Of a stretch of DNA of 61,719 nucleotides, positions 1 through 61,719 are shown one piece after another; position 1 is the first letter of the stretch, and each line of letters opens with the position of its first letter. Where the stretch lies: positions 1 through 61,719 of the forward strand of contig JALTWS010000016.1 in the NCBI GenBank assembly GCA_027048495.1, read 5' to 3'. The notes beneath the pieces are model-generated. The model was given only the letters and a program-made list of their open reading frames with translations, had not been told where the DNA came from and ran no database searches. The position numbers were made by a program, and so were the translations under genes. The stretch comes from Candidatus Azambacteria bacterium. Its GTDB lineage: Bacteria > Patescibacteriota > Minisyncoccia > GWC2-36-17 > M10-OD1-4.

Positions 1-288
1 GGAATTATTATTGTTTCTGTTCCATCAAAAAATATTCCTTTACAAAAAAAACATTTTAGACATTATGATATTAATTTATTAAATAATCATTTTAAAGGAT
101 TTAAAATGATAGAAAGTTATTATGTAGTTAAAAATGGATATATTTATTTTTTTCTTTCTAAAGTGTTATGGAGGTTAAATGTTTTGGGTCGTTTTCAAAA
201 ATTTATATATAGATTTTTAATAAGGTTTATATATAATGCTAATCAAAAAACGGGCAGACATTTAATAGCTGTTTTTAAAAAGCTTTAA
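1..288 (+). CDS. partial CDS (5' end outside window); C-terminal part of a possible SAM-dependent methyltransferase-like protein
   Basis: Frame 1 is open from base 1 to TAA 286-288 (GIIIVSVPSKNIPLQKKHFRHYDINLL...KTGRHLIAVFKKL). The 60-aa track ORF 106..288 is only its internal-Met tail. The family call rests on weak pattern recognition only. Confidence 0.35.
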   Translation, partial: GIIIVSVPSKNIPLQKKHFRHYDINLLNNHFKGFKMIESYYVVKNGYIYFFLSKVLWRLNVLGRFQKFIYRFLIRFIYNANQKTGRHLIAVFKKL

Positions 289-1541
289 TTGTCTTGATAA
301 AAGTATAAATATATTGCTATTTTCATTGATACAAAACTTAAAATTATTCTTGCTATTATTGCGCCAATTAATCCGTATAACGATATCATTAAAAACAAAA
401 TTAGAATTCTTAATATAGAAGACAATATATTATAAATATATAATTTTTTTTGCTGTTTTTGTGCATACATGCTAGATATAGGCAATAAAGAGAACATGGT
501 TAAAAGTGAGATAGCATATATTTGTGATAAAAATATAGATTCTTTGTATTGATTAAAAAATATATTGTATATATAAGGGGCAAATATTATATACAAAACA
601 ATTATTATAAAAATTACCAAAAATAATTTTATGCTTTTTTCTATAATTATTTTTTTATTTTCTTTTAAGTTTTTTTCAGATAATTTGGGGATGGCGATTG
701 TTTTTATATTTTTTAATAAACTTTTTATTTGATCAGGGATAGCTGTCGCAAAAGAATAAACAGCAAGTTGAACAGCACCCAAATAATGAAAAACTAAAAT
801 TTTATCTATTTGATTTGCGACAGTAAAAAGAATATTCATCAAGCTCAAATGCTTGCTGTAATTTAAAGAATCATTATCTTTTTTGGTGTTTTGTTGATAC
901 CTTTTTATTGTGCTTTTATATATCAAAAAAGATGTTACGCTTTGGGATAGAAAATATACAAAGACAATTGTAATCGGATTTTTTGTCAGTATTATTGTTA
1001 TAAAAATGGAAATTGCCGGAATGAGAGTTCTAAAAATATCGTACAAAGTCATTGCTTTGAACTCTTTTTTACCGTTTAAAAATGCAGAGTACAAATTTGA
1101 GCTTTGGAGTATGGGCAAAAATGCTCCGGCTATCAAAATAGATATTGCAAGGGTTTGGTTATCGTTTAAAAAATAATAAATAGATCCAAGGATTGAGAAT
1201 ATTATAATAAAAATACTCCATTTTAAATTTTTCCAAAATGCAAACTGCAAAGTTCCTTCATATCCTTTTGCAACAGACCTGATGAGTGCTGTTCCCATGC
1301 CAGTTAAACTTAAAGCTCCTAAAATTCCTGCTATGGAAAGTATATATTTGTATGTTCCAAAAATTTCTTGTGGAAGCAGATTTGCATAAGCTATTGCAAG
1401 CAAAAAAGCAGAAATTGATACAAAAAATTGTCCAAGCGTCAGCCAAAACCCGCCCTTGGCAAGGTAAACCATATCGGTTTTTGTGTATTTTTCCGACCAG
1501 CGAAGAAAGTTGTAGAGTTTTGCTTTTATTTTTTTAAACAT
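285..1541 (-). CDS. polysaccharide/oligosaccharide flippase (Wzx/RfbX-type MOP family membrane protein)
   Basis: 418 aa with about 12 hydrophobic helices. The N-terminal TDMVYLAKGGFWLTLGQ and overall layout are typical of polysaccharide biosynthesis flippases. It lies adjacent to a priming sugar transferase. Confidence 0.7.
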   Translation of the reverse strand: MFKKIKAKLYNFLRWSEKYTKTDMVYLAKGGFWLTLGQFFVSISAFLLAIAYANLLPQEIFGTYKYILSIAGILGALSLTGMGTALIRSVAKGYEGTLQFAFWKNLKWSIFIIIFSILGSIYYFLNDNQTLAISILIAGAFLPILQSSNLYSAFLNGKKEFKAMTLYDIFRTLIPAISIFITIILTKNPITIVFVYFLSQSVTSFLIYKSTIKRYQQNTKKDNDSLNYSKHLSLMNILFTVANQIDKILVFHYLGAVQLAVYSFATAIPDQIKSLLKNIKTIAIPKLSEKNLKENKKIIIEKSIKLFLVIFIIIVLYIIFAPYIYNIFFNQYKESIFLSQIYAISLLTMFSLLPISSMYAQKQQKKLYIYNILSSILRILILFLMISLYGLIGAIIARIILSFVSMKIAIYLYFYQDN

Positions 1542-1607
1542 TTGTGATTTTGTTTATTTGAGGCTTTGGACTAAAGTAATATATTTTATAATATTTAATA
1601 TTTGCTT

Positions 1608-2933
1608 TTACCGTCCCTCTCTTTTTAAGACTATCATTATTGTTTTTGCTAAAATATGAAGGTCTAAAGTTAAAGAACGGTTTTTTATGTAATAAAGGTC
1701 ATATTGAAGTTTTTCTGTGCTGTCTTTTATTGAAGCAGTTCCAAAAGGCTGGTTTATTTGCGCCCAGCCAGTTAGCCCAGGCCTTACCAAGTGTCTCATT
1801 TGATAGTGGGGGATTTTTTCTTTTAGGGTTTTTACAAATTCAGGCCTTTCTGGTCTTGGACCTATAAAGCTTAAATCTCCACGCAAAACATTGTAAAGTT
1901 GGGGCAGTTCATCTATTCTTGTTTTTCTTAAAAGACTTCCAACTTTTGTTATTCTTTTGTCTTCTGTTTTTGTCCACTGAGCGCCGTTTTTTTCAGCATC
2001 TTTTACCATTGTTCTGAATTTTAAAAGGTCAAAAATTTTTTCGTTTTTTCCTATTCTTTTTTGCCAATAAAATGCTGGACCCTTGCTTTCAAGCCGTATT
2101 GCCAAAGCTATAAAAGGAAAAAAAGGCAGTGAAACAACACCCAAAACAAGGGCAAAAACTATATCCAAAATCCTTTTTGCATGCTCGTAAAGCCCTTTTT
2201 CGTTTTCCAGAAGGTTTTCCAAAAACCAGGTTCTTCCTATTGATGAAACTGGAATTTTTCTTGTTATCTCAGAATAAAATTTTGGAAGGTCGTACGCTGT
2301 TATGCCAAAAGGGAGCAAAGAATAAAGAATGTCGGTTAACTCTTGTTCGTTTAAATTAGCATTGCTTTGGTGGACTATTATATCCACTCCTTCTTTTTCA
2401 ATAAAAAATGGTAAATCTTTTAGTTCTCCGTAAAATTCTGCTATGTTATACCCAAGCTGTGGGTTTGAGTTTATTATGCTTTTGAGTTCTTGTATTTCTT
2501 TTGAGTTCCCTAAAAAAGTTATTTTTTTTGAAAGGGCGGGGGATTTTATAAAGTTATTGTAAACTTGTCTCCAAGCGGCAAATAATATTAAAAATATTAA
2601 AGCGTCAAGAGCAAGAATAGTTTTTGGAGTTATTGAAAGAAAGGTTGCAAGGTAAAACACAACAGCAGATATTAAAACAGATATTACTACCGCTTTTGAC
2701 AGTATAGAGTAAAATTTAAAATTATTTTTTGTTACTTTTGGATCATAAAGACCGGCAAGATAAAATACAAAAATCCAAATAAGGTATATAAAGGTAAATG
2801 GTGCCAGATGCATCTGCCATAGCTCATAATTAAAGCTTTCTTTGTATCTTAAAAGCAGAGCAAAATACAAAGAAGCATACAAAACAAGTATGTCTCCAAG
2901 TATTAAAATTAATTTTTTTAGCTTTTTTGCCAT
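1608..2933 (-). CDS. polyprenyl glycosylphosphotransferase (bacterial sugar transferase, WbaP/EpsL-like initiating enzyme)
   Basis: C-terminal block KRILDIVFAL..KFRTM..DELPQLYNVLRGDLSFIGPRPERPEF..RPGLTGWAQI, with N-terminal TM segments. ATG 2933 (MAKKLKKL) is preferred over the upstream TTG at 2957. Confidence 0.88.
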   Translation of the reverse strand: MAKKLKKLILILGDILVLYASLYFALLLRYKESFNYELWQMHLAPFTFIYLIWIFVFYLAGLYDPKVTKNNFKFYSILSKAVVISVLISAVVFYLATFLSITPKTILALDALIFLILFAAWRQVYNNFIKSPALSKKITFLGNSKEIQELKSIINSNPQLGYNIAEFYGELKDLPFFIEKEGVDIIVHQSNANLNEQELTDILYSLLPFGITAYDLPKFYSEITRKIPVSSIGRTWFLENLLENEKGLYEHAKRILDIVFALVLGVVSLPFFPFIALAIRLESKGPAFYWQKRIGKNEKIFDLLKFRTMVKDAEKNGAQWTKTEDKRITKVGSLLRKTRIDELPQLYNVLRGDLSFIGPRPERPEFVKTLKEKIPHYQMRHLVRPGLTGWAQINQPFGTASIKDSTEKLQYDLYYIKNRSLTLDLHILAKTIMIVLKREGR

Positions 2934-3017
2934 TTTAGTATAAAATACAATAAACAACGCTTCAAAGCAAGCTTGGTTTATTGAATTATTTAATTTTAGT
3001 TGTTATTATTTGAAATT

Positions 3018-3557
3018 ATGATTTTATCTGACAAAACAATAAAGCAAATGCTAAAAAGCGGGGAGCTTGTTATTGATCCGATAAAAGAGGAGTCAATTCA
3101 GCCTGCTTCGGTGGATTGCTATTTGGGAAACCATTTTTTGGTTGTGGATCACAATCACATGGATATGATAACGATGGATTCTGAGATAAAATATCGCGAA
3201 GTTGAGTGCGATCAGATAACAATACCAGCAAATTCTTTTTTACTTGCTACCACAAAAGAATATTTTAAGCTACCAAACAACATTATGGCTATGGTTGAAG
3301 GCAGAAGTTCCATTGGAAGAACTGGGCTTTTTATCCAAAATGCGGGCTTGGTAGATCCTGGATTTGAAGGAAATATAACTTTAGAGCTTTATAACGCAAA
3401 CTCGCTTCCAATAAAGCTAAAAAGCGGAAGGAGAATATGCCAGCTTGTGTTTTATCAAATGGATCAGGAAGTTGAAAATCCTTACAGAGGAAAATACCAA
3501 GGACAGAAAAAGTCTGTCGGTTCAAAAATTTTTAAAGATTTTGAGGTAGGCAAATGA
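3018..3557 (+). CDS. dcd: dCTP deaminase
   Basis: [56 protein letters not shown] 3018 is preferred to TTG 3000. The TGA stop overlaps the glyA start (ATGA). Confidence 0.9.
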
Positions 3558-4810
3558 AACTGAAAAATCAAGACAAAAAAATATATAGTTTAATACAAAA
3601 AGAAATAAAAAGGCAAAAAGAAACTTTAAGCTTAATAGCCTCTGAAAACTATGTTTCAGAGGCTGTTTTGGAAGCGCAAGGCTCTTGCCTTACAAATAAA
3701 TATTCTGAAGGATATCCAAAAAAAAGATACTATGCCGGAAATGAAGTTATAGACAATATTGAATCTTTGGCCATAAAAAGGGCAAAGGAGCTGTTTGGCG
3801 CAGAGCATGCAAATGTCCAGCCGCATTCGGGCTCGCAAGCAAATGAAGCTGTTTATCTTGCTTTGTTAAATCCAAAAGACAAAGTTTTGGGAATTGATCT
3901 TTTTTGCGGGGGACATTTAACTCACGGCTCTTCTGTGAACATTTCTGGGAAATTTTACAAATTTTACACTTATGGAGTGGATAAAAAAACAGAACTTTTA
4001 AATTATAAAGAGATAGAAAAAATCGCTTTGAAGGTAAAGCCAAAGCTAATAGTTTGTGGAACAACGGCTTACCCAAGAGCGATAGACTTTAAGAAGTTTA
4101 GAGTCATTGCAGACAAGGTCGGAGCATATTTGATGGCAGATATTGCCCACATTGCCGGGCTTGTTGTTGCGGGGGAGCACGAAAATCCGTTTCCGCATTG
4201 TGATGTTGTAACAAGCACAACCCACAAAACTCTAAGAGGCCCAAGAGGCGGGCTTATTTTATGCAAAAAAACAGATCGGCTGGATAAAAAAAATCCTGAC
4301 TTGGCAAAAAAAATAGATACGGCGGTTTTTCCCGGAATTCAAGGAGGTCCTTTGGATCATGTCATAGCCGCAAAGGCGGTTGCTTTTTTGGAGGCAAAAA
4401 AACCAGTTTTTAAAAAATATGCAAAGCAAGTGGTAAAAAATGCAAAGGCAATGTCAGAGATCTTTCAAAAAGAGGGAATAAGGTTAGTTTCTGGCGGGAC
4501 GGACAATCACATAATTTTGCTTGATGTTTCAGAATTTTCTGATAGCTCAAAAAAAATTCAAAACGATCTTGAAGAAGTTGGAATAATAACAAATAGAAAC
4601 ACAATACCATACGATAAACGTTCTCCTTTTGACCCTTCCGGAATTCGTCTTGGCACGCCGGCAATCACAACAAGAGGATTTAAAGAAAAAGAGTGTGTTT
4701 TGCTTGCAAAGCTTATATCTGAGGTTATAAAAAATCCAAGCAAAGCAACAAAACAAAAAGTAAAAAAAGAAATAAAAAAACTTGCTTGTAAATTTAAGCT
4801 TAATTATTAG
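3554..4810 (+). CDS. glyA: serine hydroxymethyltransferase
   Basis: 418 aa with [27 protein letters not shown] and [14 protein letters not shown] (PLP-lysine motif). Confidence 0.97.
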
Positions 4811-4836
4811 TTTTTATTTTATTTAAGGTTTATTTG

Positions 4837-5667
4837 ATGAAAATTTTTAATGGAAAAAAAGAAGCTGAAAAAATCTTAAAGAAGCTAAAAAAGCAAATAA
4901 AAGAAAAAAAGCTAAAGCCAAAGCTTGTTGTTTTTTTAGTTGGAAAAAACAAAGCTTCAGAAGTTTATGTGTCTTTAAAACAAAAAGCGGCAGAAAAGAT
5001 TGGAGTGAACTTTGTTTTAAAAAGATATTCCGTGTCTGTTTCCGAAAAGGAACTTGTAAGTGAGATAAAAAAAGCAAACAAAGACAGGCAAGTGTCTGGG
5101 ATAATAGTTCAGTTGCCTTTGCCAAAAAAATTTAATCCGGACAAAATAATATCAAAGATAGACCCAAAAAAAGATGCTGATGGTTTCTGCAAAGAAAATG
5201 TATCCGGTGTTTTGGTTGGTAAAAATTTTTCTGATCCAGTTTTGCCAAAAGTTATTTTTTATACAGCAAAAAAAGCTTTAGGAGAAAAGCTAAAAAACAA
5301 AAAAATAGTTGCTTTGGTAAATTCAAAAGTATTTGCCTTAGGGCTTAAAAACTTTTTTGAAGCAAATAAGATAAATATTTTTACTGTTGTTTGTAAAGGC
5401 TTAAGCAAAAACAGCATAAAAAAACATACAAAAGAGGCAGATGTTTTAATATCTGTTTTGGGCAGGCCAAATTTCATAACTGCTGATATGCTAAAACAAA
5501 ATGTGGTTTTAATAGACGCGGGAATTGCAAAGGCAAAAGGCAAAATTTATGGAGATGTTTGCTTTTCAAGTATAAAGCAAAAAGCAAGTTTTATAACTCC
5601 GGTACCCGGAGGAATTGGACCCTTGACGGTTGCGTTTTTGATGGAAAATGTTGTTTTTAGCTCCTAA
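4837..5667 (+). CDS. folD: bifunctional methylenetetrahydrofolate dehydrogenase/cyclohydrolase
   Basis: KPKLVVFLVG.N.AS.VYV, GIIVQLPLP, DADGF, VLGRPNFIT, DAGI, ITPVPGGIGPLTVA. ATG 4837 follows the TTG at 4834. Confidence 0.93.
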   Translation: MKIFNGKKEAEKILKKLKKQIKEKKLKPKLVVFLVGKNKASEVYVSLKQKAAEKIGVNFVLKRYSVSVSEKELVSEIKKANKDRQVSGIIVQLPLPKKFNPDKIISKIDPKKDADGFCKENVSGVLVGKNFSDPVLPKVIFYTAKKALGEKLKNKKIVALVNSKVFALGLKNFFEANKINIFTVVCKGLSKNSIKKHTKEADVLISVLGRPNFITADMLKQNVVLIDAGIAKAKGKIYGDVCFSSIKQKASFITPVPGGIGPLTVAFLMENVVFSS

Positions 5668-5701
5668 AAAAGCAAAAACCCGGCAACATAGAGTTGCCGG
5701 G
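5666..5701 (-). terminator. intrinsic terminator of the small minus-strand gene (hairpin also lies just after folD)
   Basis: Stem CCCGGCAAC (5679-5687) pairs with GTTGCCGGG (5693-5701). On the minus strand it is followed by a T-rich run (the A-run 5666-5678 on plus). Confidence 0.7.
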
Positions 5702-5711
5702 GGAGTGAGAT

Positions 5712-5888
5712 TCAGAACTTCAGGGGGATTGGGACTGCTTTTTCGCCCCAAGATATTTCTTCATCCCAAGGATCCGTTTCTGCTTCTTCTTGTTGGTCAA
5801 GGCCGGGGATGTACAGAAGAAACACGTCGTCTTTTCCATTTGTGCTCTTGTAGATTTCTTCATCCAAGTAAACATATGCGGATTCCAT
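5712..5888 (-). CDS. small acidic hypothetical protein (58 aa, not in ORF track)
   Basis: ATG at 5888 is preceded by GGAGGA with a 7-nt spacer: MESAYVYLDEEIYKSTNGKDDVFLLYIPGLDQQEEAETDPWDEEISWGEKAVPIPLKF, stop TGA 5712-5714. It is GC-richer than its surroundings, with a consensus promoter upstream and a terminator downstream. Confidence 0.65.
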   Translation of the reverse strand: MESAYVYLDEEIYKSTNGKDDVFLLYIPGLDQQEEAETDPWDEEISWGEKAVPIPLKF

Positions 5889-5971
5889 AGTTGTTGTCCT
5901 CCAATAAGAAATAAAACTTAGTTTGATTAGAAATTTTTAACTATTTATATTTGAAAGGTTCAGCATTATTT

Positions 5972-5999
5972 ATTATACAATGTTAAATTTGAATGTCAA
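5972..5999 (-). promoter_or_regulatory. near-consensus sigma70-type promoter (TTGACA-16 nt-TGtTATAAT)
   Basis: Minus strand reads TTGACATTCAAATTTAACATTGTATAAT, with the -35 at 5999-5994 and the -10 at 5977-5972 plus an extended TG. It lies about 85 nt upstream of the ATG at 5888. Confidence 0.6.
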
Positions 6000-6031
6000 T
6001 TAAATATTTTTACCCAAACCGCAACATTTTT

Positions 6032-6184
6032 TTCATTCGTTTAACTTACGATCATGAACTGAACGAATGAAAATCTTTTGAGGACAAACCACTCACCTAA
6101 CTCACGATCGTGAGTTAAATGAGTAAAAATCTTTGAGGATAAAATTCACTCATCCAACTCACGATCGTGAGTTGGATGAGTGAA
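6032..6184. repeat. tandem array (3 units, 56-57 bp period) of 34-40 bp palindromes, core AACTCACGATCGTGAGTT (locus 1)
   Basis: Unit 6145-6184 is a perfect 40-nt palindrome (TTCACTCATCCAACTCACGATCGTGAGTTGGATGAGTGAA). Unit 6091-6124 is near-perfect. Unit 6032-6071 has a diverged centre but a perfectly compensated outer stem (TTCATTCGTT/AACGAATGAA). The spacers are similar (AAAATCTTTGAGGA). Confidence 0.95.
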
Positions 6185-6230
6185 TGGGAATAATAAAGAA
6201 AATTTGTGTATTTTGGTTATAATCTTTTTC

Positions 6231-6318
6231 ACTTAGCGGTCCGACCGCTAAGTAAACCGCTAAGTAAAAGATTATATTAATTAGCGGTCCGACCGCTAAG
6301 TAGACTGCTAAGTAATAA
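6231..6318. repeat. two 48-bp direct repeat units, each a 19-21 bp palindrome (C)TTAGCGGTCCGACCGCTAA(G) plus an extra GCTAAGTA half-site 12 bp downstream
   Basis: Palindromes at 6232-6252 and 6281-6299. GCTAAGTA occurs at 6247, 6259, 6295 and 6307. Confidence 0.9.
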
Positions 6319-6420
6319 TATGTAAAATAAAATATATAAATAAAATATATTTTTTGAATTTTTAAATTTAAGTATAGGTTTATCTTCAGAGGTTCTTGTC
6401 TGTGCATCAAAGCATGCTTT

Positions 6421-6449
6421 AAAAAACAGCCCCTTTGTATATGGGGCTG
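6421..6449 (-). terminator. intrinsic terminator downstream of the tandem Zn-ribbon gene (bidirectional shape)
   Basis: Stem CAGCCCC (6427-6433) pairs with GGGGCTG (6443-6449), flanked by an A6 run on one side and a T5 run on the other. Confidence 0.7.
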
Positions 6450-6455
6450 TTTTTA

Positions 6456-6749
6456 TTAGAATCTGTCTTGTCTGTGGCAGTCTCTGCACTTTAGCTGTCC
6501 AACTCTTGATGGGTCCGGCTCAAACGGAAGTTCTGTTATTTCAGATCCGCACTTTGAGCAGCTCCAGCTTCCTTGGTGCATTTGTCTTTTGTGTCCGTAG
6601 CTGTTGTTTTTTGACTGCCTGTGGCAATCTCTGCACTTTAGCTGTCCTACTCTTGACGGATCCGGCTCAAACGGAAGTTCTGTTATTTCAGATCCGCACT
6701 TTGAGCAGCTCCAGCTTCCTTGGTGCATTTGTCTTTGTTCGTACGCCAT
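6456..6749 (-). CDS. tandem zinc-ribbon protein (2 x CxxC-x20-CxxC units)
   Basis: 97 aa made of two 49-aa units, each containing RQMHQGSWSCSKCGSEITELPFEPDPSRVGQLKCRDCHRQ. It resembles the small CxxC-x17-CxxC type domain (..C..CG....ELPF.PD.SR....C.DC). Confidence 0.75.
   Translation of the reverse strand: MAYEQRQMHQGSWSCSKCGSEITELPFEPDPSRVGQLKCRDCHRQSKNNSYGHKRQMHQGSWSCSKCGSEITELPFEPDPSRVGQLKCRDCHRQDRF
6472..6736. repeat. 147-bp in-frame tandem duplication inside the Zn-ribbon gene
   Basis: Segment 6472-6589 is nearly identical to 6619-6736. The few differences (GAC/GAT, AGA/AGG, CCA/CCG, GTT/GTA, GAC/GAT) are all synonymous. Confidence 0.95.
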
Positions 6750-6962
6750 TTTGCTTTTTTTAAAAAACTTATTTTATTTTGACCTTTTTAAAACTCGAGC
6801 AAAATGGCTTTGAGTCGCTATTTTGTTTCGAATTTATACGCTTAACAATATACTTGTTTTTACATTTTGTCAAATTCAAAAAAATTATGGTATGCTTGTT
6901 TTTAGTTTTTAAAATTTAACATTCTATTTTACCTTATTTTTAAAAGCTGATATAATAAAAAT

Positions 6963-7667
6963 ATGCAGGAGTACAAAGTTAAATTGAAGGATTTTGAAGG
7001 TCCGATGGAGCTTTTACTTGAATTGATAGAAAAAGAAAAACTAAATATTTCTGAGATATCTTTGGCTTCTATTTGTGACCAGTTTCTGGAGTATATAAAT
7101 CATTTTAAATCCATACAGCCAAATCATTTGGCTAATTTTTTAGTTATAGCTTCAAAGCTTATTTTAATAAAATCAAAATCATTGTTGCCGTTTTTGGAGC
7201 TTACAGAAGAGGAAGAAGAGGGGATAGAAGAGTTAAAAGAAAAGCTTTTGGAGTTTCAGAAGATAAAAAGAGGAGCAGAGCATATAAAAAAACTTGAAGC
7301 GAAAAAAAATATTGCTTTTTCTGGAGAGCCAAAAATGAAAAATGTTAGAGTTTTTTTGTATCCTTCAGGGCTTACAAAAAAACATTTAAGAGATATTTTT
7401 TTAAATGTAAAAAACAGGCTGGATGATGTATATTTTCCGCTTAAAAAAGAAAGTATAGAAAAAGTTGTTTCTTTTGAAGAGACGCTTGTCAGTATAAAAA
7501 AAAGGATTATCAAAAAACAAGAAGAATATTTTCATAATATTGCAGATAAAAAATCAAAAATAAATACAATCATTGCTTTTTTGGCCGTTTTGGAGCTTAT
7601 CAAACAAAGCTTCTTGCTTGCAGAACAGGATGTAAATTTTGGAAATATTAAAATAAAAAAGATTTAA
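6963..7667 (+). CDS. scpA: segregation and condensation protein A (kleisin)
   Basis: FEGPMELLLELIEKEKLNISEISLASICDQFLEY is a typical ScpA N-terminus. The protein is 234 aa and is followed directly by scpB. Confidence 0.9.
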   Translation: MQEYKVKLKDFEGPMELLLELIEKEKLNISEISLASICDQFLEYINHFKSIQPNHLANFLVIASKLILIKSKSLLPFLELTEEEEEGIEELKEKLLEFQKIKRGAEHIKKLEAKKNIAFSGEPKMKNVRVFLYPSGLTKKHLRDIFLNVKNRLDDVYFPLKKESIEKVVSFEETLVSIKKRIIKKQEEYFHNIADKKSKINTIIAFLAVLELIKQSFLLAEQDVNFGNIKIKKI

Positions 7668-8192
7668 ATGGGAACTTTAAAGTCAAAAATTGAATCATTG
7701 CTTTTTATATCCGGAGATCCGCTAAGCATAAAAAAAATTTCTAAAATTTTAAAAGAGCCGGAAACAAAAATAAAAAAAGAATTAGAGCTTTTAACAGAAG
7801 AGTACAAGGACAGGGGGATAGTTATTTTGCTTAAAAATGATAAGGTTCAAATGGTTTCCAATCCGGAAAATTCAGATCTTGTTGAGAAGTTTGTTCATTC
7901 TCAGCTTTCGGAAGATCTTACTCCTGCGGCGCTTGAAACTTTGGCTGTTGTCGCTTACAAAGAGCCGATCTCAAGAGAGGATATAGACAAAATAAGGGGA
8001 GTAAATTCAGTTTTTAGCTTAAGGGCTCTTCTTATGCGTGGACTTGTAGAGAAGACGCAAAAAGATGATGTTGAGTATTACAAAACATCTTTGGATTTTT
8101 TAAAAAAATTAGGAATTTCAAAAGTAAGTGAATTACCAGAATATGAAGAATTATCAAAAACAAATCCGCAAGTTAATAATGATGGAGAGTGA
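7668..8192 (+). CDS. scpB: segregation and condensation protein B
   Basis: IESLLFISGDPLSIKKI and LTPAALETLAVVAYKEPISREDIDKIRGV (winged-helix pair). The ATG abuts the scpA stop. Confidence 0.9.
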   Translation: MGTLKSKIESLLFISGDPLSIKKISKILKEPETKIKKELELLTEEYKDRGIVILLKNDKVQMVSNPENSDLVEKFVHSQLSEDLTPAALETLAVVAYKEPISREDIDKIRGVNSVFSLRALLMRGLVEKTQKDDVEYYKTSLDFLKKLGISKVSELPEYEELSKTNPQVNNDGE

Positions 8193-9357
8193 GAAGTTAG
8201 AAAAAATGAGGCTTTCTCTTATTTTATTTTTAGCTTTGGTTTTTGGTATTGTTCTGCAACATATTATTTTTTCTCCTGAAAACAACAATAAAGCTTTTGC
8301 AGAAAAAAATACCAAAACAACAGAAGTTAATGAAGTTAAAAACAACATTGAAGAGACTCAACTGGCAAAACCAAAAAAAGCAAGTGTTGTGGGTTTTTTA
8401 AATAATGAGAAAAAAGAGCAATATAAAAATACGAACGATAATTTTTTTCAGCAAGCGACATCTACCTTAAAAAACAGCAAACCTTTGCCAAATAAAAAAG
8501 AAAAAAACAAAAAACAAGATGATGTTGTTTTTGAGGAAGATGCTTTTTATTTTTCCGGCTCTTTGTTTTTGCCGATAAAAAATTATGATGTTTCAGAACC
8601 AGAAGTGCTTGCTAAATCTGCTATCGTTGTTTCTGAAAATGGAGATGTGTTGTTTGAAAAAGATGCTGACCTTAAGCTTCCAATAGCAAGCTTAACCAAA
8701 GTTATGACAGCGTTGGTTGTATTGGAAAATATAGATAAAAATGAGATTATAACAATAACTCAAGATGCAATAGAGACAGAAGGAATAGCCGGAAGGTTTT
8801 TTCCTGGAGAAAAGATGCCAGCGATTGATCTTTTAAAAATTATGCTTGTTATATCAAGCAACGATGCGGCAGGGGCTTTTTATGAGTATTTCAAGGAAAA
8901 AGGGGTTGATTTGGTTTCTCTTATGAACAAAAAGGCAAAAGAAATAGGAATGGAAAACACTAATTTTTCAAACCCAATAGGGCTTGATGAGCCGGATAAC
9001 TATTCAACTGCAAGAGATTATTCAAAGCTTGTTTTGCATTCTCTGAAAAATAAAGACTTATGGAAAATACTTTCAACAAAAGAGGAAATAATAAAAGCAT
9101 ATTCAGAGGGGGCTTTAAACAGAAAAATAATGTCAAGCAACAAACTGATGTTTGACAGTGATTTGAAAGATATAGTAATTGGAGGCAAAACAGGTTATAC
9201 TCAAAAAGCACAAGGTTGTCTTATGTCTTTGTTTTTTGCCGATGAGAAAAAAAAGATAAAAGCAGTTTCTGTTTTGCTTGGGGCGGACGGAATAGAACTA
9301 AGGTTTTCTGAAACTAAAAAGTTGATAGAATGGTCAAAAAAAGCTTATATATTTTAA
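8179..9357 (+). CDS. D-alanyl-D-alanine carboxypeptidase (serine-type, S11/PBP5-like)
   Basis: Motifs SLTKVMT (SxxK), SSND (SxN) and KTGYT (KTG), with an N-terminal TM segment. The start is uncertain: the ORF is open from 8128, and ATGs at 8179 and 8206 avoid a long overlap with scpB. Confidence 0.85.
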   Translation: MMESEKLEKMRLSLILFLALVFGIVLQHIIFSPENNNKAFAEKNTKTTEVNEVKNNIEETQLAKPKKASVVGFLNNEKKEQYKNTNDNFFQQATSTLKNSKPLPNKKEKNKKQDDVVFEEDAFYFSGSLFLPIKNYDVSEPEVLAKSAIVVSENGDVLFEKDADLKLPIASLTKVMTALVVLENIDKNEIITITQDAIETEGIAGRFFPGEKMPAIDLLKIMLVISSNDAAGAFYEYFKEKGVDLVSLMNKKAKEIGMENTNFSNPIGLDEPDNYSTARDYSKLVLHSLKNKDLWKILSTKEEIIKAYSEGALNRKIMSSNKLMFDSDLKDIVIGGKTGYTQKAQGCLMSLFFADEKKKIKAVSVLLGADGIELRFSETKKLIEWSKKAYIF

Positions 9358-9367
9358 ATTATAATTT

Positions 9368-10417
9368 ATGGTAGAAAGTTTTTTGCTTATAAAAATACTT
9401 TTTTTTGCTTCAGTTTCTTTTATAGTAGCTATTTTATTAACGCCTGTTCTTACCCATTTTCTTTATAAATATAAACTTGGCAAACAGATAAGAACACAGG
9501 AAGCGGCTCCTGTTTTTTCTAAATTGCACAGCAAAAAAGCCGGTACTCCTACTATGGGAGGTATTTTGATATGGGTGACTGTTCTTTTTTTGTCTTTGTT
9601 GTTTTTTGTTCTTGCTAAAATCTTTGAAGATTCAATTTTTGCAGAACTAAATTTTCTAACCAGAGAACAAACTTATTTACCTTTGGGTATTTTGGTTTTT
9701 GCTGCTTTGGTCGGACTTTTAGATGATTTGCTTGGAGTTTTTAGAATCGGTCCAAAAGGAGGCGGGCTAAATATGATGCACAGGATATTGATTTTCACTG
9801 GAGTTGCATCAGTTGGCGCCTGGTGGTTTTATTTTAAACTTGGTTGGGATTCTTTTTATATACCTTTTTTGGGGGATTTTTCCATAGGTTTTTGGTATAT
9901 TCCTGTTTTTATTTTCATAATAGTAGCAACAGCATTTTCTGTGAATGAAACAGACGGGCTTGATGGCCTTGCTGGAGGAGTTCTTGCTATTGCTTTTTCT
10001 TCTTATGTTGTTGTTGCTATAATGCAGGGGAAAGCTGAATTGGCAGTTTTTTCTGCTGTTGTGGTTGGAGCTTTGGTTGCGTTTTTATGGTTTAATGTTT
10101 ATCCAGCAAGATTCTTTATGGGAGATACTGGGGCTATGTCTTTGGGGGTTACTTTGGGAGTTTTGGCAATGCTTACAAACACAGCTTTGTTGCTTCCTCT
10201 TTTTGGATTTATTCTTGTTATAGAATCTCTTTCTGTTATAGCTCAGATGTTGTCTAAAAAAATAAGAAAAAAGAAAATATGGCATTCAACTCCTATACAT
10301 CACCATTTTGAGGCAAAGGGTTGGCCAGAAACTAAAGTTACAATGCGTTTTTGGATTGTTTCTGCAATAACAGCGGCAATAGGGCTTATGATATTTGTTT
10401 TAGATAGAATTTTATAA
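9368..10417 (+). CDS. mraY: phospho-N-acetylmuramoyl-pentapeptide transferase
   Basis: Multi-TM protein with DDLLGV, NETDGLDGLAGG, NVYPARFFMGDTGAMSLG and HHHFE. Confidence 0.95.
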   Translation: MVESFLLIKILFFASVSFIVAILLTPVLTHFLYKYKLGKQIRTQEAAPVFSKLHSKKAGTPTMGGILIWVTVLFLSLLFFVLAKIFEDSIFAELNFLTREQTYLPLGILVFAALVGLLDDLLGVFRIGPKGGGLNMMHRILIFTGVASVGAWWFYFKLGWDSFYIPFLGDFSIGFWYIPVFIFIIVATAFSVNETDGLDGLAGGVLAIAFSSYVVVAIMQGKAELAVFSAVVVGALVAFLWFNVYPARFFMGDTGAMSLGVTLGVLAMLTNTALLLPLFGFILVIESLSVIAQMLSKKIRKKKIWHSTPIHHHFEAKGWPETKVTMRFWIVSAITAAIGLMIFVLDRIL

Positions 10418-10475
10418 TTTTTGTATTTTAAATATTTAGGCAGGCTTAAATTACAAAAATATTTTCCACTCACTT

Positions 10476-10570
10476 TTCACTCACTCAACTCACGATCGTG
10501 AGTTTGGTGAGTGAATTTATTTATAAAAACTTTTAACTCATCTAACTCACGATCGTGAGTTAGATGAGTG
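10476..10570. repeat. tandem array (2 units, 57 bp period) of the AACTCACGATCGTGAGTT palindrome family (locus 2)
   Basis: Unit 10476-10515 (TTCACTCACTCAACTCACGATCGTGAGTTTGGTGAGTGAA) has one mismatched pair and one T:G pair. Unit 10536-10569 is perfect (ACTCATCTAACTCACGATCGTGAGTTAGATGAGT). Confidence 0.95.
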
Positions 10571-10646
10571 AGGTTAGGAAAAAGAGAAATTTTGGGTAGT
10601 CATAACTGTTTTGTAAGGAAACAGATTTTTGTGATATAATTTAAGC

Positions 10647-12233
10647 ATGTATGACATACTTATAAAAAATGGAACTATTTTTGACGGAACTGGAAAAAAA
10701 GACGGTTTTGTTGCTGATATTGCAATAAATGGAAACACTATAGAAAAAGTTGCAAGCAATATAAAAGCAAGCGCTAGAAACATTATAGATGCAACTGGGC
10801 TTTATGTTGCTCCTGGATTTATAGATGTGCTTAACCATTCCGATACTTATTTAACTTTATTTACCATACCAGATCAGAATAGTTTAATTTCTCAGGGAAT
10901 AACAACTATAATTGGAGGAAATTGCGGAGCATCTTTGGCTCCTTTGGTTTCTTCAAATGCTATTATATCTGTTCAAAAATGGACTGATACATCTCAAATA
11001 AATGTTGATTGGCTTAGAGTTTCAGAATTTTTAAATGTTCTTCAGGAAAAAAATAAACTTGCTTTGAATTTTGGAACTTTAGTTGGATACAGCACTGTTA
11101 GAAACGGGTTGCTTAAAGGAGAACAAAGAAAGCTAACAGGACAGGAAATAGAAATAGCGGGTTTTTTAATAGACCAAGCTCAAAAAGAAGGGGCGTTTGG
11201 ACTTTCTTCGGGGCTTGTTTATTCGGGAGAGAAATTTGTCTCAGACGAAGAGCTTAGCTATATTCTTCCAATAGTTGCAAAAAACAAGGGAATTTTTGTT
11301 GTTCACTTGCGAAATGAAGCAGAAAGGCTTGTAGATTCTATAAAGGAGGTTATATCTTGGGCTCAGGATGCGCAATGTAAACTTCATATTTCTCATCTTA
11401 AAGCTATTGGATCTGACAATTGGACAAAATTTTCTGATGCGCTTTTGGAAATAGAAAAAGCAAACGAAAAAGGTATTGAAGTTACTTTTGATGTTTTTCC
11501 TTATGCTTCAAACGGGCTTGCTTTGTATTCTATTTTGCCCGCATGGGCAAAAACAGGAAATAAAGAACAAATAAAGCAAAGACTTCAAGATAAAAAGGCA
11601 AGAGAAACTATTAAAATGGATTTGAGAAATTTAAATTTAAATTATAAAAAAATGACTATAGCTTCTCTTGCTGGAGATGATATTTTTTTGGGAAAGACAA
11701 TATATGACATAGCAAAAAATTGGGAGGCCGAAGAAGAAGATGTTATTTTGGATCTGCTTGTTGGCTCTAACCTTAAAGTTATAGTTTTTGCTCATGTATT
11801 GAGCGAAGAAAATGTTCAGAAAGGAATAATGCATCATTTGGGAATTGTTACATCTGATGGAGCAGGGTACAACATTGAATATAAAAAGTTCAAAGACATG
11901 CCTCATCCAAGAGCGTTTGGGGCCTTTCCTAGATTTTTAAGAAAATATCCTCATCCAAAAAATGTTCATATAATTTCTTACAAAGAGGCGATATATAAAA
12001 TAACAGGTTATCCGGCAAAAATTTTTGGAATTAAAAAAAGGGGAAATATAAAACCTGGGTTTTTTGCGGATATTACCATTTTTGATCCTAATAAAATAGA
12101 AGAGATAACAACATTTGAAGATCCTTATCATTACAGTGTTGGTGTCAATGCAGTATTTGTCAATGGAAAACTTGCTTATGACAAAGGAGATTTTAAGAAA
12201 GTTTACGCCGGAAAGGTTTTGAAAAAATCTTAA
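10647..12233 (+). CDS. metal-dependent amidohydrolase, N-acyl-D-amino-acid deacylase (D-aminoacylase) family
   Basis: APGFIDVLNHSD, GGNCG, VVHLRNE, HISHLKA and TSDGAG align with D-aminoacylase metal and catalytic positions. The first His of the HxH motif is Leu here. Confidence 0.75.
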   Translation: MYDILIKNGTIFDGTGKKDGFVADIAINGNTIEKVASNIKASARNIIDATGLYVAPGFIDVLNHSDTYLTLFTIPDQNSLISQGITTIIGGNCGASLAPLVSSNAIISVQKWTDTSQINVDWLRVSEFLNVLQEKNKLALNFGTLVGYSTVRNGLLKGEQRKLTGQEIEIAGFLIDQAQKEGAFGLSSGLVYSGEKFVSDEELSYILPIVAKNKGIFVVHLRNEAERLVDSIKEVISWAQDAQCKLHISHLKAIGSDNWTKFSDALLEIEKANEKGIEVTFDVFPYASNGLALYSILPAWAKTGNKEQIKQRLQDKKARETIKMDLRNLNLNYKKMTIASLAGDDIFLGKTIYDIAKNWEAEEEDVILDLLVGSNLKVIVFAHVLSEENVQKGIMHHLGIVTSDGAGYNIEYKKFKDMPHPRAFGAFPRFLRKYPHPKNVHIISYKEAIYKITGYPAKIFGIKKRGNIKPGFFADITIFDPNKIEEITTFEDPYHYSVGVNAVFVNGKLAYDKGDFKKVYAGKVLKKS

Positions 12234-12241
12234 AGTTTATT

Positions 12242-13345
12242 ATGAAAAAAGCAAAGGGAGATACATTTTTTTTGCTTGTGCTTGGCATGATTTTATTGTT
12301 TGGGCTTGCCATTTTGGCAAGCGCTTCTTCTGTTTTGTCTTTTAAAGATTATGGTAACTCCTACGGGTATTTGAAACATCAGGTTTTGTTTGCTTTATTG
12401 CCGGGTATAGTTGCTTTTTTTGTGGCAAGCAGGATAAATTATTCTATTTATAAAAAGCTGGCAATGCCGTTTTTGATTTTTAATATTTTTCTGCTTTTTT
12501 TGCTTTTTGTTCCTTCTTTGAGCTTTGAAACAAAAGGGGCTGTAAGATGGCTTCAGTTTGGATCGCTTACTTTTCAGCCTTCTGAACTTTTGAAACTATC
12601 TTTTATTTTATATCTTTCTGCTTGGTTTGAATCCAGAAGAAAAAATTTAAAAACTCTTCAAGGAGGGCTTATTCCTTTTTTAGTTGTTTGTTCAATAATA
12701 GCGGTTTTTTTGATAGCTCAACCAGATTTAGGAACTTTGATAGTTATTTTGCTTATAGGAGCGATTATTTATTTTATAGCAGGTGGAAGAATTGTGCATC
12801 TTATATTGTCTGGTATTTTAGGTATTGTAGCGTTTGTTATTTTGGTTTATTCTGACCAATACAGGCTTCAGAGAGTAACTACCTTTTTTAATCCTGAATT
12901 GGATCCTTTGGGAGCCGCATATCAAATAAACCAAGCTTTGATAGCTATAGGTTCAGGCGGTATTTTTGGGCAAGGATTTGGCATGTCAAAACAAAAGTAT
13001 AATTATTTGCCAGAAGCTATGGGGGACTCAATATTTGCTATTGTTGCAGAGGAGCTTGGTTTTGTTGGGGTTTTAATAGCTATAATATTGTTTTTGCTTT
13101 TGGCATACAGAGGATTTTGGATAGCAAAAAGAGCAAATACAAGTTTTGGTAAGTTTGTGGTTGTTGGTATAATATCATGGATAAGCATTCAAGCTTTTGT
13201 AAATATTGGAGCTATATCAGGAATGTTGCCTTTGACTGGTATAACATTGCCTTTTGTCAGCTACGGAGGTTCTTCTTTGCTTGTTTTACTTGCGGCATCT
13301 GGTATAGTATATAATATATCAAAAAGCATTAAACAGAAAAAATAA
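12242..13345 (+). CDS. ftsW: SEDS-family peptidoglycan glycosyltransferase (FtsW/RodA/SpoVE)
   Basis: FQPSELLK, PDLGT, LPEAMGDSIFA and TLPFVSYGGSS, with about 10 TM segments. It lies between mraY and murG. Confidence 0.88.
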   Translation: MKKAKGDTFFLLVLGMILLFGLAILASASSVLSFKDYGNSYGYLKHQVLFALLPGIVAFFVASRINYSIYKKLAMPFLIFNIFLLFLLFVPSLSFETKGAVRWLQFGSLTFQPSELLKLSFILYLSAWFESRRKNLKTLQGGLIPFLVVCSIIAVFLIAQPDLGTLIVILLIGAIIYFIAGGRIVHLILSGILGIVAFVILVYSDQYRLQRVTTFFNPELDPLGAAYQINQALIAIGSGGIFGQGFGMSKQKYNYLPEAMGDSIFAIVAEELGFVGVLIAIILFLLLAYRGFWIAKRANTSFGKFVVVGIISWISIQAFVNIGAISGMLPLTGITLPFVSYGGSSLLVLLAASGIVYNISKSIKQKK

Positions 13346-13346
13346 A

Positions 13347-14474
13347 ATGAGAGTTTTACTTACAGGAGGTGGAACTGGCGGACATATATTTCCTCTTATT
13401 GCAGTATCAAAAAAACTAAAAGAGCTTGCCGCTCAAAGAGGAATTCAAAATATTGAATTTTTGTATGTTGGTCCGGCCTTTGATGAAGCAGCAGAAGAGA
13501 TCTTTCGGCATGAGAATATCAAAACTAAATATATATTGGCAGGGAAGTTCAGGAGATATTATTCTGCTTCAAATATAATTGATTTATTTAAAATTCCGAT
13601 AGGAATATTGCAGTGTTTATGGATATTGTTTTGGTTTATGCCGGAAGTTGTTTTTTCAAAAGGCGGATACGGCAGTTTTCCGGCAATGCTTGTATCTTGG
13701 CTTTACAGGATACCTGTAAGAATGATACATGAGTCTGATTCTGTTGTTGGCTTGGCAAACAAAATAACTTCTTTTTTTGCTACAAAAATAGGCATAGCTT
13801 TCAAAGAGGCGGCAGTAAAATTTCCTCTTAAAAAAACCGCTCTTGTTGGACTGCCAACAAGAGACGATCTTTGTTGGCAGGATAAACAAACGGCAAGGAA
13901 TTTTTTTAAAATATCTTCTCAAAAGCCAGTGCTTCTTATTATGGGAGGATCACAAGGAGCAGAGAGCATAAATAATGCTGTTTTTGAGATAATATCTGAC
14001 TTGCTTGAAAAATACGAGGTTATTCATATATGTGGAAGAAGAAATTATGAAAAATTCAAAGCAAATATAGACCCAATAATTGATCCTGACCTTAAAAAAT
14101 ATTATCATTTATATCCTTTTTTAACTGAAGAGTTAAAATTTGCTTTTTCTTTGGCTGATATGGTTGTTTCAAGGGCTGGGGCAAGCAGTATTTTTGAAAT
14201 AGCAAAATGCCAAAAACCAAGCATTTTAATTCCACTTAAAGGCTCTGCTCAAGATCACCAAAGAAGTAATGCTTATATATACGCAAAATCTGGCGGCACA
14301 ATAGTTATAGAAGAAGATAATCTTACTCCACATATTCTTTTGCAAAGAATTTATCAAATATTGGATGATGAGAATGTTAAAAAAAAGATGTCAACAAATG
14401 CTGCCAGCTTTGCTACTCCAAATTCAGCAGAGTTGATAGCAAAAGAGATATTAACTTCTTTTGGGGTTATGTAA
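13347..14474 (+). CDS. murG: UDP-GlcNAc:lipid I N-acetylglucosaminyltransferase
   Basis: LLTGGGTGGHIFP, MGGSQGA, RAGASSIFE. It has a GT28 layout and starts 1 nt after the ftsW stop. Confidence 0.93.
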   Translation: MRVLLTGGGTGGHIFPLIAVSKKLKELAAQRGIQNIEFLYVGPAFDEAAEEIFRHENIKTKYILAGKFRRYYSASNIIDLFKIPIGILQCLWILFWFMPEVVFSKGGYGSFPAMLVSWLYRIPVRMIHESDSVVGLANKITSFFATKIGIAFKEAAVKFPLKKTALVGLPTRDDLCWQDKQTARNFFKISSQKPVLLIMGGSQGAESINNAVFEIISDLLEKYEVIHICGRRNYEKFKANIDPIIDPDLKKYYHLYPFLTEELKFAFSLADMVVSRAGASSIFEIAKCQKPSILIPLKGSAQDHQRSNAYIYAKSGGTIVIEEDNLTPHILLQRIYQILDDENVKKKMSTNAASFATPNSAELIAKEILTSFGVM

Positions 14475-14478
14475 AAAT

Positions 14479-15972
14479 ATGAAAAACGAAATTGTAAGAA
14501 CAAGAATAGCGCCTTCTCCAACAGGGTATTTGCATATAGGAACAGCAAGGACTGCTCTTATAAATTATATATTTGCAAAGCAAAACAGAGGAAAGTTTAT
14601 ATTAAGAATAGAAGATACAGACCTTTTAAGATCTGATCCTAAATTTGAAAAAGATATAATAGAGGGACTAAGATGGCTTGGTATTTTTTGGGACGAAGGA
14701 GTTGAGGTTGGGGGAGATTATGCTCCTTATAAACAGTCAGAAAGGATAGAAACTTACAAAAAATATATAAAATCTCTTTTAGAACAGGGAAGAGCTTATC
14801 ATTGTTTTTGTACGGAAGAAGAACTTGAAAAACACAGGCAAAGCATGCTTGCCTCTGGAGAGCCGGCAATATACTCTGGAAAATGCTCAAAATTAAGCCA
14901 AAAAGAAGCTGAAGAAAAAATAAAAAATGGCCAAAAAAGCATAATAAGATTTAAAACTCCTTCAAAAAAAATAATATTTGAAGATTTGATAAAAGGAAAG
15001 ATAGAGTTTGATACAGATTTAATAGGAGATATAGCAATAGCCAAAAATGAAAATACGCCACTTTATAATTTTGCAGTTGTTGTTGATGATTATGATATGG
15101 ATATAAATTATGTGATAAGAGGCGAGGATCACATCTCAAACACTCCAAAGCAAATAATAATCCAAGATGCGCTTGGATTTAAAAGGCCAATTTATGCTCA
15201 CCTGCCTTTAGTTTTAGGACCTGATAAAAGAAAACTGTCAAAAAGAGACGGAGCTGTTTCTGTTATTGATTATAAAAAGGATGGATATTTGCCAGAAGCA
15301 ATTGTAAATTTTTTGGCGCTTTTGGGCTGGAATCCGGGAGATGATAGGGAGATTTTTAGCATGGAAGATCTGATAAAAGAATTTAAAATAGAAAAATTTC
15401 AAAAATCAGGAGCAATTTTTAATATTAAAAAGTTGGATTGGTTCAATGCTTACTACATAAAACAAAAAGATTTGTCAGAGTTGGTTGAGCTTTGCCTTCC
15501 TTATCTTAAAGAAGCCGACCTTTTAGAAGAAAGGGAAGGGGAATTATTTTTAAAATCAACAGAAGAAAAAATAAGCAAAAAATGGATTGAAAAAATGTTG
15601 GTTTTAGAAAGAGATAGAATAAAAAAACTTTCAGAAATAAGCTATGCTTTGAGTTTCTTTTTTGCTGAAACTTTACATTTTGATCCTAATTTACTTATTT
15701 GGAAAAAAAGCGATAAAGAACAGACAAAAAAAGTTTTATCTGAATTAATTGAAATTTTTGAAGCAATAGACAAAGACGCTTTTGTTGAAAGCTCAATAAA
15801 AAACAGCATTGCCCATCTTGCAGAAAATTATGGCAATGGATCTGTTTATTGGCCCTTGAGAGTTGCGCTTTCTGGGAGAGAAGCTTCTCCAGGGCCGTTG
15901 CAAATAGCCGAAATTTTAGGAAAAGAAAAAACAATAAAAAGAGTCAAAGATGCGTTACATGCCTTATTATAA
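14479..15972 (+). CDS. gltX: glutamyl-tRNA synthetase
   Basis: RIAPSPTGYLHIGTART (HIGH motif) and KLSKR (KMSKS-type). ATG 14479 lies 4 nt after the murG stop, and the TTG at 14461 is rejected. Confidence 0.95.
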   Translation: MKNEIVRTRIAPSPTGYLHIGTARTALINYIFAKQNRGKFILRIEDTDLLRSDPKFEKDIIEGLRWLGIFWDEGVEVGGDYAPYKQSERIETYKKYIKSLLEQGRAYHCFCTEEELEKHRQSMLASGEPAIYSGKCSKLSQKEAEEKIKNGQKSIIRFKTPSKKIIFEDLIKGKIEFDTDLIGDIAIAKNENTPLYNFAVVVDDYDMDINYVIRGEDHISNTPKQIIIQDALGFKRPIYAHLPLVLGPDKRKLSKRDGAVSVIDYKKDGYLPEAIVNFLALLGWNPGDDREIFSMEDLIKEFKIEKFQKSGAIFNIKKLDWFNAYYIKQKDLSELVELCLPYLKEADLLEEREGELFLKSTEEKISKKWIEKMLVLERDRIKKLSEISYALSFFFAETLHFDPNLLIWKKSDKEQTKKVLSELIEIFEAIDKDAFVESSIKNSIAHLAENYGNGSVYWPLRVALSGREASPGPLQIAEILGKEKTIKRVKDALHALL

Positions 15973-17209
15973 AAATAAAAAGCTGTTTGTTTTATTTTCT
16001 ATTTTTTTATGTTTGTTTTTGTTTGGTTTTGCTTATGGGGCAAAAGCTTCTTTGATGGAGGAGTTAAAAAGAAAAATAAAAGAAAATACAGAAAAAATAA
16101 AGCAGATAGAAAAAGAAGCAAAGAAGTTTGAAAGTAAACTCCATGAGGCAAGAGATAAAAAAAACACCCTCAAAAGCCAAGTAAAAGAACTTGAGCATGA
16201 AATATACCATCTTAATTTGGAAATACAAAAAACCCAAGCAGAAATTACAAAAACTAACCTTAACATAGATTTGCTAAAAGAGGAGATAAAAGAAAAAGAA
16301 GAACAAATAGTTCAATTGAAAGCTCAAATGGCGTATGTTTTACAGCTTTTATATGAGGCGGACAAAACTTCATTTTTGTCTATTTTGGTTTCTGCAAAAG
16401 ACTTTTCAGATGCTTTAAATCAGAAAGAATATTTAAGAAATTTAGAAAAACAGATGTCTTTATCTTTGGCAAAAGTTAATTTGCTTAAAAAAGATCTTGA
16501 AAGCAACAAAAAAGAACAAGAGAAAAGAGCAAAAGAGCTTTATCTTTTAAATGAAAAGCTGGCAGACCAGCAAGAGATAACAAACAACAAAAAAATAGAA
16601 AAAAAACAACTGTTAAAAGAAACAAAAAATCAGGAATATATATATCAAAAAACTCTAGCAGAGCTTAACAGGCAAAGGAAAAATATAGAAAAAGAAACAG
16701 GAGAGCTGGAAAAAAAGCTCAAAGAAGCAATAAACAAATCAAAACTTCCAAAAGGGAAAGGGATATTAAAATGGCCTTTGGATAACATAAGAATAACCCA
16801 AGGATATGGTATGACTCCGTTTGCAAAAACAGGGGCTTATGGAGGAAATATTCATAATGGGCTTGATATTGCAGGCAGAACAGGAACTCCTGTTAAGTCA
16901 GCAGGAGATGGAGAAATAATAGGAGTTGGCAACAATGGAAGGTATGCTTATGGTAAATGGATAGCTATAAAGCATAACAACGGACTTGTGACTTTGTATG
17001 CGCATCTTTCTTTGCAGAAAGTTAAAAAAGGGCAAAAAGTAAAAGCAGGAGAGTTAATAGGGTATGTGGGAGCAACCGGATATGTTACTGGTCCGCATCT
17101 TCACTTTACTGTTTATGCGCCAGATTCTTTTGATCTGTATCAAAGTTCAAAAATAAGCTGGCTTTGGATACCGGTTGGCGCTCCGCTTAATCCTTTGGAT
17201 TATTTATAA
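15950..17209 (+). CDS. M23/LytM-family peptidoglycan endopeptidase with long N-terminal coiled coil (EnvC-like architecture)
   Basis: Signal/TM segment, about 250 aa of heptad-rich sequence, and a C-terminal HNGLDIAG..GDGEII..HLHFTVY with the catalytic His residues retained. Confidence 0.88.
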   Translation: MRYMPYYKNKKLFVLFSIFLCLFLFGFAYGAKASLMEELKRKIKENTEKIKQIEKEAKKFESKLHEARDKKNTLKSQVKELEHEIYHLNLEIQKTQAEITKTNLNIDLLKEEIKEKEEQIVQLKAQMAYVLQLLYEADKTSFLSILVSAKDFSDALNQKEYLRNLEKQMSLSLAKVNLLKKDLESNKKEQEKRAKELYLLNEKLADQQEITNNKKIEKKQLLKETKNQEYIYQKTLAELNRQRKNIEKETGELEKKLKEAINKSKLPKGKGILKWPLDNIRITQGYGMTPFAKTGAYGGNIHNGLDIAGRTGTPVKSAGDGEIIGVGNNGRYAYGKWIAIKHNNGLVTLYAHLSLQKVKKGQKVKAGELIGYVGATGYVTGPHLHFTVYAPDSFDLYQSSKISWLWIPVGAPLNPLDYL

Positions 17210-17218
17210 AAAAACAAT

Positions 17219-17923
17219 ATGAAAGCAATAATTTTAGCAGGAGGCAGGGGAACAAGGCTTCCAGAAAGTGCAAAAGACATACCAAAAGCATTGGTTAAAG
17301 TAAATGAACTGCCTATAGTTGAACATCAGCTGAATCTTCTTAAAATGCATAATATTTCAGATGTGATATTTTCTTTAGGATTTAGAAGCGATCAGCTTAT
17401 TGATTACATAAAAGGGAAGTACGAGTATGTAGTGGAAAGCTATCCTTTGGGGACTGGAGGAGCTATAAAATATGCTTCAAGCAGTTTATCAGAGCCATTT
17501 TTAGTTTTGAACGGAGATATACTTTCTGACATAAATTTTTCTGATTTTATATCTTCTTTTGAAAAAAGATCAAGCAAACTTTTGGGTTCTGTTGCTGTTG
17601 TTTGGATGGAGAATTGCTCAGATTATGGGCTGGTAAAACATAAAAAAACTGAAGAAGGATTTTTTATTGTAGAGGAGTTTTTAGAAAAGCCAAACACTCC
17701 AATGTCTGGCCATATAAATGCAGGAGTTTATATTCTAACCCCTGAAGCGTTAAGCCATAAAAAAGAAGAAATATTTTCAATTGAAAAAGATGTTTTTCCA
17801 GAACTTTCAAAAAAAGGAAAGATATCTGCATATTTTCATAGTGGAAATTGGATGGATGTTGGAACCGAAGATAGGCTAAAAACAGCAAGAAGTATTAATT
17901 GGCTTTTTTATGGAGATAAATAA
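17219..17923 (+). CDS. sugar-phosphate nucleotidyltransferase
   Basis: MKAIILAGGRGTRLPE G-loop and GGAIKY in a 234-aa NTP_transferase fold. Sugar specificity cannot be called. Confidence 0.8.
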   Translation: MKAIILAGGRGTRLPESAKDIPKALVKVNELPIVEHQLNLLKMHNISDVIFSLGFRSDQLIDYIKGKYEYVVESYPLGTGGAIKYASSSLSEPFLVLNGDILSDINFSDFISSFEKRSSKLLGSVAVVWMENCSDYGLVKHKKTEEGFFIVEEFLEKPNTPMSGHINAGVYILTPEALSHKKEEIFSIEKDVFPELSKKGKISAYFHSGNWMDVGTEDRLKTARSINWLFYGDK

Positions 17924-18506
17924 GATTATAAATTTTGTAAAATTGACCCACAAGTTTCAAAAAGTCCACAGAATGATACTTGTACCGGGAAAAACCAGAA
18001 GAGAAAACGATATGGAGCACAGCTATCAGCTTGCTATGCTTGCTTGGTATATAAAAGATGCTGGAAATTTAAATTTGGACACAGATTTGCTTATAAAATA
18101 CGCTTTGGTACACGACCTTGTTGAGGTTTATGCAGGAGACACTTATTTTTACACAAAAGACAAAGATCACGCAAGCTCTAAAGAAAAAAGAGAAAAAGAT
18201 GCGCAAAAAAAGCTAAAAAGAAATTTTCCGGAATTTAAGGAACTTCACAGCTTAATTGAAAAATATGAACAAAAAAACGACAAGGAAAGCAAATTTATAT
18301 ACGCGCTTGATAAAATAATTCCGATTTTAAATATTTATATAGACAAAGGACGTTCATGGAAAAAAGATAAAGTTACTTTTGATATGCTGGTTGAAAAAAA
18401 GACAAAAAAAGTAAAAGCTTCCAAAGAGGTTGAGGATATTTTTAAGCAAATTTTAAGCATTTTAAGAAAAAATAAAAAAGAGCTGTTTTATCAGCTATCT
18501 GACTAA
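17910..18506 (+). CDS. HD-domain phosphohydrolase (YfbR-like 5'-nucleotidase family)
   Basis: MEHSYQLA ... VHDLVEVYAGD. It overlaps the previous gene by 14 nt. Confidence 0.75.
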   Translation: MEINKIINFVKLTHKFQKVHRMILVPGKTRRENDMEHSYQLAMLAWYIKDAGNLNLDTDLLIKYALVHDLVEVYAGDTYFYTKDKDHASSKEKREKDAQKKLKRNFPEFKELHSLIEKYEQKNDKESKFIYALDKIIPILNIYIDKGRSWKKDKVTFDMLVEKKTKKVKASKEVEDIFKQILSILRKNKKELFYQLSD

Positions 18507-18550
18507 GTATGTCGCAAAAGATATATTGTGCGACATACTATATCTTTCTT
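18506..18550 (+). terminator. hairpin after the HD gene
   Basis: AGTATGTCGCA (18506-18516) pairs with TGCGACATACT (18529-18539), followed by T-rich sequence. Confidence 0.5.
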
Positions 18551-18693
18551 CCCTCTGGGTTTTTCTGCGCAAAAATAGCTTTTTGCAGAAAAATTAAAAG
18601 GTTGATTTTCAATTTTTATAGATAATTAAATTCAGAAAAACAATTAAAGATGATAAATAAAGATTTTGTTTTAAACAAACAGCAATTTTTTAT

Positions 18694-19182
18694 TTAAAAT
18701 TGAGTTTGTGCATAATGTTTGCAAATATATTTAAAATGCTTTTCTGATACTGGTTGAATTGAAAGCCTTGAGCCTTTTTTAAAAAGTTCCATGCCTTTTA
18801 GATTCTTGTCTTCTTTTAGTAAATTTAGAGGTATTATATTTTTGAATTTTTTTACAAAGCACACATCTGGCATAAACCATCTTGGATTATCAGGAGATGA
18901 TTTTTCATCATAATATTTGCTTTTTTTATCAAAAGCAAAATAGTCTGGATAAGCTTCTTTGCATATTTTTATAATCCCTGCTATTCCAGATGGATTTGCA
19001 TTTGAATGGTAAAAAAAACCAAGGTCTCCTTTTTTCATTGATTTTATAAAATTTCTGGCTTGATAATTTCTTACTCCTTCCCAGCATGCCTTTTTGTCTT
19101 TTTTCAGATCATCTATAGAATAAACTTCAGGTTCTGATTTTAATAGCCAGTAATTTATTTTTGACATTTTTTGCATTTGCAT
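18694..19182 (-). CDS. EVE (PUA-like) domain protein
   Basis: YWLLKSEPEVYSIDDL..WEGVRNYQARNF..GDLGFFYHS..GIAGI. The likely true start is ATG 19167 (MSKINYW). It overlaps the 3' end of the SET gene. Confidence 0.85.
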   Translation of the reverse strand: MQMQKMSKINYWLLKSEPEVYSIDDLKKDKKACWEGVRNYQARNFIKSMKKGDLGFFYHSNANPSGIAGIIKICKEAYPDYFAFDKKSKYYDEKSSPDNPRWFMPDVCFVKKFKNIIPLNLLKEDKNLKGMELFKKGSRLSIQPVSEKHFKYICKHYAQTQF

Positions 19183-19529
19183 CCTTTTGGTTTTATATAT
19201 TCATCAAAATATTCTTTTCCATAATCGTAAGTTATCTCCTCTCCTGCTTTTATGTTTTTTGTAGCATACAAAAGCACCCTTCCCTTTTTTATTATAACCT
19301 CTGCATTTGGACAGCAAGAATGATTTGCATATCTTGCTTTGTTGCTTCTTGGACTGCCGTCTATAACTTTTCTTGAATTTACTTCAAAAAGGTATCTTCC
19401 TCCTTTTTTATCTGCTTCTTTTTGGGTTAGTATTTTCCCCGTGTATTCTATTATGAACTCCCCTTTTTTGATTGGCTCTTTTGCAAAGAGTCCGAGCCCC
19501 GCGCTTGACCTTCTAACTGTTGTTTTCAT
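19155..19529 (-). CDS. SET-domain protein lysine methyltransferase
   Basis: GLGLFA, GEFIIEYTGKIL, RYANHSCCPNAE (NHSCxPN), EEITYDYG, and a post-SET-like CKCKKC. Confidence 0.88.
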   Translation of the reverse strand: MKTTVRRSSAGLGLFAKEPIKKGEFIIEYTGKILTQKEADKKGGRYLFEVNSRKVIDGSPRSNKARYANHSCCPNAEVIIKKGRVLLYATKNIKAGEEITYDYGKEYFDEYIKPKGCKCKKCQK

Positions 19530-19586
19530 TTATTTTTATATTTATTTCATATTTAATTGCAAAAGAGACTATTATAAACAAAAATT

Positions 19587-19991
19587 TTATTTAAAACAAG
19601 TTTTTGATCTTCTGTAGCCTGCCTTTTTTGCGTCTTGCTCTGTTTGAAAATAGATTTTATTTTCTTCTTTTATTCTGTTTTTACAGGATATTTTATAGTA
19701 AGTTTTTCCGTTTTTGCTTGCAACAAATAAAAATTGCTCTTTGGTGTTGTTTTTTAAAGCTTGTTGTTCTTTTGTTATGTTTTCTATTTTTGTGCTGTAA
19801 GCTGATATTGATGCTAAAATTTGCTCATTTTGCCCTATTTTTAAGCTTTTTTCTGAAAAAACAAGGTTTTGTCCATATATGTTTCCTAAGCCAAAAAACA
19901 AGGCTGAAATGACAAAAAACTTAAAAAACAAAACAAGCTTGTCTTTATTTTTTATTGCAAGATTTTTTAAGTTGTTTATTTCTTCTATCAT
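19587..19991 (-). CDS. membrane-anchored hypothetical protein with degenerate Ada-like C-terminal motif
   Basis: N-terminal TM segment. The C-terminal YYKISCKNRIKEENKIYFQTEQDAKKAGYRRSKTC resembles the YH..C....I...N..F.S..EA..AGY.PC..C module, but only 2 of the usual Cys/His ligands remain. Confidence 0.45.
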   Translation of the reverse strand: MIEEINNLKNLAIKNKDKLVLFFKFFVISALFFGLGNIYGQNLVFSEKSLKIGQNEQILASISAYSTKIENITKEQQALKNNTKEQFLFVASKNGKTYYKISCKNRIKEENKIYFQTEQDAKKAGYRRSKTCFK

Positions 19992-20099
19992 TTAAATTTT
20001 AGATTCTTAAAGGAGAAAAGATGTAAAATGTAAAATTTTATTTTTAGCTTTAAAATGGGTTTTGGCTTAATTTTTTTGGTAGAAAGTTAAATTTTAATG

Positions 20100-20127
20100 T
20101 TGACTTTTAGTTTCTAATTAGTATAAT
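20100..20127 (+). promoter_or_regulatory. sigma70-type promoter for rpmA (TTGACT-16 nt-TATAAT)
   Basis: TTGACT at 20100-20105 and TATAAT at 20122-20127, about 43 nt upstream of the ATG at 20170. Confidence 0.6.
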
Positions 20128-20169
20128 ACTAAAATATTATAATAAAAATTAACTTAAAACAACAAAAAA

Positions 20170-20454
20170 ATGTCAACAGCCAAATCTGCGGGATCAACCC
20201 GTCTGGGCAGGGATTCGGTAGCAAAACGACTTGGAGTAAAAATGTTTGACGGACAAAAAGCAAAACCAGGAAATATACTTATAAGACAAAGAGGAAGTAA
20301 ATTTATTGCTGGAAAAGGGGTAAAAAAAGGCGAAGATGACACTTTGTATAGCGCAGTTGAAGGAATTGTAAAATTTACCAGCAAAAATTTAAAGAGTTTT
20401 AACGGTAAAAGAAGAAAAGTGAAAGTTGTAAATGTAATTCCTGCCTCAAAATAA
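20170..20454 (+). CDS. rpmA: 50S ribosomal protein L27
   Basis: KSAGSTRLGRDSVAKRLGVK..GNILIRQRGSKF.AGKGV..GEDDTLYS..EGIVKF. Confidence 0.96.
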   Translation: MSTAKSAGSTRLGRDSVAKRLGVKMFDGQKAKPGNILIRQRGSKFIAGKGVKKGEDDTLYSAVEGIVKFTSKNLKSFNGKRRKVKVVNVIPASK

Positions 20455-20466
20455 TAAAAACAAAAA

Positions 20467-20500
20467 ACCTGCAACATAGTATACTGCAGGTTTTTTGTTT
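20467..20500 (+). terminator. bidirectional intrinsic terminator between rpmA and rplI
   Basis: ACCTGCA (20467-20473) pairs with TGCAGGT (20485-20491), followed by TTTTTGTTT. The A-run upstream provides a T-run for the minus strand. Confidence 0.75.
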
Positions 20501-20541
20501 GGCGTAAGTACTGGCGTAAGTACCGTAGTACTTACGTAATT

Positions 20542-20985
20542 TTATTCTTTTTCTATCACAACTGAAATTTCAGGTTCAAAACCAAATCCTAAGTTTATTT
20601 TTATTTTATGCTCTCCAAGAGTTTTTAGATTGTGTTCTAAAATTATGTTTTTTGTGTCTATTTCAAATCCTTTTTCTTTTAGCAGATCAGATATATTTTG
20701 GGAAGATACAGATCCAAAGGCCGTCTCCCCTTCTCCAAACTTTAACTTTGTTTTTATTTTAAATCCATTTAGTTTTTTAAATAGCTCTTCTGTTTTTTGT
20801 TTTTGTTCTTGTTGAATTTTTGCTTGCTTTTCTGCCTGTTTTTCTGCTTGTTTTATTGCGTTTTTGGTTGCTAAAACTGCAAGGTTGTTTCTAAAAAGAT
20901 AATTTCTTGCATATCCGTCAGAAACTTCTTTTATTTCCCCTTTTTTTGCTACATTTTTCACATCTTGCTTGAATATGACTTTCAT
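20542..20985 (-). CDS. rplI: 50S ribosomal protein L9
   Basis: [31 protein letters not shown] is a typical bL9 N-terminus. The protein is 147 aa. Confidence 0.95.
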
Positions 20986-21002
20986 ATTTTTAGTTTTAAT
21001 TA

Positions 21003-22196
21003 TTATAAAGATTTTACCACTTCAATTGCTTTTTTAAGTTGTGGATCTTCTTTTGGATCTTCTGAATCATCAACCTCAATATCAGGCTCTATTCCATTAT
21101 CTTGAATTGACATTCCATCCGGAGTTAGCCATTTTGCTATAGTAACTTTCAAAAATGTGTCTTCTGTGATATCAACTACCTCCTGAACTGATCCTTTGCC
21201 AAAACTTTTTTTGCCAACTATTTTGATTTTGTCTTTACCTTTTGCCGCGCCAGCAACAATCTCAGATGCAGATGCAGATCCTTCGTTTATTAATATTACC
21301 AAAGGAACATCTTGTAAATATCCATAACCTTTTGACCTAAATTTCCTATCGCTTTTTTTACCTCCGAAACTTTCAATAGTTATTACCTCACCTTTTGGAA
21401 CCATCGTGCTTGCAATTTCTATGGCAGCATCTAAAAATCCTCCGGGATTATTTCTTAAATCAACAATAAACCTTTCTGCTCCTTGGTTTTTAAGCTCTTT
21501 TGCATACTTTTTAAATAAAGGAGAAGCATCTCCAGTAAAATTATATAATTTTATATAACCTATGTTTTGTTCTTTTATTTCATATTCTATGGTTGGTATT
21601 TGTATAGTATCTCTTACTATGGTTATATCTTTTAAATCTTCAAGCCCTTCTCTTAAAATAGTTAAGGTAACTTTCTCTCCTTTTGGGCCTCTAATTTTCA
21701 AAACTGCCTCTTCAAGGCTCATATCCACAGTGCTTTCTCCATCTACTTTTACAATAACATCCCCAGCTTTTATTCCAGCTTTTTGAGCTGGAGAGTCTTT
21801 AAGCGGAGATATTATTGTAAGAAGCCCTTTTCTGAAGCCAATTTCAGCTCCAATTCCACTGAAACTTCCGTCTATATCTTCTTTGAAGATTTTAGCAGAT
21901 TCTGGGGCAAAAAAGTTTGTATAAGGATCTCCAACAGCATTTACCATTCCGCTTATTGCTCCATATACCATATCTTGCCTATTTATATCTTTTCTGTCTA
22001 CATATTTTCTTTCTAGCTCTTTCCATGTGTCCCAAAATATTTGAAAATCTACATTTTCAATTTGTGTTTCTTTGTTTAACACTCCAGAGATTTTTTTCTC
22101 CGAAGGCATATCTTCGTATCCATTGTAATATCCAAAAGAATATGACAAATATATCACAAAAACTAATAATGCGAATTTTGTTATTTTTTTAAACAT
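21003..22196 (-). CDS. ctpA: carboxy-terminal processing protease (S41) with PDZ domain
   Basis: PDZ domain ([32 protein letters not shown]), catalytic GSASASEI and [11 protein letters not shown]. Confidence 0.9.
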
Positions 22197-23001
22197 AATG
22201 TTTTGTTTTTATGCCATGCTTTTTAAAGTATTTGTAGGCGCTTTTTATATGCTCCTTTGTCATTTTGTTAAAAACAGCATCAATTATACCAAATTTTTTT
22301 GATGCTTGTCTATGGTAGTGGTGCATTTTGGCTTTTGGAAAATAAATTACCTCAAAGCCATTTTCCCAAAATCTTTTTGCCCAGTCAACATCTTCAAAGT
22401 ACATAAAAAATCTTTCGTCCATTCCGCCAACTTTGTCCGCTGCTTTTTTTGAAACCAGAAGCGAAGACCCCATAAGCCAGTCAACCTTTTGCGGTTGGTC
22501 TGATGCCAATATATTTTTATCTTTTAAAAGAAACTTATCAAGATGTTTTTTCCCGTATCCAAACCTGCCCAGAAAAGTTCTTCTTAGCGGTATGGTAACC
22601 GGAGAATAAAACCGAAATGCAGATTGTTGAGTTGATCCGTTAAAATTTAGAAGTCTTGGACCAATCATTCCTGCTTTGTTTTGGCTTTTAATATAGGCAA
22701 GCATTTTATCTACCGCATCTTTTTCTGCTATGATATCAGGATTTAATATTAACAAATATTTTCCGCTTGATTTTTTTATTCCTTCATTTACTGCTTTTGA
22801 GTATCCTAAATTTTTTTTATACTCAAAAAAAGCCACTTTAGGAAAATTTTCCAAGATTTCGTCTTTTGTTTCTCCGTCGCTTTCTGAATCTATTACTATT
22901 ATTTCATATTTACAGCTTTTTATAGTTTTTAGAAGAGATCTTATGCAAAGTTTTAAAATTTCTTTGCTTTTGTAGTTTACTATTATTATTGACAGTTCCA
23001 T
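22189..23001 (-). CDS. family 2 glycosyltransferase
   Basis: LSIIIVNYKS, IVIDSESD and LILNPD (GT-A fold, DxD-type). It overlaps the downstream gene by 8 nt. Confidence 0.85.
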   Translation of the reverse strand: MELSIIIVNYKSKEILKLCIRSLLKTIKSCKYEIIVIDSESDGETKDEILENFPKVAFFEYKKNLGYSKAVNEGIKKSSGKYLLILNPDIIAEKDAVDKMLAYIKSQNKAGMIGPRLLNFNGSTQQSAFRFYSPVTIPLRRTFLGRFGYGKKHLDKFLLKDKNILASDQPQKVDWLMGSSLLVSKKAADKVGGMDERFFMYFEDVDWAKRFWENGFEVIYFPKAKMHHYHRQASKKFGIIDAVFNKMTKEHIKSAYKYFKKHGIKTKHYV

Positions 23002-23004
23002 ATT

Positions 23005-23991
23005 TTAATCAAATATGCCTCTTATTTCTTTTTTTATTTCTGAAAAGTTATCTAATCCTGCTTTTGGATATAAAACATACATTCCATCTACAATGCCAGC
23101 TTGCAAAAGCCCGTCTTTGCTTGTATCAAGAACTTTTCGTATTAAGTCTTTTTCGTTCATATATTTTGCGTATTTTAACAGTTTCAGTCCGGTTTTAAAA
23201 TCTATATTTGTTTTTACATTATCCCCTATCGCATTAAAAATATTGTTTAATTTTACAGGATTTGTTAATACGCCAGCGCTTGTGAGCTTTTCTTTGAGTG
23301 CCAATATTACTTCTTGTTGTCTTCTTGCTCTGTCAAAATCATCGGTTGAGAATCTAGATCTTACATAATAAAGCGCTGTTTCTCCATCAAGAGTGTTTTT
23401 CCCTGCAGGAAGTCTAAACTCCCATCCCCATTGCGAAGTTTCAACAAATTCTTCTTGAAGATAAATATCTACTCCGCCAACAGCATTTATTAAGTCTTCA
23501 AATGCTTGAAAATTTACAACAACTGCATAATCTATGTTTACTCCTGTTATATTTTCTACAACTTGCTTGCTTAAATTTATTCCACCAATGCCTTTATTTT
23601 CTCCAAAAGCATAAGCGTAATTTATCTTTTCTCTCAGTCCTGCATGCTTGGGTATTTTAGCGTAAAGGTCTCTTGGGAGAGATATTAAAGCTATTTTATT
23701 TTTGTCTGTTTTTATGCTTATAAGCATAATTGCATCAGCAAGGGTTCCTCCGTAATTTTCATTATCGTCTCCTCTTATTCCAAGAAGCAGTATATCAATT
23801 CTATTTTTTTCGTTATAGTTTTCGTTTTCTTTTTTATCCCAAAATTTATCATCAGTTACCAAAGAAAAAGTATTGCCCGCTTTCAAAAATAAAAACAAAA
23901 AGAATATTAAAACAAAAATGACACTAAAAAATCCAAGCCGCTTCAGAAACGGCTTTTTTTGTTTTTTTATATTTTTTGTATGGTTTATCAT
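23005..23991 (-). CDS. LytR-CpsA-Psr (LCP) family glycopolymer ligase
   Basis: N-terminal TM segment, with ILLLGIRGDD, TLADAIMLISI, ISLPRDLY and NYAYAFG. Confidence 0.88.
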   Translation of the reverse strand: MINHTKNIKKQKKPFLKRLGFFSVIFVLIFFLFLFLKAGNTFSLVTDDKFWDKKENENYNEKNRIDILLLGIRGDDNENYGGTLADAIMLISIKTDKNKIALISLPRDLYAKIPKHAGLREKINYAYAFGENKGIGGINLSKQVVENITGVNIDYAVVVNFQAFEDLINAVGGVDIYLQEEFVETSQWGWEFRLPAGKNTLDGETALYYVRSRFSTDDFDRARRQQEVILALKEKLTSAGVLTNPVKLNNIFNAIGDNVKTNIDFKTGLKLLKYAKYMNEKDLIRKVLDTSKDGLLQAGIVDGMYVLYPKAGLDNFSEIKKEIRGIFD

Positions 23992-24017
23992 AAAAAACTA
24001 CAAATAATGAAAATTGA

Positions 24018-25022
24018 CTACAAAAACCATTTTTCCATCTCTTCCCTGCTTTTTTTGGCTTTTTTCATTATGTATTTTCTTTTTTTTGCCATTTTTGGTA
24101 TTTTAGCAATTATTTTTGGATAAGCCAACAGCGAATATTGTTCAAAAAGCAGGAAATATAAAAAAAGCTGCAGTTCTCTTTTTGCAAAAGGAAAAAAGCT
24201 TTTTAGTAAAGATACCAAATAATCATTTTTTATCAAGGTGAGTCGGTAGTTTAAAATATCAAGCATTTTTTTATCTTTTCTGATATTTTTCCTCATTTTT
24301 ATAAAATCTTTTTTTGAAGAAGAGAGCCTGTTTGTTGTTTGTCTTTCATGCCATGCTAAAATCTCAGGATCATAAAAATTTTTCCAGCCAAAAAGGTTCA
24401 TTCTCCAGCCCAAGTCAATGTCATCTGACATCCACATAAAATCTTCATCATGAACTTCGCCAAAAACAGCGCAATCAAAAAACGCTTCTTTTCTCCAGAT
24501 AGGAACTGCTCCCTCATAAGAGAATATTTCTTCTGGCTTGTCATATTGGCCGTTGTCTTTTTCTCCGTGCCCTCTGTTTATTAGTCTTCTTGATTTGTAT
24601 ATTTGAAATCCAGTTGTGTCTATTATGTTGGTTTTTTTTCCGTTTTTGTCCAAATGAAGGATTTTTGCTTGGAGCGCTCCTATTTTTGGATCTTGTTCCA
24701 TTCTTCTGACAAGATTTTCTACAAAATTATTTGCAATAACAACATCAGCAGAAACAGAAACTATGTATTTTCCTTTTGTCATTTTTGCCGCTTTGTTGTT
24801 TGCCGGACCAACAAAAAGATTTTCTTTTGATTCAAAAATCCTTGCTTTTGGAAAATACTTTTTTACTATTTTTACAGTGCTGTCAGAAGAGTTATTGTCA
24901 AAAACTAAAACCTCTATATTTTTGTAAGTTTGGGAAAAAACAGCATCAAGCGCCCTTTTTATTCTTTTTTCTTCATTATAGACAGGAATATGTATGGAAA
25001 CTAAAGGAGTATTATTTTGCAT
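24018..25022 (-). CDS. family 2 glycosyltransferase
   Basis: VSIHIPVYNEE, VLVFDNNSSD and SADV, with a C-terminal amphipathic tail. Confidence 0.85.
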   Translation of the reverse strand: MQNNTPLVSIHIPVYNEEKRIKRALDAVFSQTYKNIEVLVFDNNSSDSTVKIVKKYFPKARIFESKENLFVGPANNKAAKMTKGKYIVSVSADVVIANNFVENLVRRMEQDPKIGALQAKILHLDKNGKKTNIIDTTGFQIYKSRRLINRGHGEKDNGQYDKPEEIFSYEGAVPIWRKEAFFDCAVFGEVHDEDFMWMSDDIDLGWRMNLFGWKNFYDPEILAWHERQTTNRLSSSKKDFIKMRKNIRKDKKMLDILNYRLTLIKNDYLVSLLKSFFPFAKRELQLFLYFLLFEQYSLLAYPKIIAKIPKMAKKRKYIMKKAKKSREEMEKWFL

Positions 25023-26589
25023 ATTCTTTTTGAGAATTTAAGGCAAACAAAGTTCCAAGTAAAATCATAAGCATCAAAAATGCTCTTTCGTCTGTTATTG
25101 CAACATCTGTCATTGTGTAACCCATCATCCAAATTATTATTAGGATTACGCCCAATGAAAATATGCCAAATAAGTTTTCTTTGTTTTGTAAAAATATACT
25201 CCAAGAGCGTTTGATAATTTGATAAAGCATTGCCAAAAATACCAAAAGTCCAAAAATACCAATTTCTGCTGCAATATTAAGATAAATATTGTGCGCTGAT
25301 GCTCCCGCTTTTGAAGCTGTTATATTTTCTTTTAGCACAACCGGAAAATTATTTATTCCAACTCCCAAAAGCGGTTTTTCTGCTATTGATTTTATGCTTT
25401 CTTTCCAAATATATATTCTTCCTTTATTTGATACTTCTTGAGTGTCAACAATTGATTTGAACCTTTCTGTGAATATCTTTTTGTTTTCTTCTTCTTTTAT
25501 TTTAATTTTAAACTGGTCTGATGCAAATACAAAAGCAGACAAAGGAAGCAAAATAACAAACAAAAGTATTGGCAAAGATATTATTTTAAAATTATTTCTG
25601 TCAACTAAATTTTTAATTTTCCAAAACAACAAAAGCAAAATCGGAAAAATAGCGCTTGCCCATATTCCCCTTGTTCCAGAAAGTATCACCGCAAACATCA
25701 AAAATGCAAAAAAAGCAAGATACAAAAGATAACCCTTTTTATTATTTTCCAATTTAGATTTTTTTATCAAAACAAGCAAAAATACAGATCCCATCAGAAG
25801 ATAAAGCGGAAAAGAATGAGTGTCTGGAAATGTAGAAAACATTCTTAACTTTATAGCATCGTTATAATAAGCAAACCATGTATTTGCTCCTATTGCTATA
25901 TTTGCCCATTCTTTTCCATACAAGGTCTGGTCAACTTTTAATGCCCAAAATTCTGTAAAATCATTTATTGAAACAAAATATGTCATGCCAAGCTGCAAAA
26001 ATCCAACAAAAACAATCAAGGCAACAGACAAAAGAACATTTTTTGCTATTTTTTCTATTCCTATTTTTCCTGCAAGCGAACGGACAACAAAAAAGAGCAT
26101 TGCTAAATTTGCAAAATATATTATCCTTTTTATTCCGTAAGTAAGATTTTCTGCCACAAACAAAGACAAAAAAGAGATAAAAAATATTAAAAAGGTTAAA
26201 AATTCAATCTTCCAATTTTGGTATGCAAATTTAACAGCTCCCCATAAAGACTCCTTTGCTTTTTTTATAATCTTAAATAAAGCGTCCAAAAACAAAAAGA
26301 ATTTAGAGTCAAAAAACCATTTTAAAAACAAAATCAAAACCAATATTCTCCAAGTATTCAAAGAATCAAAGTTTTCTGTTATTGGCAAAGCAACAAAAAT
26401 TGGTATTGATCTTGCTATCAAAAGCACAGAATCCTCTTTTTTTGCAAACAACACAAAAAACACCAAAACAACAGCCAATCCCAAAACCGCTTCTCTTGGA
26501 ATAACTCCAAAAACAGCAAAAGCTACAATTAATATTTCCACAAAAAACACGAGGTTTAAGCTCGTGATGTATTTTTTGATCTTTTCCAT
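25012..26589 (-). CDS. O-antigen ligase/polymerase-like (Wzy_C) integral membrane protein
   Basis: 525 aa with at least 10 TM segments and a loop with SGTRGIWASA, typical of O-antigen ligase-like proteins. It overlaps the downstream GT2 gene by 11 nt. Confidence 0.65.
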   Translation of the reverse strand: MEKIKKYITSLNLVFFVEILIVAFAVFGVIPREAVLGLAVVLVFFVLFAKKEDSVLLIARSIPIFVALPITENFDSLNTWRILVLILFLKWFFDSKFFLFLDALFKIIKKAKESLWGAVKFAYQNWKIEFLTFLIFFISFLSLFVAENLTYGIKRIIYFANLAMLFFVVRSLAGKIGIEKIAKNVLLSVALIVFVGFLQLGMTYFVSINDFTEFWALKVDQTLYGKEWANIAIGANTWFAYYNDAIKLRMFSTFPDTHSFPLYLLMGSVFLLVLIKKSKLENNKKGYLLYLAFFAFLMFAVILSGTRGIWASAIFPILLLLFWKIKNLVDRNNFKIISLPILLFVILLPLSAFVFASDQFKIKIKEEENKKIFTERFKSIVDTQEVSNKGRIYIWKESIKSIAEKPLLGVGINNFPVVLKENITASKAGASAHNIYLNIAAEIGIFGLLVFLAMLYQIIKRSWSIFLQNKENLFGIFSLGVILIIIWMMGYTMTDVAITDERAFLMLMILLGTLFALNSQKEYAK

Positions 26590-26598
26590 TTTTATATA

Positions 26599-27762
26599 CT
26601 AAGCTATTTTATCAAATACTTCAAGAATTGTTTTTGTGTGTTTTTCCCAGTTAAATTTTTCCAATATTTTGTTTGTGTTGTTTATTATTTTTTCTTTTTT
26701 TTGTTTGTTTGTTAAAGCTTCTTTTATTTTCTTTGAAAATTCATCTATATTTTTGGTATTTTTTACAAAAAATGCATTATCTTTAAATATTTCATGGGTT
26801 AGTTCATTGTCTGCTACAAGTGAAGGCGCTTTGCATTTTAAAGCTTCCACAGGAGGAAGCCCTAAAGCTTCTTTGTCAGAAACATAAATTAAAAGCTTGG
26901 TAAAATTAAAAAGATAAACCATATCTTTCCTGTCCATATACTCTCCTCGTATTATTGCTTCTCTGCCAAGTTTCTTGTTTATTTTTGCTGAAAGTTTATC
27001 CAACACAGGGGGGTTATTTTTGTCTATACAAGGAACAAAATATTGCAATTCAGGAAAATCTTTGGCTGTTTTTGCAAAAGCTTCCATGGCCTCTTTTACC
27101 CTTCTTCTTTCAAATGCCTGCCCCACTGACATTATATAGTCTTTTTTTATTCTTAATTTTTCTTTTATTTTTTTTATTTTCTCCAAATTTTTTTGGTTTT
27201 TTTCAAGTTCATAAAATTCATTGGAAAGTCCCCAATAATTTACAAATATTTTTTCATCCGGTAAGTTATAAAATTTTATTAGTTCTTTTTTGGAAAACTC
27301 AGATATTGTCATTATTTTTTTTGCGCGCAAAGCCGCCCATTTGCAAAAAAGTCTGTATGAGAGCTTGTATCTGAAAGGAAGATTTCCGTGATGAGCCTCC
27401 CACCAAACATCGTTTGTTAAAACAACGATCGCTTTTTTTGTTGGCGGAAAAAAAGCAGGAAGCATATAAGAAGGAAAGAAAAAAAGATCTAGTTTGTCTT
27501 TTAAATGATAATATGGCAAAAGTATATGGTAGTAAATATTGAAGCTTTCAGGCAAAATACCGTTGTTTATTATTTTTTTTTCAAAAACAGGATGATTCAA
27601 AAAATTGTCTTTTGGTATCTGGCTTTTAAAATACAAAACAAATTTATATTTTTTTTCAATCCCGGGTATTTTACTAAGCGCTTCTAAAAATTGAACATTC
27701 ATATGTCCTACCCCAAACCTTTCTCCTTCTAAATTTTCACATTCAATTCCTATTTTTTTCAT
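26599..27762 (-). CDS. family 4 (GT-B) glycosyltransferase
   Basis: 387 aa with C-terminal SDKEALGLPPVEALKC, an E-x7-E-like motif. Confidence 0.8.
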   Translation of the reverse strand: MKKIGIECENLEGERFGVGHMNVQFLEALSKIPGIEKKYKFVLYFKSQIPKDNFLNHPVFEKKIINNGILPESFNIYYHILLPYYHLKDKLDLFFFPSYMLPAFFPPTKKAIVVLTNDVWWEAHHGNLPFRYKLSYRLFCKWAALRAKKIMTISEFSKKELIKFYNLPDEKIFVNYWGLSNEFYELEKNQKNLEKIKKIKEKLRIKKDYIMSVGQAFERRRVKEAMEAFAKTAKDFPELQYFVPCIDKNNPPVLDKLSAKINKKLGREAIIRGEYMDRKDMVYLFNFTKLLIYVSDKEALGLPPVEALKCKAPSLVADNELTHEIFKDNAFFVKNTKNIDEFSKKIKEALTNKQKKEKIINNTNKILEKFNWEKHTKTILEVFDKIA

Positions 27763-28717
27763 GTCTTTTTAAAGCTAGTTCTATTTGTTTATCTAAAAAT
27801 TCTGGAAACGACATACCCATTGCCCTTGCTTCTTTTGGACAGAGGCTGTTTTTTGTTGCTCCGGGTATTGTATTTATTTCCAGAAAGTAAAGTTTTCCGT
27901 TTTTTGCCAAAATAAAATCAGATCTTGTCAGGCCATCGCATTTTAAAAGCTTATGAACTTTTTTTGCCAAGGATTTTACTTTTTGTGCTGTTTTTTTGCT
28001 TATATTTGCAGGACAGATCTCTTCTGTTTTTGCTGAATATTTTGCCTTTTTGGTAAAAAACTCTTCTTTTGTTTTTATTTGGACAGGAGGCATTACTAGT
28101 ATATTTTTTTGGTCTGAATTTCCCAAAACGCCACAAGTAAGCTCTATTCCTTCTATGAACTCTTGAATTAAAAAATCATTTTTTTTATTTTTTTCCAGAG
28201 CTTTTTTAAGTTCTGCTTTTGAATTTATCAGAAAAACTCCAATGCTTGAACCAGAAGAATTTGGCTTTAAAATACAGGGAAATTTTGCATTTGTGATGTT
28301 TTTTATTTCTTTTGGAGCTAATATTTTGTTGTTTTTTGCTATATTCAGGGTCATTTTTTTGTCCATTGCTATTGCGCTTGAAATTGAAGATGAACCGGTA
28401 AATGGAATGTTTAGAGTTTCTAAAACAGCTTGAATTTTTCCGTCTTCTCCAAACTCGCCATGAAGCGCCAAAAATGCCAAATCTTTGTTATTTATGTTTT
28501 TTAAAACAGCGCCTATTATCTTTTTTTTATCATTTGGTAAGATAGATAAAACAATATTATATTTTTCTTTATTTAGGTTTTTTGCTATCTCTTTTCCTGA
28601 AAGCAAAGATATATCTCTTTCGTTTGAATATCCTCCGCAAAAAACAACAATATTTAGCTTTTTTTTAGTTTTCATTTTTAAATGTGTTGCATAAAGTTTA
28701 AAGCGTGAGCTTGCCAA
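27743..28717 (-). CDS. ddl: D-alanine--D-alanine ligase
   Basis: ALHGEFGEDGKIQAVLETLNIPFTGSSS, AMDKKMT and LEINTIPG (ATP-grasp fold). The start may be ATG 28675 (MKTKKKLNIVVFCGG). Confidence 0.9.
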   Translation of the reverse strand: MASSRFKLYATHLKMKTKKKLNIVVFCGGYSNERDISLLSGKEIAKNLNKEKYNIVLSILPNDKKKIIGAVLKNINNKDLAFLALHGEFGEDGKIQAVLETLNIPFTGSSSISSAIAMDKKMTLNIAKNNKILAPKEIKNITNAKFPCILKPNSSGSSIGVFLINSKAELKKALEKNKKNDFLIQEFIEGIELTCGVLGNSDQKNILVMPPVQIKTKEEFFTKKAKYSAKTEEICPANISKKTAQKVKSLAKKVHKLLKCDGLTRSDFILAKNGKLYFLEINTIPGATKNSLCPKEARAMGMSFPEFLDKQIELALKRHEKNRN

Positions 28718-29621
28718 ATTTACCTTTATAAAAATCTTGAATTGCCAGCATTATCATCTTAGCCGAAGTTCTTCGTTTTGGCAAAAAAATGTATTTGACT
28801 ATCTGTTTTAAATAAAGATAAAAACTCCAAATATATATCCCAAAAAGGATAGGCTTGGGAGCGTTTCTTTTGGAAAGCAAAAGCGCGTTTCTGACATGAT
28901 AGTAGTGTATTTTTGGATTTGTCATTGCTTTTTTTGTGGATTGGGAGACTTTATGCCAAATATGCGATGAAGGAACATAAAAAAGTTCAAATCCTGCTTT
29001 TTTAGCTCGCAAGCTATAGTCTGTATCTTCATAATACATAAAAAATTCTTCGTTTAGCTTCCCTATTTTTTGCACAACATCTTTTTTAATTAACATTGCG
29101 CATCCAGAAACATACTCTGTTTTTTTTATTTTTGTCTCGCTTTTATTTTTGTCTTTTTTCATATACTGCATTGGCTTTCCTCCTCCTGCCCAAGAAAATT
29201 TGCAACTGGCATGCCAAATAACATCTGGTTTGTCATAAAAATATATCTTTGGAGCAAAAAGCCCTCCTTTTGGATTTTTTTGTGATGCTTCTATGAGTTT
29301 GTCTAAAAAGTCAGGAGCAACTTTTGTGTCGTTGTTTAAAAGCAAAATATAATCTGCTTGGTTTTTGATTGCATAATCTATTCCGATGTTGTTTCCCCCA
29401 GCAAATCCGGTATTTTCTTTTTGGGCAAATACTTTAATTTCAGGAAAGTATTCTTGTATTTTTAAAACAAATTCTTTTTGATTTTTCGATGCATTATCTA
29501 CAAGCAAAATTTTGTAATTTTTGTATGTTATTTTTTTTAAAGAATCTAAGCACTCAAGAGTATCTTTTTCTCCATTGTAATTGACAAGTATTATAAATAT
29601 TTTTGGATGGTTTGTTTTCAT
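28698..29621 (-). CDS. family 2 glycosyltransferase (rhamnosyltransferase-like)
   Basis: IFIILVNYNGEKDT, LLVDNAS, LLNNDT and YYEDTDY. Confidence 0.85.
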   Translation of the reverse strand: MKTNHPKIFIILVNYNGEKDTLECLDSLKKITYKNYKILLVDNASKNQKEFVLKIQEYFPEIKVFAQKENTGFAGGNNIGIDYAIKNQADYILLLNNDTKVAPDFLDKLIEASQKNPKGGLFAPKIYFYDKPDVIWHASCKFSWAGGGKPMQYMKKDKNKSETKIKKTEYVSGCAMLIKKDVVQKIGKLNEEFFMYYEDTDYSLRAKKAGFELFYVPSSHIWHKVSQSTKKAMTNPKIHYYHVRNALLLSKRNAPKPILFGIYIWSFYLYLKQIVKYIFLPKRRTSAKMIMLAIQDFYKGKFGKLTL

Positions 29622-30907
29622 TAAAATATAATTTTGCCTTTGGGATATTTTTTAAAATCTGTTTTTGGAATTTCAATAACATCTGACATAGAAAAGCCAA
29701 GCTTTTTGAATGTATTGTATGTTTTTATCCATCTTGCTTTCCCTTGCTGTAAAAGATATATTTTATAATCCCCTTCTTTTTTTATTAAAATATTTTCATT
29801 TTTTATATCATAATCCAAAGGGTCTCCTGTTTTGTACTCTTCAACTTCCCTTTTGGACAAAACCAAAACATCAGACATTGAATAGCCCATTTTTTTAAAA
29901 GCAAGGTATGATGTTATATGTCTTTTTTTTCCATTTTCAATTTTGTATATTTGAGGCGCATTTTTTTCTTTTATTAAGGCTCCATTTTTTAAGTTGTTAT
30001 GCCTTTTGTATGGAAATGCATTGTAGATAAAATCTGTTGCTTCTAAAAATATTTTTGGAGAAAAAACGGGCACTTTAAATCCATCTTTTAAAATAAAAAA
30101 TTCATTTTCCTTTTGGTATACCAAATTTTCATACCTTTGTTTCCACTTATTTGCTTCTTTTCTTAAAATGTTCATATTAAGCACCCCTGGGTCATCATTA
30201 TCTTTTTCTATGTCTTTATGTCCTAATACAGAAGGACCAACAAAAACTTGGGAAAATGATCCTCCATATTCTGATATACATTCTCCTTTATATTTTGGAT
30301 TTGTCCAGACAGGAGTTTTTAAATCCATTTTTTCGGGGTCTATGCCATTTGCCGCAGAGAGCCAACCAACAAGCTTATACAAAGAATTTAAAGCCTCTTG
30401 TGTTGGCTTTTGACGGTCAAAATCTCCAATGAGCGCTATTCCTACAGAGCCAACATTAAAATTTCTGCACAAGCGGTTATCATAGGCGTGAGCGCCTTTT
30501 TTTCCATTTCCTCCTTTTCTTCCTTCATATATGTTGCCTTTTTTGTCTATTATGTAGTTGTATCCTATATCCTCCCAGCCTCTTGTAATTGAATGGTCTT
30601 TGTTTATTCTTTGGATTGTTGTTAGCGGATCTGTATATTGGTTACAGCATCCAGTGTCGTGGATTATTATCCTTGTGACTTTAAAATATTCCGGTATGTT
30701 AAGGCTGTTTTCTTTTTTAAACTTTTCTATCGTTTTTTGCGGTATATGGATATGCTTTTTTTGTTCTTGTCGGTAAAAGTATTTGCTTGTATCTATATGC
30801 ACATTTTCCCAAACAGACCTTTTTTGTATTTTTGGCAAATCAAAATAAGCGCTTGTAAAAAGCGGGAAAAATAAAAATACAAATGTAAAAAATAATCCTC
30901 TTTTCAT
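29621..30907 (-). CDS. N-acetylmuramoyl-L-alanine amidase (Amidase_2/PGRP-type) with two C-terminal ~45-aa repeats
   Basis: IIIHDTG, GWEDIGYNYIIDKKGNIYEGR, GAHAY..NFNVGSVGIALIGDF and GHKD. The C-terminal repeats are IYKIENGKKRHITSYLAFKKMGYSMSDV and IYLLQQGKARWIKTYNTFKKLGFSMSDV. Confidence 0.85.
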   Translation of the reverse strand: MKRGLFFTFVFLFFPLFTSAYFDLPKIQKRSVWENVHIDTSKYFYRQEQKKHIHIPQKTIEKFKKENSLNIPEYFKVTRIIIHDTGCCNQYTDPLTTIQRINKDHSITRGWEDIGYNYIIDKKGNIYEGRKGGNGKKGAHAYDNRLCRNFNVGSVGIALIGDFDRQKPTQEALNSLYKLVGWLSAANGIDPEKMDLKTPVWTNPKYKGECISEYGGSFSQVFVGPSVLGHKDIEKDNDDPGVLNMNILRKEANKWKQRYENLVYQKENEFFILKDGFKVPVFSPKIFLEATDFIYNAFPYKRHNNLKNGALIKEKNAPQIYKIENGKKRHITSYLAFKKMGYSMSDVLVLSKREVEEYKTGDPLDYDIKNENILIKKEGDYKIYLLQQGKARWIKTYNTFKKLGFSMSDVIEIPKTDFKKYPKGKIIF

Positions 30908-31608
30908 TTTTTGATTTTATAAAAAAACAATGAGACAGGAAAAACAAAAACAGCATTTATAATTCTTTTAAACCTTTTTTTTGGCTCTTTTAAAAATCTC
31001 CAAAGCCACTCAAGATGAATTTTTCTTAAAAACAAAGGAGCCCTTTTTATTTTTCCTGACAAGATATCAAATGCACCTCCCACTCCCATAGCTACTTTTA
31101 TTGTTGGAAATTTGTTTAAATTTTCACTTATCCAAATTTCTTGTTTTGGCGCTCCCAAAGCAACAAAAATAATATCTGGGTTTGAATTTTTTATTAAATT
31201 ATAGCATGAAGACAAATCTTCAGAAACTTCGCATATATTTATGTTAAAAAACATATTTTTTAGAGCGTCTTTTGTTTTTTGCGCAACGCCATTTTTCCCT
31301 CCTAGCAAAAATACTTTTTTATTTTCTTTTTCTGCCAGCTTACAAATTGCAAGCATAAAATCTATACCCGGAATATTTTTTTTAATTTTTGAGAAAAAAA
31401 CCAAACCAGACCCGTCTGGTATTAAAAGATCTGCATTGTTTAAAATTTCTTTGAAGTTTTTGTCTTTTTTTGCTTTAAGCAGTATCTCTGGGTTTGGAGT
31501 AAATATTTTAATTTGTTTTTTTGAAAAAAAGGAATTTTTAACAATTTTTATTGCATCTTCAAAAGATATATTGTCTAATTTAACCCCAAAAATATCTATT
31601 TTTTCCAT
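30904..31608 (-). CDS. WecB/TagA/CpsF-family glycosyltransferase
   Basis: IFGVKLDN, TPNPEIL, ADLLIPDGSGLV, LGGKNGVAQK and ALGAPKQEIW. ATG 31608 (MEKIDIF) is preferred over 31668, which would abut the divergent priA start. Confidence 0.85.
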   Translation of the reverse strand: MEKIDIFGVKLDNISFEDAIKIVKNSFFSKKQIKIFTPNPEILLKAKKDKNFKEILNNADLLIPDGSGLVFFSKIKKNIPGIDFMLAICKLAEKENKKVFLLGGKNGVAQKTKDALKNMFFNINICEVSEDLSSCYNLIKNSNPDIIFVALGAPKQEIWISENLNKFPTIKVAMGVGGAFDILSGKIKRAPLFLRKIHLEWLWRFLKEPKKRFKRIINAVFVFPVSLFFYKIKK

Positions 31609-31671
31609 ATAAAAGATTATATCACAAACAAAAAACTGCCAAAATCTGTTTATTTTAGTATAATACATATT

Positions 31672-33558
31672 ATGTATATATTAGATGTTATTCTTACAAT
31701 TAAAACTCCCAAAAACCTTTCTGGAGTTTTGAGCTATTTTTCCCCAGATCCTTTAAAAAAGGGGGCTTTTGTTAGAGTTTCTGTTGGACATATTAAAGTA
31801 AACGCCATGGTTTTGGACTGTCGCCTTGTTGAGTCAGAAAAAATGTTTATAAAAAAATCAGCGTTTCAGATAAAGGCCATTGACAGAATAATATCAGATA
31901 CACCTGTTTTTTCAGATAAGCAATTTGACCTGTTTTTTTGGTTTTTAAATTTTTATATGGCAGATATAGGAATTTGCGCAAAAACATTTTTGCCAAATTA
32001 CTTGGTAAACAAAAAAACTCCTATTAAAGTAAAAGAAGCTAAAAAAACACAACAAACAAAAAATGGAGTTTTTTCTGAGTTTTTGGTTGTTGGAAGCAAC
32101 AGGTTAAAATTTTATAAAAAAGAAATCCAAAAATGCTTAAATAAAAAAAAGCAGGTTTTATTTTTGGTGCCAGATTTAGTTTTATTAAAAAAATATGAAA
32201 AAGAGCTTAAAGATTTTTATCCAGAAATTTTAACTTCCAGTATTTCTCCAAAAAAATATTTTAGTTTATGGGAGAAAGTAAGAACCAAAGAAAAAAATTT
32301 TATACTCTCAACAAGGGGAGGAGTTTTTTTGGATTTTTCTGAACTTGGACTTGTTATTGTAGATAAAGAAGAGGATAGCTCTTATAAATCTCAAGATATG
32401 CTTCCTTACTATCAAACAAAAGATGTAGCAAAAAAAATTGCAGAGCTTTCTTTTGCTAAAATTATTTATGGAGCAAATGTGCCAACTGTTGAGAGCTATT
32501 ACCTTGTAAAAGACAAACTAGTAGAAAAAGACAAAAAAAAGCATTATTTTTTAACAGTAGACATGAGAAATGAGATTTATGGAGGAAACTATTCCATACT
32601 TTCGTATTATTTGCAAGGTAATTTAGAAGATATTTTAAGAAAAAACAGACAGGCAATTTTGTTTATTTCAAGAAGAGGATCTGAAACATTTGTTTTTTGC
32701 AGAGATTGCGGCTGGGTTGAAAAGTGCAAAAATTGCGAGGCCTCTTTAATACATCACAAAAAAATCGGGCTTTTATGCCATTACTGTGGATTTAAAAAAG
32801 AAGCTCCTGTTGTCTGTCCGCAATGCCATGGACATAAAATAAAATATTTTGGAGCAGGAACCCAAAAAGCAAAAGATGAAATTTTAAAATTGTTTCCTAA
32901 TGCAAAAGTTAAGATTCTTGATTCTGAAATAACTCCAAATTTAAAAGATCAAGAGAAAATTGTAAAGGATTTTAATCTTAAAAAAATAGATATTCTTGTC
33001 GGAACCCAGCTTATGTTTAAGTGGGGCTTTAAGTTAAAAGCAGATTTATCTGCTGTTTTATCTTTTGATAATATTCTCCATTTGCCAGATTTTAAATCCC
33101 AAGAAAGAGTTTTTAATATAGCAAAAAACCTGTCTTTTATATCAAAACAACAAGAAATGATTTTACAGACATACACAAAAGACCATTATTTAATATCAGA
33201 CATTTCAAAAAAAATAGATTATGACGTATTTTTCTCAGAAGAAATAAAATTAAGAGAAAAATTTTGCTACCCACCATTTTCTTTTTTGGTTAAGATAATT
33301 TACAAAAACAAAAGTATTGTCCAAGGAGAAAACGAAGTGCAAAAAATAAAAGAGAAAATAGTCAATTTAAAAATAAAGGAAATTGAAATTTTAGGACCTG
33401 CTTTGGCATACATACCAAAAATAAAAAATTTTTATATTTGGCATATAATAATCAAAATAAAAGATAAAAAACAAGAGTTAAAGATAAAAAAAGAAATAAC
33501 AAAAGCTTTATCGGAATTTGAGTATGTGGCTGATATAAACCCAGAAAGTCTCTTGTAA
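31672..33558 (+). CDS. priA: primosomal protein N' (PriA) homolog with degenerate helicase motifs
   Basis: The PriA Cys-rich insertion CRDCGWVEKCKNCEASLIHHKKIGLLCHYCGFKKEAPVVCPQCHG is followed by FGAGTQK. DSSYK and LVGTQ are conserved. Walker A, DEEH, SAT and GRAGR are all replaced (see findings). Confidence 0.85.
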   Translation: MYILDVILTIKTPKNLSGVLSYFSPDPLKKGAFVRVSVGHIKVNAMVLDCRLVESEKMFIKKSAFQIKAIDRIISDTPVFSDKQFDLFFWFLNFYMADIGICAKTFLPNYLVNKKTPIKVKEAKKTQQTKNGVFSEFLVVGSNRLKFYKKEIQKCLNKKKQVLFLVPDLVLLKKYEKELKDFYPEILTSSISPKKYFSLWEKVRTKEKNFILSTRGGVFLDFSELGLVIVDKEEDSSYKSQDMLPYYQTKDVAKKIAELSFAKIIYGANVPTVESYYLVKDKLVEKDKKKHYFLTVDMRNEIYGGNYSILSYYLQGNLEDILRKNRQAILFISRRGSETFVFCRDCGWVEKCKNCEASLIHHKKIGLLCHYCGFKKEAPVVCPQCHGHKIKYFGAGTQKAKDEILKLFPNAKVKILDSEITPNLKDQEKIVKDFNLKKIDILVGTQLMFKWGFKLKADLSAVLSFDNILHLPDFKSQERVFNIAKNLSFISKQQEMILQTYTKDHYLISDISKKIDYDVFFSEEIKLREKFCYPPFSFLVKIIYKNKSIVQGENEVQKIKEKIVNLKIKEIEILGPALAYIPKIKNFYIWHIIIKIKDKKQELKIKKEITKALSEFEYVADINPESLL

Positions 33559-33561
33559 ACA

Positions 33562-33601
33562 AAACAAAAAAAAGGGAGAATCTTATTTTATGGCTCTCCC
33601 T
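33562..33601 (-). terminator. intrinsic terminator overlapping the stop of the 119-aa gene
   Basis: On the minus strand, AGGGAGA..TCTCCCT is followed by T8 (the plus-strand A-run 33562-33573). Confidence 0.6.
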
Positions 33602-33942
33602 TTGGATGCCTTAACTCTCTTTGAGAAGGCAATGCAAAATACATATAATTTTTCTGCTGTTTTTTTGTTTTTTTTGTTTAATTTAAAGAAATCTTGAAAA
33701 ATACCAGCAAGTTTTTTCAAGCTCGGTTTTTTCCAAACAGCTTTCAAAGACAGAAGTATATCTTCTTTTACTTTTTCTTCAATTTCTAAGCTGTCAATTT
33801 TGCAAAATTCACAAACCAATTTTTCATTAAAAGATAAGTTTGTTTGGTTTTTGTTTATAAAATCATAAAGAACAACAGATATTTTGCAAATTTGAAAGGA
33901 TATGTCAGGATAATTTTTCAATGTCAAGATTTTTGCTTTCAA
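33583..33942 (-). CDS. hypothetical protein (119 aa)
   Basis: Long ORF with its own terminator and no recognisable motif. Confidence 0.5.
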   Translation of the reverse strand: MKAKILTLKNYPDISFQICKISVVLYDFINKNQTNLSFNEKLVCEFCKIDSLEIEEKVKEDILLSLKAVWKKPSLKKLAGIFQDFFKLNKKNKKTAEKLYVFCIAFSKRVKASKGRAIK

Positions 33943-33967
33943 TTTTTATCCTCCTTTTTTCAATCTC

Positions 33968-33996
33968 TTGAATTGATTGATATTATTTATTATAAT
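33968..33996 (+). promoter_or_regulatory. possible promoter giving a leaderless def mRNA (TTGAAT-17 nt-TATAAT)
   Basis: TTGAAT at 33968-33973 and TATAAT at 33991-33996. ATG 34004 lies 7 nt after the -10, and no Shine-Dalgarno sequence is present. Confidence 0.35.
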
Positions 33997-34003
33997 TCTC
34001 ATT

Positions 34004-34477
34004 ATGTCAATAATAAGTATACAAAAAGGGAAAGAAAATAAAATATTAAGAGCTGTATCAGAAGAGGTAAAAGATATAAAATCTCCGGAAATTCAGGAGT
34101 TTATTTCCGATATGAAAATGACACTGGCAGCAACCCCAAACGGAGTTGGGCTTGCCGCTCCGCAAGTTGGCAAAAATATAAGAATATTTGTGGCATCTGA
34201 TAATCTTGGACTTAACCAAACCGTATTTATTAATCCGAAAATTACCGAGATTTCTGAAAAAATGATTTTAAAAGACGAGGGTTGCCTTTCTCTGCCTGAA
34301 TTTTACGGAAAGATAAAAAGAGCGGAATGGGTAAAGGCGGAAGCTTACAACGAAAACGGCAGGAAATTTAAAATAAAAGCAAAGGGACTTGTCTCTCAGC
34401 TTATTCAGCATGAAATAGATCATCTTGACGGAATCTTATTTGTAGATAAAGCGGAAGAAGTTGAGGTGGTTAAGTAA
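34004..34477 (+). CDS. def: peptide deformylase
   Basis: GVGLAAPQVG, EGCLSLP and QHEIDHLDG. ATG 34004 is preferred to TTG 33977. Confidence 0.93.
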   Translation: MSIISIQKGKENKILRAVSEEVKDIKSPEIQEFISDMKMTLAATPNGVGLAAPQVGKNIRIFVASDNLGLNQTVFINPKITEISEKMILKDEGCLSLPEFYGKIKRAEWVKAEAYNENGRKFKIKAKGLVSQLIQHEIDHLDGILFVDKAEEVEVVK

Positions 34478-34490
34478 AATTTATAAAATC

Positions 34491-34588
34491 TTCTTTTTCA
34501 AAAAACCGTTTACGACGTGTTAACGGAAGCGCAGCGAAGCCAAAGGCGTAGCGTGAGCGCACAGAGTAAACGGTTTTTTGAAAAAGAA
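34491..34588. repeat. 23-bp perfect inverted repeat enclosing a 52-nt GC-rich core, between def and fmt
   Basis: TTCTTTTTCAAAAAACCGTTTAC (34491-34513) pairs with GTAAACGGTTTTTTGAAAAAGAA (34566-34588). The core contains AGCGAAGCC and GTGAGCGCACAG, both shared with other islands. Confidence 0.9.
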
Positions 34589-34615
34589 AAGAATTTTCCG
34601 AGATATTCTTTAAAT

Positions 34616-35551
34616 ATGTACAAAATAGTTTTTTTTGGAACTCCAAAAATAGCGGAAGATACTTTAAAAAAACTTATAGAATCAGAAAAATATAAGCCGT
34701 GTTTAGTTATCACTCAAAAAGATAAGCCAGTGGGAAGAAAAAAGGTTTTGACTTCCCCGCCGGTTAAGGTGTTAGCAGAAAAATACGGTATTGAGGTTTT
34801 TCAGCCAGAAAGTATAAAAGAAAAAGAGGTAGTAGAAAAAATAAAAAATATAAATCCGGATCTAATAGTAGTTTTTGCCTATGGACATATTATTCCAAAA
34901 GAAATTATTGATATTCCGAAATTTGGAGTTTTAAATATTCATACTTCTATCCTTCCAAAATACAGAGGGCCCTCTCCTATTCAATATGCAATTTTAAATG
35001 GAGATAAAAAAACAGGCGTAACATTAATACAAATAGATGAACAGCTTGATCATGGGCCGATTTTAGCTCAAAAAGAAGTAGAAATTTCAGAAAAAGAAAC
35101 ATCAGAAACCCTACACGACAAACTTGCAGAAGCGGGAGCCAATCTTTTGCTTGAAATTTTACCTTTATATTTTGCCGGAAAAATAAAAGCCAAAGAGCAA
35201 GAACACAAAAAAGCGACATTTACAAAATTGCTCAGGCGAGAAGACGGAGAGATTTTCCCCAAAAAAGAGACAGCAAAAGAGATAGAAAGAAAATTCAGGG
35301 CATTTCACCCCTGGCCGGGAATATTTTTAAATTTAAAACTAAAAGATAAAAATCTAAAATTAAAAATAATAAACTGCTCAATAGCAGAATGTAAAGATAA
35401 AAAAGATGTGTTGTATTTAGATAAAGAAAATAAACTTATTTTAAAAACCAAAGAAGGCTGTCTTTGGTTAAAAGAAGTTCAGCCGGAAGGAAAACAAAAA
35501 ATGTCGGGAGGTGCTTTTTGGCAGGGGTATAAAGATAGAATTATTTTATAA
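34616..35551 (+). CDS. fmt: methionyl-tRNA formyltransferase
   Basis: MYKIVFFGTP, NIHTSILPKYRGPSPIQYAI.NGD and a C-terminal Fmt domain. The ORF-track N-terminus (34517) runs through the repeat element and is rejected. Confidence 0.92.
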   Translation: MYKIVFFGTPKIAEDTLKKLIESEKYKPCLVITQKDKPVGRKKVLTSPPVKVLAEKYGIEVFQPESIKEKEVVEKIKNINPDLIVVFAYGHIIPKEIIDIPKFGVLNIHTSILPKYRGPSPIQYAILNGDKKTGVTLIQIDEQLDHGPILAQKEVEISEKETSETLHDKLAEAGANLLLEILPLYFAGKIKAKEQEHKKATFTKLLRREDGEIFPKKETAKEIERKFRAFHPWPGIFLNLKLKDKNLKLKIINCSIAECKDKKDVLYLDKENKLILKTKEGCLWLKEVQPEGKQKMSGGAFWQGYKDRIIL

Positions 35552-35554
35552 AAA

Positions 35555-35585
35555 ACCCCCGCTATCGCGAGGGTTTTGTTGTTTT
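35555..35585 (+). terminator. intrinsic terminator after fmt
   Basis: An imperfect hairpin AACCCCCGC..GCGAGGGTT is followed by TTGTTGTTTT. Confidence 0.5.
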
Positions 35586-35624
35586 ACTGCAAGAAAAACT
35601 GCCAAAAAAGCAATGAGAAAAATC

Positions 35625-35963
35625 TTAACCTTCATTTGCATTATCCTCCTTTACAAGAAACGGGAATTTTTTGCTAAGAAGATCATAAGCTTCTTTGTGT
35701 AAAAATTTCATACGAGTTGTATTTTGACTCACTTCTAGAGGACGAAAAAAATTTAAATATTCTCTAAATTCAGACATACTCTTTATTTCTCTTGGTACTT
35801 TCAATCCATCCAAAAGATTGTCAATTATGGAAACTTGAAAAATATATAATATCCAACCACCAACAACATCATTTCTGGCAAAATTGATATTTGTCAAAAT
35901 TTCCAAACGGTAATTAACAATTGCTTGGATTTGTCGATTTGTGCAATTTTCCAAAGAAAGCAT
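35625..35963 (-). CDS. hypothetical protein (~112 aa)
   Basis: The ORF is open from 35978. ATG 35963 is preceded by GGAGGA at a 7-nt spacing. No family is recognised. Confidence 0.5.
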   Translation of the reverse strand: MLSLENCTNRQIQAIVNYRLEILTNINFARNDVVGGWILYIFQVSIIDNLLDGLKVPREIKSMSEFREYLNFFRPLEVSQNTTRMKFLHKEAYDLLSKKFPFLVKEDNANEG

Positions 35964-36037
35964 TTTAATTTCCTCCATATTTAGCTGTAAAGTGCAGTAA
36001 GGCTAAAATAAACTAAAAAGTAATAAAAGTCAAGATT

Positions 36038-37336
36038 TTAATTTTTTAAGTATTCTTCTATTTTTTCTGCCAGAGTTTTGAAAGTTTGTTCAAATCTTTT
36101 TTGATTTGTTTCAAGTAGAGTTACTCTGAAGCCTTCAAGGCTACAGTTAAAACCGGAAAGCGGAACTACGCAAATGCCGGAAGACGCCATTAAATAATAT
36201 ACAAATCTTTTGTCTTTTGGAACTTTTTTGGTTTTCTTTTCTATAAATTTTTGTATTTTTTTTGATTTTATTTTTAAGCTCTGTTTGTTGTTTAAAACGC
36301 CGGGTTTAAAAACTACCGTCATATAAAAAGCTCCGCTTGGTTTGTTAACAATTATTTCTGGAATGTCTTTTAAAATGTTGTAAGCAAATTCTGCCCTTTT
36401 TTTGAATTTTTCGTTTCTTTGTTTGTGGTATTTTCTGTATTTTGGATTTCTCATAATTTCCGGTAAAACTTTTTGCGGAAGAGTTGTGGAGCAAACTTCA
36501 AGCATCTTTGAGTCCACTACTGTTTTTATGTATCTTGAAAACTGAGGGTCTTTATCTTTGTTATAAACCTCTATCCAGCCACATCTTGCTCCGGGCCATG
36601 GGAACTCTTTTGATATTCCCCGCATTGATATTCCGCAAACATCACCTATCACCTCTGAAAGTCTTACAGGTCTTACTCCGTTGTGCCAGATATTTGTATA
36701 TATTTCATCGCAAATTACAAAAAGGTCAAATTCTTTTGCTATTTTTATAAATTCTTGCATTATTTCTCTATCATATACCACCCCGGTTGGATTGTCAGGA
36801 TTTATTATTAAAATTCCAGCTATGTTTGGATTGTATTTTACTTTATTTCTTAAATCTTCAAAGTCAGGAAGCCAATTATTTTCTGGATCCAAGTTATAAG
36901 TTATATGCTCTGAGCCCGCATGCGCTGCCTCTGCTGAGGAGTGGGTTGAATACGCCGGAGAAGGGCCGATAACTCTTGCTGAGCGGTTAAGGTATGTATA
37001 AATTTTTGATATTGCATCTCCCAAGCCGTTGAAAAATATAACATCTTCTTTTGTAATGCGTGCTCCTTTAAATTGATTTCTTAAATTTGCTATAAACTCT
37101 CTTGTTTTTTCCACTCCTTTTGTTGGACAATACCCAAAAGAAGAATCTTCATTTACCGCTTTTTTTACGATATTTTTTATCCAAGCAGGTATTTTTTCAT
37201 CTTTTGCCACTGGGTCTCCGATATTTTCCCAAACAATATTAACTCCCATTTTTTCAATTTCATGGGCTATGTCTATTATCTCTCTTATTTCATAGGTAAG
37301 CTCGTCAGCTCCCGGATGAACTATATTTTTTCGCAT
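36038..37336 (-). CDS. class I/II PLP-dependent aminotransferase (alanine aminotransferase-like)
   Basis: SKEFPWPGARCGW (PLP-Lys region), NPDNPTG and a fold-type I layout. ATG 37336 is preferred over TTG 37348. Confidence 0.85.
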   Translation of the reverse strand: MRKNIVHPGADELTYEIREIIDIAHEIEKMGVNIVWENIGDPVAKDEKIPAWIKNIVKKAVNEDSSFGYCPTKGVEKTREFIANLRNQFKGARITKEDVIFFNGLGDAISKIYTYLNRSARVIGPSPAYSTHSSAEAAHAGSEHITYNLDPENNWLPDFEDLRNKVKYNPNIAGILIINPDNPTGVVYDREIMQEFIKIAKEFDLFVICDEIYTNIWHNGVRPVRLSEVIGDVCGISMRGISKEFPWPGARCGWIEVYNKDKDPQFSRYIKTVVDSKMLEVCSTTLPQKVLPEIMRNPKYRKYHKQRNEKFKKRAEFAYNILKDIPEIIVNKPSGAFYMTVVFKPGVLNNKQSLKIKSKKIQKFIEKKTKKVPKDKRFVYYLMASSGICVVPLSGFNCSLEGFRVTLLETNQKRFEQTFKTLAEKIEEYLKN

Positions 37337-37381
37337 TTTTAAATTCAAAAGAAGGTTGTAAAACCTTCTTTTGTTTGTTAG

Positions 37382-37582
37382 TTAATTTGAACAACATCCT
37401 CCGCCACAGCATCCTTCTTCTTCAATTTTTGCATGAGAGCCGTCGCAAAGGTGATTTTTATCTTTTGTTTTACCGCAACTACATAAAGCTAAAATATCAT
37501 TTTCATCTTCTGTATTTACTAAAAGATGCGGACTCTTTCCGTCTCCATATTTTTTTATTTTGTATGTTTTGTCTTCTGACAT
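37382..37582 (-). CDS. CDGSH-type iron-sulfur domain protein with Cys-rich tail
   Basis: CSCGKTKDKNHLCDGSH (C-x-C-x9-CDGSH) and a C-terminal GCCGGGCCSN. The protein is 66 aa. Confidence 0.75.
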   Translation of the reverse strand: MSEDKTYKIKKYGDGKSPHLLVNTEDENDILALCSCGKTKDKNHLCDGSHAKIEEEGCCGGGCCSN

Positions 37583-37659
37583 ATTTTTAAAATTAATTTA
37601 TTATAAATTGATATTACTATAATATAATTATATTTTCAATATAAAAAGTTATTAAATAA

Positions 37660-37806
37660 AAAACCCAATAAATAGAAATTTTTACCTCTGAGAAGGCTTT
37701 TTGGCTTGGTCTCCTGTTTTAACAGGAGCAAAAAGCCTTTGAAGCAGTGAGCGAAGCCGCTGGAAGTGGAGCGAAACGGGGTTAAAATTTCTATTTATTG
37801 GGTTTT
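37660..37806. repeat. 27-bp imperfect inverted repeat enclosing a GC-rich structured core, between alaS and the CDGSH gene
   Basis: AAAACCCAATAAATAGAAATTTTTACC (37660-37686) pairs with GGTTAAAATTTCTATTTATTGGGTTTT (37780-37806) with 1 mismatch. The inner hairpin is AAGGCTTTTT..CTCCTG-TTTTAA-CAGGAG..AAAAAGCCTT. GAAGCAGTGAGCGAAGCC and GAAGTGGAGCGAA form a direct repeat. Confidence 0.9.
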
Positions 37807-37845
37807 GTGTAATTTTTTGTTACGTAACATGCTACGTAACAAAAG

Positions 37846-39720
37846 TTATTCCAAAACAGCCTTTATTCTTCTTACTCCCGCAGAAGAAGAACTTTCTTTT
37901 TTTATTTTAAACTTCCCCATTTGGCTAGTGTTTTTTACATGAGGACCTCCGCATATTTCTTTTGAAAAATCTCCAATTGAGTAAACTTTAAGTTTTTTTA
38001 TCCCTTGGTATTTGTCTTTGAAAAATCCCAGCGCGCCAGATTTTTCTGCGTCTTTAAGTGACATCTCCTCGCATTTTACTTCAAGCCCCTTTTGTATCTG
38101 TCTGTTTACCAAATCTTCAATTTTTTGTTTTTGCTCTTCTGTAAGTTTTTCTGGATGAGAAAAGTCAAACCTTAATCTTTCTGCTGTTATGTCAGAACCT
38201 TTTTGCTGAACATGCTTGCCTAAAACTTCACGAAGCGCTTGGTGCAAAAGATGAGTTGCAGTGTGCAGAGCCGTTACTTTTTTAAGTTCTTCTTCATCTG
38301 CCGCTTTAAGCTCGCCGGTTTGCAAAAGCAGTCCGTGTCCTCCAAATTTTTTCTCAGCCCCTTTTTTTGAAACCTCCCTGTGTTTTTCAAATTTTTCTTC
38401 TGCCACTTTTCTAACCTGATATTTGTCAAATTGCCAGCCCATGTTATTAAGCTCTTCTATTGTGTCATCAATCGGAAAACCGTAGCTTTCGTACATATAA
38501 AAAGCAAGCTCTCCAAACTCTTTTTCTGTTAAGTTTTCCGCATCAATTGTCTGTGCTCCCATTTTTTTACCCCAATTTTTAAGATATTTTAATCCGTTTG
38601 AAAGCGCTTTTGAGAATTTTTCTTCTTCTTTTTCAATTTCTGTTAGTATTTGGTTTTGTTTTTTGGCAAGTTCAGGATATGCTGTCTCATATATTTGAAT
38701 TACCTTTTTAACCAAAGGAACATAAAAGTCTTTTTTGGTGTTTAGCATTTTTGCATGCCTTATTGCCCGTCTTATTAATCTTCTTAGAACATAGCCTTGC
38801 TCTTTGTTTGATGGATATATGCCATCAGAAATCAAAAAGCAAGAAGCTTTTATATGGTCTGCTATTATTCTGTAAGAGTGTTTTTGATATACATACTCTA
38901 CACTTGAAATTTTTTGAAGCTCTTCTATTGCAGGATAAAATACATCTGTTTCAAAAACTGTTTCTTTTTTTTGAAGTACCATCGCCATTCTTTCAAGTCC
39001 CATTCCGGTATCTACATTTTTTTGCTTAAGTGGCTTGTATTCTCCTTTTTCTGTTTTTTCATATTCCATAAAAACATTATTCCAAATCTCAACATATTTT
39101 CCGCAATCACAGTTTACATGACATTTTTCTCCAAATTTTTTGTCGTGCTCCTTTCCAGTATCATAAAATATTTCTGTATCAGGCCCGCAAGGCCCTGAAT
39201 TGCCTACCGGTCCCCACCAGTTTTTTTCTTTTGGATACGCATAAATCCTGTTTCCCAAACTCGCATCTATTCCAACATTTTTGAAAGCATCAATCCAAAT
39301 ATCTATTGACTCTTGATCTTTTGGAGCGTCTTTGTCTCCTTCAAATACTGTTACATATATATTTTTAGGATCTAACCCAAACTCATTTACTAAAAGTTCC
39401 AAACTCCAGTTTATTGCTTCTTTTTTAAAGTAATCTCCCAAAGACCAGTTTCCAAGCATTTCAAAAAAAGTTAAGTGCCTGTTGTCTCCAACTTCTAAAA
39501 TATCATCTGTTCTTAGGCATTTTTGTGAACTGGCAAGGCGTTTTCCCTCCGGATGAGGTTCTCCCAAAAGATGCGGAACTAAAGGTTGCATTCCGGCTGT
39601 TATAAAAAGCACTGTTTTGTCGTTTGGCAACAAAGAAGCAGAAGGCAATATTTTATGCCCTCTTTGCTCAAAAAATTTTAAATATTTTTCTCGTATTTGA
39701 TTTGTGGTTAGATTTTTCAT
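37846..39720 (-). CDS. alaS: alanyl-tRNA synthetase (no C-Ala domain)
   Basis: Class II AlaRS core, an editing domain with HTATHLLH and CGGPHV, ending at 624 aa right after the editing domain. Confidence 0.95.
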   Translation of the reverse strand: MKNLTTNQIREKYLKFFEQRGHKILPSASLLPNDKTVLFITAGMQPLVPHLLGEPHPEGKRLASSQKCLRTDDILEVGDNRHLTFFEMLGNWSLGDYFKKEAINWSLELLVNEFGLDPKNIYVTVFEGDKDAPKDQESIDIWIDAFKNVGIDASLGNRIYAYPKEKNWWGPVGNSGPCGPDTEIFYDTGKEHDKKFGEKCHVNCDCGKYVEIWNNVFMEYEKTEKGEYKPLKQKNVDTGMGLERMAMVLQKKETVFETDVFYPAIEELQKISSVEYVYQKHSYRIIADHIKASCFLISDGIYPSNKEQGYVLRRLIRRAIRHAKMLNTKKDFYVPLVKKVIQIYETAYPELAKKQNQILTEIEKEEEKFSKALSNGLKYLKNWGKKMGAQTIDAENLTEKEFGELAFYMYESYGFPIDDTIEELNNMGWQFDKYQVRKVAEEKFEKHREVSKKGAEKKFGGHGLLLQTGELKAADEEELKKVTALHTATHLLHQALREVLGKHVQQKGSDITAERLRFDFSHPEKLTEEQKQKIEDLVNRQIQKGLEVKCEEMSLKDAEKSGALGFFKDKYQGIKKLKVYSIGDFSKEICGGPHVKNTSQMGKFKIKKESSSSAGVRRIKAVLE

Positions 39721-39732
39721 AAAAAAAAGATA

Positions 39733-40173
39733 CTATATAATTTTTAATTTTTCAAACCAGTATTTCCAAACAGGCTCCAAGTCTAGTTTTGCTATCTGCT
39801 CTTTTGTATACCAGCCAATTGATTTTGCTTCTTTTTCATACAAACGAACATCTCCAGACACAAAACACTCAAACAAACTCCAATAGTGTCCGGAAACTCC
39901 CATTGAACATTTGTTCCATAAAACTGGCTCTTCAAATATAAGTCTCCATCTTTCAACTTTAAGTCCGGTCTCTTCTTTTACCTCTCTTTTTAATGCTTGC
40001 ACGGCATTTTCTCCCTCGTCAATATGCCCTGCCGGCCCCGCGTATCCGAAAGGATAATTTACCCTATCCAAAAGCAGATAGCGATGCCCCATTTTTATTA
40101 CAGCGCCAACAGAATAATGCATTAGCGCTCCGTCTGTTGATCTTCCTTCTTTTGGTCTTGGTTTTTTTGGCAT
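39733..40173 (-). CDS. Nudix hydrolase
   Basis: GHIDEGENAVQALKREVKEETGL is a Nudix box. ATG 40173 is preferred to TTG 40188. Confidence 0.88.
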   Translation of the reverse strand: MPKKPRPKEGRSTDGALMHYSVGAVIKMGHRYLLLDRVNYPFGYAGPAGHIDEGENAVQALKREVKEETGLKVERWRLIFEEPVLWNKCSMGVSGHYWSLFECFVSGDVRLYEKEAKSIGWYTKEQIAKLDLEPVWKYWFEKLKII

Positions 40174-40249
40174 AAAATTTAAGCTCAAACAAAGATCTTT
40201 ATACTATTATATCACTTTAAAAAAGTTTGTCATTTTATGTATTCTTGCT

Positions 40250-40292
40250 AAAAACTATGCCAAAATTTAAAAGCTTTTAAATTTTGGCATAG
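40250..40292 (-). terminator. intrinsic terminator after mnmA (long perfect palindrome)
   Basis: CTATGCCAAAATTTAAAAGCTTTTAAATTTTGGCATAG (40255-40292) is followed on the minus strand by TTTTT. Confidence 0.7.
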
Positions 40293-40307
40293 GGAGTTGC
40301 TTGAAAA

Positions 40308-41393
40308 TTAAATTATTATGGCTCCTCCTAAAACTATATCATTATCATAAAAGACAACGGATTGTCCCGGAGCCACTGCTCTTTGAGGATTTTTAAATTC
40401 TACAAAAAGAGTGTTTTTGTCTTCTTCTTTCACAACACATTCAGAAAGAGGCTGTCTGTATCTTATCCTTGCTTGGCATTTTAACGGAAATTTTGGCTGT
40501 TTGCTAGACACCCAATGCGCTTGTTTTGCAAAAAGGGTTGTTTTGTATAGGCTTTTGTCTTTGTCGCCTTCTGCAACATACAAAATATTGTTTTTTGCAT
40601 CTTTTTCTGTCACATAATAAGCAACTCCTCCGCCGGGAGAGCCAATGCCATGCCTTTGACCTATCGTGTAGAACTCAACCCCTTGATGCTCACCCACCAC
40701 TTTGCCATTTTTTGTCATTATCTTTCCTTTGTGAGTTTTAATTTGCGATTTTAAAAATTCAAAAACATCCATTTCTCCAACAAAACAAATTCCTTGGCTG
40801 TCTTTTTTCTTTGCATTGCCAAAGCCTGCTTTTTCTGCCAGTTCTCTTATTTTTGGCTTCTCATATTCGCCTATTGGAAAAATTGTTTTTGAAAGCTCGT
40901 GTTGTCCCAAGGTGTATAAAAAATAAGACTGGTCTTTGTTTTTGTCTTTTGCCGCAAGCAAAAAAAATTCACTTCCCTGTTTTTTTATGCGAGCGTAATG
41001 ACCTGTTGCTATATAATCTGCGCCCAAAGAGATTGCTTTTTCTAAAAAAAGCTTAAATTTTATCTCTTTGTTGCACATTATATCCGGATTTGGTGTAATA
41101 CCGTTTTTGTATCCTTCTATCATATATTCTACCACTTTTTTTTTGTATTCTTTTTCAAAATTAAAAGTCAAAAATGGTATATGAAGCTGAGACGCAACTC
41201 TCATCGCATCTTTTTTGTCTTGTTCCCATGGGCACATATTTTTATCTTTCAAAAAAGAAGAGTCCGACCAGTTTTTCATAAAAACCCCTGTAACATCATA
41301 ACCTTCTTTTTTTAAAAGCAAGGCGGCAACAGAAGAGTCAACTCCTCCTGACATAGCAACAAATATTTTTTTGTTTTTATTTTTTGTGTTCAT
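40308..41393 (-). CDS. mnmA: tRNA-specific 2-thiouridylase
   Basis: VAMSGGVDSSVAA PP-loop and a 361-aa MnmA layout (ATGHYAR, GICFVG). Confidence 0.95.
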   Translation of the reverse strand: MNTKNKNKKIFVAMSGGVDSSVAALLLKKEGYDVTGVFMKNWSDSSFLKDKNMCPWEQDKKDAMRVASQLHIPFLTFNFEKEYKKKVVEYMIEGYKNGITPNPDIMCNKEIKFKLFLEKAISLGADYIATGHYARIKKQGSEFFLLAAKDKNKDQSYFLYTLGQHELSKTIFPIGEYEKPKIRELAEKAGFGNAKKKDSQGICFVGEMDVFEFLKSQIKTHKGKIMTKNGKVVGEHQGVEFYTIGQRHGIGSPGGGVAYYVTEKDAKNNILYVAEGDKDKSLYKTTLFAKQAHWVSSKQPKFPLKCQARIRYRQPLSECVVKEEDKNTLFVEFKNPQRAVAPGQSVVFYDNDIVLGGAIII

Positions 41394-41461
41394 TTAAATT
41401 TAAAAATACAATTAATATACAGTATCAAATCCAATATTTCTTATTCAAAGAATTATGTTTG

Positions 41462-42496
41462 TTACTTTTTTGCCGCAAGCTGTCCGCAGGCGGCAGATAT
41501 TTCTTCTCCGAAGCTTACTCTGAAAGTTACAGAAACGCCTTCTTTTTTTAATGCATCAAAAAACATCTCTCTTTGTTTTCTTTTTGAAGATTTATATACT
41601 CCTGTGTCATGATATTTTATCAAATTAACATGGTATAGTTTGTTTTTCATTAACTTTGCAAGCTCTTTTGCATATTCTATGCTGTCATTTACTCCTTCTA
41701 TCAAAAGGTATTCAAACATAACTTTCCTATTTGTTTTTTTAATATAATACTCAACAGCTTCAAAAAGCTTTTTTAAATTATAGGCTTTGTTTATTGGCAT
41801 TATTTTGCTTCTTATTTTGTCGTTTGGAGCATGCAAAGAAATAGCCAAGTTTACTTGTGTCTGCTCATCTGCAAATTTTTTAATTGCCGGCACTATTCCG
41901 CAAGTTGATATGGAAATATGCCTGACCCCCAAATTAAACCCGTCTTTGTTATTTAAGATTCTTACCGCTTCCATAACATTATCATAGTTATGAAACGGCT
42001 CGCCCATCCCCATAAAAACAACATTATTAAGCTTTTCTCCTTCTTTTTTTAAAAATTTAGCAAAAAACAATACCTGATCTACTATCTCTTCTGCAGTTAA
42101 GTTTCTTTTAAGTCCTAGTTTTCCTGTTGCGCAAAATGTGCATGCCATTGGGCATCCAGCTTGTGAGGAAATGCAAACTGTATTTCTTCCCTTGCCGTTT
42201 TTTGGGTCTTTTAATTTAACGCTTGGTATATGACGCATCAAAACAGCTTCAATAGAATGTCCATCTTTGGTCTTAAAAAGGGTTTTGACAGTGTTTTTTG
42301 AGCTTTTTTGGCTTACTTTTTTTAAAGAGAAAATTTCTACTTTTTCTTTTAGCAAATCTCTTAATTTTTCCGGCAAATCAGTTGCCTCATCCCAAGAGTC
42401 TATAAGCCTGCAAAAAACAGATTTTTCAATCTGCTTTTTTCTGAAGTCCGAATACCCTTCTTTTTTTAAAAGTTTTGATAATTTTTGCAAATTCAT
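41462..42496 (-). CDS. rlmN: 23S rRNA/tRNA adenine-C2 methyltransferase (radical SAM)
   Basis: SSQAGCPMACTFCATG, GMGEP and a C-terminal ACGQL. Confidence 0.93.
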   Translation of the reverse strand: MNLQKLSKLLKKEGYSDFRKKQIEKSVFCRLIDSWDEATDLPEKLRDLLKEKVEIFSLKKVSQKSSKNTVKTLFKTKDGHSIEAVLMRHIPSVKLKDPKNGKGRNTVCISSQAGCPMACTFCATGKLGLKRNLTAEEIVDQVLFFAKFLKKEGEKLNNVVFMGMGEPFHNYDNVMEAVRILNNKDGFNLGVRHISISTCGIVPAIKKFADEQTQVNLAISLHAPNDKIRSKIMPINKAYNLKKLFEAVEYYIKKTNRKVMFEYLLIEGVNDSIEYAKELAKLMKNKLYHVNLIKYHDTGVYKSSKRKQREMFFDALKKEGVSVTFRVSFGEEISAACGQLAAKK

Positions 42497-42540
42497 AAAA
42501 AATATAATTATATATTTTTATTAAATTGTCAATGTTCACA

Positions 42541-42576
42541 TCCTAGGGATAACCCTAGGATTATCCCTAGGGTTGC
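42541..42576. repeat. three CCTAGG palindromes at exact 12-bp spacing
   Basis: TCCTAGGGATAA / CCCTAGGATTAT / CCCTAGGGTTGC, with CCTAGG at 42542, 42554 and 42566. It lies between the corA stop and the rlmN start. Confidence 0.85.
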
Positions 42577-42590
42577 TTCTGAGAATTTAT

Positions 42591-43505
42591 TTAGATAACT
42601 TTTTTCTTTTTTAGATAAAAAGCAAAAGCAAGCCACAAAAAAATTATTAGCAAAATTATATACAAAAATGCATTGTCACTGTCTTGAAACGGCAGTTTTA
42701 TATTCATTCCGTATATGCTTGAAATTGCCGCAATTCCGCTTAAAAACACAGTAAGGACAGTAAGAACTGTAATTAACCGGTTAAGTTTTGATGTTAAAAG
42801 AATCATATTGTAATTTCTGATATTGGAAATATTTTTTAACGATGTTTGGCAGATATTTTGTCCTTCTTCGGTATCTATTATAAGCTCCTCTAAAATATCC
42901 TTATCTTTTTCGTGAAATCCCATGTGATGTATAATCCTGTTGTACATAAAATTTGTATAGCTATAAGCAGAAACAAAGCTGTTTAGCATATACTCATGTT
43001 TTATCATTTCATTTATGTCTTTTTCCTTTAATTCTTTACTTAAGTTTCCCTTTACTTCAATGCTTTTGACTATTTCTAAAGTTTTTTGCTCAAGCAAATT
43101 ATTGTTTAAGCTTAAAATGTGCAAAAGAAATTTCATTTTTTGAGTTGTAAATATTTCTGGTATATTGTTATTAAAAATATCAGAAAAAAATGCTGGTTCT
43201 TTTTGGGAAAAGGTTACTACAAATTTTTTGGTTATTATTATCAAAAAAGTAAAAGTCCCCCTTTGCAGGTCATCTGTTGGGACTTTAATATATATATAAG
43301 AGTCATGTTCTATAAAATCCGCTCTTGGTATCTCATGCGGATCAAGTCCGGAAAGCAGGTTATCTTTATCTAAATTAAGGTTTTTTACAAGAAAATTTAT
43401 TTCTTTTTTTGTTGGAGAGACAACATTAACCCAACATCCAACTTCAAGATTTGGAGTTTTTAGTATCTTTTGGTCTTTTACTGTTTTTTTATAAAATTCT
43501 ATCAT
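42591..43505 (-). CDS. corA: CorA-family magnesium/cobalt transporter
   Basis: 304 aa with two C-terminal TM segments and the YGMN motif (IYGMNIKLPF). Confidence 0.88.
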   Translation of the reverse strand: MIEFYKKTVKDQKILKTPNLEVGCWVNVVSPTKKEINFLVKNLNLDKDNLLSGLDPHEIPRADFIEHDSYIYIKVPTDDLQRGTFTFLIIITKKFVVTFSQKEPAFFSDIFNNNIPEIFTTQKMKFLLHILSLNNNLLEQKTLEIVKSIEVKGNLSKELKEKDINEMIKHEYMLNSFVSAYSYTNFMYNRIIHHMGFHEKDKDILEELIIDTEEGQNICQTSLKNISNIRNYNMILLTSKLNRLITVLTVLTVFLSGIAAISSIYGMNIKLPFQDSDNAFLYIILLIIFLWLAFAFYLKKKKVI

Positions 43506-43978
43506 TTGTTTTCCCAGTTTTTAGATCCGCCTTTAAGATGCAAAACATTAGAGTATCCTAACATAACCATTTTTGTTGTGGCAATTTTGCTCATTTTTCC
43601 ATCTGTTGAATAAATAACTATTTTGACATTTTTGTTTTCTGGGAGACGATTTTTGTTTCTTACTACTTCTGTGTATGGCAAAAAAATATCAGTTTTTGGT
43701 ATTACTGATTTATCTTTTACGCTGTCATCATCAACATTTATTAAAATAAAATTTTGGACATCTTTATTTTTGATAAGCTCTTTGAGCTCATCTTTAGTAA
43801 TGTTCTGATAAATAACTTCCTGCGATATATCTTCATAGGGCTTGTTTTGCCCTTCGTTTAATATGTTTTTTCCCTCAAAATACAAAGAAAGCATCAAAAT
43901 TGCCAAAATAGCAATCAAAGCAAAAAATCCTTTTTTTAAATTTTGTTTTGTTGTTTGTTCCATACTATAAACCAACAA
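43502..43978 (-). CDS. membrane-anchored rhodanese-homology domain protein (active-site Cys replaced)
   Basis: N-terminal TM segment. VIYSTDGKMS occupies the position of the usual (V/I)YCxxGxRS loop, and the domain ends with GG..NW. It overlaps corA by 4 nt. Confidence 0.65.
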   Translation of the reverse strand: MLVYSMEQTTKQNLKKGFFALIAILAILMLSLYFEGKNILNEGQNKPYEDISQEVIYQNITKDELKELIKNKDVQNFILINVDDDSVKDKSVIPKTDIFLPYTEVVRNKNRLPENKNVKIVIYSTDGKMSKIATTKMVMLGYSNVLHLKGGSKNWENK

Positions 43979-44017
43979 ACAAAGCCCAATTTTTTCTGGG
44001 CTTTGTTTTTTAATAAG

Positions 44018-44164
44018 CTACATTCCGCAAGTGTGTTCTTCCATTGAGTCCGGATCACTGCAGGCTTTGCACTCTGAGCTTTCCTGCTGTTGAGAATTGC
44101 ACTCAGGACAGTCCGGACCTGTACATTCATGGTCCTTTGTCATATTTGGATCTTCAAAGTCCAT
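44018..44164 (-). CDS. small acidic Cys-rich hypothetical peptide (48 aa, not in ORF track)
   Basis: MDFEDPNMTKDHECTGPDCPECNSQQQESSECKACSDPDSMEEHTCGM. It is visibly GC-richer than its flanks, has a hairpin (43981-44004) downstream, and lacks a clear SD. Confidence 0.45.
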   Translation of the reverse strand: MDFEDPNMTKDHECTGPDCPECNSQQQESSECKACSDPDSMEEHTCGM

Positions 44165-44242
44165 AATGTTTTACTTAATTATTATATTTTAAGTATATAA
44201 AAAATATTGCTCAGAAGCAAAGATATATCCACAATTTAAAAT

Positions 44243-45031
44243 TTATTGTTTTTTTGGAAAAACTCCAGATAAAGCATTTTGAGCTATTTCTTTTATCTCC
44301 AAAGAAAAATCTGCTTGAAGTATCCAAGATAAAAATCCAGGATCAGATACTGCAACTTCTTTTAAGCTTTCTCCTTTATGTTTGCTGAAGTTAAAGTACG
44401 CCTCTCCATCGCGCCAATAAAATTTTCTTTCTGAATCCACATATCTTTCGTCTTTTGGAGAATGAATTGCGCATAAAAACTCCCTATCTAGTATCTCCGG
44501 ATACTTTTCTATTTGGGCATTTAATATCTCTTCGGTTACTAATATGTCTCCCATAGCGCTGTGTGCGTCTTTATGTTCTTTTTGGCAGTAAAACTTGTAA
44601 GCGGCAGAAAGGTCTCTTTTTTCCATTGCATGGAATATGACCTTTGAGTCTATCACATCTTCTGTGGTATATTGGAAATTTATACCCGCATCTTTAAATT
44701 CTTTTTGCAACATTGGCAAGTCAAAGCCTATTATATTAAAACCCCCAAAATAACATCCAGAAAAAACATCAAACAATTCTTGCGCATATTCTTTAAAATA
44801 AGGCCAATTTTTTGCTTCTTCGTTGGTGATGCCATGAACCTCTACAGACTCTTTTGGTATTTTAATTCCCGGGTTTATCTTGTAAACTTTTTCTTCCCTT
44901 TTTCCGTCAGGATATATTTTTATGTATGCAAGTTCTATTATTTTATCCAAACTCACAACAACTCCTGTTGTTTCAAGATCAAAAATAACTAACGGTTTTT
45001 CAAGCTTTAGTTTTTCAAAAATTTTACTCAT
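44243..45031 (-). CDS. DEDDh 3'-5' exonuclease (DnaQ/epsilon-like) with C-terminal extension
   Basis: VIFDLETTG, GFNIIGFDLPML and HSAMGDI. The tail FSKHKGESLKEV..DPGFLSWIL resembles DUF3820-type tails. Confidence 0.85.
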   Translation of the reverse strand: MSKIFEKLKLEKPLVIFDLETTGVVVSLDKIIELAYIKIYPDGKREEKVYKINPGIKIPKESVEVHGITNEEAKNWPYFKEYAQELFDVFSGCYFGGFNIIGFDLPMLQKEFKDAGINFQYTTEDVIDSKVIFHAMEKRDLSAAYKFYCQKEHKDAHSAMGDILVTEEILNAQIEKYPEILDREFLCAIHSPKDERYVDSERKFYWRDGEAYFNFSKHKGESLKEVAVSDPGFLSWILQADFSLEIKEIAQNALSGVFPKKQ

Positions 45032-45067
45032 AATGTTGACAAATTATTATTTAAATGTTACTTTTTA

Positions 45068-45188
45068 AAATGAGGCTGAAACACGCGGCTTTGTTGTCCT
45101 CCAAAAATAGCCGCGTGAATTGGGCTGGTGGTTTTCAGCCTCCTTTTACCTCGACTCTCCCGCCTATTTTAGAGTCGAGGTTTTTTTT
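45068..45188 (+). ncRNA. candidate small RNA (~120 nt) with its own promoter and terminator
   Basis: TTGACA (45036-45041), 17 nt, then TGtTACTTT. P1 pairs GAGGCTGAAA (45072-45081) with TTTCAGCCTC (45133-45142). P2 pairs CACGCGGCT (45082-45090) with AGCCGCGTG (45109-45117). The terminator pairs CCTCGACTCT (45149-45158) with AGAGTCGAGG (45171-45180), followed by T8. Confidence 0.5.
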
Positions 45189-48100
45189 ATTGTAAAGAAT
45201 ACTCTTTGCAGGCATCGCAAAAACCGGCTTTTTGGTTGCAGTTAAATTCTAAATTCATTATTTTTCTATGAACATCTTGTATCGTCTCTTTTAGCTTTTG
45301 TATATCTTCGTTTGTGAAGCTTACCTGAACTTTTTTGTATTTTCCGTCTTTTCCCTGCACGAAATCCAACTCTCCTAAAACCATATTGTATTTGAACTTG
45401 CTATCCAGATCACAAAGTATCTTGTAAAAAACTATTTGCCTTTTTAGTTTTCCGTCTGATTTTTTTGTATTTCCTGCTATTTCATTTTCCGAATGTATTT
45501 TTCCTGTTTTGTAGTCAATGACTTTTACATCATTTTCGCTTATTTTTTCTATTTTGTCTATCTTTCCTGTTAAAAAAATATCTCCAAGATGCACGTTATG
45601 GGAAGAAAAGTTGTATTCCACCGCTTCTGGGATTACCATTTCATTTTTGTATTTTTCGTAGTACCCCAAAAGACCTTCTTTGCCTATTTTTTTTAATTCT
45701 TCTTTTTCTTTGTATGTTAAAATTTCATAATCAAGAGCAGACTCATAAGTAAAAACCAAAAGTTCTTTTGGTGGGAGCTTGCCTGTTTTTTTATACTCCA
45801 AAAAAAATTTTTCCAGCGCTTTGTGAAATGCAGTTCCCATTGCCATGCTTTTGCTCTTTATATGAGGAACCAAAAGCAGATTTTGGTACTTGAACATTTT
45901 TGGGCATTTTAAGTAGTTGTCAAGATGAGTTATGCTTAATTTGTAATCTTTTAATATGCTTTTTATATATTCCTCTTCTTTTAACTCTCTTTTTGATTTT
46001 ACTTTTTTATCAAGAAAGATCTCCTGAGAATCTAAGCTAAAATTAATTTCTTTTTTTTCTAAAAAAGAGTTGTCTATTTCTTCTATGAATTGGGAAGGAA
46101 CACATTCTTTTGTTGTTTCTCCATCTTTGTATTGGTTTGCGTAAGTTATAAAAATCTCTTTTTTTGCCCTTGTTATAGCAACAAAAAACAATCTTCTTTC
46201 ATCTTCATTTTTTTCAAAAACTATTTTGGAGGATGCTTCAAGCAAATTTTCTGGAAGTTTGATATTTTCCTGCTTTCTTCTGTTTCCCCAGTTTTTGTCA
46301 GTTGCATTTACCAAAAAAACATATTCAAATTCAAGCCCCTTTGACTTGTGCGCTGTCATAACCTCAACTCCATCTTTTTGAAGCAAAAACCCGTCTTCTT
46401 TTATTGGTATGTTATATTCTTTGTAAAGCTTTATTTTTTGTAAAAATTCTTCTAAATCTAAACTATCATTTTGAATGTTTAGATCCTTTATAACAGAAAA
46501 CAAAGTTGAAAGATGTTTTAAATAACCTATTTTTTCTTCTTTTTTGTGTATCCAAGTTAAAAACCCGCTTTCTTTTAATACAGTCTCGCAAAAAGAAGCA
46601 AAAGAAAGCTCAGAGCTTAATTTTTTAAAGTTTGAGATTTTATTTATAAAATTATTTATTGCATTTTTGTTTTCAAGTTCAAGCTCATCTAAAAAATTTT
46701 TATCTATCAAAAGCTCAAAAAGAGCCACCGGATCTTTAGCAGAATAGTTTATTTTATTTAATCTTAAAAGTATTTTATAAATATCTTTTGGTTCAATTCC
46801 CCAAAAATCAAAAGACATAACAAACCATAAGTTTTTGTCCGAAGATGGGTTTTGCACAGCTTCAAGCAAAGCTAAAAACATTTTAACTGCCTGCCCCTTT
46901 AAAATGTCATTTGAAGATTCAAATACGGTTGGAATATCGTTTTTTTCCAAAAACTCGGCAATTTTATGCGCTTGAGCATTTGTTCTTGTAAATACAGCTA
47001 TTTGGCTTGGAGAAGTTTTTTTGTTTATAAGTTCCTTTATTTTTTCATAGATAAAATAAGTTTCTGCATCTTCAAAAGAAAATGAAAGCACATTTATTTT
47101 TCCATTTTCTTTTTTGTTGGAATGCAAGTTTTTGTCTATGCCTTCTATAAAATTTTCTATTCTATTTTTGTTGTTTTTTATCAAAGAAAGAGATGCGTCT
47201 AATATGTTTTGAGTTGAGCGATAATTCTCTTTTAAAACTATCGGATCTTTAATGTTATACTTTTTTGAGAAAAAAAGTATGTTTTCTAAAGACGCTCCCT
47301 GAAACCTATAAATAGACTGATCATCGTCTCCAACAACAAATATATTTGGTTTTTGATCGGCAAAAAAGCTAACCAACAAAGAAACAACATCGTTTTGAGC
47401 AGAATTTGTATCTTGATACTCATCAAGCATTATATAAAGGTACTGCTCTTGGTATTTTGCCAAAAGTTCATCGTCTTCCTGAAACTTCTTTACCACAAAC
47501 ATTATCATATCTTCATAATCATAATATCCTTTTTCTTGCAATGTCTGTTGGTACTTTTTGTAAATCTCCAAAAGTTCTAAGTTTTTAAGCAAATCTTTTT
47601 CTTTTTTTTGCCAGTCGTTTATTGGCTTGCCTGTTTTTTTATTTATTTTTTTTGAAGCTTCTAGTTCGTCTTTTTGGACTTTCAGATGTCTATGAAATTT
47701 TTCAATAGTTATATCTTCCCTTTTTAAAGTTTGAATGCTTTTTATTATATCTTTTAAAAAATGGTATCTGTTTGAAAAAGAAACTAAATATTTTAAGTTA
47801 AGCTCATCAAGTATTTTTTTAAATATTTCTATCCTTTCAATTTCAGATATATTTTTTATATTTTTTGCAAACAAAAACTTTTCTGGATTTTCAGATATAA
47901 CCTCAGAACAAAAACCGTGTATAGTAAAAACACCAACCTTATAGGCGTCTTTTCCCATTATATCTATTAGCCTGTTTCTTATTGCTGTTACTCCGCTTTC
48001 TGTGAATGTTGTTATCAATATATTTTCTGGCAATGCCAACCCCTCTTTGCAAATATATGCGGTTCGCATTCCTATTATTTCTGTTTTTCCGGTACCTGGT

Positions 48101-48192
48101 CCAGCAATAACCATAACTGGCCCCTCTGTTGATACAACTGCCCTTTTTTGCTCTTTGTTTAGTTTGTTGAATCTTTTTTGAAAGTTGTCCAT
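45187..48192 (-). CDS. UvrD/PcrA-type SF1 helicase fused to C-terminal PD-(D/E)xK (Cas4/AddB-like, Cys-ligand) nuclease
   Basis: IAGPGTGKT (Walker A), LDEYQDTN and VGDDDQSIY. The C-terminal part has CPKMFKY, IDYKTGK and C-x6-C-x2-C (CNQKAGFCDAC). Confidence 0.88.
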   Translation of the reverse strand: MDNFQKRFNKLNKEQKRAVVSTEGPVMVIAGPGTGKTEIIGMRTAYICKEGLALPENILITTFTESGVTAIRNRLIDIMGKDAYKVGVFTIHGFCSEVISENPEKFLFAKNIKNISEIERIEIFKKILDELNLKYLVSFSNRYHFLKDIIKSIQTLKREDITIEKFHRHLKVQKDELEASKKINKKTGKPINDWQKKEKDLLKNLELLEIYKKYQQTLQEKGYYDYEDMIMFVVKKFQEDDELLAKYQEQYLYIMLDEYQDTNSAQNDVVSLLVSFFADQKPNIFVVGDDDQSIYRFQGASLENILFFSKKYNIKDPIVLKENYRSTQNILDASLSLIKNNKNRIENFIEGIDKNLHSNKKENGKINVLSFSFEDAETYFIYEKIKELINKKTSPSQIAVFTRTNAQAHKIAEFLEKNDIPTVFESSNDILKGQAVKMFLALLEAVQNPSSDKNLWFVMSFDFWGIEPKDIYKILLRLNKINYSAKDPVALFELLIDKNFLDELELENKNAINNFINKISNFKKLSSELSFASFCETVLKESGFLTWIHKKEEKIGYLKHLSTLFSVIKDLNIQNDSLDLEEFLQKIKLYKEYNIPIKEDGFLLQKDGVEVMTAHKSKGLEFEYVFLVNATDKNWGNRRKQENIKLPENLLEASSKIVFEKNEDERRLFFVAITRAKKEIFITYANQYKDGETTKECVPSQFIEEIDNSFLEKKEINFSLDSQEIFLDKKVKSKRELKEEEYIKSILKDYKLSITHLDNYLKCPKMFKYQNLLLVPHIKSKSMAMGTAFHKALEKFFLEYKKTGKLPPKELLVFTYESALDYEILTYKEKEELKKIGKEGLLGYYEKYKNEMVIPEAVEYNFSSHNVHLGDIFLTGKIDKIEKISENDVKVIDYKTGKIHSENEIAGNTKKSDGKLKRQIVFYKILCDLDSKFKYNMVLGELDFVQGKDGKYKKVQVSFTNEDIQKLKETIQDVHRKIMNLEFNCNQKAGFCDACKEYSLQ

Positions 48193-48231
48193 AAAAATTT
48201 TTGTTGATGATACATTAGATTATACAAGATG

Positions 48232-48259
48232 TTGACAAAAAATCAAAAAATGATAGTAT
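48232..48259 (+). promoter_or_regulatory. sigma70-type promoter for rpmE (TTGACA-16 nt-TGaTAGTAT)
   Basis: TTGACA at 48232-48237, extended TG at 48251-48252 and TAGTAT at 48254-48259. Confidence 0.6.
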
Positions 48260-48264
48260 TAAAC

Positions 48265-48410
48265 TGCGTTACTGCATTTTTCTGCCGTACAAAAAAACCA
48301 CCCGCATTTTTTATTTTTTACGGCAGATGCCGTATTTGCAGTAACGCACCAAATTTTTTGGGAGCTGTGAGCGCACAGCTCCCATCTTCAATAGACTTAT
48401 AAATAAAAAT
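48265..48410 (+). promoter_or_regulatory. long structured 5' leader of rpmE with mutually exclusive pairings
   Basis: A 12-bp stem pairs TGCGTTACTGCA (48265-48276) with TGCAGTAACGCA (48337-48348). TACGGCAG (48319-48326) can pair with either CTGCCGTA (48282-48289) or TGCCGTA (48328-48334). A 10-bp hairpin GGGAGCTGTG-AGCG-CACAGCTCCC lies at 48360-48383. Confidence 0.5.
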
Positions 48411-48653
48411 ATGAAAAAAGACATACATCCACCATATTACAAAACAAAAGTTTCTTGCGCATGCGGAAATTCTTTTGAGGTTGGTTCAACCCTAAAGGAA
48501 ATAAAAGTTGAAGTTTGCAGTGAATGCCACCCATTTTACACAGGAAAAGAAAAAGTTGTTGATGCGGCAGGAAGAGTAGAGAAATTCAACAAAAAAAGAG
48601 CAATGGCAAAGCCAAAAGCTCCAAAAAAAGAAAGAAAATCAAACAAAAAATAA
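48411..48653 (+). CDS. rpmE: 50S ribosomal protein L31 (Zn-ribbon form)
   Basis: [15 protein letters not shown] and [11 protein letters not shown]. Confidence 0.95.
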
Positions 48654-48705
48654 CTCTCCTCTAAAAAGCCTTAAATTTATTTAGGGCTTTTTAGTTTGCA
48701 AATAA

Positions 48706-49752
48706 ATGTTTGAACAAAAAATAAAAATTCTAAAAGAAGAATACCAAAAAATACAAGATCAGCTGGCTTTGCCTGATGCTTTTTCTGATGCTAAAAGATA
48801 CAAAGAGCTTTCTCAAAAACATAGTGAAATATCTGAAATACTCCAAATTTATGAAGATTTGCTAAATTCCAAAAAGCAAATAGAAGAAAATGAAAAAATA
48901 ATAAACGCAAAAGAAGATCCTGAGCTTGTTGCTTTGGCAGAAGAAGAAATGCCGTCTCTTAAAGAAAAAATAGAAAAACTGGAAAGAAGGCTAAAAGAAG
49001 CTTTATTTCCCGACAAAAGAGCAAAATACAAAAATATAATAATGGAAATAAGAGCAGGAGCCGGAGGAGATGAAGCGGCTTTGTTTGCTATGGATCTTTT
49101 CAGAATGTATACCAAATACGCAGAAAAAAAAGGCTGGAATGTTTCTGTTGTAGACAGCCACTCAAATCCAATAGGAGGATACAAAGAAGTCGTGTTTGAG
49201 CTTTCAGGTAAAGGAGTATATTCTGATATGTTTTATGAAAGCGGGGTTCACAGGGTGCAAAGGATACCAGAAACAGAAAAACAAGGCAGAATCCATACCT
49301 CAACTGTATCTGTTGCTGTTTTACCTGAGGTTCCGGTATCTGAAATAAAAATAAATCCAAGCGACCTAAAAATAGAAACTTACAGATCAGGAGGACCGGG
49401 AGGCCAAAATGTAAACAAAGTTGAAACGGCAGTAAGGATAATACACATACCAACTGGAACAATAGTTGCTTCCCAAGCGGAAAGATCACAGGCAAGGAAC
49501 AAAGAAAAAGCAATGCAGATTCTACAATCTAAGATTACCCAAAAACAAGAAGAAAAAAAAGCAAAAGAATTAAGCCAAGCAAGAAAAGAACAAGTAGGAA
49601 CAGCAGACAGATCAGAAAAAATAAGAACATACAACTTCCCTCAAGACAGAGTAACCGACCACAGAATAAAACAAAGCTGGCATAATCTTGATTTAATTTT
49701 AGACGGAGAAATAGACGATATTATAGAAGCTCTTAAAAAAGAGTTAGGTTAA
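48706..49752 (+). CDS. prfA: peptide chain release factor 1
   Basis: RIPETEKQGRIHTS (RF1-type PxT region) and SGGPGGQNVNK (GGQ). Confidence 0.93.
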   Translation: MFEQKIKILKEEYQKIQDQLALPDAFSDAKRYKELSQKHSEISEILQIYEDLLNSKKQIEENEKIINAKEDPELVALAEEEMPSLKEKIEKLERRLKEALFPDKRAKYKNIIMEIRAGAGGDEAALFAMDLFRMYTKYAEKKGWNVSVVDSHSNPIGGYKEVVFELSGKGVYSDMFYESGVHRVQRIPETEKQGRIHTSTVSVAVLPEVPVSEIKINPSDLKIETYRSGGPGGQNVNKVETAVRIIHIPTGTIVASQAERSQARNKEKAMQILQSKITQKQEEKKAKELSQARKEQVGTADRSEKIRTYNFPQDRVTDHRIKQSWHNLDLILDGEIDDIIEALKKELG

Positions 49753-51128
49753 AATTTAACAGCAACTGATCCGCTCTCAAGCGCATTTATCTGCTCTTGA
49801 TAATAATCTGCCCACCCCAAAACTTGTCTTGCGTAGTTTTGTCCGGGATACCTTCTCCATCTTGATCCGGCATAGTACATAGCTGCCGCTTTTTTTTCTG
49901 CATATCTTGTTTTTTTGTTTGCTCCGTTGTTTGCAAGCTTTATTGCTGATGCCATAAAAGCATCTTCTATATTCCAAGGAGAAGGAGGATTGTTCCCTGT
50001 AAGCTCAGCAATTTTATCTTTGTACGCAAGCCAAGTGGTTGGCATAAATTGCGCCGCTCCCATAGCTCCTCCGCAACCAACGCTCCTTAAAGCTTTAGAT
50101 ACCGGCATAACATCTGGATTTAAACCTAAGCTTGAGGTAATTTCCAAAAATGCTTTTTTCTCTCTTTCTGCTCTTGTTCTTTTGCCTAAGCTTATATAAC
50201 ATTGATAAAGATCCTCTCTCCAATTTCCTCCACCAATGTATGTGCCCATTCTTGATTCAACTTGAAAAAGTCCTAAAATGAATGCCGGACGAACTCCTGT
50301 TTTTTCTCCAACAAATTTTGCTTTCTTGTAAGCTTCTTCAAAAGACATGGAAACTCCAACGCTCTCCAGCTTATAAAGCTGTTGTTTGATAAGCTCTATA
50401 TCTTTTTTAGATTTTTTTATTTGCTTTTGATACAAATATTCTTTTCCTTGAGATTTTCTCAAAAGATCTCTTTTCTCCCGCTTTTTTCTTTCTAAAGATT
50501 CTTGTTGAAGCTTGCTTAAACTTTTTAACCTTATATTTTCTAATTTTCTCTCTTCTAAAATAGATCTTTCATTTTCCAGCTTTCCTCTTAAAACTCCTAT
50601 GTTTTCAATAAAAATATTTACCTGCTTTTGCAAAGAAAATATATTCTGCACTTGTCCAAAAACATCTGAAAGAGTTTTTCCTTGAACGATCAGTTCAAGC
50701 CAGCCTATTTTATCATAAGAGTTTATCTTTTTTATAGCTTCTTTAAGAAGCTCTTTTTTTTGTAATAACTCTTCGTTTAGCTCTATTATCTCTATATTTT
50801 TAAAAGTTATGTCTTCTTCAATCTCCTGAAGGCTTAATGTTAACGCTTTCTGATCTAAAATTTGCTTTTCAATTTCATGATCTAAAATGTGAAGTTGGTT
50901 TTGAAGCGTCTTTTTTTCATTTCTTACTTCATAAATTTTATTTTCCAAATTTTTTATCTGATCTTGTATCTTTGCAAGCTCTTCTCTTAATTGCTTCTTT
51001 TTGTCAGCTTCTTGTTGGGCGTAAGAAAAATTAAATAAAAATGCAAAAAAAATAAAAATCCCCAAAGCAAAAACTGCTATTGGAGATTTTTTGTGGTTTA
51101 AAATAAAATTTTTAGATTTAAAATGCAT
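49749..51128 (-). CDS. coiled-coil lytic transglycosylase (MltB/SLT_2-like C-terminal domain)
   Basis: N-terminal TM segment, about 230 aa of coiled coil, then FQVESRMG and GAMGAAQFMPTTW. It overlaps the prfA stop by 4 nt in convergent orientation. Confidence 0.8.
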   Translation of the reverse strand: MHFKSKNFILNHKKSPIAVFALGIFIFFAFLFNFSYAQQEADKKKQLREELAKIQDQIKNLENKIYEVRNEKKTLQNQLHILDHEIEKQILDQKALTLSLQEIEEDITFKNIEIIELNEELLQKKELLKEAIKKINSYDKIGWLELIVQGKTLSDVFGQVQNIFSLQKQVNIFIENIGVLRGKLENERSILEERKLENIRLKSLSKLQQESLERKKREKRDLLRKSQGKEYLYQKQIKKSKKDIELIKQQLYKLESVGVSMSFEEAYKKAKFVGEKTGVRPAFILGLFQVESRMGTYIGGGNWREDLYQCYISLGKRTRAEREKKAFLEITSSLGLNPDVMPVSKALRSVGCGGAMGAAQFMPTTWLAYKDKIAELTGNNPPSPWNIEDAFMASAIKLANNGANKKTRYAEKKAAAMYYAGSRWRRYPGQNYARQVLGWADYYQEQINALESGSVAVKF

Positions 51129-51143
51129 ACCAAAAGAGAAAAA

Positions 51144-51800
51144 CTATTCTTTTTCTGTTTCCTCTTCTTTTTCTTTTTTCTTTTCTTCGGATTCTACTTT
51201 TACACTTTCAACATCAACTGTAGTTTCAGATGATAATGCTTCTAGCTCTTCTTCTGATCTTGGAGGAGTAACAGAAGCAACTATCTCATCTTCGCTTGCT
51301 TCTATTTTAACCCCTTCTGGCAACTTAAGATCAACTATTTTGATAACATCATCTAAAGTAGCAAGCAAAGAAAGGTCAACTTTAATCTCATGAGGCAAAT
51401 TCTTTGGAAGAGCAGAAACTTCAACCTCATGCATATTTTTTACTAATATACCGCCTTCTTTTACAGCTTGAGACTCTCCTTCAAACACCAAAGGAACTTC
51501 TGTTGTAACTTCTTTTGTCATATCAACCTGATACAAATCAGCATGAATTAGCCTGTCAGATACTGGATCAAGTTGAACATCATAAATTAAAACATTTTTT
51601 GTTCCTTCGTTTTCCACTTCCAAATCTAAAATTGTGCTTTCACCCGCCTCTTTAAAAACTTTAGAAAATTCTTTTTCGTCCAATGAAAGATTAAGATTTT
51701 TAACTCCTTCACCATAAAGCACAGCGGGTATTTGCCCGCTTTTTCTTAAATTTTTTACTTTTGATCCTTTAATTTCTCTTATTTTTGCTTTTAGTTTCAT
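51144..51800 (-). CDS. rplY: 50S ribosomal protein L25/Ctc
   Basis: KGSKVKNLRKSGQIPAVLYG, a two-domain Ctc form and an acidic C-terminal tail. Confidence 0.9.
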   Translation of the reverse strand: MKLKAKIREIKGSKVKNLRKSGQIPAVLYGEGVKNLNLSLDEKEFSKVFKEAGESTILDLEVENEGTKNVLIYDVQLDPVSDRLIHADLYQVDMTKEVTTEVPLVFEGESQAVKEGGILVKNMHEVEVSALPKNLPHEIKVDLSLLATLDDVIKIVDLKLPEGVKIEASEDEIVASVTPPRSEEELEALSSETTVDVESVKVESEEKKKEKEEETEKE

Positions 51801-52122
51801 ATTTTTTTGTTTTCTTATCCTTACTTGTATTTAAATATTCATAAAAAGACAAAACATCATCTTCAACTATCTTGCCCGGATTTTTAAGCAAAGATATATC
51901 TTCTTTTTTAAAATCCGACAAAATGCCCATTGTTGTTAAAATACCTTCTTTTTCTGAAGAAAATATAGTAAGAATAACAGAACTTAAACATTTCTCACAC
52001 TCAACGCAAAACAAACTCATTGCCTTTTTCTTTGAAATTAAAACAGCATTGTTAAACTTTAACTCTTCTCTGCAAATTGGGCATGCCCCCAAAAATGATT
52101 TTTTATTGTTTTGTTTTGACAT
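51769..52122 (-). CDS. hypothetical Zn-ribbon-like protein (117 aa)
   Basis: CPIC..x..CVECEKC. It overlaps the rplY start by 32 nt, and no family is recognised. Confidence 0.5.
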   Translation of the reverse strand: MSKQNNKKSFLGACPICREELKFNNAVLISKKKAMSLFCVECEKCLSSVILTIFSSEKEGILTTMGILSDFKKEDISLLKNPGKIVEDDVLSFYEYLNTSKDKKTKKYETKSKNKRN

Positions 52123-52207
52123 ATTTTAATTTTAACATACTATCATAAAACACAAAGATAATCAACCCTAATTTTTTTGTTCTTTTTGCCCACAATAACC
52201 ACAAAAA

Positions 52208-52858
52208 TCAAGATCGATATATCTTTTTTTTACAACTCAAACATTCTTTCATTATTCTTTTGCCACAAAAAGAACAAAATTCAGATGATAAATCTAAAGA
52301 AAAAGAACAATTTGGACACTTTTTATCTCTTAATCTTCTTTTTGCTAATCTTTTTGGATCAAATATTCTTTTTTGAAGCAAGTATACAGACCCACCAAAA
52401 ATAAATGCTACAAATATCATTCCCAAATAGGAAATCAAGCTTTTTAATATTTGAATATTTTTTATAAATCCCCAAATAAATTCAAGTAAAACGCCTAAAA
52501 ATAACCCCCAAAAATAAACAAATGTTATTTGAATAACGAATATAGATACCGGGATAAGCAAAAATGTAAGTATTATAAGATAGGGACTATTTTTTGCACT
52601 AAGTCTAAAATAAAACTTCAAAAGCGCAAAAAACAAAGGAAATACGAACAAGACTTGGAGCAAAAATACATAAAACTCATATAATTTCCAAGACTCTTCA
52701 TATTCTTTTTGCAGTAAAGCATATTTTTCTTTTAAAAGTTTTTCTGATGGTTCTAAATTACTTTCCAACTGAGAAAGAGAAACTTCAAGCAAAGCTATTT
52801 CGCTTTCCAGATTTTTTATTTCTTGTGATAAGCTTTCAGTATTAAAATTTTCCGGCAA
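52208..52858 (-). CDS. coiled-coil multi-TM protein with C-terminal double Zn-ribbon; probable downstream part of a gene split at an A7 tract
   Basis: It has only a TTG start. Its frame stays open for 34 more codons upstream (KKITEIKNSISQKEFELQRLKQNYQLGALEKIGD) up to the A7 run at 52954-52960. The C-terminus is CPNCSFSLDLSSEFCSFCGKRIMKECLSCKKK. Confidence 0.6.
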   Translation of the reverse strand: MPENFNTESLSQEIKNLESEIALLEVSLSQLESNLEPSEKLLKEKYALLQKEYEESWKLYEFYVFLLQVLFVFPLFFALLKFYFRLSAKNSPYLIILTFLLIPVSIFVIQITFVYFWGLFLGVLLEFIWGFIKNIQILKSLISYLGMIFVAFIFGGSVYLLQKRIFDPKRLAKRRLRDKKCPNCSFSLDLSSEFCSFCGKRIMKECLSCKKKIYRS

Positions 52859-52950
52859 GTCCCCTATTTTTTCCAGTGCTCCAAGCTGGTAATTTTGTTT
52901 TAATCTTTGAAGCTCAAATTCTTTTTGAGAAATAGAGTTTTTTATTTCTG

Positions 52951-53214
52951 TTATTTTTTTCTATCTGACTTGGTCTCTGAAAAAATCTTATCTATCCCGT
53001 ATTTTTTTTCAATTTCTGAAAAATTACACTCTTCCGAACTTTGTTGCGGAAAGTAGGTTTTGTAATAATCTCTGTTTAAATAAACATCATCGCGAAAAGA
53101 ATATTCCCAGCCGTATTTAACATATTTTGAAGAGCAAAAAGAAAGCGCCTCAGGTTTTTTAGGCACATTGCTCAAGTCGTCCAGCGTTGCAAAACCAAAA
53201 AGCAAAACCACCAC
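52951..53214 (-). CDS. 87-aa ORF; probable upstream part of the same split gene
   Basis: It ends ..SDRKK-TAA on AGA AAA AAA TAA, and a -1 shift on A AAA AAA enters the 52208..52858 frame. It has a GTG start, with a TATAAT about 17 nt upstream. Confidence 0.4.
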   Translation of the reverse strand: MVVLLFGFATLDDLSNVPKKPEALSFCSSKYVKYGWEYSFRDDVYLNRDYYKTYFPQQSSEECNFSEIEKKYGIDKIFSETKSDRKK

Positions 53215-53385
53215 TAATTACATTTTACATTATAACGCCATAAAAATAAATAATCTATTTAAATTAGGTTATTTATTTATACAAGAGAATACTACGGAGG
53301 TCGGTGCTCGGCAAGATTAGAAAACTCAGTTTTTTGAAAAGGTTCAACCTTTTCAAACTTTCGGAGGTCAAATTTCAAATAATTA

Positions 53386-53727
53386 TTATTTTTTAGGATT
53401 TCGTTTTAAGTATTTTTTAACTGGTTTTGTCACACTATTTTGATTAATGTTTTTATTTTTACAATATTTTGTTTTAAACCAATCTATCAACTTTTTTACC
53501 CCCCCTACTTGAATTACACTAAGAACAACAAATTACAATATCTTCTATTTTTAATCCATCTTTCCAATAAAAAGGGCCGTCAAAATTTAAATGTTCTATT
53601 GTGGCGCTATCTTTTCTATTATTTACATCATAAGGATAGATCATTTTTTTATGGCAATAAACACAACTTTTATCTCTAAAAAATAATCTTTTTAATCTTC
53701 TTCTGGGATTCCAAATTTATTAGTCAT
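53386..53727 (-). pseudogene. decayed HNH endonuclease gene
   Basis: The minus strand reads MTNKFGIPEED, then a frameshift, then KRLFFRDKSCVYCHKKMIYPYDVNNRKDSATIEHLNFDGPFYWKDGLKIEDIVICCS, then TAG, then CNSSRG, then a G7 frameshift, then KKLIDWFKTKYCKNKNINQNSVTKPVKKYLKRNPKK. That makes three disrupting lesions. Confidence 0.75.
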
Positions 53728-53739
53728 AATATAAAATAG

Positions 53740-54369
53740 CTAAAGATAATTTTCTAATTCTAAAATATCATGATCATTTAATGGTATTTTCCAAAGCTCA
53801 TTAACTAACCAAAGCCCACTTTTCCTTATTTTTTCTTTTGGAGAGAAATTGCCTAACCAATTTTCAGAAGGTTTACATTCTTCACAAATAGAAACAGTAG
53901 AGATTATTCTTGATTCAAAATATAATCTTTTATTTTTGTCATCTATCTGAAAAACGATAAAAGAAAAATTATCCCGAATATATTTTGTTACTTTCTTTTC
54001 AATTTCTTTCTGCTTATCAAAATCAACAGAGTCAGAATATTGGTCTTTAGCATTTCTTGTTGTTAAATCTAATTCCCATTTTTCAAGGAATGGATCTTTA
54101 TCTTTATTCAATAATGCTCTGCCAATATTTTTCCTGAAAATGCTCCTGTCTTTATTCTCTTTCAAGAAATGCTGAAATAATCTTGAACGAAGTTGGTTTT
54201 GTCCTGTGTGCGTTCCAATTCTTACAATTCTATTAGTTGAATGGGCAAATTCATTTTTTTCAAATAAGATATAAATTCCGTTTTCAGGAATTTCTTGTTT
54301 ATCAAAAGGAAATGTGAATTTTTTCATTCCATTAAACCATTGATGAATTGTATTGCAATTTTTACTCAT
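53740..54369 (-). CDS. GIY-YIG/T5orf172-like nuclease-domain protein
   Basis: NGIYILFEKNEFAHSTNRIVRIGTHTGQNQLRSRLFQHF shows the GIY .. (R)IG .. R spacing, with later FRKNIGRALL and YFESRI. The likely start is ATG 54369, which overlaps the upstream stop (ATGAGTAA). Confidence 0.6.
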   Translation of the reverse strand: MSKNCNTIHQWFNGMKKFTFPFDKQEIPENGIYILFEKNEFAHSTNRIVRIGTHTGQNQLRSRLFQHFLKENKDRSIFRKNIGRALLNKDKDPFLEKWELDLTTRNAKDQYSDSVDFDKQKEIEKKVTKYIRDNFSFIVFQIDDKNKRLYFESRIISTVSICEECKPSENWLGNFSPKEKIRKSGLWLVNELWKIPLNDHDILELENYL

Positions 54370-54781
54370 TTTTAATCCTCTTAGACAGCCATTGAAGTTG
54401 TTTTCCAATGCCTAAACCCAACATTGGAATTTTATAATGTTTAAGATGTGGGAGTAAAAATTTTCTGTAATTATTCCCAGCCAGAAAAATAAATTCATCA
54501 TTTTCAATATCTGTTGATTTTTTCAATTGGTTTAATACAGAATTTGTCCACTCTTTTATTTCGTTGGAACGCATTTTATTGAGAGTTTTATCATAAGGTT
54601 CAATCTCTTTATTCAATCTCAATAAACCATATTTAGCAGAAAGAATGAAAATTTTATCAGGATTTAGAGATTTTGCGTACTGTAGGTTTTTCTTGAAAAG
54701 TGGGCTTACATACAAGTCTTGAGCTTTGGATTTATGATGAAGTTTTTTACTTGTGCACGAAATTAAGACAACTTTTGCCAT
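54362..54781 (-). CDS. DUF6884-like small protein (139 aa)
   Basis: KVVLISCTSKK..AQDLYVSPLFKK..IFILSAKYGLL..IEPYD..L matches my recollection of the DUF6884 pattern. The assignment is tentative and has not been verified by a database search. Confidence 0.5.
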   Translation of the reverse strand: MAKVVLISCTSKKLHHKSKAQDLYVSPLFKKNLQYAKSLNPDKIFILSAKYGLLRLNKEIEPYDKTLNKMRSNEIKEWTNSVLNQLKKSTDIENDEFIFLAGNNYRKFLLPHLKHYKIPMLGLGIGKQLQWLSKRIKNE

Positions 54782-54871
54782 TATACTAATAATGAAATCA
54801 AAATTATTACAGATGACTGAAGTCAGATTTCGACAACTTGGACTTCGGATAAATTAAAATAAGTTATTTTT

Positions 54872-55504
54872 TTAATCCAAATCAGAGTTTTCATTTGCAA
54901 TAGTAAGCACTCTTGAACGCTCATTCCCGGTAATGGTAAATCTAACTCCGTTAATAACTTTATTTGTATTCTGTGCAATATTTTCCATAACCCAGTTTTT
55001 AGCATAAACTTGGTCAGAATTATCATAAGGTATGCTAGCAATGTAGCCTAAAAAATCTTTAGCAACAATATCAGTAGACTTGCCACTATAATTTAAAGCA
55101 GTCGCCTGTACGGTTAATATTTCAGAAGGACCTTCACCCAAAATTTCGACAAGATACATATATTCTGATGTTTCTTCTTTACACTCCCACGATGCTAATC
55201 CGTTGTTAGAGCCCACATTAGGACCAGAACAAGAAAAACCGATATTATTTAAATTACCATAAATATCGACTGCGCTTACGCCTGGTATTGTAGCTATTTT
55301 TTTTAGTTCTTCCTTTACTGGAGTAATCGACTCATTTTTAACTTCCACTTGTTCTTCTTGCTTTTGTGGAGCAGAAGTGTTTTGTTTATTTGATAAATTA
55401 TCATTATCAGTTAATAAACTGATTATGATTAGACCAAGAAAGACAAACAAAATTATTGCCCACCATTTTTTATACCAAGGTTTTTGAATTTTTTCCATTG
55501 TCAT
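54872..55504 (-). CDS. membrane-anchored hypothetical protein
   Basis: The likely start is MTMEKIQKPWYKKWWAIILFVFLGLIIISLL (TM segment), followed by an extracytoplasmic domain with 2 Cys. The ORF is open from 55609 but that stretch overlaps the fba 3' end. Confidence 0.55.
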   Translation of the reverse strand: MTMEKIQKPWYKKWWAIILFVFLGLIIISLLTDNDNLSNKQNTSAPQKQEEQVEVKNESITPVKEELKKIATIPGVSAVDIYGNLNNIGFSCSGPNVGSNNGLASWECKEETSEYMYLVEILGEGPSEILTVQATALNYSGKSTDIVAKDFLGYIASIPYDNSDQVYAKNWVMENIAQNTNKVINGVRFTITGNERSRVLTIANENSDLD

Positions 55505-55584
55505 ATTTTTAAAATTAGTTAATAAGAAACGCCAAAAATCTTTTTTTTCAGAAAGAAATTTTACGTAATTAGCTTTTATGCAAA

Positions 55585-56457
55585 CTAAGCCTTTCCGTTG
55601 CTTCCGCAAATTAGCATTTTCTCTTCCACAACTTTTTGCATTTTCTCTTGCGCAGGAGCTATAAATTTATATGGAGTTATCTCTCCTTCTTCCAGTTTTT
55701 CTTTTATGGCGGAAGAAAAGACTACTCTTAACTCTGTGTTTACGTTTATCTTGCGTATCCCCAACTCAACTGACTTTTTAACATCTTCATCGGGAATACC
55801 CGAAGCGCCATGCAAAACCAAAACACACTTCCCTTTTAAAGTTTCTTGAAGTTCTGAGAGTCTTTGCATATCAAGTTTTGGCATGGCAACTTTTGAGATA
55901 CCATGCATGTTGCCTATTGAAACTCCGAGCCTGTCCACTCCGGTTGTCTCTACAAACTCCAAAGCCTGCTTTGGGTCTGTTAAATATTCGTCTTTTATCT
56001 CTATCTTCTCTTCAAAAACTTTAGAAGACCCTGTTCCGCCAATTTGCCCCAGCTCTCCTTCAACAGATATATCTTCGCTTACTTCCCTGCACATTTTTAC
56101 AGCTTTTTTTGTAAGTTCCAAATTTTCCTCATAGGGCAAAAGTGAACCGTCAAAGTGGATAGAGTTGTAGCCAGCATCAAGATATTGCTTTACTTTTTCT
56201 AATGATTTTGTGTGATCAGCATTTAAAATAACAGGGAGGCCTGTTTTTTTCTCATAAAAGTTTGCCAAAACAACTGCCTGCTCCATTCCTAAAAAACCAG
56301 ATTCTCCTTCTGATGTTCCAAACATTATAGGAGATCTTAATTTTTCTGCCGCTTTTACAACTGCCTTCATCTGATCCGCAGAAGAAACATTAAGCTGTGG
56401 TATTGCATATCTGCCATTTTCTGCTTTTTGAAATATTTTTTTTGTATTTAAATTCAT
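55585..56457 (-). CDS. fba: class II fructose-bisphosphate aldolase
   Basis: IPQLNVSS, NADHTKS, HFDGS, EGELG and VLHGASG. ATG 56457 (MNLNTKK) is preferred over 56487. Confidence 0.9.
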   Translation of the reverse strand: MNLNTKKIFQKAENGRYAIPQLNVSSADQMKAVVKAAEKLRSPIMFGTSEGESGFLGMEQAVVLANFYEKKTGLPVILNADHTKSLEKVKQYLDAGYNSIHFDGSLLPYEENLELTKKAVKMCREVSEDISVEGELGQIGGTGSSKVFEEKIEIKDEYLTDPKQALEFVETTGVDRLGVSIGNMHGISKVAMPKLDMQRLSELQETLKGKCVLVLHGASGIPDEDVKKSVELGIRKINVNTELRVVFSSAIKEKLEEGEITPYKFIAPAQEKMQKVVEEKMLICGSNGKA

Positions 56458-56461
56458 AAAT

Positions 56462-57727
56462 TTAAAAACTAATGTATCCTTTAACAAAATTATCCACTAT
56501 TATTTTTTCCATTTCTTCTTGTCCGCCAACATACTCTGAAAAAATCTTATTCCACATAGCCTCCTGATGATGATAAAGATATTTTATCATTTGTTTTTCC
56601 ATAACAAGAGACATAACCGTGTCTATTAAGTTCATACTGACTAAATTATCAACTCCTGATCTTGTTTTGAAAAAGTCTCCAACAAAATCTAAATCCTTCC
56701 AAAAATCAAGCCCGGATTCAGGAAACCTTTTATTAAAATCTGCAACATTTTTTTCTGCTTTGCTCCAGTGAAGCGCTTCTGGATTTATATGAGGTTCAAA
56801 AAGCCTCCAATCATATTCATCATCTTTTGCAAGATATCTTTGAATTATCATCCAGTTTGCAACCTTATTTTCAGGAAGTCTTTCTTCCAAAACATCTCCT
56901 CTCAAAGACGAAATTACCCTTTCTGCAAAAACTTCTTTTTTCTCTGCAAATTTTTGAAACAAGTTTGAATAAAATGTAACTTCATTCAGATAATGCAAAA
57001 TAAGGCTAAAAAGCCTCATGGTTTCACCATGAACCTTCATTTCAAGCGGAATCACAAAAATAACACCAAGCTCCTTTAAATGAGAGACATTGTGATACTT
57101 TTTTTTCAAAAATTTTTCAGCCGCATCAAGCCATTTTCTGTCAAGAACTTTCAGCTCTATTTCTCTGAATTCAAAATCCTCTGGAGTTAAGTCTATATAC
57201 TGGGAGAAAAATTCATTATTTAGCCATTCTGTGTCTTCCATAAATCTGAGTGCGGCGAAAACTTGGGTCATCTCTTCCTTTTCTAAAAGCTCATCTACAT
57301 CTTTGTATCCTAAAGCTTCCAGAATCTTTTTTGGAGGCTTATTTTTTAAAAACTCTCTTGCTTTTTTAGTTTTTATAAAAAATCCTTCAGGAACATTAGC
57401 GGTCTCCAAAGCAAAGTTTAACAGAACTTTGCAACCTTCATAATCTATGCATCTTGGTTCTTTAAAAATTTTAAATATAAAATCATCATTTTGTCTTATT
57501 TTTTCTATTAAAGCATCATATACTTCAAATTGATATGCATCCCTTCTTACTCCCAGAGTCTTAAGAGACCTTTCTATTAACTGTTCATTTTCTTCTATTA
57601 TTTTTTTAGGAACATCTTTTTTTCCTGTGACATCTTCCATTCTTTCACACACAGAGAAAACGGTGTCTTTGTCTGTTCTTAAAATTCTTGCTATTTTTTT
57701 TATTGCTTCTTCGTTTGTTATCTCCAT
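56462..57727 (-). CDS. conserved-looking hypothetical protein (421 aa) embedded in the sugar-phosphate operon
   Basis: Long uninterrupted ORF tightly packed between the PfkB kinase and fba genes. No family motif is recognised. Confidence 0.6.
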   Translation of the reverse strand: MEITNEEAIKKIARILRTDKDTVFSVCERMEDVTGKKDVPKKIIEENEQLIERSLKTLGVRRDAYQFEVYDALIEKIRQNDDFIFKIFKEPRCIDYEGCKVLLNFALETANVPEGFFIKTKKAREFLKNKPPKKILEALGYKDVDELLEKEEMTQVFAALRFMEDTEWLNNEFFSQYIDLTPEDFEFREIELKVLDRKWLDAAEKFLKKKYHNVSHLKELGVIFVIPLEMKVHGETMRLFSLILHYLNEVTFYSNLFQKFAEKKEVFAERVISSLRGDVLEERLPENKVANWMIIQRYLAKDDEYDWRLFEPHINPEALHWSKAEKNVADFNKRFPESGLDFWKDLDFVGDFFKTRSGVDNLVSMNLIDTVMSLVMEKQMIKYLYHHQEAMWNKIFSEYVGGQEEMEKIIVDNFVKGYISF

Positions 57728-57744
57728 TTTTTTATTCTTTAATT

Positions 57745-58722
57745 TTATTTTTGCTTTATTACTTTTACTTTTTTGTATTTTCCAAAGCTTCCCTTTTTTA
57801 GAATTCCTGTTTTTGCAGAAAAATATTGAATCACAGAAGTTGAGTTTGCAACAGCAAACTGAATTGCTTCTTCTATTGGTTTTCCTCTTGCCAAATATGA
57901 AACAAAACCAGAACCAAAAGCGTCCCCCGCTCCTGTTCTTTCAATAACCGGAGAGTTGGGAGTTGAAGCAGAATATATATACTCACCATCAAACACAGAA
58001 ACCCCGTTTTTGCCCTTTGTCATAACAGCAATATGAGTAACCATTTTGTCCAATTCTCTGAAAATTTTATACTCTTTTTCAAAAGGTATACCAAGCAAGG
58101 CGGAGGCTTCATCTTGGTTTAACACAAGAACATCAACTTTTTTAAAAATCGGCCTTAATTTTCCTATTCCTTCTTTAAGTTCTCTGCTTCCTGGATTTAA
58201 CGCTGTTTTTATACCGTTTTTTTGAGCGTAAGTTAGAATTTTTTTAAGCAAATTTAGATTTCCGGCAAGAGAGGTTATATAAAACCACTTTGTTTTAATT
58301 TTGTCCAAATTTATTTGGCTAAATTTAATATCTGCAGACACTCCCCTTCTTACTAAAATAACTCTTGAGCCGTCGTTTGCAACTATTATAGTTGAATATC
58401 CTGTTTTTGGCTTTTTATCTTTTTGTATTAAAGATGTATCTACTTTTTCTTTTTTTAACTCATGTAAAATCTCTTGCCCTGTTTTATCGCTTCCAATTCT
58501 TGAAATGCAGGAAACTTTAAGCCCCTGCCTTGCAAAAGTAACCGCGGCGTTTGTTGCTCCTCCTCCGGTTGATATAAAAATCTCTTCAATTTCGTTTTTA
58601 GAACCCAAAGGAAAGCAAATTGACTCATGGGTTATTGATTTTTTATCAATTTGTGGCTTAATATTTGCCTTTAAAAAAACATCTCTGGTTGCCGCGCCAA
58701 TTGTCACAACATCATATTTCAT
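57745..58722 (-). CDS. PfkB/ribokinase-family carbohydrate kinase
   Basis: GGGATNAA and ERTGAGDAFGSGF (PfkB signature 2). The protein is 325 aa. Confidence 0.88.
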   Translation of the reverse strand: MKYDVVTIGAATRDVFLKANIKPQIDKKSITHESICFPLGSKNEIEEIFISTGGGATNAAVTFARQGLKVSCISRIGSDKTGQEILHELKKEKVDTSLIQKDKKPKTGYSTIIVANDGSRVILVRRGVSADIKFSQINLDKIKTKWFYITSLAGNLNLLKKILTYAQKNGIKTALNPGSRELKEGIGKLRPIFKKVDVLVLNQDEASALLGIPFEKEYKIFRELDKMVTHIAVMTKGKNGVSVFDGEYIYSASTPNSPVIERTGAGDAFGSGFVSYLARGKPIEEAIQFAVANSTSVIQYFSAKTGILKKGSFGKYKKVKVIKQK

Positions 58723-58724
58723 AA

Positions 58725-59735
58725 TTATTCTGACTTTCTTTTAATAACATTTAAAACTGCTTTTTTTATAGAGCTTACTCCCATACCAAATTTTTCTATT
58801 AGCTCGTCCGGATCGCCAGACTCCCCAAAAGAATCTCTTACTCCAACCATACTGACAGGAACGGGAAAATTCTCTGCCAAAAGTTCGCAGACGGCAGATC
58901 CCATTCCACCTGCTATTTGATGTTCCTCTACTGTTACAATCGCTTTGGTTTTTTTTGCAAGAGAAAGTACAGCCTCTTTATCTATTGGCTTTATAGTATG
59001 AAGGTTCAATACAGAACAAGAAACTCCTTCTTTTTTGTAAAGCTCATCTGCCGCAAGCAAAGCATTATGTGTTAGTGGACCGCAGGATATTATCAAAACA
59101 TCGTCTCCTTCTGCAAGAAGATTTGCCTTTCCAATTTCAAAAGGAGAGTTTTCTGTTGTAAAAACCGGAGTCTTTTCTCTTGCAAATCTTAAATACACTG
59201 GTGTGTTGGTTTTTGCGGCTGCCAAAGTTGCTTTTTCCGCTTCGTTTGCGTCTGCTGGAACGATAACAGTCATATTTGGCTGAACTCTCATAAGAGCAAT
59301 ATCCTCAAGCGCTTGATGAGTAGCTCCGTCAGGGCCAACAGAAACTCCCGCGTGGGCTCCTGCAATTTTTACCGGCAAATCAGACAAAGACACTGTTGTT
59401 CTTATCTGTTCATTGTTTCTTCCGGGGCTAAAAGCCGCATAAGATGTTATAAATGGAATTTTTCCGTAATTTGCAAGTCCAGAAGCTACTGTTGCTAAGT
59501 TTTGTTCAGCAACTCCAAGCTCTATGTATCTTTCTGGAAATTTTTCCAAAAACCAATGTGTCCTTGTTGACTCTGCAAGATCAGCGCATAAAGCAACAAC
59601 CCTTTCGTCTTCCTCCCCTGCTCTTACCAGTCCCTTGCCAAAGCCGTCTCTTGTTGGAAGTTTGTCTAATTTGTCTTTATCAAATAAATTTTCTGATAAT
59701 TTTTGCTCTTGGTTTATCTTCATTTTTTTACTCAT
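58725..59735 (-). CDS. transketolase, C-terminal (pyrimidine-binding) subunit
   Basis: GVAEQN, the expected Pyr and C-terminal domain layout, 336 aa. It overlaps the N-terminal subunit gene by 8 nt. Confidence 0.92.
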   Translation of the reverse strand: MSKKMKINQEQKLSENLFDKDKLDKLPTRDGFGKGLVRAGEEDERVVALCADLAESTRTHWFLEKFPERYIELGVAEQNLATVASGLANYGKIPFITSYAAFSPGRNNEQIRTTVSLSDLPVKIAGAHAGVSVGPDGATHQALEDIALMRVQPNMTVIVPADANEAEKATLAAAKTNTPVYLRFAREKTPVFTTENSPFEIGKANLLAEGDDVLIISCGPLTHNALLAADELYKKEGVSCSVLNLHTIKPIDKEAVLSLAKKTKAIVTVEEHQIAGGMGSAVCELLAENFPVPVSMVGVRDSFGESGDPDELIEKFGMGVSSIKKAVLNVIKRKSE

Positions 59736-60585
59736 GCTCTGAGCGTATCTTTCCGCCCAAAGTTCTTAATTGTTGTAAAAATCTTTCTGCCTCTTCTTTT
59801 TTTGGAGGCTTTCCATGCCAAGCCGGGTCAAACTCAATCTCTTCAATGCCTTTTCCCGGTATTGTATGGGCAATTATAACAGTTGGCTTCTCATAAATTG
59901 CTTTTGCCTGCTCTACTGCATTTACAAACTCTTCTATGTTGTGTCCATCAACTTCCAAAACATGCCAGCCAAATGCTTCATATTTGTCTTTTAAAGGCTC
60001 AAGAGGCATTACATCTTCTGTCATTCCATTTATCTGAATATTGTTTCTGTCTATAACTCCGGTTAAATTTGAAAGCTTGTTTTTTCCAGCAAACATAACA
60101 GATTCCCAAATGTTTCCGGCATCATGCTCTCCATCCGACATTGCGCAATACACTCTTATTTTTTTTCTATCCATTCTTGCGCCATAAGCAATCCCGCAAG
60201 CCTGTCCAAGTCCGGACCCCAAAGGTCCTGAAGTGGTTTCCAAAGCTGGCATTCTTGTTCTTTCAGGATGGCCTTGTAAATTGGATCCATATTTTCTAAG
60301 TGTTTTTAGCTCTTCTTTTGGAAAATACCCTGCGTGAGCCATAGCGGCATACCTTACCGGAACGATATGTCCGTTTGAGAGTATAAGCCTATCTCTTTCT
60401 TCCCATAAGGGATTTTTAGGATCGTGCTTTAGTATATGAAAATAAAATGCGGTAAAAATGTCTGCCATACCCAAAGATCCTGCAGTATGCCCAGATCCTG
60501 CCTCAAGTAACATCTCTATTATTGATTTTCTAATTTCATTTGCCTTCTCTTCCAGTTCTTTTACTTTTTGGTCGTGAATATGCAT
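59728..60585 (-). CDS. transketolase, N-terminal (TPP-binding) subunit
   Basis: GSGHTAGSLG, LSNGH, GPLGSGLGQA and SDGEHDAGN. Confidence 0.92.
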   Translation of the reverse strand: MHIHDQKVKELEEKANEIRKSIIEMLLEAGSGHTAGSLGMADIFTAFYFHILKHDPKNPLWEERDRLILSNGHIVPVRYAAMAHAGYFPKEELKTLRKYGSNLQGHPERTRMPALETTSGPLGSGLGQACGIAYGARMDRKKIRVYCAMSDGEHDAGNIWESVMFAGKNKLSNLTGVIDRNNIQINGMTEDVMPLEPLKDKYEAFGWHVLEVDGHNIEEFVNAVEQAKAIYEKPTVIIAHTIPGKGIEEIEFDPAWHGKPPKKEEAERFLQQLRTLGGKIRSEHE

Positions 60586-60589
60586 ATTT

Positions 60590-61228
60590 TTATAAACTTT
60601 GAAATTTTTTAATAGTTTCTTTTATATTTTCGCTTTTAAAAATTGAACTTCCTATGGCAAGTCTGTCTGCCCCAGCCTTCAGGACCTCCTTTGCAGATTC
60701 AAAATTTATCCCTCCGTCCACTTCTATCTTAACAGAAGGAAATTTTTCCCGCAAAGACAATATTTTGGGGATAACCCTTGCATCAAAAGTCTGCCCGTAA
60801 TATCCTATCTTGTCTATGCTCATAAGCTGAACCGCATCAATTTTGTCTATAAATCCCTCCAAAACCGAAATTTGTGTTTCTATTTTTAAAACCAAGCCAA
60901 CTTCAATGCCGGCAGATTTTACCGTGTCTATTATTTTAAAAATATTATTATGATCTGTTGACTCTTCGTGAACCAATATCCTTTTAACTTTTTTATGCAA
61001 CCAGCTTTCTATCTGATCTTCGGGATTTTGAACCATAAAATGCATCTCAAGATGCAAATCGGTCTTTATTTGGTCCAAATCATCAGGACAAGACCAAGTA
61101 ACTGGAGGAACAAAAACCCCGTCCATGATATCTATTTGAACCCAACCGGCCACTCCGTCCACCTTGTCTAACTTTTCTTGAAGCTCGTCTGAGTCTTTAG
61201 ATATTATTGCTGGCAATATCTCATTCAT
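60590..61228 (-). CDS. rpe: ribulose-phosphate 3-epimerase
   Basis: QIDIMDGVFVP, HFMV, VDGGI. 212-aa TIM-barrel layout. Confidence 0.88.
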   Translation of the reverse strand: MNEILPAIISKDSDELQEKLDKVDGVAGWVQIDIMDGVFVPPVTWSCPDDLDQIKTDLHLEMHFMVQNPEDQIESWLHKKVKRILVHEESTDHNNIFKIIDTVKSAGIEVGLVLKIETQISVLEGFIDKIDAVQLMSIDKIGYYGQTFDARVIPKILSLREKFPSVKIEVDGGINFESAKEVLKAGADRLAIGSSIFKSENIKETIKKFQSL

Positions 61229-61364
61229 ACAAACCTATTTTAACATGTTTTTAAAAAAGAGACAAAAATCTACACAAACCTATCCAAAATATAAATTTTG
61301 AAGTGAATTCACATAAATTCTCTTTCATGCTCCAGTATTTCTTTTTATACCTCCCCCTACATCT

Positions 61365-61458
61365 TCACTCACCCAACTCACGATCGTGAGTTGGGTGAGT
61401 GAGTTTACTTTTTAAATCTTTTACTCACCTAACTCACGATCGTGAGTTAGGTGAGTAA
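61365..61458. repeat. tandem array (2 units, 56 bp period) of the AACTCACGATCGTGAGTT palindrome family (locus 3)
   Basis: Both units are perfect 38-nt palindromes: 61365-61402 TCACTCACCCAACTCACGATCGTGAGTTGGGTGAGTGA and 61421-61458 TTACTCACCTAACTCACGATCGTGAGTTAGGTGAGTAA. Confidence 0.95.
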
Positions 61459-61522
61459 GGAAAAATATTGAGTAATTTTTTTAACTTGTCTTCTGTTTTG
61501 TATAAGTATAATTTTAAAGATT

Positions 61523-61719
61523 TTATGCAATTATGCCCTTGAAGTAGTCTTTGAACTTATCCTCTTTATCTATAGAGTCAGCAACTATAAAATGAATAAA
61601 ATCTTGAACATTATAAACTTCTACTATTTTAGACAAAATATCAAAACAATCCAAAGGATAAACAAAAACAGAATTTTGTAATTTTATAAATCCTATTTTA
61701 TTTAAATAATTCCTAATAG
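61523..61719 (-). CDS. partial CDS (5' end outside window); C-terminal tail of a small Cas2-fold/PaaX-C-like protein (tentative)
   Basis: The minus frame is open from the window edge to TAA 61523-61525: IRNYLNKIGFIKLQNSVFVYPLDCFDILSKIVEVYNVQDFIHFIVADSIDKEDKFKDYFKGIIA. The G(F/L)..LQ.SV(F/W)..P pattern is reminiscent of Cas2/PaaX-type tails. Confidence 0.4.
   Translation of the reverse strand, partial: IRNYLNKIGFIKLQNSVFVYPLDCFDILSKIVEVYNVQDFIHFIVADSIDKEDKFKDYFKGIIA

Follow-up and report, generated by a model that had tools for sequence, protein, structure and literature searches.

Long palindromes recur in tandem at three loci of the window analysed here, a 61,719-nt stretch of a Candidatus Azambacteria contig, and they raise the question of what such elements are and what keeps their arms matched. 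The exact 18-bp core AACTCACGATCGTGAGTT was found six times (starts 6099, 6156, 10487, 10544, 61375 and 61431). Shuffled sequence gave an expectation of 0.01 copies, and six or more copies were seen in 0 of 100 shuffles. Together with one degenerate unit, the six exact-core units are grouped as three arrays (Table 1). Adjacent unit centres lie 56 and 57 bp apart at locus 1, with the degenerate unit included, and 57 and 56 bp apart at loci 2 and 3, respectively; TRF reported a 57-bp period with 2.5 copies at 6042-6181. A sequence-only reading had described three loci of tandem palindromes with a 56-57 bp period and an invariant core, and this description held for the six exact copies, the seventh unit being degenerate.

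Table 1. Palindrome units of the three arrays and the adjoining gene, in window coordinates.
Feature	Position	Strand	Description
Array 1 unit 1	6032-6071		Centre AACTTACGATCATGAACT, 4 mismatches to core; 10-bp outer stem intact
Array 1 unit 2	6091-6124		Exact core; arms CCT/AAA; 17-nt arms, 88% complementary
Array 1 unit 3	6144-6185		TCC/GGA; 42-bp palindrome, 21-nt arms, 100% complementary
Array 2 unit 1	10476-10515		CTC/TGG; 20-nt arms, 90% complementary
Array 2 unit 2	10536-10570		TCT/AGA; 17-nt arms (10536-10569), 100% complementary
Array 3 unit 1	61365-61402		CCC/GGG; 19-nt arms, 100% complementary
Array 3 unit 2	61421-61458		CCT/AGG; 19-nt arms, 100% complementary
PaaX-like gene, 3' part	61523-61719	-	Last 64 codons and stop codon (61523-61525); cut by window end

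Four of the six triplet pairs beside the exact cores are perfectly matched, with CCT/AAA and CTC/TGG as the exceptions, just as first read. Unit 6091-6124 looks like a chimera of two unit types. The unit at 6032-6071 has a decayed centre and a perfect 10-bp outer stem, TTCATTCGTT/AACGAATGAA, which lies three compensated transitions from TTCACTCATC/GATGAGTGAA; the diverged centre and the compensated stem had been recognised before, and the count of two transitions is corrected here to three. Unit 6144-6185 folded as single-stranded DNA at -20.2 kcal/mol (z = -9.5). Spacers between units in the window are 17-20 bp long and alike among themselves, and arrays at separate loci are homologous with spacers included (84-89% over 79-101 bp). 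No shared element was found past the last unit, where similarity ended after an A-rich stretch of about 25 bp.

Because independent assemblies carry the same units, the arrays are not an assembly artefact, a concern that had been raised for them. Locus 2 was identical in NCBI assemblies GCA_027059165.1 and GCA_015488225.1. Locus 3 was seen again in one ENA contig and one NCBI contig, with one unit rather than two. In contig L089, which is 99.3-99.7% identical to the window, one recombinant unit (CCT/GGG) stands where the window has units 61365-61402 and 61421-61458, and five further units lie upstream of the adjoining gene that the window end cuts. Array copy number thus varies between strains that are 99.7% identical. 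Contigs from runs SRR10312503 and SRR10312489 stop at an array or shortly before one, as is usual for de Bruijn assemblies when they reach repeats.

The adjoining gene occupies the last 197 bases of the window, beside locus 3, and these encode the C-terminus of a PaaX-like protein. The sequence-only reading had not included this 3' end (61523-61719), which we regard as the decisive context. The full protein, P0001, has 186 aa and consists of an N-terminal winged helix followed by a PaaX_M/Cas2-like domain. Pfam PaaX_M was matched at 5e-24 to 5e-13 by three family members, and PF20803 was the precomputed assignment for P0001 and for all 29 other matches. An AF2 model of the protein had a pLDDT of 86; the best PDB matches in a fold search were E. 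coli PaaX (8a39) and Rv0674, followed by Cas2. The WDGKW motif is common to the PaaX-like protein and PaaX, whereas FDIPE, at the position of the Cas2 catalytic Asp, is retained in the short family and missing from E. coli PaaX. Neither the 186-aa protein nor most short homologues have the PaaX_C effector-binding domain, which was found only in 280-aa forms of Verrucomicrobiota-type MAGs such as L008. Clustered at 50% identity, the family found by profile search comprised 1,437 clusters at E<=1e-30 and, with the cut-off relaxed to E<=1e-3, 7,156. A phage or defence origin was rejected: no relatives were found on viral contigs, PADLOC returned weak Cas2 and Csa3 matches alone, and PHROGs gave no meaningful match.

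Gene and palindrome are physically linked well beyond the window. In L089 the gene lies between five upstream units and one downstream unit. The identical 18-mer was present in about 80 long palindromes from Patescibacteria and from Verrucomicrobiota and Kiritimatiellales relatives, at 1-6 exact-core sites per assembly; the window lineage has three loci in 62 kb and the five further units upstream of the gene. Among 88 loci found by the 18-mer alone, a PaaX-like ORF abutted the palindrome at 18, and at such loci the opposite gene end usually had a second, often degenerate, palindrome. PaaX-like genes were the sole recurrent neighbour of exact-core sites (17 of 149 neighbouring ORFs, other clusters reaching at most two).

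Generality was assessed on 80 metagenome loci picked by protein similarity alone. The density of long palindromes was 1.70 per kb in the roughly 200 bp next to the gene ends and 0.15 per kb elsewhere, an 11-fold enrichment, and 42 of 58 gene-flanking palindromes were centred on CGATCG or a one-off variant. At our own score threshold, a flanking palindrome was missing at 36 of 72 usable homologue loci. The linkage extends across the family, and the gene-plus-palindrome module is common in ultra-small (CPR) bacteria; we found no published description of it.

Arm evolution was examined in 90 distinct palindromes at positions 10-17 from the centre. These positions were 93-99% Watson-Crick paired with all four pair types present, and the covariation score was 0.557 versus 0.146 in shuffled and 0.11-0.16 in slid controls. 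In comparisons within genomes, 200 changes were compensated doubles, 156 affected one side only and 11 were doubles without compensation. Outside the window lineage, copies upstream and downstream of the gene differed by 19 compensated versus 10 one-sided changes. At an orthologous site within a 90%-identical intergenic region, both arms had switched from GTCACGGAAA to GTCACACATA, each being the arm type of the other copies in its own lineage. Between L032 and L041 the flanking intergenic DNA could not be aligned, yet the palindrome was still in place with one compensated change, a retention that suggests selection on the site. Because arm changes are compensated far above chance, including at orthologous sites, we judge that constraint acts on palindromy itself. 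G·U pairs filled 6 of 720 cells in the covarying columns, not above expectation among random mismatches, and this lack of excess points to a constraint at the level of DNA rather than RNA.

Arm types are specific to genomes: all CAYYYX01 copies have GTCACACATA and all PEUU01 copies have TTTAGTCAACA. The outermost arm extensions differ site by site, yet these too are palindromic. The same 18-mer is kept by PaaX-like proteins only about 25% identical to one another, while closer homologues have other arms. The earlier proposal had been that selection or conversion acts on a hairpin or cruciform rather than on primary sequence, and that covariation would reveal it. Compensation beyond chance bore this out; the dismissal of primary sequence did not stand, since inner arms are sequence-specific within a genome and common to dispersed copies, so that primary sequence matters alongside structure. 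That sharing of inner arms among dispersed copies is a feature the earlier reading had not included.

Copies lay in intergenic regions of 24 convergent, 9 divergent and 49 tandem gene pairs, and three convergent cases were confirmed via Pfam on both flanking genes. They often directly followed stop codons, favouring 3' ends and convergent regions. Many thus sit where no promoter is expected, and a plain promoter-operator role cannot account for those copies. The neighbours included truB, rpe-tkt, mraY and other housekeeping genes, and no paa genes lay nearby. In the window, unit 10476-10515 is flanked by mraY and an amidohydrolase-ftsW-murG operon, and unit 61365-61402 by the PaaX-like gene and rpe; a promoter-like TTGTAA-18-TATAAT lies at 10611-10640, about 40 bp downstream of unit 10536-10570. 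No regulon or synteny was conserved around homologues or exact-core sites. Relatives with an 85-87% identical TktN have no such module upstream of rpe, and a role as local regulator of the rpe-tkt operon was rejected because these close relatives retain the operon without the module. The exact sequence of the window Rpe protein was not on record; a look-up of TktN gave a match. The window contains no tRNAs, and the window-specific palindrome pattern had zero matches in metagenome contigs. A 3.4-kb island at 52175-55596 has neither a PaaX-like gene nor palindromes at its ends.

We lean, with moderate confidence, towards the palindromes being cognate DNA sites of the small, homodimeric PaaX-like protein, a predicted pairing. 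Within this lineage the sites would have multiplied into arrays, and either selection or correction templated by a hairpin or cruciform would preserve their symmetry. The module is laid out as palindrome(s)-gene-palindrome(s). The protein may dimerise via its Cas2-fold domain and would read the conserved centre (CGATCG, here the 18-bp core) together with the genome-specific inner arms. Autorepression would follow from the overlap of the gene-proximal site with the gene's best promoter candidate: TTGAGT-18-TACAAT, preceded by TG, at 1320-1349 of L089 overlaps that unit's right arm, although promoter-like matches in this AT-rich DNA are no commoner than in shuffles. Other copies would be occupied by the same protein. 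In the window lineage the sites appear to have been amplified as 57-bp tandem units and copied into other intergenic regions.

Dimer recognition alone would be insufficient, because copies presumably served by the same protein differ by compensated arm changes (YYY/RRR here; the 19 versus 10 changes elsewhere) and the outermost extensions are palindromic. Further points against the binding-site reading are the lack of a conserved regulon or synteny, the homologue loci that have no flanking palindrome, and the retention of one 18-mer by such divergent proteins when closer homologues differ in their arms. The perfect two-fold symmetry probably reaches past any need of the protein. Its upkeep may take place on DNA, through correction templated by a hairpin or cruciform, either as template switching in a quasipalindrome or as conversion of one arm by the other; alternatively or in addition, selection could favour a cruciform that is able to extrude and that the protein binds.

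Several of these observations would also suit selfish repeats of the REP/RAYT kind, hairpin elements spread and maintained by the protein they flank. The Cas2 fold of that protein would then cut or nick DNA in a structure-specific way, taking the part of an HUH Y1 transposase. We consider this, the main rival, unlikely. The gene is bracketed by its own repeats, as RAYT genes are, but where centres are asymmetric the two flanking copies are mostly direct (9, against 3 inverted), unlike transposon ends. The homology of the window arrays through their spacers implies copying as blocks, and copy number differs among near-identical strains; against this, the one to six exact-core sites per assembly represent a low copy number in most genomes, and solo sites are stably inherited at orthologous positions. 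There are no conserved neighbours among 130 flanking genes of homologues and the module is absent upstream of rpe in close relatives, both in favour of this reading, yet identical gene copies in differing contexts were not seen and no relatives lie on viral contigs. The bias to 3' ends and convergent regions recalls REP elements, and palindromic, site-specific outer arms fit hairpin intermediates. FDIPE at the Cas2 catalytic position, missing from E. coli PaaX, also speaks for it, although the protein's fold is not that of a transposase, a recombinase or an HUH enzyme and its nearest structures are a repressor and Cas2. A related and similarly doubtful possibility is that the palindromes form a hitherto unrecognised class of DNA hairpin or cruciform repeats with an associated protein. 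The fused Cas2-fold and winged-helix protein would then recognise a conserved CGATCG-centred apex and nick, resolve or otherwise process the extruded structure, an activity that would maintain perfect palindromy and let the repeats spread.

Chromosome-level sites that are not gene regulators, whether centromere-like or acting as roadblocks or insulators in the manner of parS-ParB, AspA or TubR, seem improbable. The sites are independent of promoters and occur in tandem arrays, the gene lies between its own sites in the manner of a partition cassette, and an 18-bp core conserved across phyla recalls parS; no partner NTPase was found beside the gene, however, and nothing puts the sites near a replication origin. 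Profile comparison weakly matched the winged helix to AspA (1.5e-4) and TubR (1.6e-3), both centromere binders, but the matches are marginal and MarR-type regulators reach similar scores. A role as RNA hairpins that terminate transcription, stabilise 3' ends or direct processing is distinctly improbable. Copies do often stand right behind stop codons or between convergent genes, the hairpins are very stable, and a few units score as terminator-like owing to T-rich spacers. Most copies nevertheless have no U-tract, ordinary terminators unrelated to the palindromes (a 3-4 nt loop and T-run) occur in the same genomes, G·U pairs are not in excess, and asymmetric centres are found in both orientations relative to the gene. 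Rfam gave no match at gathering score over the whole window, and permissive E-values on the L089 arrays gave only sub-threshold, generic miRNA hairpin models; an intrinsic terminator or known RNA family was rejected on these grounds. A relation to integron attC or other tyrosine-recombinase sites can hardly be credited. The boxes of the window lineage do read RYYYAAC...GTTRRRY, the likeness first remarked upon, but the pattern is confined to this lineage, other lineages with the same core having CATAAAC, ACAAAC and others at the same positions. The boxes lie just 12 bp from each other, the units sit among housekeeping genes with no cassette organisation, and tblastn of the window found no tyrosine recombinase, in agreement with the earlier reading.

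If the palindromes are indeed the sites of the PaaX-like protein, a large unnamed family would gain a concrete DNA partner and a testable function in Patescibacteria/CPR. It is rare for a DNA site to stay the same at 18 of 18 bases between phyla when its associated protein falls to about 25% identity. The system also offers a natural case of long perfect palindromes kept symmetric by compensated substitutions, outpacing flank divergence at an orthologous site, and possibly a model for cruciform biology or for quasipalindrome correction in vivo. Should the protein process structures, it would represent a REP/RAYT-like system built on a Cas2 fold, and hairpin processing by that fold could bear on the recruitment of Cas2 to palindromic CRISPR repeats.

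Comparison with known systems agreed with the initial impression that the palindromes belong to no recognised REP, MITE or CRISPR family: Rfam gave nothing, and no paper was found with the motif or tying PaaX to Patescibacteria/CPR. A CRISPR array was rejected on spacers that are 17-20 bp and mutually similar rather than unique and at least about 26 bp, the sole Cas-like feature being a Cas2-fold domain fused to a winged helix. Integron attC sites require R''/L''...L'/R' boxes and extrahelical bases within a 57-141 bp imperfect palindrome, whereas one lineage here has just RYYYAAC/GTTRRRY with perfect pairing and no extrahelical bases. TIGR-Tas arrays have a unit of about 36 nt and a Nop-domain protein, and were set apart from the palindrome arrays on that general description. 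Many palindromes of the family are centred on CGATCG or on GCGATCGC, the cyanobacterial HIP1 motif. HIP1 is an 8-mer dispersed by the thousands, also inside genes; here the motif centres 30-48 bp palindromes tied to one gene.

REP/REPIN-RAYT systems share extragenic, hairpin-forming, genome-specific palindromes that flank an associated gene, cluster and favour 3' ends. They differ in the protein, an HUH Y1 transposase there and PaaX-like here, and the present elements are perfect palindromes with a conserved centre, direct flanking copies and low copy number in most genomes. A GTAG head was not conserved at unit ends in 90 aligned copies, and tblastn for Y1_Tnp found nothing in the window, a weak test over 62 kb. 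A genuine REP/RAYT case was seen in the relative L178, where a Y1_Tnp-like gene with an HFHFIL motif is flanked by palindromes of its own. Common ground with parS-ParB, AspA and TubR lies in a short palindromic core conserved across phyla, clustering at the binder's gene, independence from promoters and repeated sites; here the arms are long and differ between genomes, the protein has another fold, with weak winged-helix similarity, and a ParA- or TubZ-type partner is lacking. A process known from E. coli, quasipalindrome template-switch mutagenesis, operates on DNA, turns imperfect into perfect palindromes and would give compensated, strictly Watson-Crick changes such as those seen here, but it describes how mutations arise and is not itself a genetic element.

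The closest protein counterpart is PaaX, the repressor of phenylacetate catabolism in E. coli and Pseudomonas (PDB 8a39), with the same N-terminal winged helix, Cas2-like middle domain and WDGKW. PaaX has 316 aa with a C-terminal acyl-CoA-sensing domain and controls paa genes, whereas the 186-aa protein of the window lineage is without that domain, retains the Cas2-type FDIPE that PaaX does not have, and has no paa genes nearby. The PaaX operator is roughly palindromic, as are the predicted targets here. Unlike that operator, these targets are perfect palindromes of 34-48 bp that flank the gene at either end, in some cases form tandem arrays and frequently lie well away from promoters.

Six exact copies of the 18-mer AACTCACGATCGTGAGTT, the core at the unit centre, were found in the window, compared with 0.01 expected. 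All six lay in three arrays with a centre-to-centre spacing of 56-57 bp. Four units were perfect palindromes of 34-42 bp, and two others were imperfect in the variable triplet (YYY/RRR, left arm/right arm). The arrays were reproduced in independent assemblies, and the tandem arrangement described in a sequence-only reading of the window was thus borne out. A seventh unit, 6032-6071, retained a perfect outer stem around a decayed centre, as that reading had described; it had counted two compensated transitions relative to the neighbours' stems, and we counted three. The window DNA was chromosomal, with 28-38% G+C and housekeeping genes (folD, scpAB, dacA, mraY, ftsW, murG, gltX, rpe and a split transketolase), and TktN had its closest named relatives in Parcubacteria-type CPR bacteria. 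CGATCG occurred only 7 times in 61.7 kb, 6 times as a palindrome centre, and GATC occurred 141 times compared with ~176 expected from base composition.

Coordinates of palindromes, genes and neighbouring features
Feature	Contig	Position	Strand	Remarks
Array 1	window	6032-6185		Between 3' ends of folD and zinc-finger gene
Array 2	window	10476-10570		Between co-directional genes
Array 3	window	61365-61458		Between co-directional genes
PaaX-like gene, C-terminal part	window	61523-61719	minus	Encodes ...IRNYLNKIGFIKLQNSVFVYP...GIIA*; window ends inside gene
Second tandem palindrome family	window	6229-6316		Immediately beyond array 1; unrelated to it
Tandem duplication, 147 bp	window	6472-6736		1.8 copies, 96% identical; inside ORF 6456-6749
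ORF, treble-clef zinc-finger protein	window	6456-6749	minus
Repeated/palindromic motif TTTTGTTACGTAACATGCTACGTAACAAAA	window	37815-37844		Short, intergenic
Perfect 38-bp palindrome CTATGCCAAAATTTAAAAGCTTTTAAATTTTGGCATAG	window	40255-40292		Centre AAGCTT; between two minus-strand genes; unrelated to PaaX-linked family
Repeated/palindromic motif CCTAGGGATAACCCTAGGATTATCCCTAGG	window	42542-42571		Short, intergenic
Island, 3.4 kb	window	52175-55596		Absent from L089
GC-rich hairpin CCCCCCAGCTTAACGCTGGGGG	L089	1255-1276		Between four-unit array and gene-proximal unit upstream of PaaX-like gene
Palindrome TTCATTACACTTTACGCGATCGCGTAAAGTGTAATGAA	L089	7851-7888		Perfect, CGATCG-centred; at island site
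Y1_Tnp-like gene with flanking palindromes	L178	2444-4192		HFHFIL motif; inserted upstream of rpe

The second palindrome family had two exact copies of TTAGCGGTCCGACCGCTAA, 48 bp apart (0 expected), with an additional half-site after each copy (ACCGCTAAGTA or GACTGCTAAGTA). Its CG-rich centre (GGTCCGACC) recalls the CGACCG/CGGTCG-centred palindromes beside PaaX-like genes elsewhere.

The sole recurrent neighbour of core sites was a gene for a PaaX-like protein (winged helix plus PaaX_M/Cas2-like domain). Palindrome pairs 600-900 bp apart closely enclosed this one ORF, which abutted a palindrome at 18 loci; the far gene end usually carried a second palindrome, in which core changes were often symmetric (e.g. 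TATTCACGATCGTGAATA). Palindromes on either side of a PaaX-like gene form a conserved physical module. The whole locus was visible in L089, a contig from a near-identical strain (99.3-99.7% identity to the window), in the order truB, four tandem units, GC-rich hairpin, fifth unit, 186-aa gene, one unit and rpe-tkt. The G+C content of the hairpin was conspicuous against the surrounding AT-rich DNA. No second PaaX-like gene was found within the window, and in this lineage perfect triplets of six different types (TCC, TCT, CCC, CCT, TTT, CTC) occurred next to the single gene. Downstream of the gene, the window had two units and L089 one, a composite (CCT/GGG) whose left arm matched one window unit and whose right arm matched the second. 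Copy number is therefore altered, and imperfect units are made, by recombination inside the invariant core; such recombination may also lie behind the CCT/AAA exception of the earlier reading. Units in the window lineage have been tandemly amplified and are polymorphic in copy number.

The module was then sought in 80 metagenome loci picked by protein similarity alone (31-43% identity), which contained almost no copies of the window core. Long near-perfect palindromes were enriched 11-fold at gene ends (1.70 vs 0.15 per kb), on both sides in 16 of 72 usable loci and on one side in 20. CGATCG or a variant (CTATCG/CGATAG, CGACCG/CGGTCG, CGGCCG) was the centre of 42/58 gene-flanking palindromes, CGATCG itself of 19; other hairpins at these loci were of the usual terminator type (3-4 nt loop, T-run). 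The module is therefore general, and the 18-mer core is one variant. Proteins accompanied by the exact 18-mer were only ~25% identical to each other and scattered across the family, which suggests that the 18-mer is a widely kept, probably ancestral, form of the site.

The core is not private to the window genome. Across 185,579 species genomes, a single scan gave 88 stretches with the exact 18-mer, where our own estimate of chance expectation was ~9 (596 Gb / 4^18). Most were from Patescibacteria, among them Saccharibacteria, Parcubacteria, Jorgensenbacteria, Nealsonbacteria, Berkelbacteria and Spechtbacterales; MAGs labelled Verrucomicrobiota, Kiritimatiellales, Pontiellaceae or Tichowtungia were a second source. 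In ~80 of the 88 the core lay within a palindrome (total arms 14-25 nt), with outer arms common to copies of one genome and different from genome to genome.

Arm covariation was assessed in an alignment of 90 distinct palindromes with the exact core. At positions 10-17, counted from the centre, pairing was 93-99% and included all four Watson-Crick types, and the covariation score was 0.557, compared with 0.146 for shuffles (0/500 as high) and 0.11-0.16 for slid controls. Within genomes, pairwise comparison gave 200 compensated doubles (~12 predicted by independence), 156 one-sided changes and 11 uncompensated doubles, counts that are mutually dependent and include MAGs that may mix strains or paralogues. 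Upstream and downstream copies at single loci of the protein-selected set differed by 19 compensated, 10 one-sided and 2 uncompensated changes. The compensated arm changes noted in the sequence-only reading are confirmed: arms evolve by compensation at the DNA level, and their sequences are genome-specific.

Orthologous sites behaved similarly. At L032/L041, neighbouring proteins were 77-87% identical and the intergenic DNA was no longer alignable; the palindrome had kept its place and differed by one compensated change (TATCAT...ATGATA vs TATCAC...GTGATA). The common intergenic region of L010/L053 was 90% identical, and three inner arm positions had changed on both sides (GTCACGGAAA vs GTCACACATA), each form matching other copies of its own lineage; the outermost site-specific extension also differed, and every change was compensated. 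Solo sites are thus under purifying selection. These data indicate that inner arms track a genome-specific reader, and that palindromy reaches site-specific flanks beyond specification by any shared protein.

Core sites were strongly intergenic (49 tandem, 24 convergent and 9 divergent by heuristic ORF calls), with Pfam support for both flanking genes in three convergent cases. No conserved neighbours were seen around PaaX-like homologues, and relatives with TktN 85-87% identical kept gap-rpiB-rpe-tkt without module or palindromes. The window island encoded a DUF6884 protein, a zinc-ribbon protein and three ORFs without family match; its site in L089 was 70 bp that included the tabulated palindrome.

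Profile search gave 1,437 representative clusters of the PaaX-like family at E≤1e-30, and 7,156 at E≤1e-3; this large family has no name, and its members are annotated 'hypothetical' or occasionally 'Cas2'. NCBIfam held no model specific to the protein, and no relatives were found on viral contigs. In the AF2 model (pLDDT 86) a ferredoxin-like domain comes after the winged helix; in structure comparison it was closest to E. coli PaaX (8a39) and M. tuberculosis Rv0674, with Cas2 proteins next.

Together, we infer that the palindromes are most likely binding sites of a PaaX-like homodimer, a reading we consider somewhat better than even. The variable inner arms would be read by the variable winged helix and the conserved centre by a conserved protein motif, and the gene-proximal site could mediate autoregulation. 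The best promoter candidate of the PaaX-like gene overlapped the proximal unit, in a region where promoter-like matches occurred at chance frequency. At 3'-end sites, occupancy could possibly serve as a roadblock, in insulation or in chromosome organisation. Symmetry in excess of recognition needs may reflect hairpin- or cruciform-templated correction, selection for an extrudable cruciform, or both.

The main rival, which we consider unlikely, is that the units belong to a selfish system akin to REP/RAYT, whose hairpins the Cas2-fold protein would process. In L178, from a relative of the window organism, a Y1_Tnp-like gene with palindromes of its own on either side (TCCCATACGTCCGACGTATG... and TCCCAGACGTCGGACGTCTGGGA) has a classical REP/RAYT appearance and occupies the same spot as the PaaX-like module in the window lineage. 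G·U pairs filled 6/720 cells at positions 10-17, close to the one-sixth of mismatches that chance alone would give; this DNA-type symmetry argues against RNA hairpins. The attC lead drawn earlier from attC-like boxes is likewise disfavoured, as are CRISPR and artefact readings.

Neither the motif AACTCACGATCGTGAGTT nor a link between PaaX-like proteins and palindromic repeats or CPR bacteria was found in the literature searched. The invariant WDGKW motif of the family aligned with PaaX in a PDB profile search, but PaaX lacks the FDIPE that is also invariant in the family and that we take to occupy the position of the Cas2 catalytic Asp. We class the module with a known general kind, a putative DNA-binding protein and the palindromic repeats cognate to it, and see a real chance of a new kind of repeat system.

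Follow-up and report, generated by a model that had tools for sequence, protein, structure and literature searches.

We analyzed a 61,719-nucleotide stretch of DNA (the window) from Candidatus Azambacteria bacterium (GenBank assembly GCA_027048495.1, contig JALTWS010000016.1, positions 1–61,719, forward strand). The host belongs to the Patescibacteria, and its 803 kb genome is 98.6% complete. Three DNA sequencing runs, all from one study, contain the window, one of which may be its source, and no RNA run is listed with it. The priA gene (Table 1) begins with an ATG start and encodes 628 amino acids with zero internal stops. The gene order priA-def-fmt is retained at this locus; for fmt, the internal ATG at MYKIVFFG is probably the true start.

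Table 1. Features of the priA locus, in window positions.
Feature	Residues	Position	Strand	Basis or remark
priA gene		31672..33558	+	628 codons + stop; sole priA in genome
3' DNA-binding domain (3'BD)	1–110	31672..32001	+	PF17764 residues 6–108, 41 bits, cut-off 22.7
Short linker replacing winged-helix domain	111–133	32002..32070	+	~100 gap columns vs long canonical PriAs
RecA-like lobe 1, fold kept, catalytic residues lost	134–290	32071..32541	+	AF2 model; conservation
Degenerate Walker A, VVGSNRLKFY	139–148	32086..32115	+	HMMER/MAFFT alignments
Degenerate motif II, DKEEDSSYK	231–239	32362..32388	+	HMMER/MAFFT alignments
Degenerate motif III, YGANVP	266–271	32467..32484	+	HMMER/MAFFT alignments
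Cysteine-rich region, 8 Cys for two Zn sites	339–392	32686..32847	+	Alignment to E. coli PriA
Motif V remnant, ILVGTQLMFKWGF	441–453	32992..33030	+	G-T-Q kept, KGxD lost
Motif VI place, NIAKNLSFISKQ	482–493	33115..33150	+	Arginine absent
C-terminal domain (CTD)	501–628	33172..33555	+	PF18074 residues 535–624, 47.9 bits, cut-off 26.9
def, peptide deformylase (context, downstream of priA)		33977..34477	+	PF01327, 157.5 bits
fmt, methionyl-tRNA formyltransferase (context, downstream of priA)		34517..35551	+	PF00551 + PF02911

The identity of the product as PriA was established by profile and pairwise searches. The whole protein scored 364.2 bits against the priA model TIGR00595, passing the family cut-off of 230.35, and phmmer comparison with the PriA chains of E. 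coli and K. pneumoniae gave E-values of ~1e-50 to 4e-51. The Pfam model Zn_ribbon_PriA reached 22.9 bits, slightly below its cut-off of 26; Helicase_C (22.2 bits) and ResIII (13.1 bits) were both sub-threshold, and there was no DEAD-family Pfam match at E ≤ 1. The gene is present in a single copy, as no second, canonical priA was found in the host genome. The only other SF2 matches there were a short Mfd-like protein (798.9 bits, slightly below the TIGR00580 cut-off of 800), UvrB, and RecG, which scored above its own cut-off. All three were weaker matches and were rejected as a second priA.

The predicted structure was that of PriA. The AF2 model had a pLDDT of 92.7 and a pTM of 0.92, and a Foldseek search with it returned PriA chains at every rank from 1 to 9 (TMq 0.75–0.82), where 4nl4 and 6dcr, the latter an E. 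coli PriA with the winged-helix domain deleted, tied for the top match (TMq 0.82). Residue Y22 lies opposite E. coli Tyr18, placed in the 3'-end pocket by the review literature, in an N-terminal alignment that is weak (phmmer domain 1, 5.8 bits); this tyrosine is conserved in 95% of degenerate and 98% of canonical PriAs. Both the alignment and the AF2 model showed that the winged-helix domain is absent between the 3'BD and lobe 1, its place being taken by a linker of 23 residues. The cysteine-rich region contains four CxxC pairs (C343/346, C352/355, C369/372, C382/385), and all eight cysteines pair with E. coli PriA cysteines by phmmer and are invariant in an alignment of 66 relatives. Among the 90 genomes of the host's class that carry PriA (see below), 80 retained all eight, and four of the eight are gone in some lineages.

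The helicase motifs were paired by phmmer with E. coli PriA chains 6dcr and 8fak, at E-values of ~5e-51, and by a MAFFT alignment, and the loss of catalytic residues was plain in both. The E. coli Walker A sequence VTGSGKTEVY pairs with VVGSNRLKFY (V139–Y148), such that GSGKT has become GSNRL; R144 occupies the position of the Walker lysine, the threonine is a leucine, and the P-loop is 3–4 residues shorter. In motif II, DEEHDSSY pairs with DKEEDSSY (D231–Y238), the catalytic Glu having changed to Lys and the His to Glu, and motif III pairs GSATP with GANVP (G267–P271). The QVAGRAGR of motif VI falls on NIAKNLSF (482–489) by HMMER and on NLSFISKQ (486–493) by MAFFT, and residues 482–495 contain no Arg, so both motif VI arginines are missing whichever alignment is taken. 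The residues that remain are T214-R215 (motif Ib), P167 (Ia), P271 (III) and G-T-Q 444–446 (V, where E. coli ILIGTQ pairs with ILVGTQ by phmmer), and most of them are conserved across the clade.

An explanation by shifted motifs was rejected. HMMER and MAFFT concur on motifs I, II and III, and the pattern [AG]x4GK[ST] occurred in one of the 90 PriA-bearing class genomes, at an unrelated position, so that no displaced P-loop was seen; the same pattern was present in 55 of 89 PriA-like ORFs from a sample of the phylum outside the class. The initial annotation had reached its pairings by eye against E. coli PriA, and those for motifs I, II and III were reproduced by phmmer and MAFFT; its NLSFISKQ assignment for motif VI was the one given by MAFFT. 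Its statement that every motif is degenerate goes a little too far, given the residues of motifs Ia, Ib, III and V listed above. The features that it described as intact, namely the eight zinc-binding cysteines, the DSSYK and LVGTQ blocks and a full-length, uninterrupted ORF of 628 amino acids, were all recovered, the cysteines and the two blocks in the phmmer alignment.

Motifs I, II and VI of this PriA are not in the state that ATP hydrolysis by an SF2 enzyme demands. Because the P-loop is shortened and carries Arg and Leu instead of Lys and Thr, motif II has Lys in place of its catalytic Glu, and both arginine fingers of motif VI are lost, the protein is predicted neither to bind nor to hydrolyze ATP and to have no helicase activity. 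We considered whether it might still work as an ATPase or translocase through a non-canonical nucleotide site, in which Arg144 replaces the Walker lysine. Arg stands at the Lys column in 59 of the 90 PriA-bearing class genomes and in 70% of full-length degenerate alignment rows, and this conservation suggests that the position still matters. However, K230R alone kills the ATPase of E. coli PriA, and the Arg version found in D. radiodurans has no measurable ATPase, according to a review of the former and the study of the latter. In the present clade, moreover, the Q motif, the P-loop glycines and threonine, the Glu and His of motif II, motif III and the arginine fingers are gone or unconserved. 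We therefore consider an active enzyme to be hardly credible.

We examined the distribution of the gene in 151 genomes of the host's Patescibacteria class, each at least 90% complete, scoring PriA as present when an ORF matched profile A2 at E ≤ 1e-8. A PriA-like ORF was found in 90 of the 151 genomes, and GK[ST] was found in none of the 90. Database relatives were also compared, using the best 150 cluster representatives at 50% identity, 144 of which were aligned; GK[ST] was missing in 95 of the 144, and 50 of these 95 had Arg at the Lys column. Canonical PriA, with GxGKT, DExH and GRxGR, was present in other classes of Patescibacteria, at 54 of the 87 loci in the out-of-class sample. Loss of the catalytic residues is a class-wide trait of the lineage, not decay. 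The same profile search did not find PriA in 61 of the 151 class genomes, among them one from the host's own family (G001) that is 97% complete and assembled in 6 contigs. The gene is therefore dispensable in many lineages of the class, amounting to ~40% of its genomes.

Where priA is present, it is under purifying selection. A single intact ORF of at least 540 amino acids was found in 83 of the 90 PriA-bearing class genomes. For same-genus pairs, NG86 estimates of dN/dS were 0.06–0.07 at dS of 0.3–0.4 and 0.11–0.20 at dS of 0.8–1.2; NG86 is a crude estimator, and dS was saturated for many pairs. Region-wise estimates for same-genus pairs were alike in the 3'BD, both lobes and the CTD (genome G107 was left out of the dN/dS analysis, and the pair G101–G072 out of its region-wise part). 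Conservation in degenerate versus canonical PriAs was 0.41 versus 0.38 in the 3'BD and 0.38 versus 0.41 in the CTD, compared with 0.37 versus 0.59 in lobe 1 and 0.43 versus 0.64 in lobe 2. Conservation of the two end domains is thus equal in the two sets, and the drop is confined to the RecA-like lobes. Constraints that are new and specific to the clade were seen at R144 and T214, and at L20, F23 and K57 in the 3'BD. PriA nevertheless evolves fast, well above the rate of DnaB: sequences in the class have diverged to ~30% identity, and the nearest database relative of the host PriA is 54% identical, the corresponding figure for the host DnaB being 87%.

These data bear on the idea that priA is heading for loss, having become nearly neutral after the ATPase was lost and staying intact only through slow decay. 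Internal stops or split ORFs did occur in three of the 90 copies (G040, G136 and G107), and some lineages have a split or truncated priA or lack four of the eight cysteines; together with the 61 genomes in which PriA was not found and the rapid divergence relative to DnaB, this is the pattern that such an idea would draw on. It sits poorly with dN/dS ratios of 0.06–0.20 in all domains, dead lobes included, with intact frames in 83 of 90 copies despite ~30% identity, with the undiminished conservation of the 3'BD and CTD, and with a confidently predicted fold. Gene loss in progress is, in our judgment, quite improbable.

We concluded that the product of priA is very probably a naturally occurring pseudohelicase that keeps the PriA fold and is maintained by selection. 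The initial annotation had proposed a conserved pseudo-helicase, and that reading gains support from the motif loss in the alignments, the lack of decay, the absence of a second priA from the host genome and the conservation of the 3'BD and CTD. Of the two outcomes that it had named as contrary evidence, a decaying gene and motifs merely displaced, neither was observed. It had also called for a search for dnaB-loader genes, and the result is given next.

The host genome encodes both DnaB, whose GKT is intact, and an SSB that ends in ...EDIPF. Searches of the host genome with Pfam models found no PriB-like second SSB fold, PriC, DnaT, DnaD, DnaC/IstB or DciA, the DciA model giving no match at E ≤ 0.01. 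A profile built from 11 DciA-like ORFs of the class (A4) had one host match (E 3.9e-4), a small ORF directly downstream of infB, which we take to be rbfA from its N-terminal sequence and position; it was rejected as DciA. One sub-threshold match to the DnaD model (17.4 bits) lay in a 236-amino-acid protein that is seemingly membrane-bound and presumably resembles the VIT1/CCC1 family, and this candidate was rejected as DnaD.

The protein probably retains the ability to mark abandoned forks while being unable to unwind DNA. It would recognize such a fork, or a D-loop, via the 3'BD pocket together with the surface of the lobes and cysteine-rich region that binds DNA, the C-terminal tail of SSB would help, and DnaB would be recruited by PriA. 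The mechanism would match the mode of PriA action that does without helicase activity, as in E. coli priA300 (K230R) and D. radiodurans PriA. We infer fork binding, SSB binding and DnaB reloading for this PriA, in line with the suggestion in the initial annotation that fork or SSB recognition and a primosome-loading scaffold may be kept.

Alternatively, the protein could be kept for a job other than restart, with the PriA scaffold serving as a mere chassis, for example as a zinc-dependent binder of DNA structures in recombination or as a protein that regulates another enzyme or partners with it. The missing restart partners in the host genome, the new constraints at R144, T214 and L20/F23/K57, and the dispensability of the gene in ~40% of class genomes would be consistent with a change of role. 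Yet the regions on which restart draws, namely the 3'-end-binding domain, cysteine-rich region and CTD, are the very ones that were kept, the priA-def-fmt neighborhood is retained, and an ATPase-dead PriA keeps fork binding and DnaB contact in D. radiodurans, by the account of that study. A non-restart role thus seems unlikely, and we favor fork marking by a pseudohelicase.

The sampled class is a second exception after Deinococcus, and a far larger and more diverse one: its PriA is predicted to be ATPase-dead in the 90 genomes, out of 151, that have it and was not found in the other 61, and in sister classes the motor is mostly still there (54 of 87). It amounts to a natural experiment asking which functions of PriA are essential, with the 3'BD, zinc region and CTD under selection and the motor not, and this supports the view that primosome nucleation rather than unwinding is the core PriA role. 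The automatic label 'replication restart helicase' is functionally misleading for priA genes of this class. A prediction that follows is direct, adaptor-free recruitment of DnaB in organisms with minimal replication toolkits. More speculatively, motor loss may have been recurrent and selected in Patescibacteria, with one ancient class-wide loss and several younger ones, converging on the Lys-to-Arg change of Deinococcus-Thermus, often as an acidic-Arg pair. The Arg would fill the empty nucleotide pocket and lock the lobes in a single state. PriA would then serve constitutively and without ATP as a landing pad, reloading DnaB directly with no need for PriB, DnaT, DnaD, DnaC or DciA. We hold this extended scenario to be doubtful; if true, it would describe a minimal two-protein restart system and would argue for fork marking, rather than unwinding, as the core ancestral job of PriA.

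Relative to canonical PriA of E. coli and K. pneumoniae (4nl4, 6dgd, 8fak), the order of 3'BD, lobe 1, lobe 2 with its eight-cysteine insert, and CTD is the same, but the protein described here lacks the winged-helix domain and functional ATPase motifs. In the former respect this naturally winged-helix-less PriA resembles the engineered 6dcr. Short canonical PriAs from other Patescibacteria classes are of similar length (~650–690 amino acids), apparently also lack the winged-helix domain, and have the same 3'BD, cysteine-rich region and CTD; they differ in having kept GxGKT, DExH and GRxGR.

The E. coli K230R protein (priA300) likewise has Arg where the Walker lysine would stand. [quoted passage not shown] K230R is, however, a laboratory point mutant of a PriA that is canonical in all other respects and has PriB, DnaT and DnaC to work with, whereas here the entire catalytic site is eroded and these partners were not found in the host genome.

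The closest parallel is the PriA pseudohelicase described by Lopper, Boone and Morrow in 2015 as Deinococcus-Thermus-wide (PMC4504706). In the available text of that paper, D. radiodurans PriA has Arg for the Walker Lys and no measurable ATPase or unwinding, binds ssDNA and forks near normally and, per the abstract and Introduction, interacts with DnaB. As far as that text describes, the two systems share a retained ortholog, the Lys-to-Arg change, a degenerate Walker B and a lineage-wide state, in Deinococcus-Thermus there and a Patescibacteria class here; the features used there to define a pseudohelicase, Lys to Arg together with non-consensus motifs I and II, are seen here as R144 and DKEE. 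The phyla are separate, and activities known there by experiment are predicted here from sequence. The Introduction of that paper singles out motifs I and II as matching poorly, whereas this PriA has in addition lost the Q motif, Ia, III, V (in part) and VI, and is short (628 amino acids) without a winged-helix domain. Our search, which lay outside most subscription journals, found no earlier report of an ATPase-dead PriA in Patescibacteria or the candidate phyla radiation. An ATPase-dead PriA is already known in D. radiodurans; what this class of Patescibacteria adds is a PriA predicted to be ATPase-dead on a much larger scale.

The 628-aa protein is PriA. It scored 364.2 bits against TIGR00595 (cut-off 230.35), and in Pfam its PriA_3primeBD and PriA_C domains were over cut-off and the PriA zinc ribbon slightly under. 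Searching all PDB sequences with phmmer matched PriA chains only (E ~1e-50 to 4e-51). An AlphaFold2 model from 66 relatives (pLDDT 92.7, pTM 0.92) served as the Foldseek query against the PDB; the top nine matches were all PriA chains, with TMq scores of 0.75–0.82. The top score was shared by ADP-bound full-length K. pneumoniae PriA (4nl4) and an E. coli winged-helix-deletion construct (6dcr). Because of these best matches and a 23-residue linker between the 3′ DNA-binding domain (3′BD) and RecA-like lobe 1, we concluded that this is a natural PriA without the winged-helix domain, which is apparently missing also from canonical short PriAs of sister classes.

The initial annotation had described Walker A and motifs II, III and VI as degenerate and the Zn-binding cysteines as intact. 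We confirmed this because a HMMER alignment to E. coli PriA and two MAFFT alignments agreed on the motif changes and the four CxxC pairs were kept. Walker A GSGKT is replaced by GSNRL, with R144 at the lysine column and 3–4 residues deleted ahead of it. Motif II has changed from DEEH to DKEE and motif III from GSATP to GANVP; motif V has lost KGxD, and motif VI has no arginine in either of two possible registers. The wording that every motif is degenerate held for motifs I, II, III and VI and was slightly too strong overall, since T214-R215, the prolines of motifs Ia and III, and G-T-Q of motif V remain. DSSYK is also still present.

Despite its fast evolution (closest relative 54% identical, versus 87% for DnaB), priA is clearly under purifying selection, so the alternative of a decaying gene failed. 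Same-genus pairs of degenerate PriAs gave dN/dS values of 0.06–0.20, similar in size across the 3′BD, lobe 1, lobe 2 (including the cysteine-rich region) and the C-terminal domain (CTD).

NG86 estimates for pairs of sampled genomes (G-numbers); pairs with dS above ~1.5 or saturated say little
Pair	dS	dN/dS
G037-G130	0.31	0.06
G037-G155	0.34	0.07
G130-G155	0.42	0.07
G043-G076	0.78	0.20
G004-G017 (order of window)	0.85	0.12
G014-G004 (order of window)	1.04	0.11
G133-G045	1.05	0.12

Conservation, taken as mean top-residue frequency per column, was compared between 91 degenerate and 109 canonical rows, the latter with helicase motifs kept. Values were 0.41 versus 0.38 for the 3′BD, 0.38 versus 0.41 for the CTD, 0.46 versus 0.55 for the cysteine-rich region, 0.37 versus 0.59 for lobe 1 and 0.43 versus 0.64 for the second part of lobe 2. 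In degenerate rows, constraint was lost at the Q motif and at motifs I, Ia, Ib (in part), II, III, V and VI, and newly gained at positions including T214 and R144 (70% Arg, versus 100% Lys in canonical rows).

Judged from sequence, loss of the ATPase motifs is a trait of the lineage. The closest relatives in a 5.8-billion-protein collection were only 50–54% identical and had the same degenerate motifs; source labels for relatives of the protein are Candidatus Azambacteria, Parcubacteria group or Patescibacteria. Among 1.84 billion cluster representatives we took the best 150 matches and aligned 144, leaving out six shorter than 550 aa; 95 lacked GK[ST] at the Walker A column (50 with Arg there) and 49 had it, 48 of these being canonical in motifs II and VI too.

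Motif calls in the genome samples came from one reference alignment with a regex control, and counts are of sampled genomes whose relatives are non-independent. Of 151 genomes of the window's class, each at least 90% complete, a match at E<=1e-8 came from 95; in five of these it was only a weak one to Mfd- or RecG-like ORFs, leaving 90 with a PriA-like gene. All 90 loci were fetched and their ORFs placed in the reference alignment. None had GK[ST]: the lysine column was Arg in 59, Lys (without Gly or Thr) in two, some other residue in 16 and gapped in 13. Eighty genomes kept the full set of eight cysteines, and a single intact ORF of 540 aa or longer was present in 83; four ORFs were cut by contig ends, and internal stops or a split PriA occurred in three genomes (G040, G136, G107). 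The four middle cysteines were missing (pattern CC....CC) in G037, G130, G155, G103 and G074 (family f24) and in G039, so that one of two zinc sites is probably lost; these PriAs are still under strong purifying selection (dN/dS 0.06–0.07 among G037, G130 and G155). PriA was not found at E<=1e-8 in 61 of the 151 genomes, which is not the same as absent; among these are single-contig genomes, whole families (0/5 twice) and G001, which belongs to the same family as the window. It seems common for restart to proceed without PriA or by an unrecognised substitute.

Across the phylum sample, 98 of 151 genomes had a match at E<=1e-15. Out-of-class loci were fetched from 87 genomes, with eight further matching genomes left out: 54 were fully canonical, 26 degenerate, one (G252) cut by a contig end, and six did not cover the column. 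With motif columns removed, 183 rows gave a FastTree tree that needed six changes of state, four forced by well-supported branches and one being the G252 artefact. It held one large degenerate clade (111 rows, support only 53) and isolated degenerate rows (G259, G225, G170, G166), G259 and G166 each having canonical same-family relatives. This pattern points to one old motor loss and a few younger ones, a rough count because the tree was quick and its branches long.

Two families in the phylum sample had unusual gene structures. In f81 (genomes of 0.9–1.6 Mb) the PriA-like gene was split in two ORFs, in G220 (loci L290, L291), G243 (L288, L289), G197, G264 and G301. The N half (~340–350 aa) comprises the 3′BD and lobe 1, and the C half (~316–390 aa) the cysteine-rich region, lobe 2 and CTD; both are degenerate, and they lie on different contigs in G220, G243 and G197. 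In f109 (~0.8-Mb genomes; G204, locus L286; G227, L282; G250; G270; G289) the only PriA-like ORF, of ~470–500 aa, matched model positions ~12–283 (3′BD and lobe 1) and looks like a truncated PriA derivative.

Features at the priA locus and the Mfd-like gene on contig C19 (locus L002) of the window's own genome, G000
Feature	Coordinates	Strand	Remarks
cell-envelope cluster 5′ of priA	28698..31668	minus	family 2 glycosyltransferase, 428-aa Amidase_2-domain protein, WecG/TagA-type glycosyltransferase
priA	31672..33558	+	628 residues, uninterrupted ORF
119-aa ORF between priA and def	33583..33942	minus	no Pfam family at E<=0.001
Mfd-like protein, 669 aa	G000:C19 (L002 769..2778)	minus	TIGR00580 798.9 versus cut-off 800

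The divergent WecG/TagA-type gene starts 3 nt from the priA start, and the small opposite-strand ORF 3′ of priA is followed by def and then fmt. We take priA-def-fmt to be the order of Bacillus subtilis also. G+C in the window is ~30%. GC skew passes from positive (~+0.2) to negative near 18 kb (~16000–20000), where cumulative skew is maximal; the switch may reflect a gene-strand change only, or a replication landmark.

The genome to which the window belongs, as contig 16, comprises 803 kb in 46 contigs and is 98.6% complete. A second, canonical priA was sought there and only the single priA was found. Weaker SF2 matches were UvrB, a 709-aa RecG (over its family cut-off) and the Mfd-like protein, whose TIGR00580 alignment spans model positions 285–820 out of 907; relative to canonical Mfd, its N-terminal portion seems to be missing. 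DnaB (GKT present) and SSB (tail ...EDIPF) were found. Among loaders, DciA and DnaC/DnaI were not detected in the whole genome; Pfam models likewise found no DciA, PriC, DnaT or second SSB-fold (PriB-like) gene, no DnaC/IstB over cut-off and no credible DnaD. Only 19 of the 61 class genomes sampled contained DciA-like small ORFs (88–117 aa), which were over cut-off in 12. A DciA-like profile of eleven such ORFs matched one ORF only in the own genome, taken as rbfA.

[quoted passage not shown] Because the window protein carries the same Lys-to-Arg substitution and much more erosion, loss of its ATPase activity is a safe inference from sequence and analogy. The 3′BD, zinc region and CTD are kept and fit a restart platform. 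A weak alignment places Y22 opposite Tyr18 in the E. coli 3′-end pocket, and lobe 1, the 3′BD and the CTD, between which the review places the SSB-binding site, are all present. We propose that the protein passively marks the fork, after which DnaB would be reloaded; SSB contact and DnaB recruitment, direct or via an adaptor, are candidate steps, and RecG could supply fork remodelling.

A PriA pseudohelicase is a kind already known. As described in the portions cited of PMC4504706, Arg at the Walker lysine is natural in Deinococcus-Thermus PriAs; purified D. radiodurans PriA unwound 4% (versus 56% for E. coli PriA), had no measurable ATPase, bound ssDNA and fork with Kd values of 215 nM and 108 nM and, per abstract and Introduction, contacts DnaB. 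The cited part of the 2018 review gives Deinococcus as the only exception (PMC5778457), and in open-access literature we found no report of an ATPase-dead PriA in Patescibacteria. The present case differs from that of Deinococcus-Thermus in its phylum, its wider motif loss, its missing winged-helix domain, its larger scale and the patchy complete loss of PriA.

Follow-up and report, generated by a model that had tools for sequence, protein, structure and literature searches.

The closest described counterpart of the gene pair analysed here is PDC-M57, which the supplement to Payne et al. 2024 (bioRxiv 10.1101/2024.01.29.577857) lists as cassette CAS_00183; the name stands for phage defence candidate, multi-gene, no. 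57, and the entry is a RefSeq prediction with a cassette count of 46. This candidate was derived via genetic embedding in type I RM, BREX and DISARM systems (10.1101/2024.01.29.577857), and the PDCs are explicitly unvalidated predictions (PMC12988326; PMC11811056). In the main texts of the literature nothing was found on PDC-M57, PF26468, GIY_YIG_3 or DUF7662. For the family DUF6884, to which one of the two proteins belongs, the motifs CxxxK and LSAxxG have been described, together with its kinship to the DNA-binding YaaA, with which it has the 'cantaloupe' fold and the DNA-binding cleft in common; in an AF3 model a base is flipped into the CxxxK/LSAxxG pocket, and a role in repair was proposed by the Pfam authors (PMC11701544). 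The DUF6884 protein YfjM of B. subtilis is enriched on DNA baits with abasic sites and with ribonucleotides (PMC10220248). DpdC also carries DUF6884 (PMC11888242); it turns preQ0-DNA into ADG-DNA in vitro, with water as the only co-substrate, and is the sole biochemically characterised DUF6884 protein (PMC10164549; PMC11888242).

The window, i.e., the whole stretch of DNA that was analysed (61,719 nucleotides), is from a Patescibacteria MAG chromosome, where the present copy of the pair lies outside any RM/BREX/DISARM operon. The features of the locus are collected in Table 1.

Table 1. Coordinates in the window of the gene pair A and B and of the features around it.
Feature	Position	Strand	Description and basis
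Gene A	54362..54781	-	139 aa, stand-alone DUF6884 protein (PDC-M57A), YaaA/DpdC-like
Gene B	53740..54369	-	209 aa, divergent GIY-YIG-type protein (GIY_YIG_3 / PDC-M57B)
8-nt overlap of A stop and B start, ATGAGTAA	54362..54369	-	sequence; translational coupling
Short leader 5' of A	54782..54809	-	alignable with other cassette copies (blastn, upstream-region alignment)
Decayed HNH-like frame	53474..53727	-	directly 3' of B; three-frame translation
Strain-specific islet	52175..55585	.	3,411 bp, carries the pair; comparison with L053
Islet gene, 209-aa protein with N-terminal membrane anchor	54872..55501	-	ORF; no Pfam/PADLOC match
Islet gene, 216-aa membrane protein with C-terminal zinc ribbon	52208..52858	-	Pfam DZR/zinc-ribbon E 2.6e-5, below cut-off
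9-bp direct repeat CAATATTTT, copy 1	53462..53470	+	edge of segment absent from related variant X2
9-bp direct repeat CAATATTTT, copy 2	54976..54984	+	X2 joint, sequence

As the sequence-only reading had it, both ORFs are intact and their stop and start overlap. They lie on the minus strand, and the overlap has eight nucleotides, being read as AAA AAT GAG TAA in the frame of A and as ATG AGT AAA in the frame of B. Protein A starts with MAKVVLISCTSKK. The length of B is counted from the ATG; counted from the TTG at 54408, the ORF has 222 aa. The same 8-nt overlap is present in archaeal and bacterial copies (L001, L003, L005 and others), and it is at the overlap site that natural fusions join A and B.

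Both proteins match the catalogued candidate system over their full length. Residues 1-136 of A align with profile positions 1-136 of the 138 of the PADLOC model PDC-M57A (E 2.4e-64), and residues 1-207 of B with positions 1-207 of the 211 of PDC-M57B (E 2.3e-101). The gene order of PDC-M57, A then B (FAM_03160>>FAM_00294), is also that of the window, with the two genes adjacent, on the same strand and overlapping by 8 nt, and no structural difference distinguishes the window copy from the PDC-M57 family. The pair is thus an instance of an already catalogued candidate defence system, and hence it is not a new system. The claim that no described system has such a composition is therefore withdrawn, since the match to a named system, which the sequence-only reading had itself given as an outcome that would speak against it, is what was found. 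What is new with respect to the catalogue are the counts of linkage and fusion, the dN/dS values, the identity of the cassette between a bacterium and DPANN archaea and the strain-specific islet, as presented below.

The label DUF6884-like that had been given to the 139-aa protein A is borne out by the match to the Pfam family DUF6884 (PF21818), with E 4.9e-49 and 166.4 bits (cut-off 30) over profile positions 1-134 of 135. The motif CxxxK is present as C9-T-S-K-K13 and the motif LSAxxG as L47-S-A-K-Y-G52, with C9, K13, S48 and K50 being conserved in 118 fusions (alignment A2). The other matches of A are to phrog_5935 (E 5e-30), weakly to PADLOC DpdC models (E about 2e-5, residues 13-111) and weakly to Pfam YaaA (E 2.2e-5, residues 42-114, below the Pfam threshold); a Foldseek search of the fusion model against the PDB gave nothing significant, and YaaA was not recovered for the A domain. 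A look-up of the exact sequence of protein A gave no record. With YaaA (E. coli, PDB 5CAJ) and YfjM (B. subtilis) A has the core motif region LSAxYG...PY in common, but these two proteins are stand-alone and have no nuclease partner. With DpdC, which acts on a base of duplex DNA in the Dpd 7-deazaguanine DNA modification/restriction system, A has the DUF6884 domain in common; by contrast, DpdC has about 310 aa and acts downstream of DpdA/DpdB with preQ0, whereas A has 139 aa and no dpd or que genes are seen nearby. Specifically, genes for DpdA (TGT-like), DpdB and preQ0 synthesis are found neither in the islet nor among the most frequent neighbour families.

For protein B, the label GIY_YIG_3 (PF26468) comes via the precomputed annotation of its homologues, on all 120 of the 120 listed (77-91% identical to B). 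Searched against a Pfam copy without the PF26468 model, B of the window itself has DUF123 as its best match, which is not significant (E 0.043). Among 35 members of the B family, DUF123, GIY_YIG_2 and GIY-YIG are weakly matched by 14, 5 and 5, respectively, and among the relatives the best E-values are 1.5e-5 for GIY_YIG_2 (matched by 6 of the 150 best-matching) and 4.7e-4 for GIY-YIG, all of these matches being below the curated cut-offs. The label T5orf172-like, which B had also been given, is dropped: no HMM match to T5orf172 (PF10544) is present in B of the window, and this family is absent among the 25 most frequent families of the 150 relatives and among all 14 families of the 35. A further label, Cas2, came from one JGI annotation and a PADLOC match with E 0.015 and was treated as noise.

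The conserved residues of B are G31-I-Y33, R47, R50-I-G52, H54, R63, H67, K80, E124, R148, E152, W171 and G173. The GIY motif is located at 31-33, with a strand at 32-42, and the second motif, R50-I-G52, goes with a strand at 45-52 and has Arg in place of the Tyr of YIG; a few distant members of the family no longer have the Tyr of GIY. The helix 60-68 has the invariant R63 and the nearly invariant H67, and E152 is located on the helix 145-161, after the strand 135-140, and is more than 90% conserved in alignment A3 and variable in alignment A5. B thus has the Arg of the first helix, with a His four residues on, and the Glu after the third strand that are looked for in a GIY-YIG protein, these catalytic positions being assigned by motif and topology rather than by alignment to a solved enzyme. 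The order of elements in the AF2 model of B (pLDDT 94.4, pTM 0.90) is beta-beta-alpha...beta-alpha. In comparison with the GIY-YIG nucleases UvrC, I-TevI/Seg and the Eco29kI type, B is alike in the GIY beta-hairpin, the Arg-x3-His helix, the Glu helix and the order of elements, and it is unlike them in having RIG, an insertion of roughly 45 helical residues and a conserved W/G-rich extension at the C terminus.

A Foldseek search of the B model against the PDB gave nothing below E 1, which is uninformative rather than contradictory with regard to the fold, and a search against BFVD gave nothing significant despite the pLDDT of 94. It is noted that GIY-YIG/Seg-like proteins recur in the latter search at the insignificant ranks 6, 10, 19, 24, 26 and 35. 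The profile of the B family had no match among all PDB sequences at E 10, and hhalign of a B-only alignment against the N-terminus of E. coli UvrC and a set of SegA, SegF, I-TevII and UvrC gave nothing, the reference alignment being small and poor. The GIY-YIG label is thus kept in part, for GIY_YIG_3 on the homologues and the conserved motifs, with weak profile matches and no fold match on the other side; likewise, the candidate catalytic residues Y33, R63, H67 and E152 show conservation, but RIG stands in the place of YIG and neither hhalign nor Foldseek links B to a canonical enzyme. The assignment of B as GIY-YIG-type, made from weak profile matches and motifs, is a weak one.

The co-occurrence of the two genes was evaluated among 185k species genomes. 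In 25 of the 33 evaluable loci A is directly upstream of B and in 5 of the 33 it is fused with B in frame, so that A is adjacent to or fused with B in 30 of the 33. The remaining 3 (L019, L022 and L041) have B without A and with no obvious decay. At L022 a UDG-like protein is in the place of A, with an E-value of only 0.019, and we keep it as a lead. Fusions of A and B make up 51 of the 150 best-matching representatives of B (clustered at 50% identity), and with one query at least 118 such fusions were retrieved; in some fusions of the B family, PIF1-like helicase, TPR or DUF7662 modules are added. With each of the two proteins of the window, the fusion P0293 shares about 69% identity; it spans residues 1-132 of A followed by residues 5-205 of B. 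The model of the A-B fusion as a single chain has a pTM of 0.65, and therefore no confident A:B interface is given by it. In comparison with 11 copies, dN/dS is 0.06-0.28 for both A and B. A and B are thus under purifying selection and are tightly linked and fused. Decayed copies of the pair are present at 5 of 40 loci. That the pair forms an uncharacterised, intact and coupled unit, a candidate for defence or mobility, and that selection maintains both genes, as had been proposed from the letters alone, is in agreement with these data and with the location of the pair in a strain-variable islet.

For the selection, another argument had been offered, namely that the pair is intact whereas an HNH gene directly downstream is decayed. 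The remnant has the spacing CxxC...EH...CxxCN, with a change of frame near the start and, at 53519-53521, a TAG in frame. Its read-through has no match in Pfam, even at E 10, and what tblastn gives is no more than a weak similarity (E 3e-3, 41% over 54 aa) to HNH homing endonucleases annotated in Caulobacter phages. Hence a broken frame with HNH-like spacing stands, with no Pfam match and a weak tblastn match on the other side. Past the stop codon of B, blastn found no DNA similarity in any other locus, and a regex search found no intact HNH genes beside other copies of the pair. The contrast between the intact pair and the decayed frame is thus real, but it says little, because the remnant lies outside the conserved cassette.

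The conserved cassette consists of the two ORFs and a leader of about 25 nt. With copies in DPANN archaea, the cassette of the window has 70-88% DNA identity, and copies with this identity are also found in other groups, among them Methanosarcinales, Bacteroidota and Chloroflexota, the flanks being unrelated each time; the blastn similarity to other genomes ends at 54781-54809 on the side of A and at about 53752 on the side of B. Many carriers belong to the CPR or DPANN groups and have reduced genomes. Among the carriers no common insertion or target site was found, the DNA similarity stopping where the ORFs end and each locus having other flanking genes. In 50,697 phage records the pair is absent, and in plasmids only 8 copies, all distant, are found. 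The cassette thus spreads horizontally, including between bacteria and archaea, and the 70-88% identity across domains is a clean case of recent exchange between episymbiotic bacteria and archaea with common habitats. The defence context in the sampled loci is modest: the 122 immediate neighbours at 35 loci are for the most part housekeeping genes, and include about 5 DNA methyltransferase-like genes and 2 integrases. The L003 copy adjoins a type I RM operon, the L005 copy an integrase, and at L041 B is beside a gene for an EVE+REase_II protein, which may be compared with the reader-nuclease enzymes of type IV.

The pair is also present or absent between near-identical strains. The sister contig L053, which was found through an identical L25 protein and is 99.3-99.6% identical, has only 59 bp, with a 34-nt palindrome, at the position of the islet; run X1 has the full form of the islet and run X3 the empty form. 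The GC content is 0.288 in the islet versus 0.32 in the window. At the ends of the islet and of the cassette, the search for terminal direct or inverted repeats gave only AT-rich matches at chance level, and the scan of the islet for sigma-70 promoters and terminators was at chance level as well. When metagenomes were scanned for sister genomes with the neighbouring aldolase, the only match was a 29% relative. In run X2 a joint 53461->54976 is seen, with 9 letters fitting either side, which is tentative, the X2 contig being about 82-95% alike.

From these data we consider that the pair is one unit acting on DNA, most likely for compact, restriction-like defence against phage or foreign DNA, of a type IV-like kind with a reader and a nuclease, a reading to which we give a probability of about 0.45. 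Type IV restriction enzymes consist of a reader domain and a nuclease, as in the fusions of SRA, EVE or YTH domains with nucleases. Like them, A-B would have a base-inspecting module that is joined, by coupling or fusion, to a small nuclease, the likeness being one of functional analogy only, and we know of no DUF6884 reader for which recognition of modified bases has been demonstrated. Based on this reading, the two coupled proteins, or the single fused protein, would work as one functional unit on DNA. A, which is of the YaaA/DpdC/YfjM fold group, would bind the DNA and inspect a flipped-out base, which may be modified, foreign or damaged, and the divergent GIY-YIG part B would then cut the strand. 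The cassette is an accessory gene, mobile across bacteria and archaea. The DNA substrate, the nuclease activity of B, the sensing by A and the defence phenotype are all four inferred by us. A bolder form of the proposal is that of a new class, in which a cofactor-free DUF6884 base-flipper, akin to DpdC and YaaA, reads or chemically probes the base and thereby licenses a highly derived GIY-YIG nuclease, the unit being compact and self-contained enough to move freely between CPR bacteria and DPANN archaea, where its promoter-like leader may be active in either domain; this we hold to be rather unlikely.

The main rival to defence is that the pair is an accessory DNA-repair endonuclease, where A flips a lesion (an abasic site, a ribonucleotide, a mismatch or a damaged base) and B nicks beside it, giving an alternative excision repair for small genomes. 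GIY-YIG nucleases do work in repair, as UvrC and Slx1 do, one member of the family is fused to a PIF1-like helicase, many of the CPR and DPANN hosts have reduced genomes, and the neighbours are mostly housekeeping genes. The abasic and RNA-base DNA baits of YfjM (PMC10220248) and the role proposed by the Pfam authors from the AF3 model (PMC11701544) are also consistent with it. By contrast, the presence or absence of the pair between 99.5%-identical strains, the rampant recent transfer between domains together with the decay at 5 of the 40 loci, and the embedding in RM/BREX/DISARM (Payne et al.) are easier to reconcile with defence or selfish genes than with repair, and we therefore give the repair reading only a minor share of the probability.

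It may also be supposed that the pair is a restriction-modification system, in which A, like DpdC, alters a base of the host DNA and the unmarked DNA is cut by B. Type II restriction enzymes of the GIY-YIG kind, Eco29kI and Hpy188I, are known, and the conserved Cys, Lys and Ser residues of the pocket are kept in A. DpdC does modify a base in duplex DNA (PMC10164549; PMC11888242); but A, with its 139 aa, is without a cofactor- or donor-binding domain, and the substrate of DpdC requires DpdA/DpdB and preQ0 synthesis, none of which is among the most frequent neighbours. Moreover, the loci L019, L022 and L041, with B and without A (3/33), would be lethal if the nuclease needed a protective mark, and this reading is thus quite improbable. 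Equally improbable is a selfish element, either a toxin-antitoxin with B as the toxic nuclease and A as the antidote or else a homing endonuclease, free-standing and aided by a helper, for although a small upstream gene is coupled to the nuclease gene, the bare two-gene unit moves, a decayed gene of the HNH homing type adjoins the pair and the X2 variant is without the segment that has the 9-bp direct repeat at its edges, a third of the best-matching representatives (51/150) are in-frame fusions, which are a poor fit to a separately titrated antidote, the flanks change from genome to genome and thus offer no conserved homing site, phages lack the pair and plasmids have only the 8 distant copies, and neither the pair nor the islet has terminal repeats.

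If PDC-M57 works as defence, as the preferred reading supposes, it would be the first function of the widespread DUF6884 domain beyond DpdC, and the module of roughly 1 kb would be an immune system suited to the smallest genomes, those of CPR and DPANN, which have few RM and CRISPR systems (PMC12988326). Finally, we note that P0377 and P0383 of Capnocytophaga leadbetteri are natural fusions of A and B, and that fusions in such culturable hosts make the function directly testable.

In the window, the minus strand carries two intact, overlapping genes, as the sequence-only reading had well described, and the feature is real and biologically coherent. The upstream gene (A) encodes a DUF6884 protein and the downstream one (B) a GIY_YIG_3-type protein, and the end codons of A (AAT GAG TAA) and the start codons of B (ATG AGT AAA) have 8 nt in common, ATGAGTAA, which is the stop-start overlap claimed earlier. 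By profile search, A belongs over its full length to Pfam DUF6884 (E 4.9e-49), with both motifs that the Pfam authors singled out, CxxxK and LSAxxG (PMC11701544); its matches to YaaA (Pfam, E 2.2e-5) and to the DpdC models (PADLOC, E ~2e-5) are weak. B has no significant match in the local Pfam copy, and the precomputed PF26468, which the context tables name GIY_YIG_3, is present on 120/120 listed B homologues.

Each protein matches, over its whole length, one of the two PADLOC models of the phage defence candidate PDC-M57, A matching PDC-M57A (E 2.4e-64) and B matching PDC-M57B (E 2.3e-101). The PDCs originate from Payne et al. 2024 (bioRxiv 10.1101/2024.01.29.577857), where 145 single- and multi-gene candidates were nominated by having homologues embedded within BREX, DISARM or type I RM operons, and where the supplement gives CAS_00183 = FAM_03160>>FAM_00294 with count 46 and 'Assign as candidate PDC-M57'. 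Thus the composition, which had been thought undescribed, was already catalogued: the window pair is not a new system but a further copy of a candidate listed before. The description of the module as uncharacterised stands: later surveys regard PDCs as unpublished or unvalidated (PMC12988326, PMC11811056), and our literature search found no main-text discussion of PDC-M57, GIY_YIG_3 or DUF7662.

Coordinates of the features in the window, in other contigs and in the predicted structure of B
Feature	Position	Strand	Remarks
A	54362-54781	minus	intact ORF, 139 aa
B	53740-54369	minus	intact ORF, 209 aa from ATG
HNH-like remnant	53474-53727	minus	HNH-like Cys/His spacing, in-frame TAG, frame change
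Islet	52175-55585		3,411 bp in window, 59 bp in sister-strain contig L053
Islet gene order		minus	209-aa membrane-anchored protein, A, B, HNH-like remnant, 87-aa ORF, 216-aa zinc-ribbon membrane protein
9-bp direct repeat CAATATTTT	53462-53470 and 54976-54984		brackets 1.5-kb segment
CGATCG palindromes	window 6100-6185, 10488-10575, 61376-61465; L053 700-915, 7581-7614		
Leader element region examined	window 54782-54830		~24-37 nt before A start (L001, L003, L008, L009, L012)
Alanyl-tRNA synthetase	37846-39720		short 624-aa form
136-aa protein	L022, 2447-2857		in A's place
418-aa protein	L041, 4636-5892		directly before B
Distant PDC-M57B-type locus	L048, 4884-9493		plasmid pHsi139
B strand (AF2 model)	residues 32-42		G31-I-Y33
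B strand (AF2 model)	residues 45-52		R50-I-G52
B helix (AF2 model)	residues 60-68		R63, H67; helical insertion next
B strand (AF2 model)	residues 135-140		after helical insertion
B helix (AF2 model)	residues 145-161		E152

The label T5orf172, which had also been attached to B, was rejected: B is not a T5orf172 protein. In the AF2 model of B, which is confident (pLDDT 94.4, pTM 0.90), the elements follow the GIY-YIG order. Of the expected catalytic residues, Y33, R63 and H67 are invariant in 149 B sequences, together with G31, G52 and H54, and E152 is more than 90% conserved, but a few members of a more distant set differ at the Tyr and the Glu. Among 35 B-only members, the only weak Pfam matches that recur are to DUF123 (14), a GIY-YIG clan member, GIY_YIG_2 (5) and GIY-YIG (5), and also to DUF3490 (6, E at least 0.019) and DUF6761 (3). 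Foldseek of the model against PDB and BFVD gave nothing significant, the B-family profile matched no PDB sequence, and hhalign of the B alignment was uninformative. Since the motifs and weak profiles point to GIY-YIG while the fold and PDB searches are empty, we regard B as a GIY-YIG-type protein that is highly derived and whose catalytic competence is plausible.

A scan for B in one genome per species (185,579 species) gave 40 loci, 33 of them evaluable, B being full there and the upstream DNA long enough. A lies directly upstream of B in 25/33, mostly with the identical 8-nt overlap, and is fused in frame to it in 5 (L021, L023, L026, L027, L039); in 3 (L019, L022, L041) B occurs without A. 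When 1.84 billion cluster representatives were searched exhaustively, B had 1,420 relatives at E <= 1e-3, and among the best 150 of these 51 have DUF6884 in the same chain and 10 a C-terminal DUF7662, with single cases having a PIF1-like helicase or TPR repeats added. A single fusion query gave 118 further A-B fusions, some of them from Capnocytophaga leadbetteri and Methanobacteriaceae. The fusion P0293 is ~69% identical to both window proteins, with its junction exactly at the overlap. In the model of an A-B fusion both domains fold well (pLDDT 92.4), and the pTM of 0.65 gives no reliable interface. A and B are one unit, and the strength of their linkage, including the fusion frequency, is a new result.

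Note also the architectures of some fusions, with DUF7662 at the C-terminus of P0139, P0138 and P0306 (E 5e-19), a PIF1-like helicase added in P0191 and a long TPR array in P0228. In L022, a Gammaproteobacteria MAG, an unrelated protein directly precedes intact B; its sole match, sub-threshold, is the uracil-DNA glycosylase superfamily (E 0.019), and it may be another base-flipping partner. In L041, an Anaerolineae MAG, the protein before intact B combines a weakly matching EVE domain (E 0.0015) with a C-terminal domain resembling type II restriction enzymes (PADLOC REase_II, E 8.7e-15).

For both A and B, dN/dS between the window and 11 other copies is 0.06-0.28, which supports the selection on the pair that had been proposed from the decay of the neighbouring HNH gene. 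The decay itself tells little about such selection, because the remnant is not conserved beside other cassette copies; it matches no Pfam model, and its only tblastn match, a weak one, is to phage HNH homing endonucleases (E 3e-3). Between the window and L008, A shows a dS of 0.73 and B one of 0.22; for L024 the difference is opposite. Since the divergences of A and B sometimes differ so sharply within one comparison, the sequences suggest recombination between cassettes.

The host is a Patescibacteria bacterium, the window encoding PriA, bacterial GltX, a PcrA-type helicase, ribosomal protein L25, RF-1 and an alanyl-tRNA synthetase with best named relatives in Candidatus Azambacteria (72%). 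The contig L054 (GCA_054032795.1), with a 92%-identical alanyl-tRNA synthetase and conserved local synteny, would offer a handle for further sister genomes. A Woesearchaeota MAG has a copy of B at 90% identity, and a Pacearchaeota contig of 103 kb has one at 85%, where it is surrounded by archaeal genes (RIO1, archaeal Cdc45/RecJ, Ribosomal_S13_N, SRP54); copies of 56-80% identity occur in Methanosarcinales, Nitrospirota, Flavobacteriaceae, Melioribacteraceae, Saccharibacteria, Anaerolineae and Pirellulaceae. The DNA similarity between loci, 70-88%, is confined to the two ORFs and a leader of at most ~28 nt (window 53752 to 54781-54809), with unrelated flanks at every locus compared. The GC content of the pair (0.26-0.35) is equal to or lower than that of the hosts (up to 0.46). 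Decayed copies make up 5/40 loci: L014 has a stop within B, in L044-L046 B is reduced to its C-terminal third, and in L047 A residues 1-20 adjoin B residues 156-198. None of 50,697 phage records contains B, and 72,556 plasmids hold only 8 distant relatives (25-31% identity), mainly on haloarchaeal megaplasmids, which match the second PDC-M57B model. The pair with its leader is a horizontally mobile accessory cassette, and its spread between bacteria and archaea at high DNA identity is new.

On Haloarcula sinaiiensis plasmid pHsi139 the PDC-M57B-type gene (second PADLOC model, E 8e-64) adjoins a convergent annotated HNH endonuclease gene, an HNH neighbour again, and a 281-aa DUF6884 protein is encoded 3 kb away, the pair being unlinked there. 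In the leader, the archaeal copies have AGCAAACTTTATTAAA in common ~24-32 nt upstream of the A ATG, which looks like the BRE/TATA box of a leaderless transcript; at this position the Berkelbacteria copy retains TTTATAAT and the window copy reads TGTAATAAT, which resembles an extended -10. On these sequences, a single AT-rich element may be used as a promoter by bacteria and archaea alike.

The presence or absence of the islet carrying the pair is polymorphic, which is also new. L053 encodes an L25 protein identical to the window's and is 99.6% and 99.3% identical in DNA on the two sides of the islet, the 59 bp at the islet position being mostly a 34-nt perfect palindrome with centre CGATCG. 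In the contigs of public sequencing runs belonging to a single hydrothermal-vent study, X1 has the full form, X3 the empty form (contigs ending at 52174 and 55597, the palindrome forming a loose end) and X2, more diverged, a tentative partial form in which 53461 is joined to 54976 across the 9-bp repeat. X2 is thus missing the HNH remnant and the pair, together with most of the membrane-protein gene; the segment skipped comprises the HNH remnant, B, A and the end of that gene, and the repeat could be a target-site duplication or reflect a microhomology deletion. No terminal repeats were found at the islet ends, and the 209-aa membrane-anchored protein has no family match. REP-like perfect palindromes with arms of 9-21 nt and centre CGATCG occur in intergenic tandem pairs, and 6/7 CGATCG sites of the window are palindrome centres. 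Because the empty site is itself such a palindrome, the islet replaces a hairpin of similar general kind.

Reader-plus-nuclease restriction enzymes are designed in this way: a DNA-base module is coupled or fused to a small nuclease. Based on this design, the accessory, mobile, gain-and-loss behaviour and the RM-type embedding reported by Payne et al., we propose that A and B would form a restriction-like DNA-targeting defence unit, with a probability of roughly 0.45. The defence context in our sample is modest: among 122 immediate neighbours ~5 are methyltransferase-like, 2 are integrases and the rest are mostly housekeeping genes, with L003, L005 and L041 adjoining a type I RM operon, integrase or EVE+REase_II gene. 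DpdC, the one DUF6884 protein that is defined biochemically, acts on a base within duplex DNA (PMC11888242, PMC10164549), and the link of DUF6884 to DpdC-type DNA base chemistry is new here. YaaA binds DNA (PMC11701544) and YfjM lesion-containing DNA (PMC10220248). That the cassette is an accessory lesion-repair endonuclease, the main rival reading, is less likely. We consider it improbable that A is a modifier and B its nuclease under R-M logic, which is weakened by the intact B genes without A. An addiction or homing element is similarly doubtful, since A-B fusions are frequent and there is no conserved insertion site.
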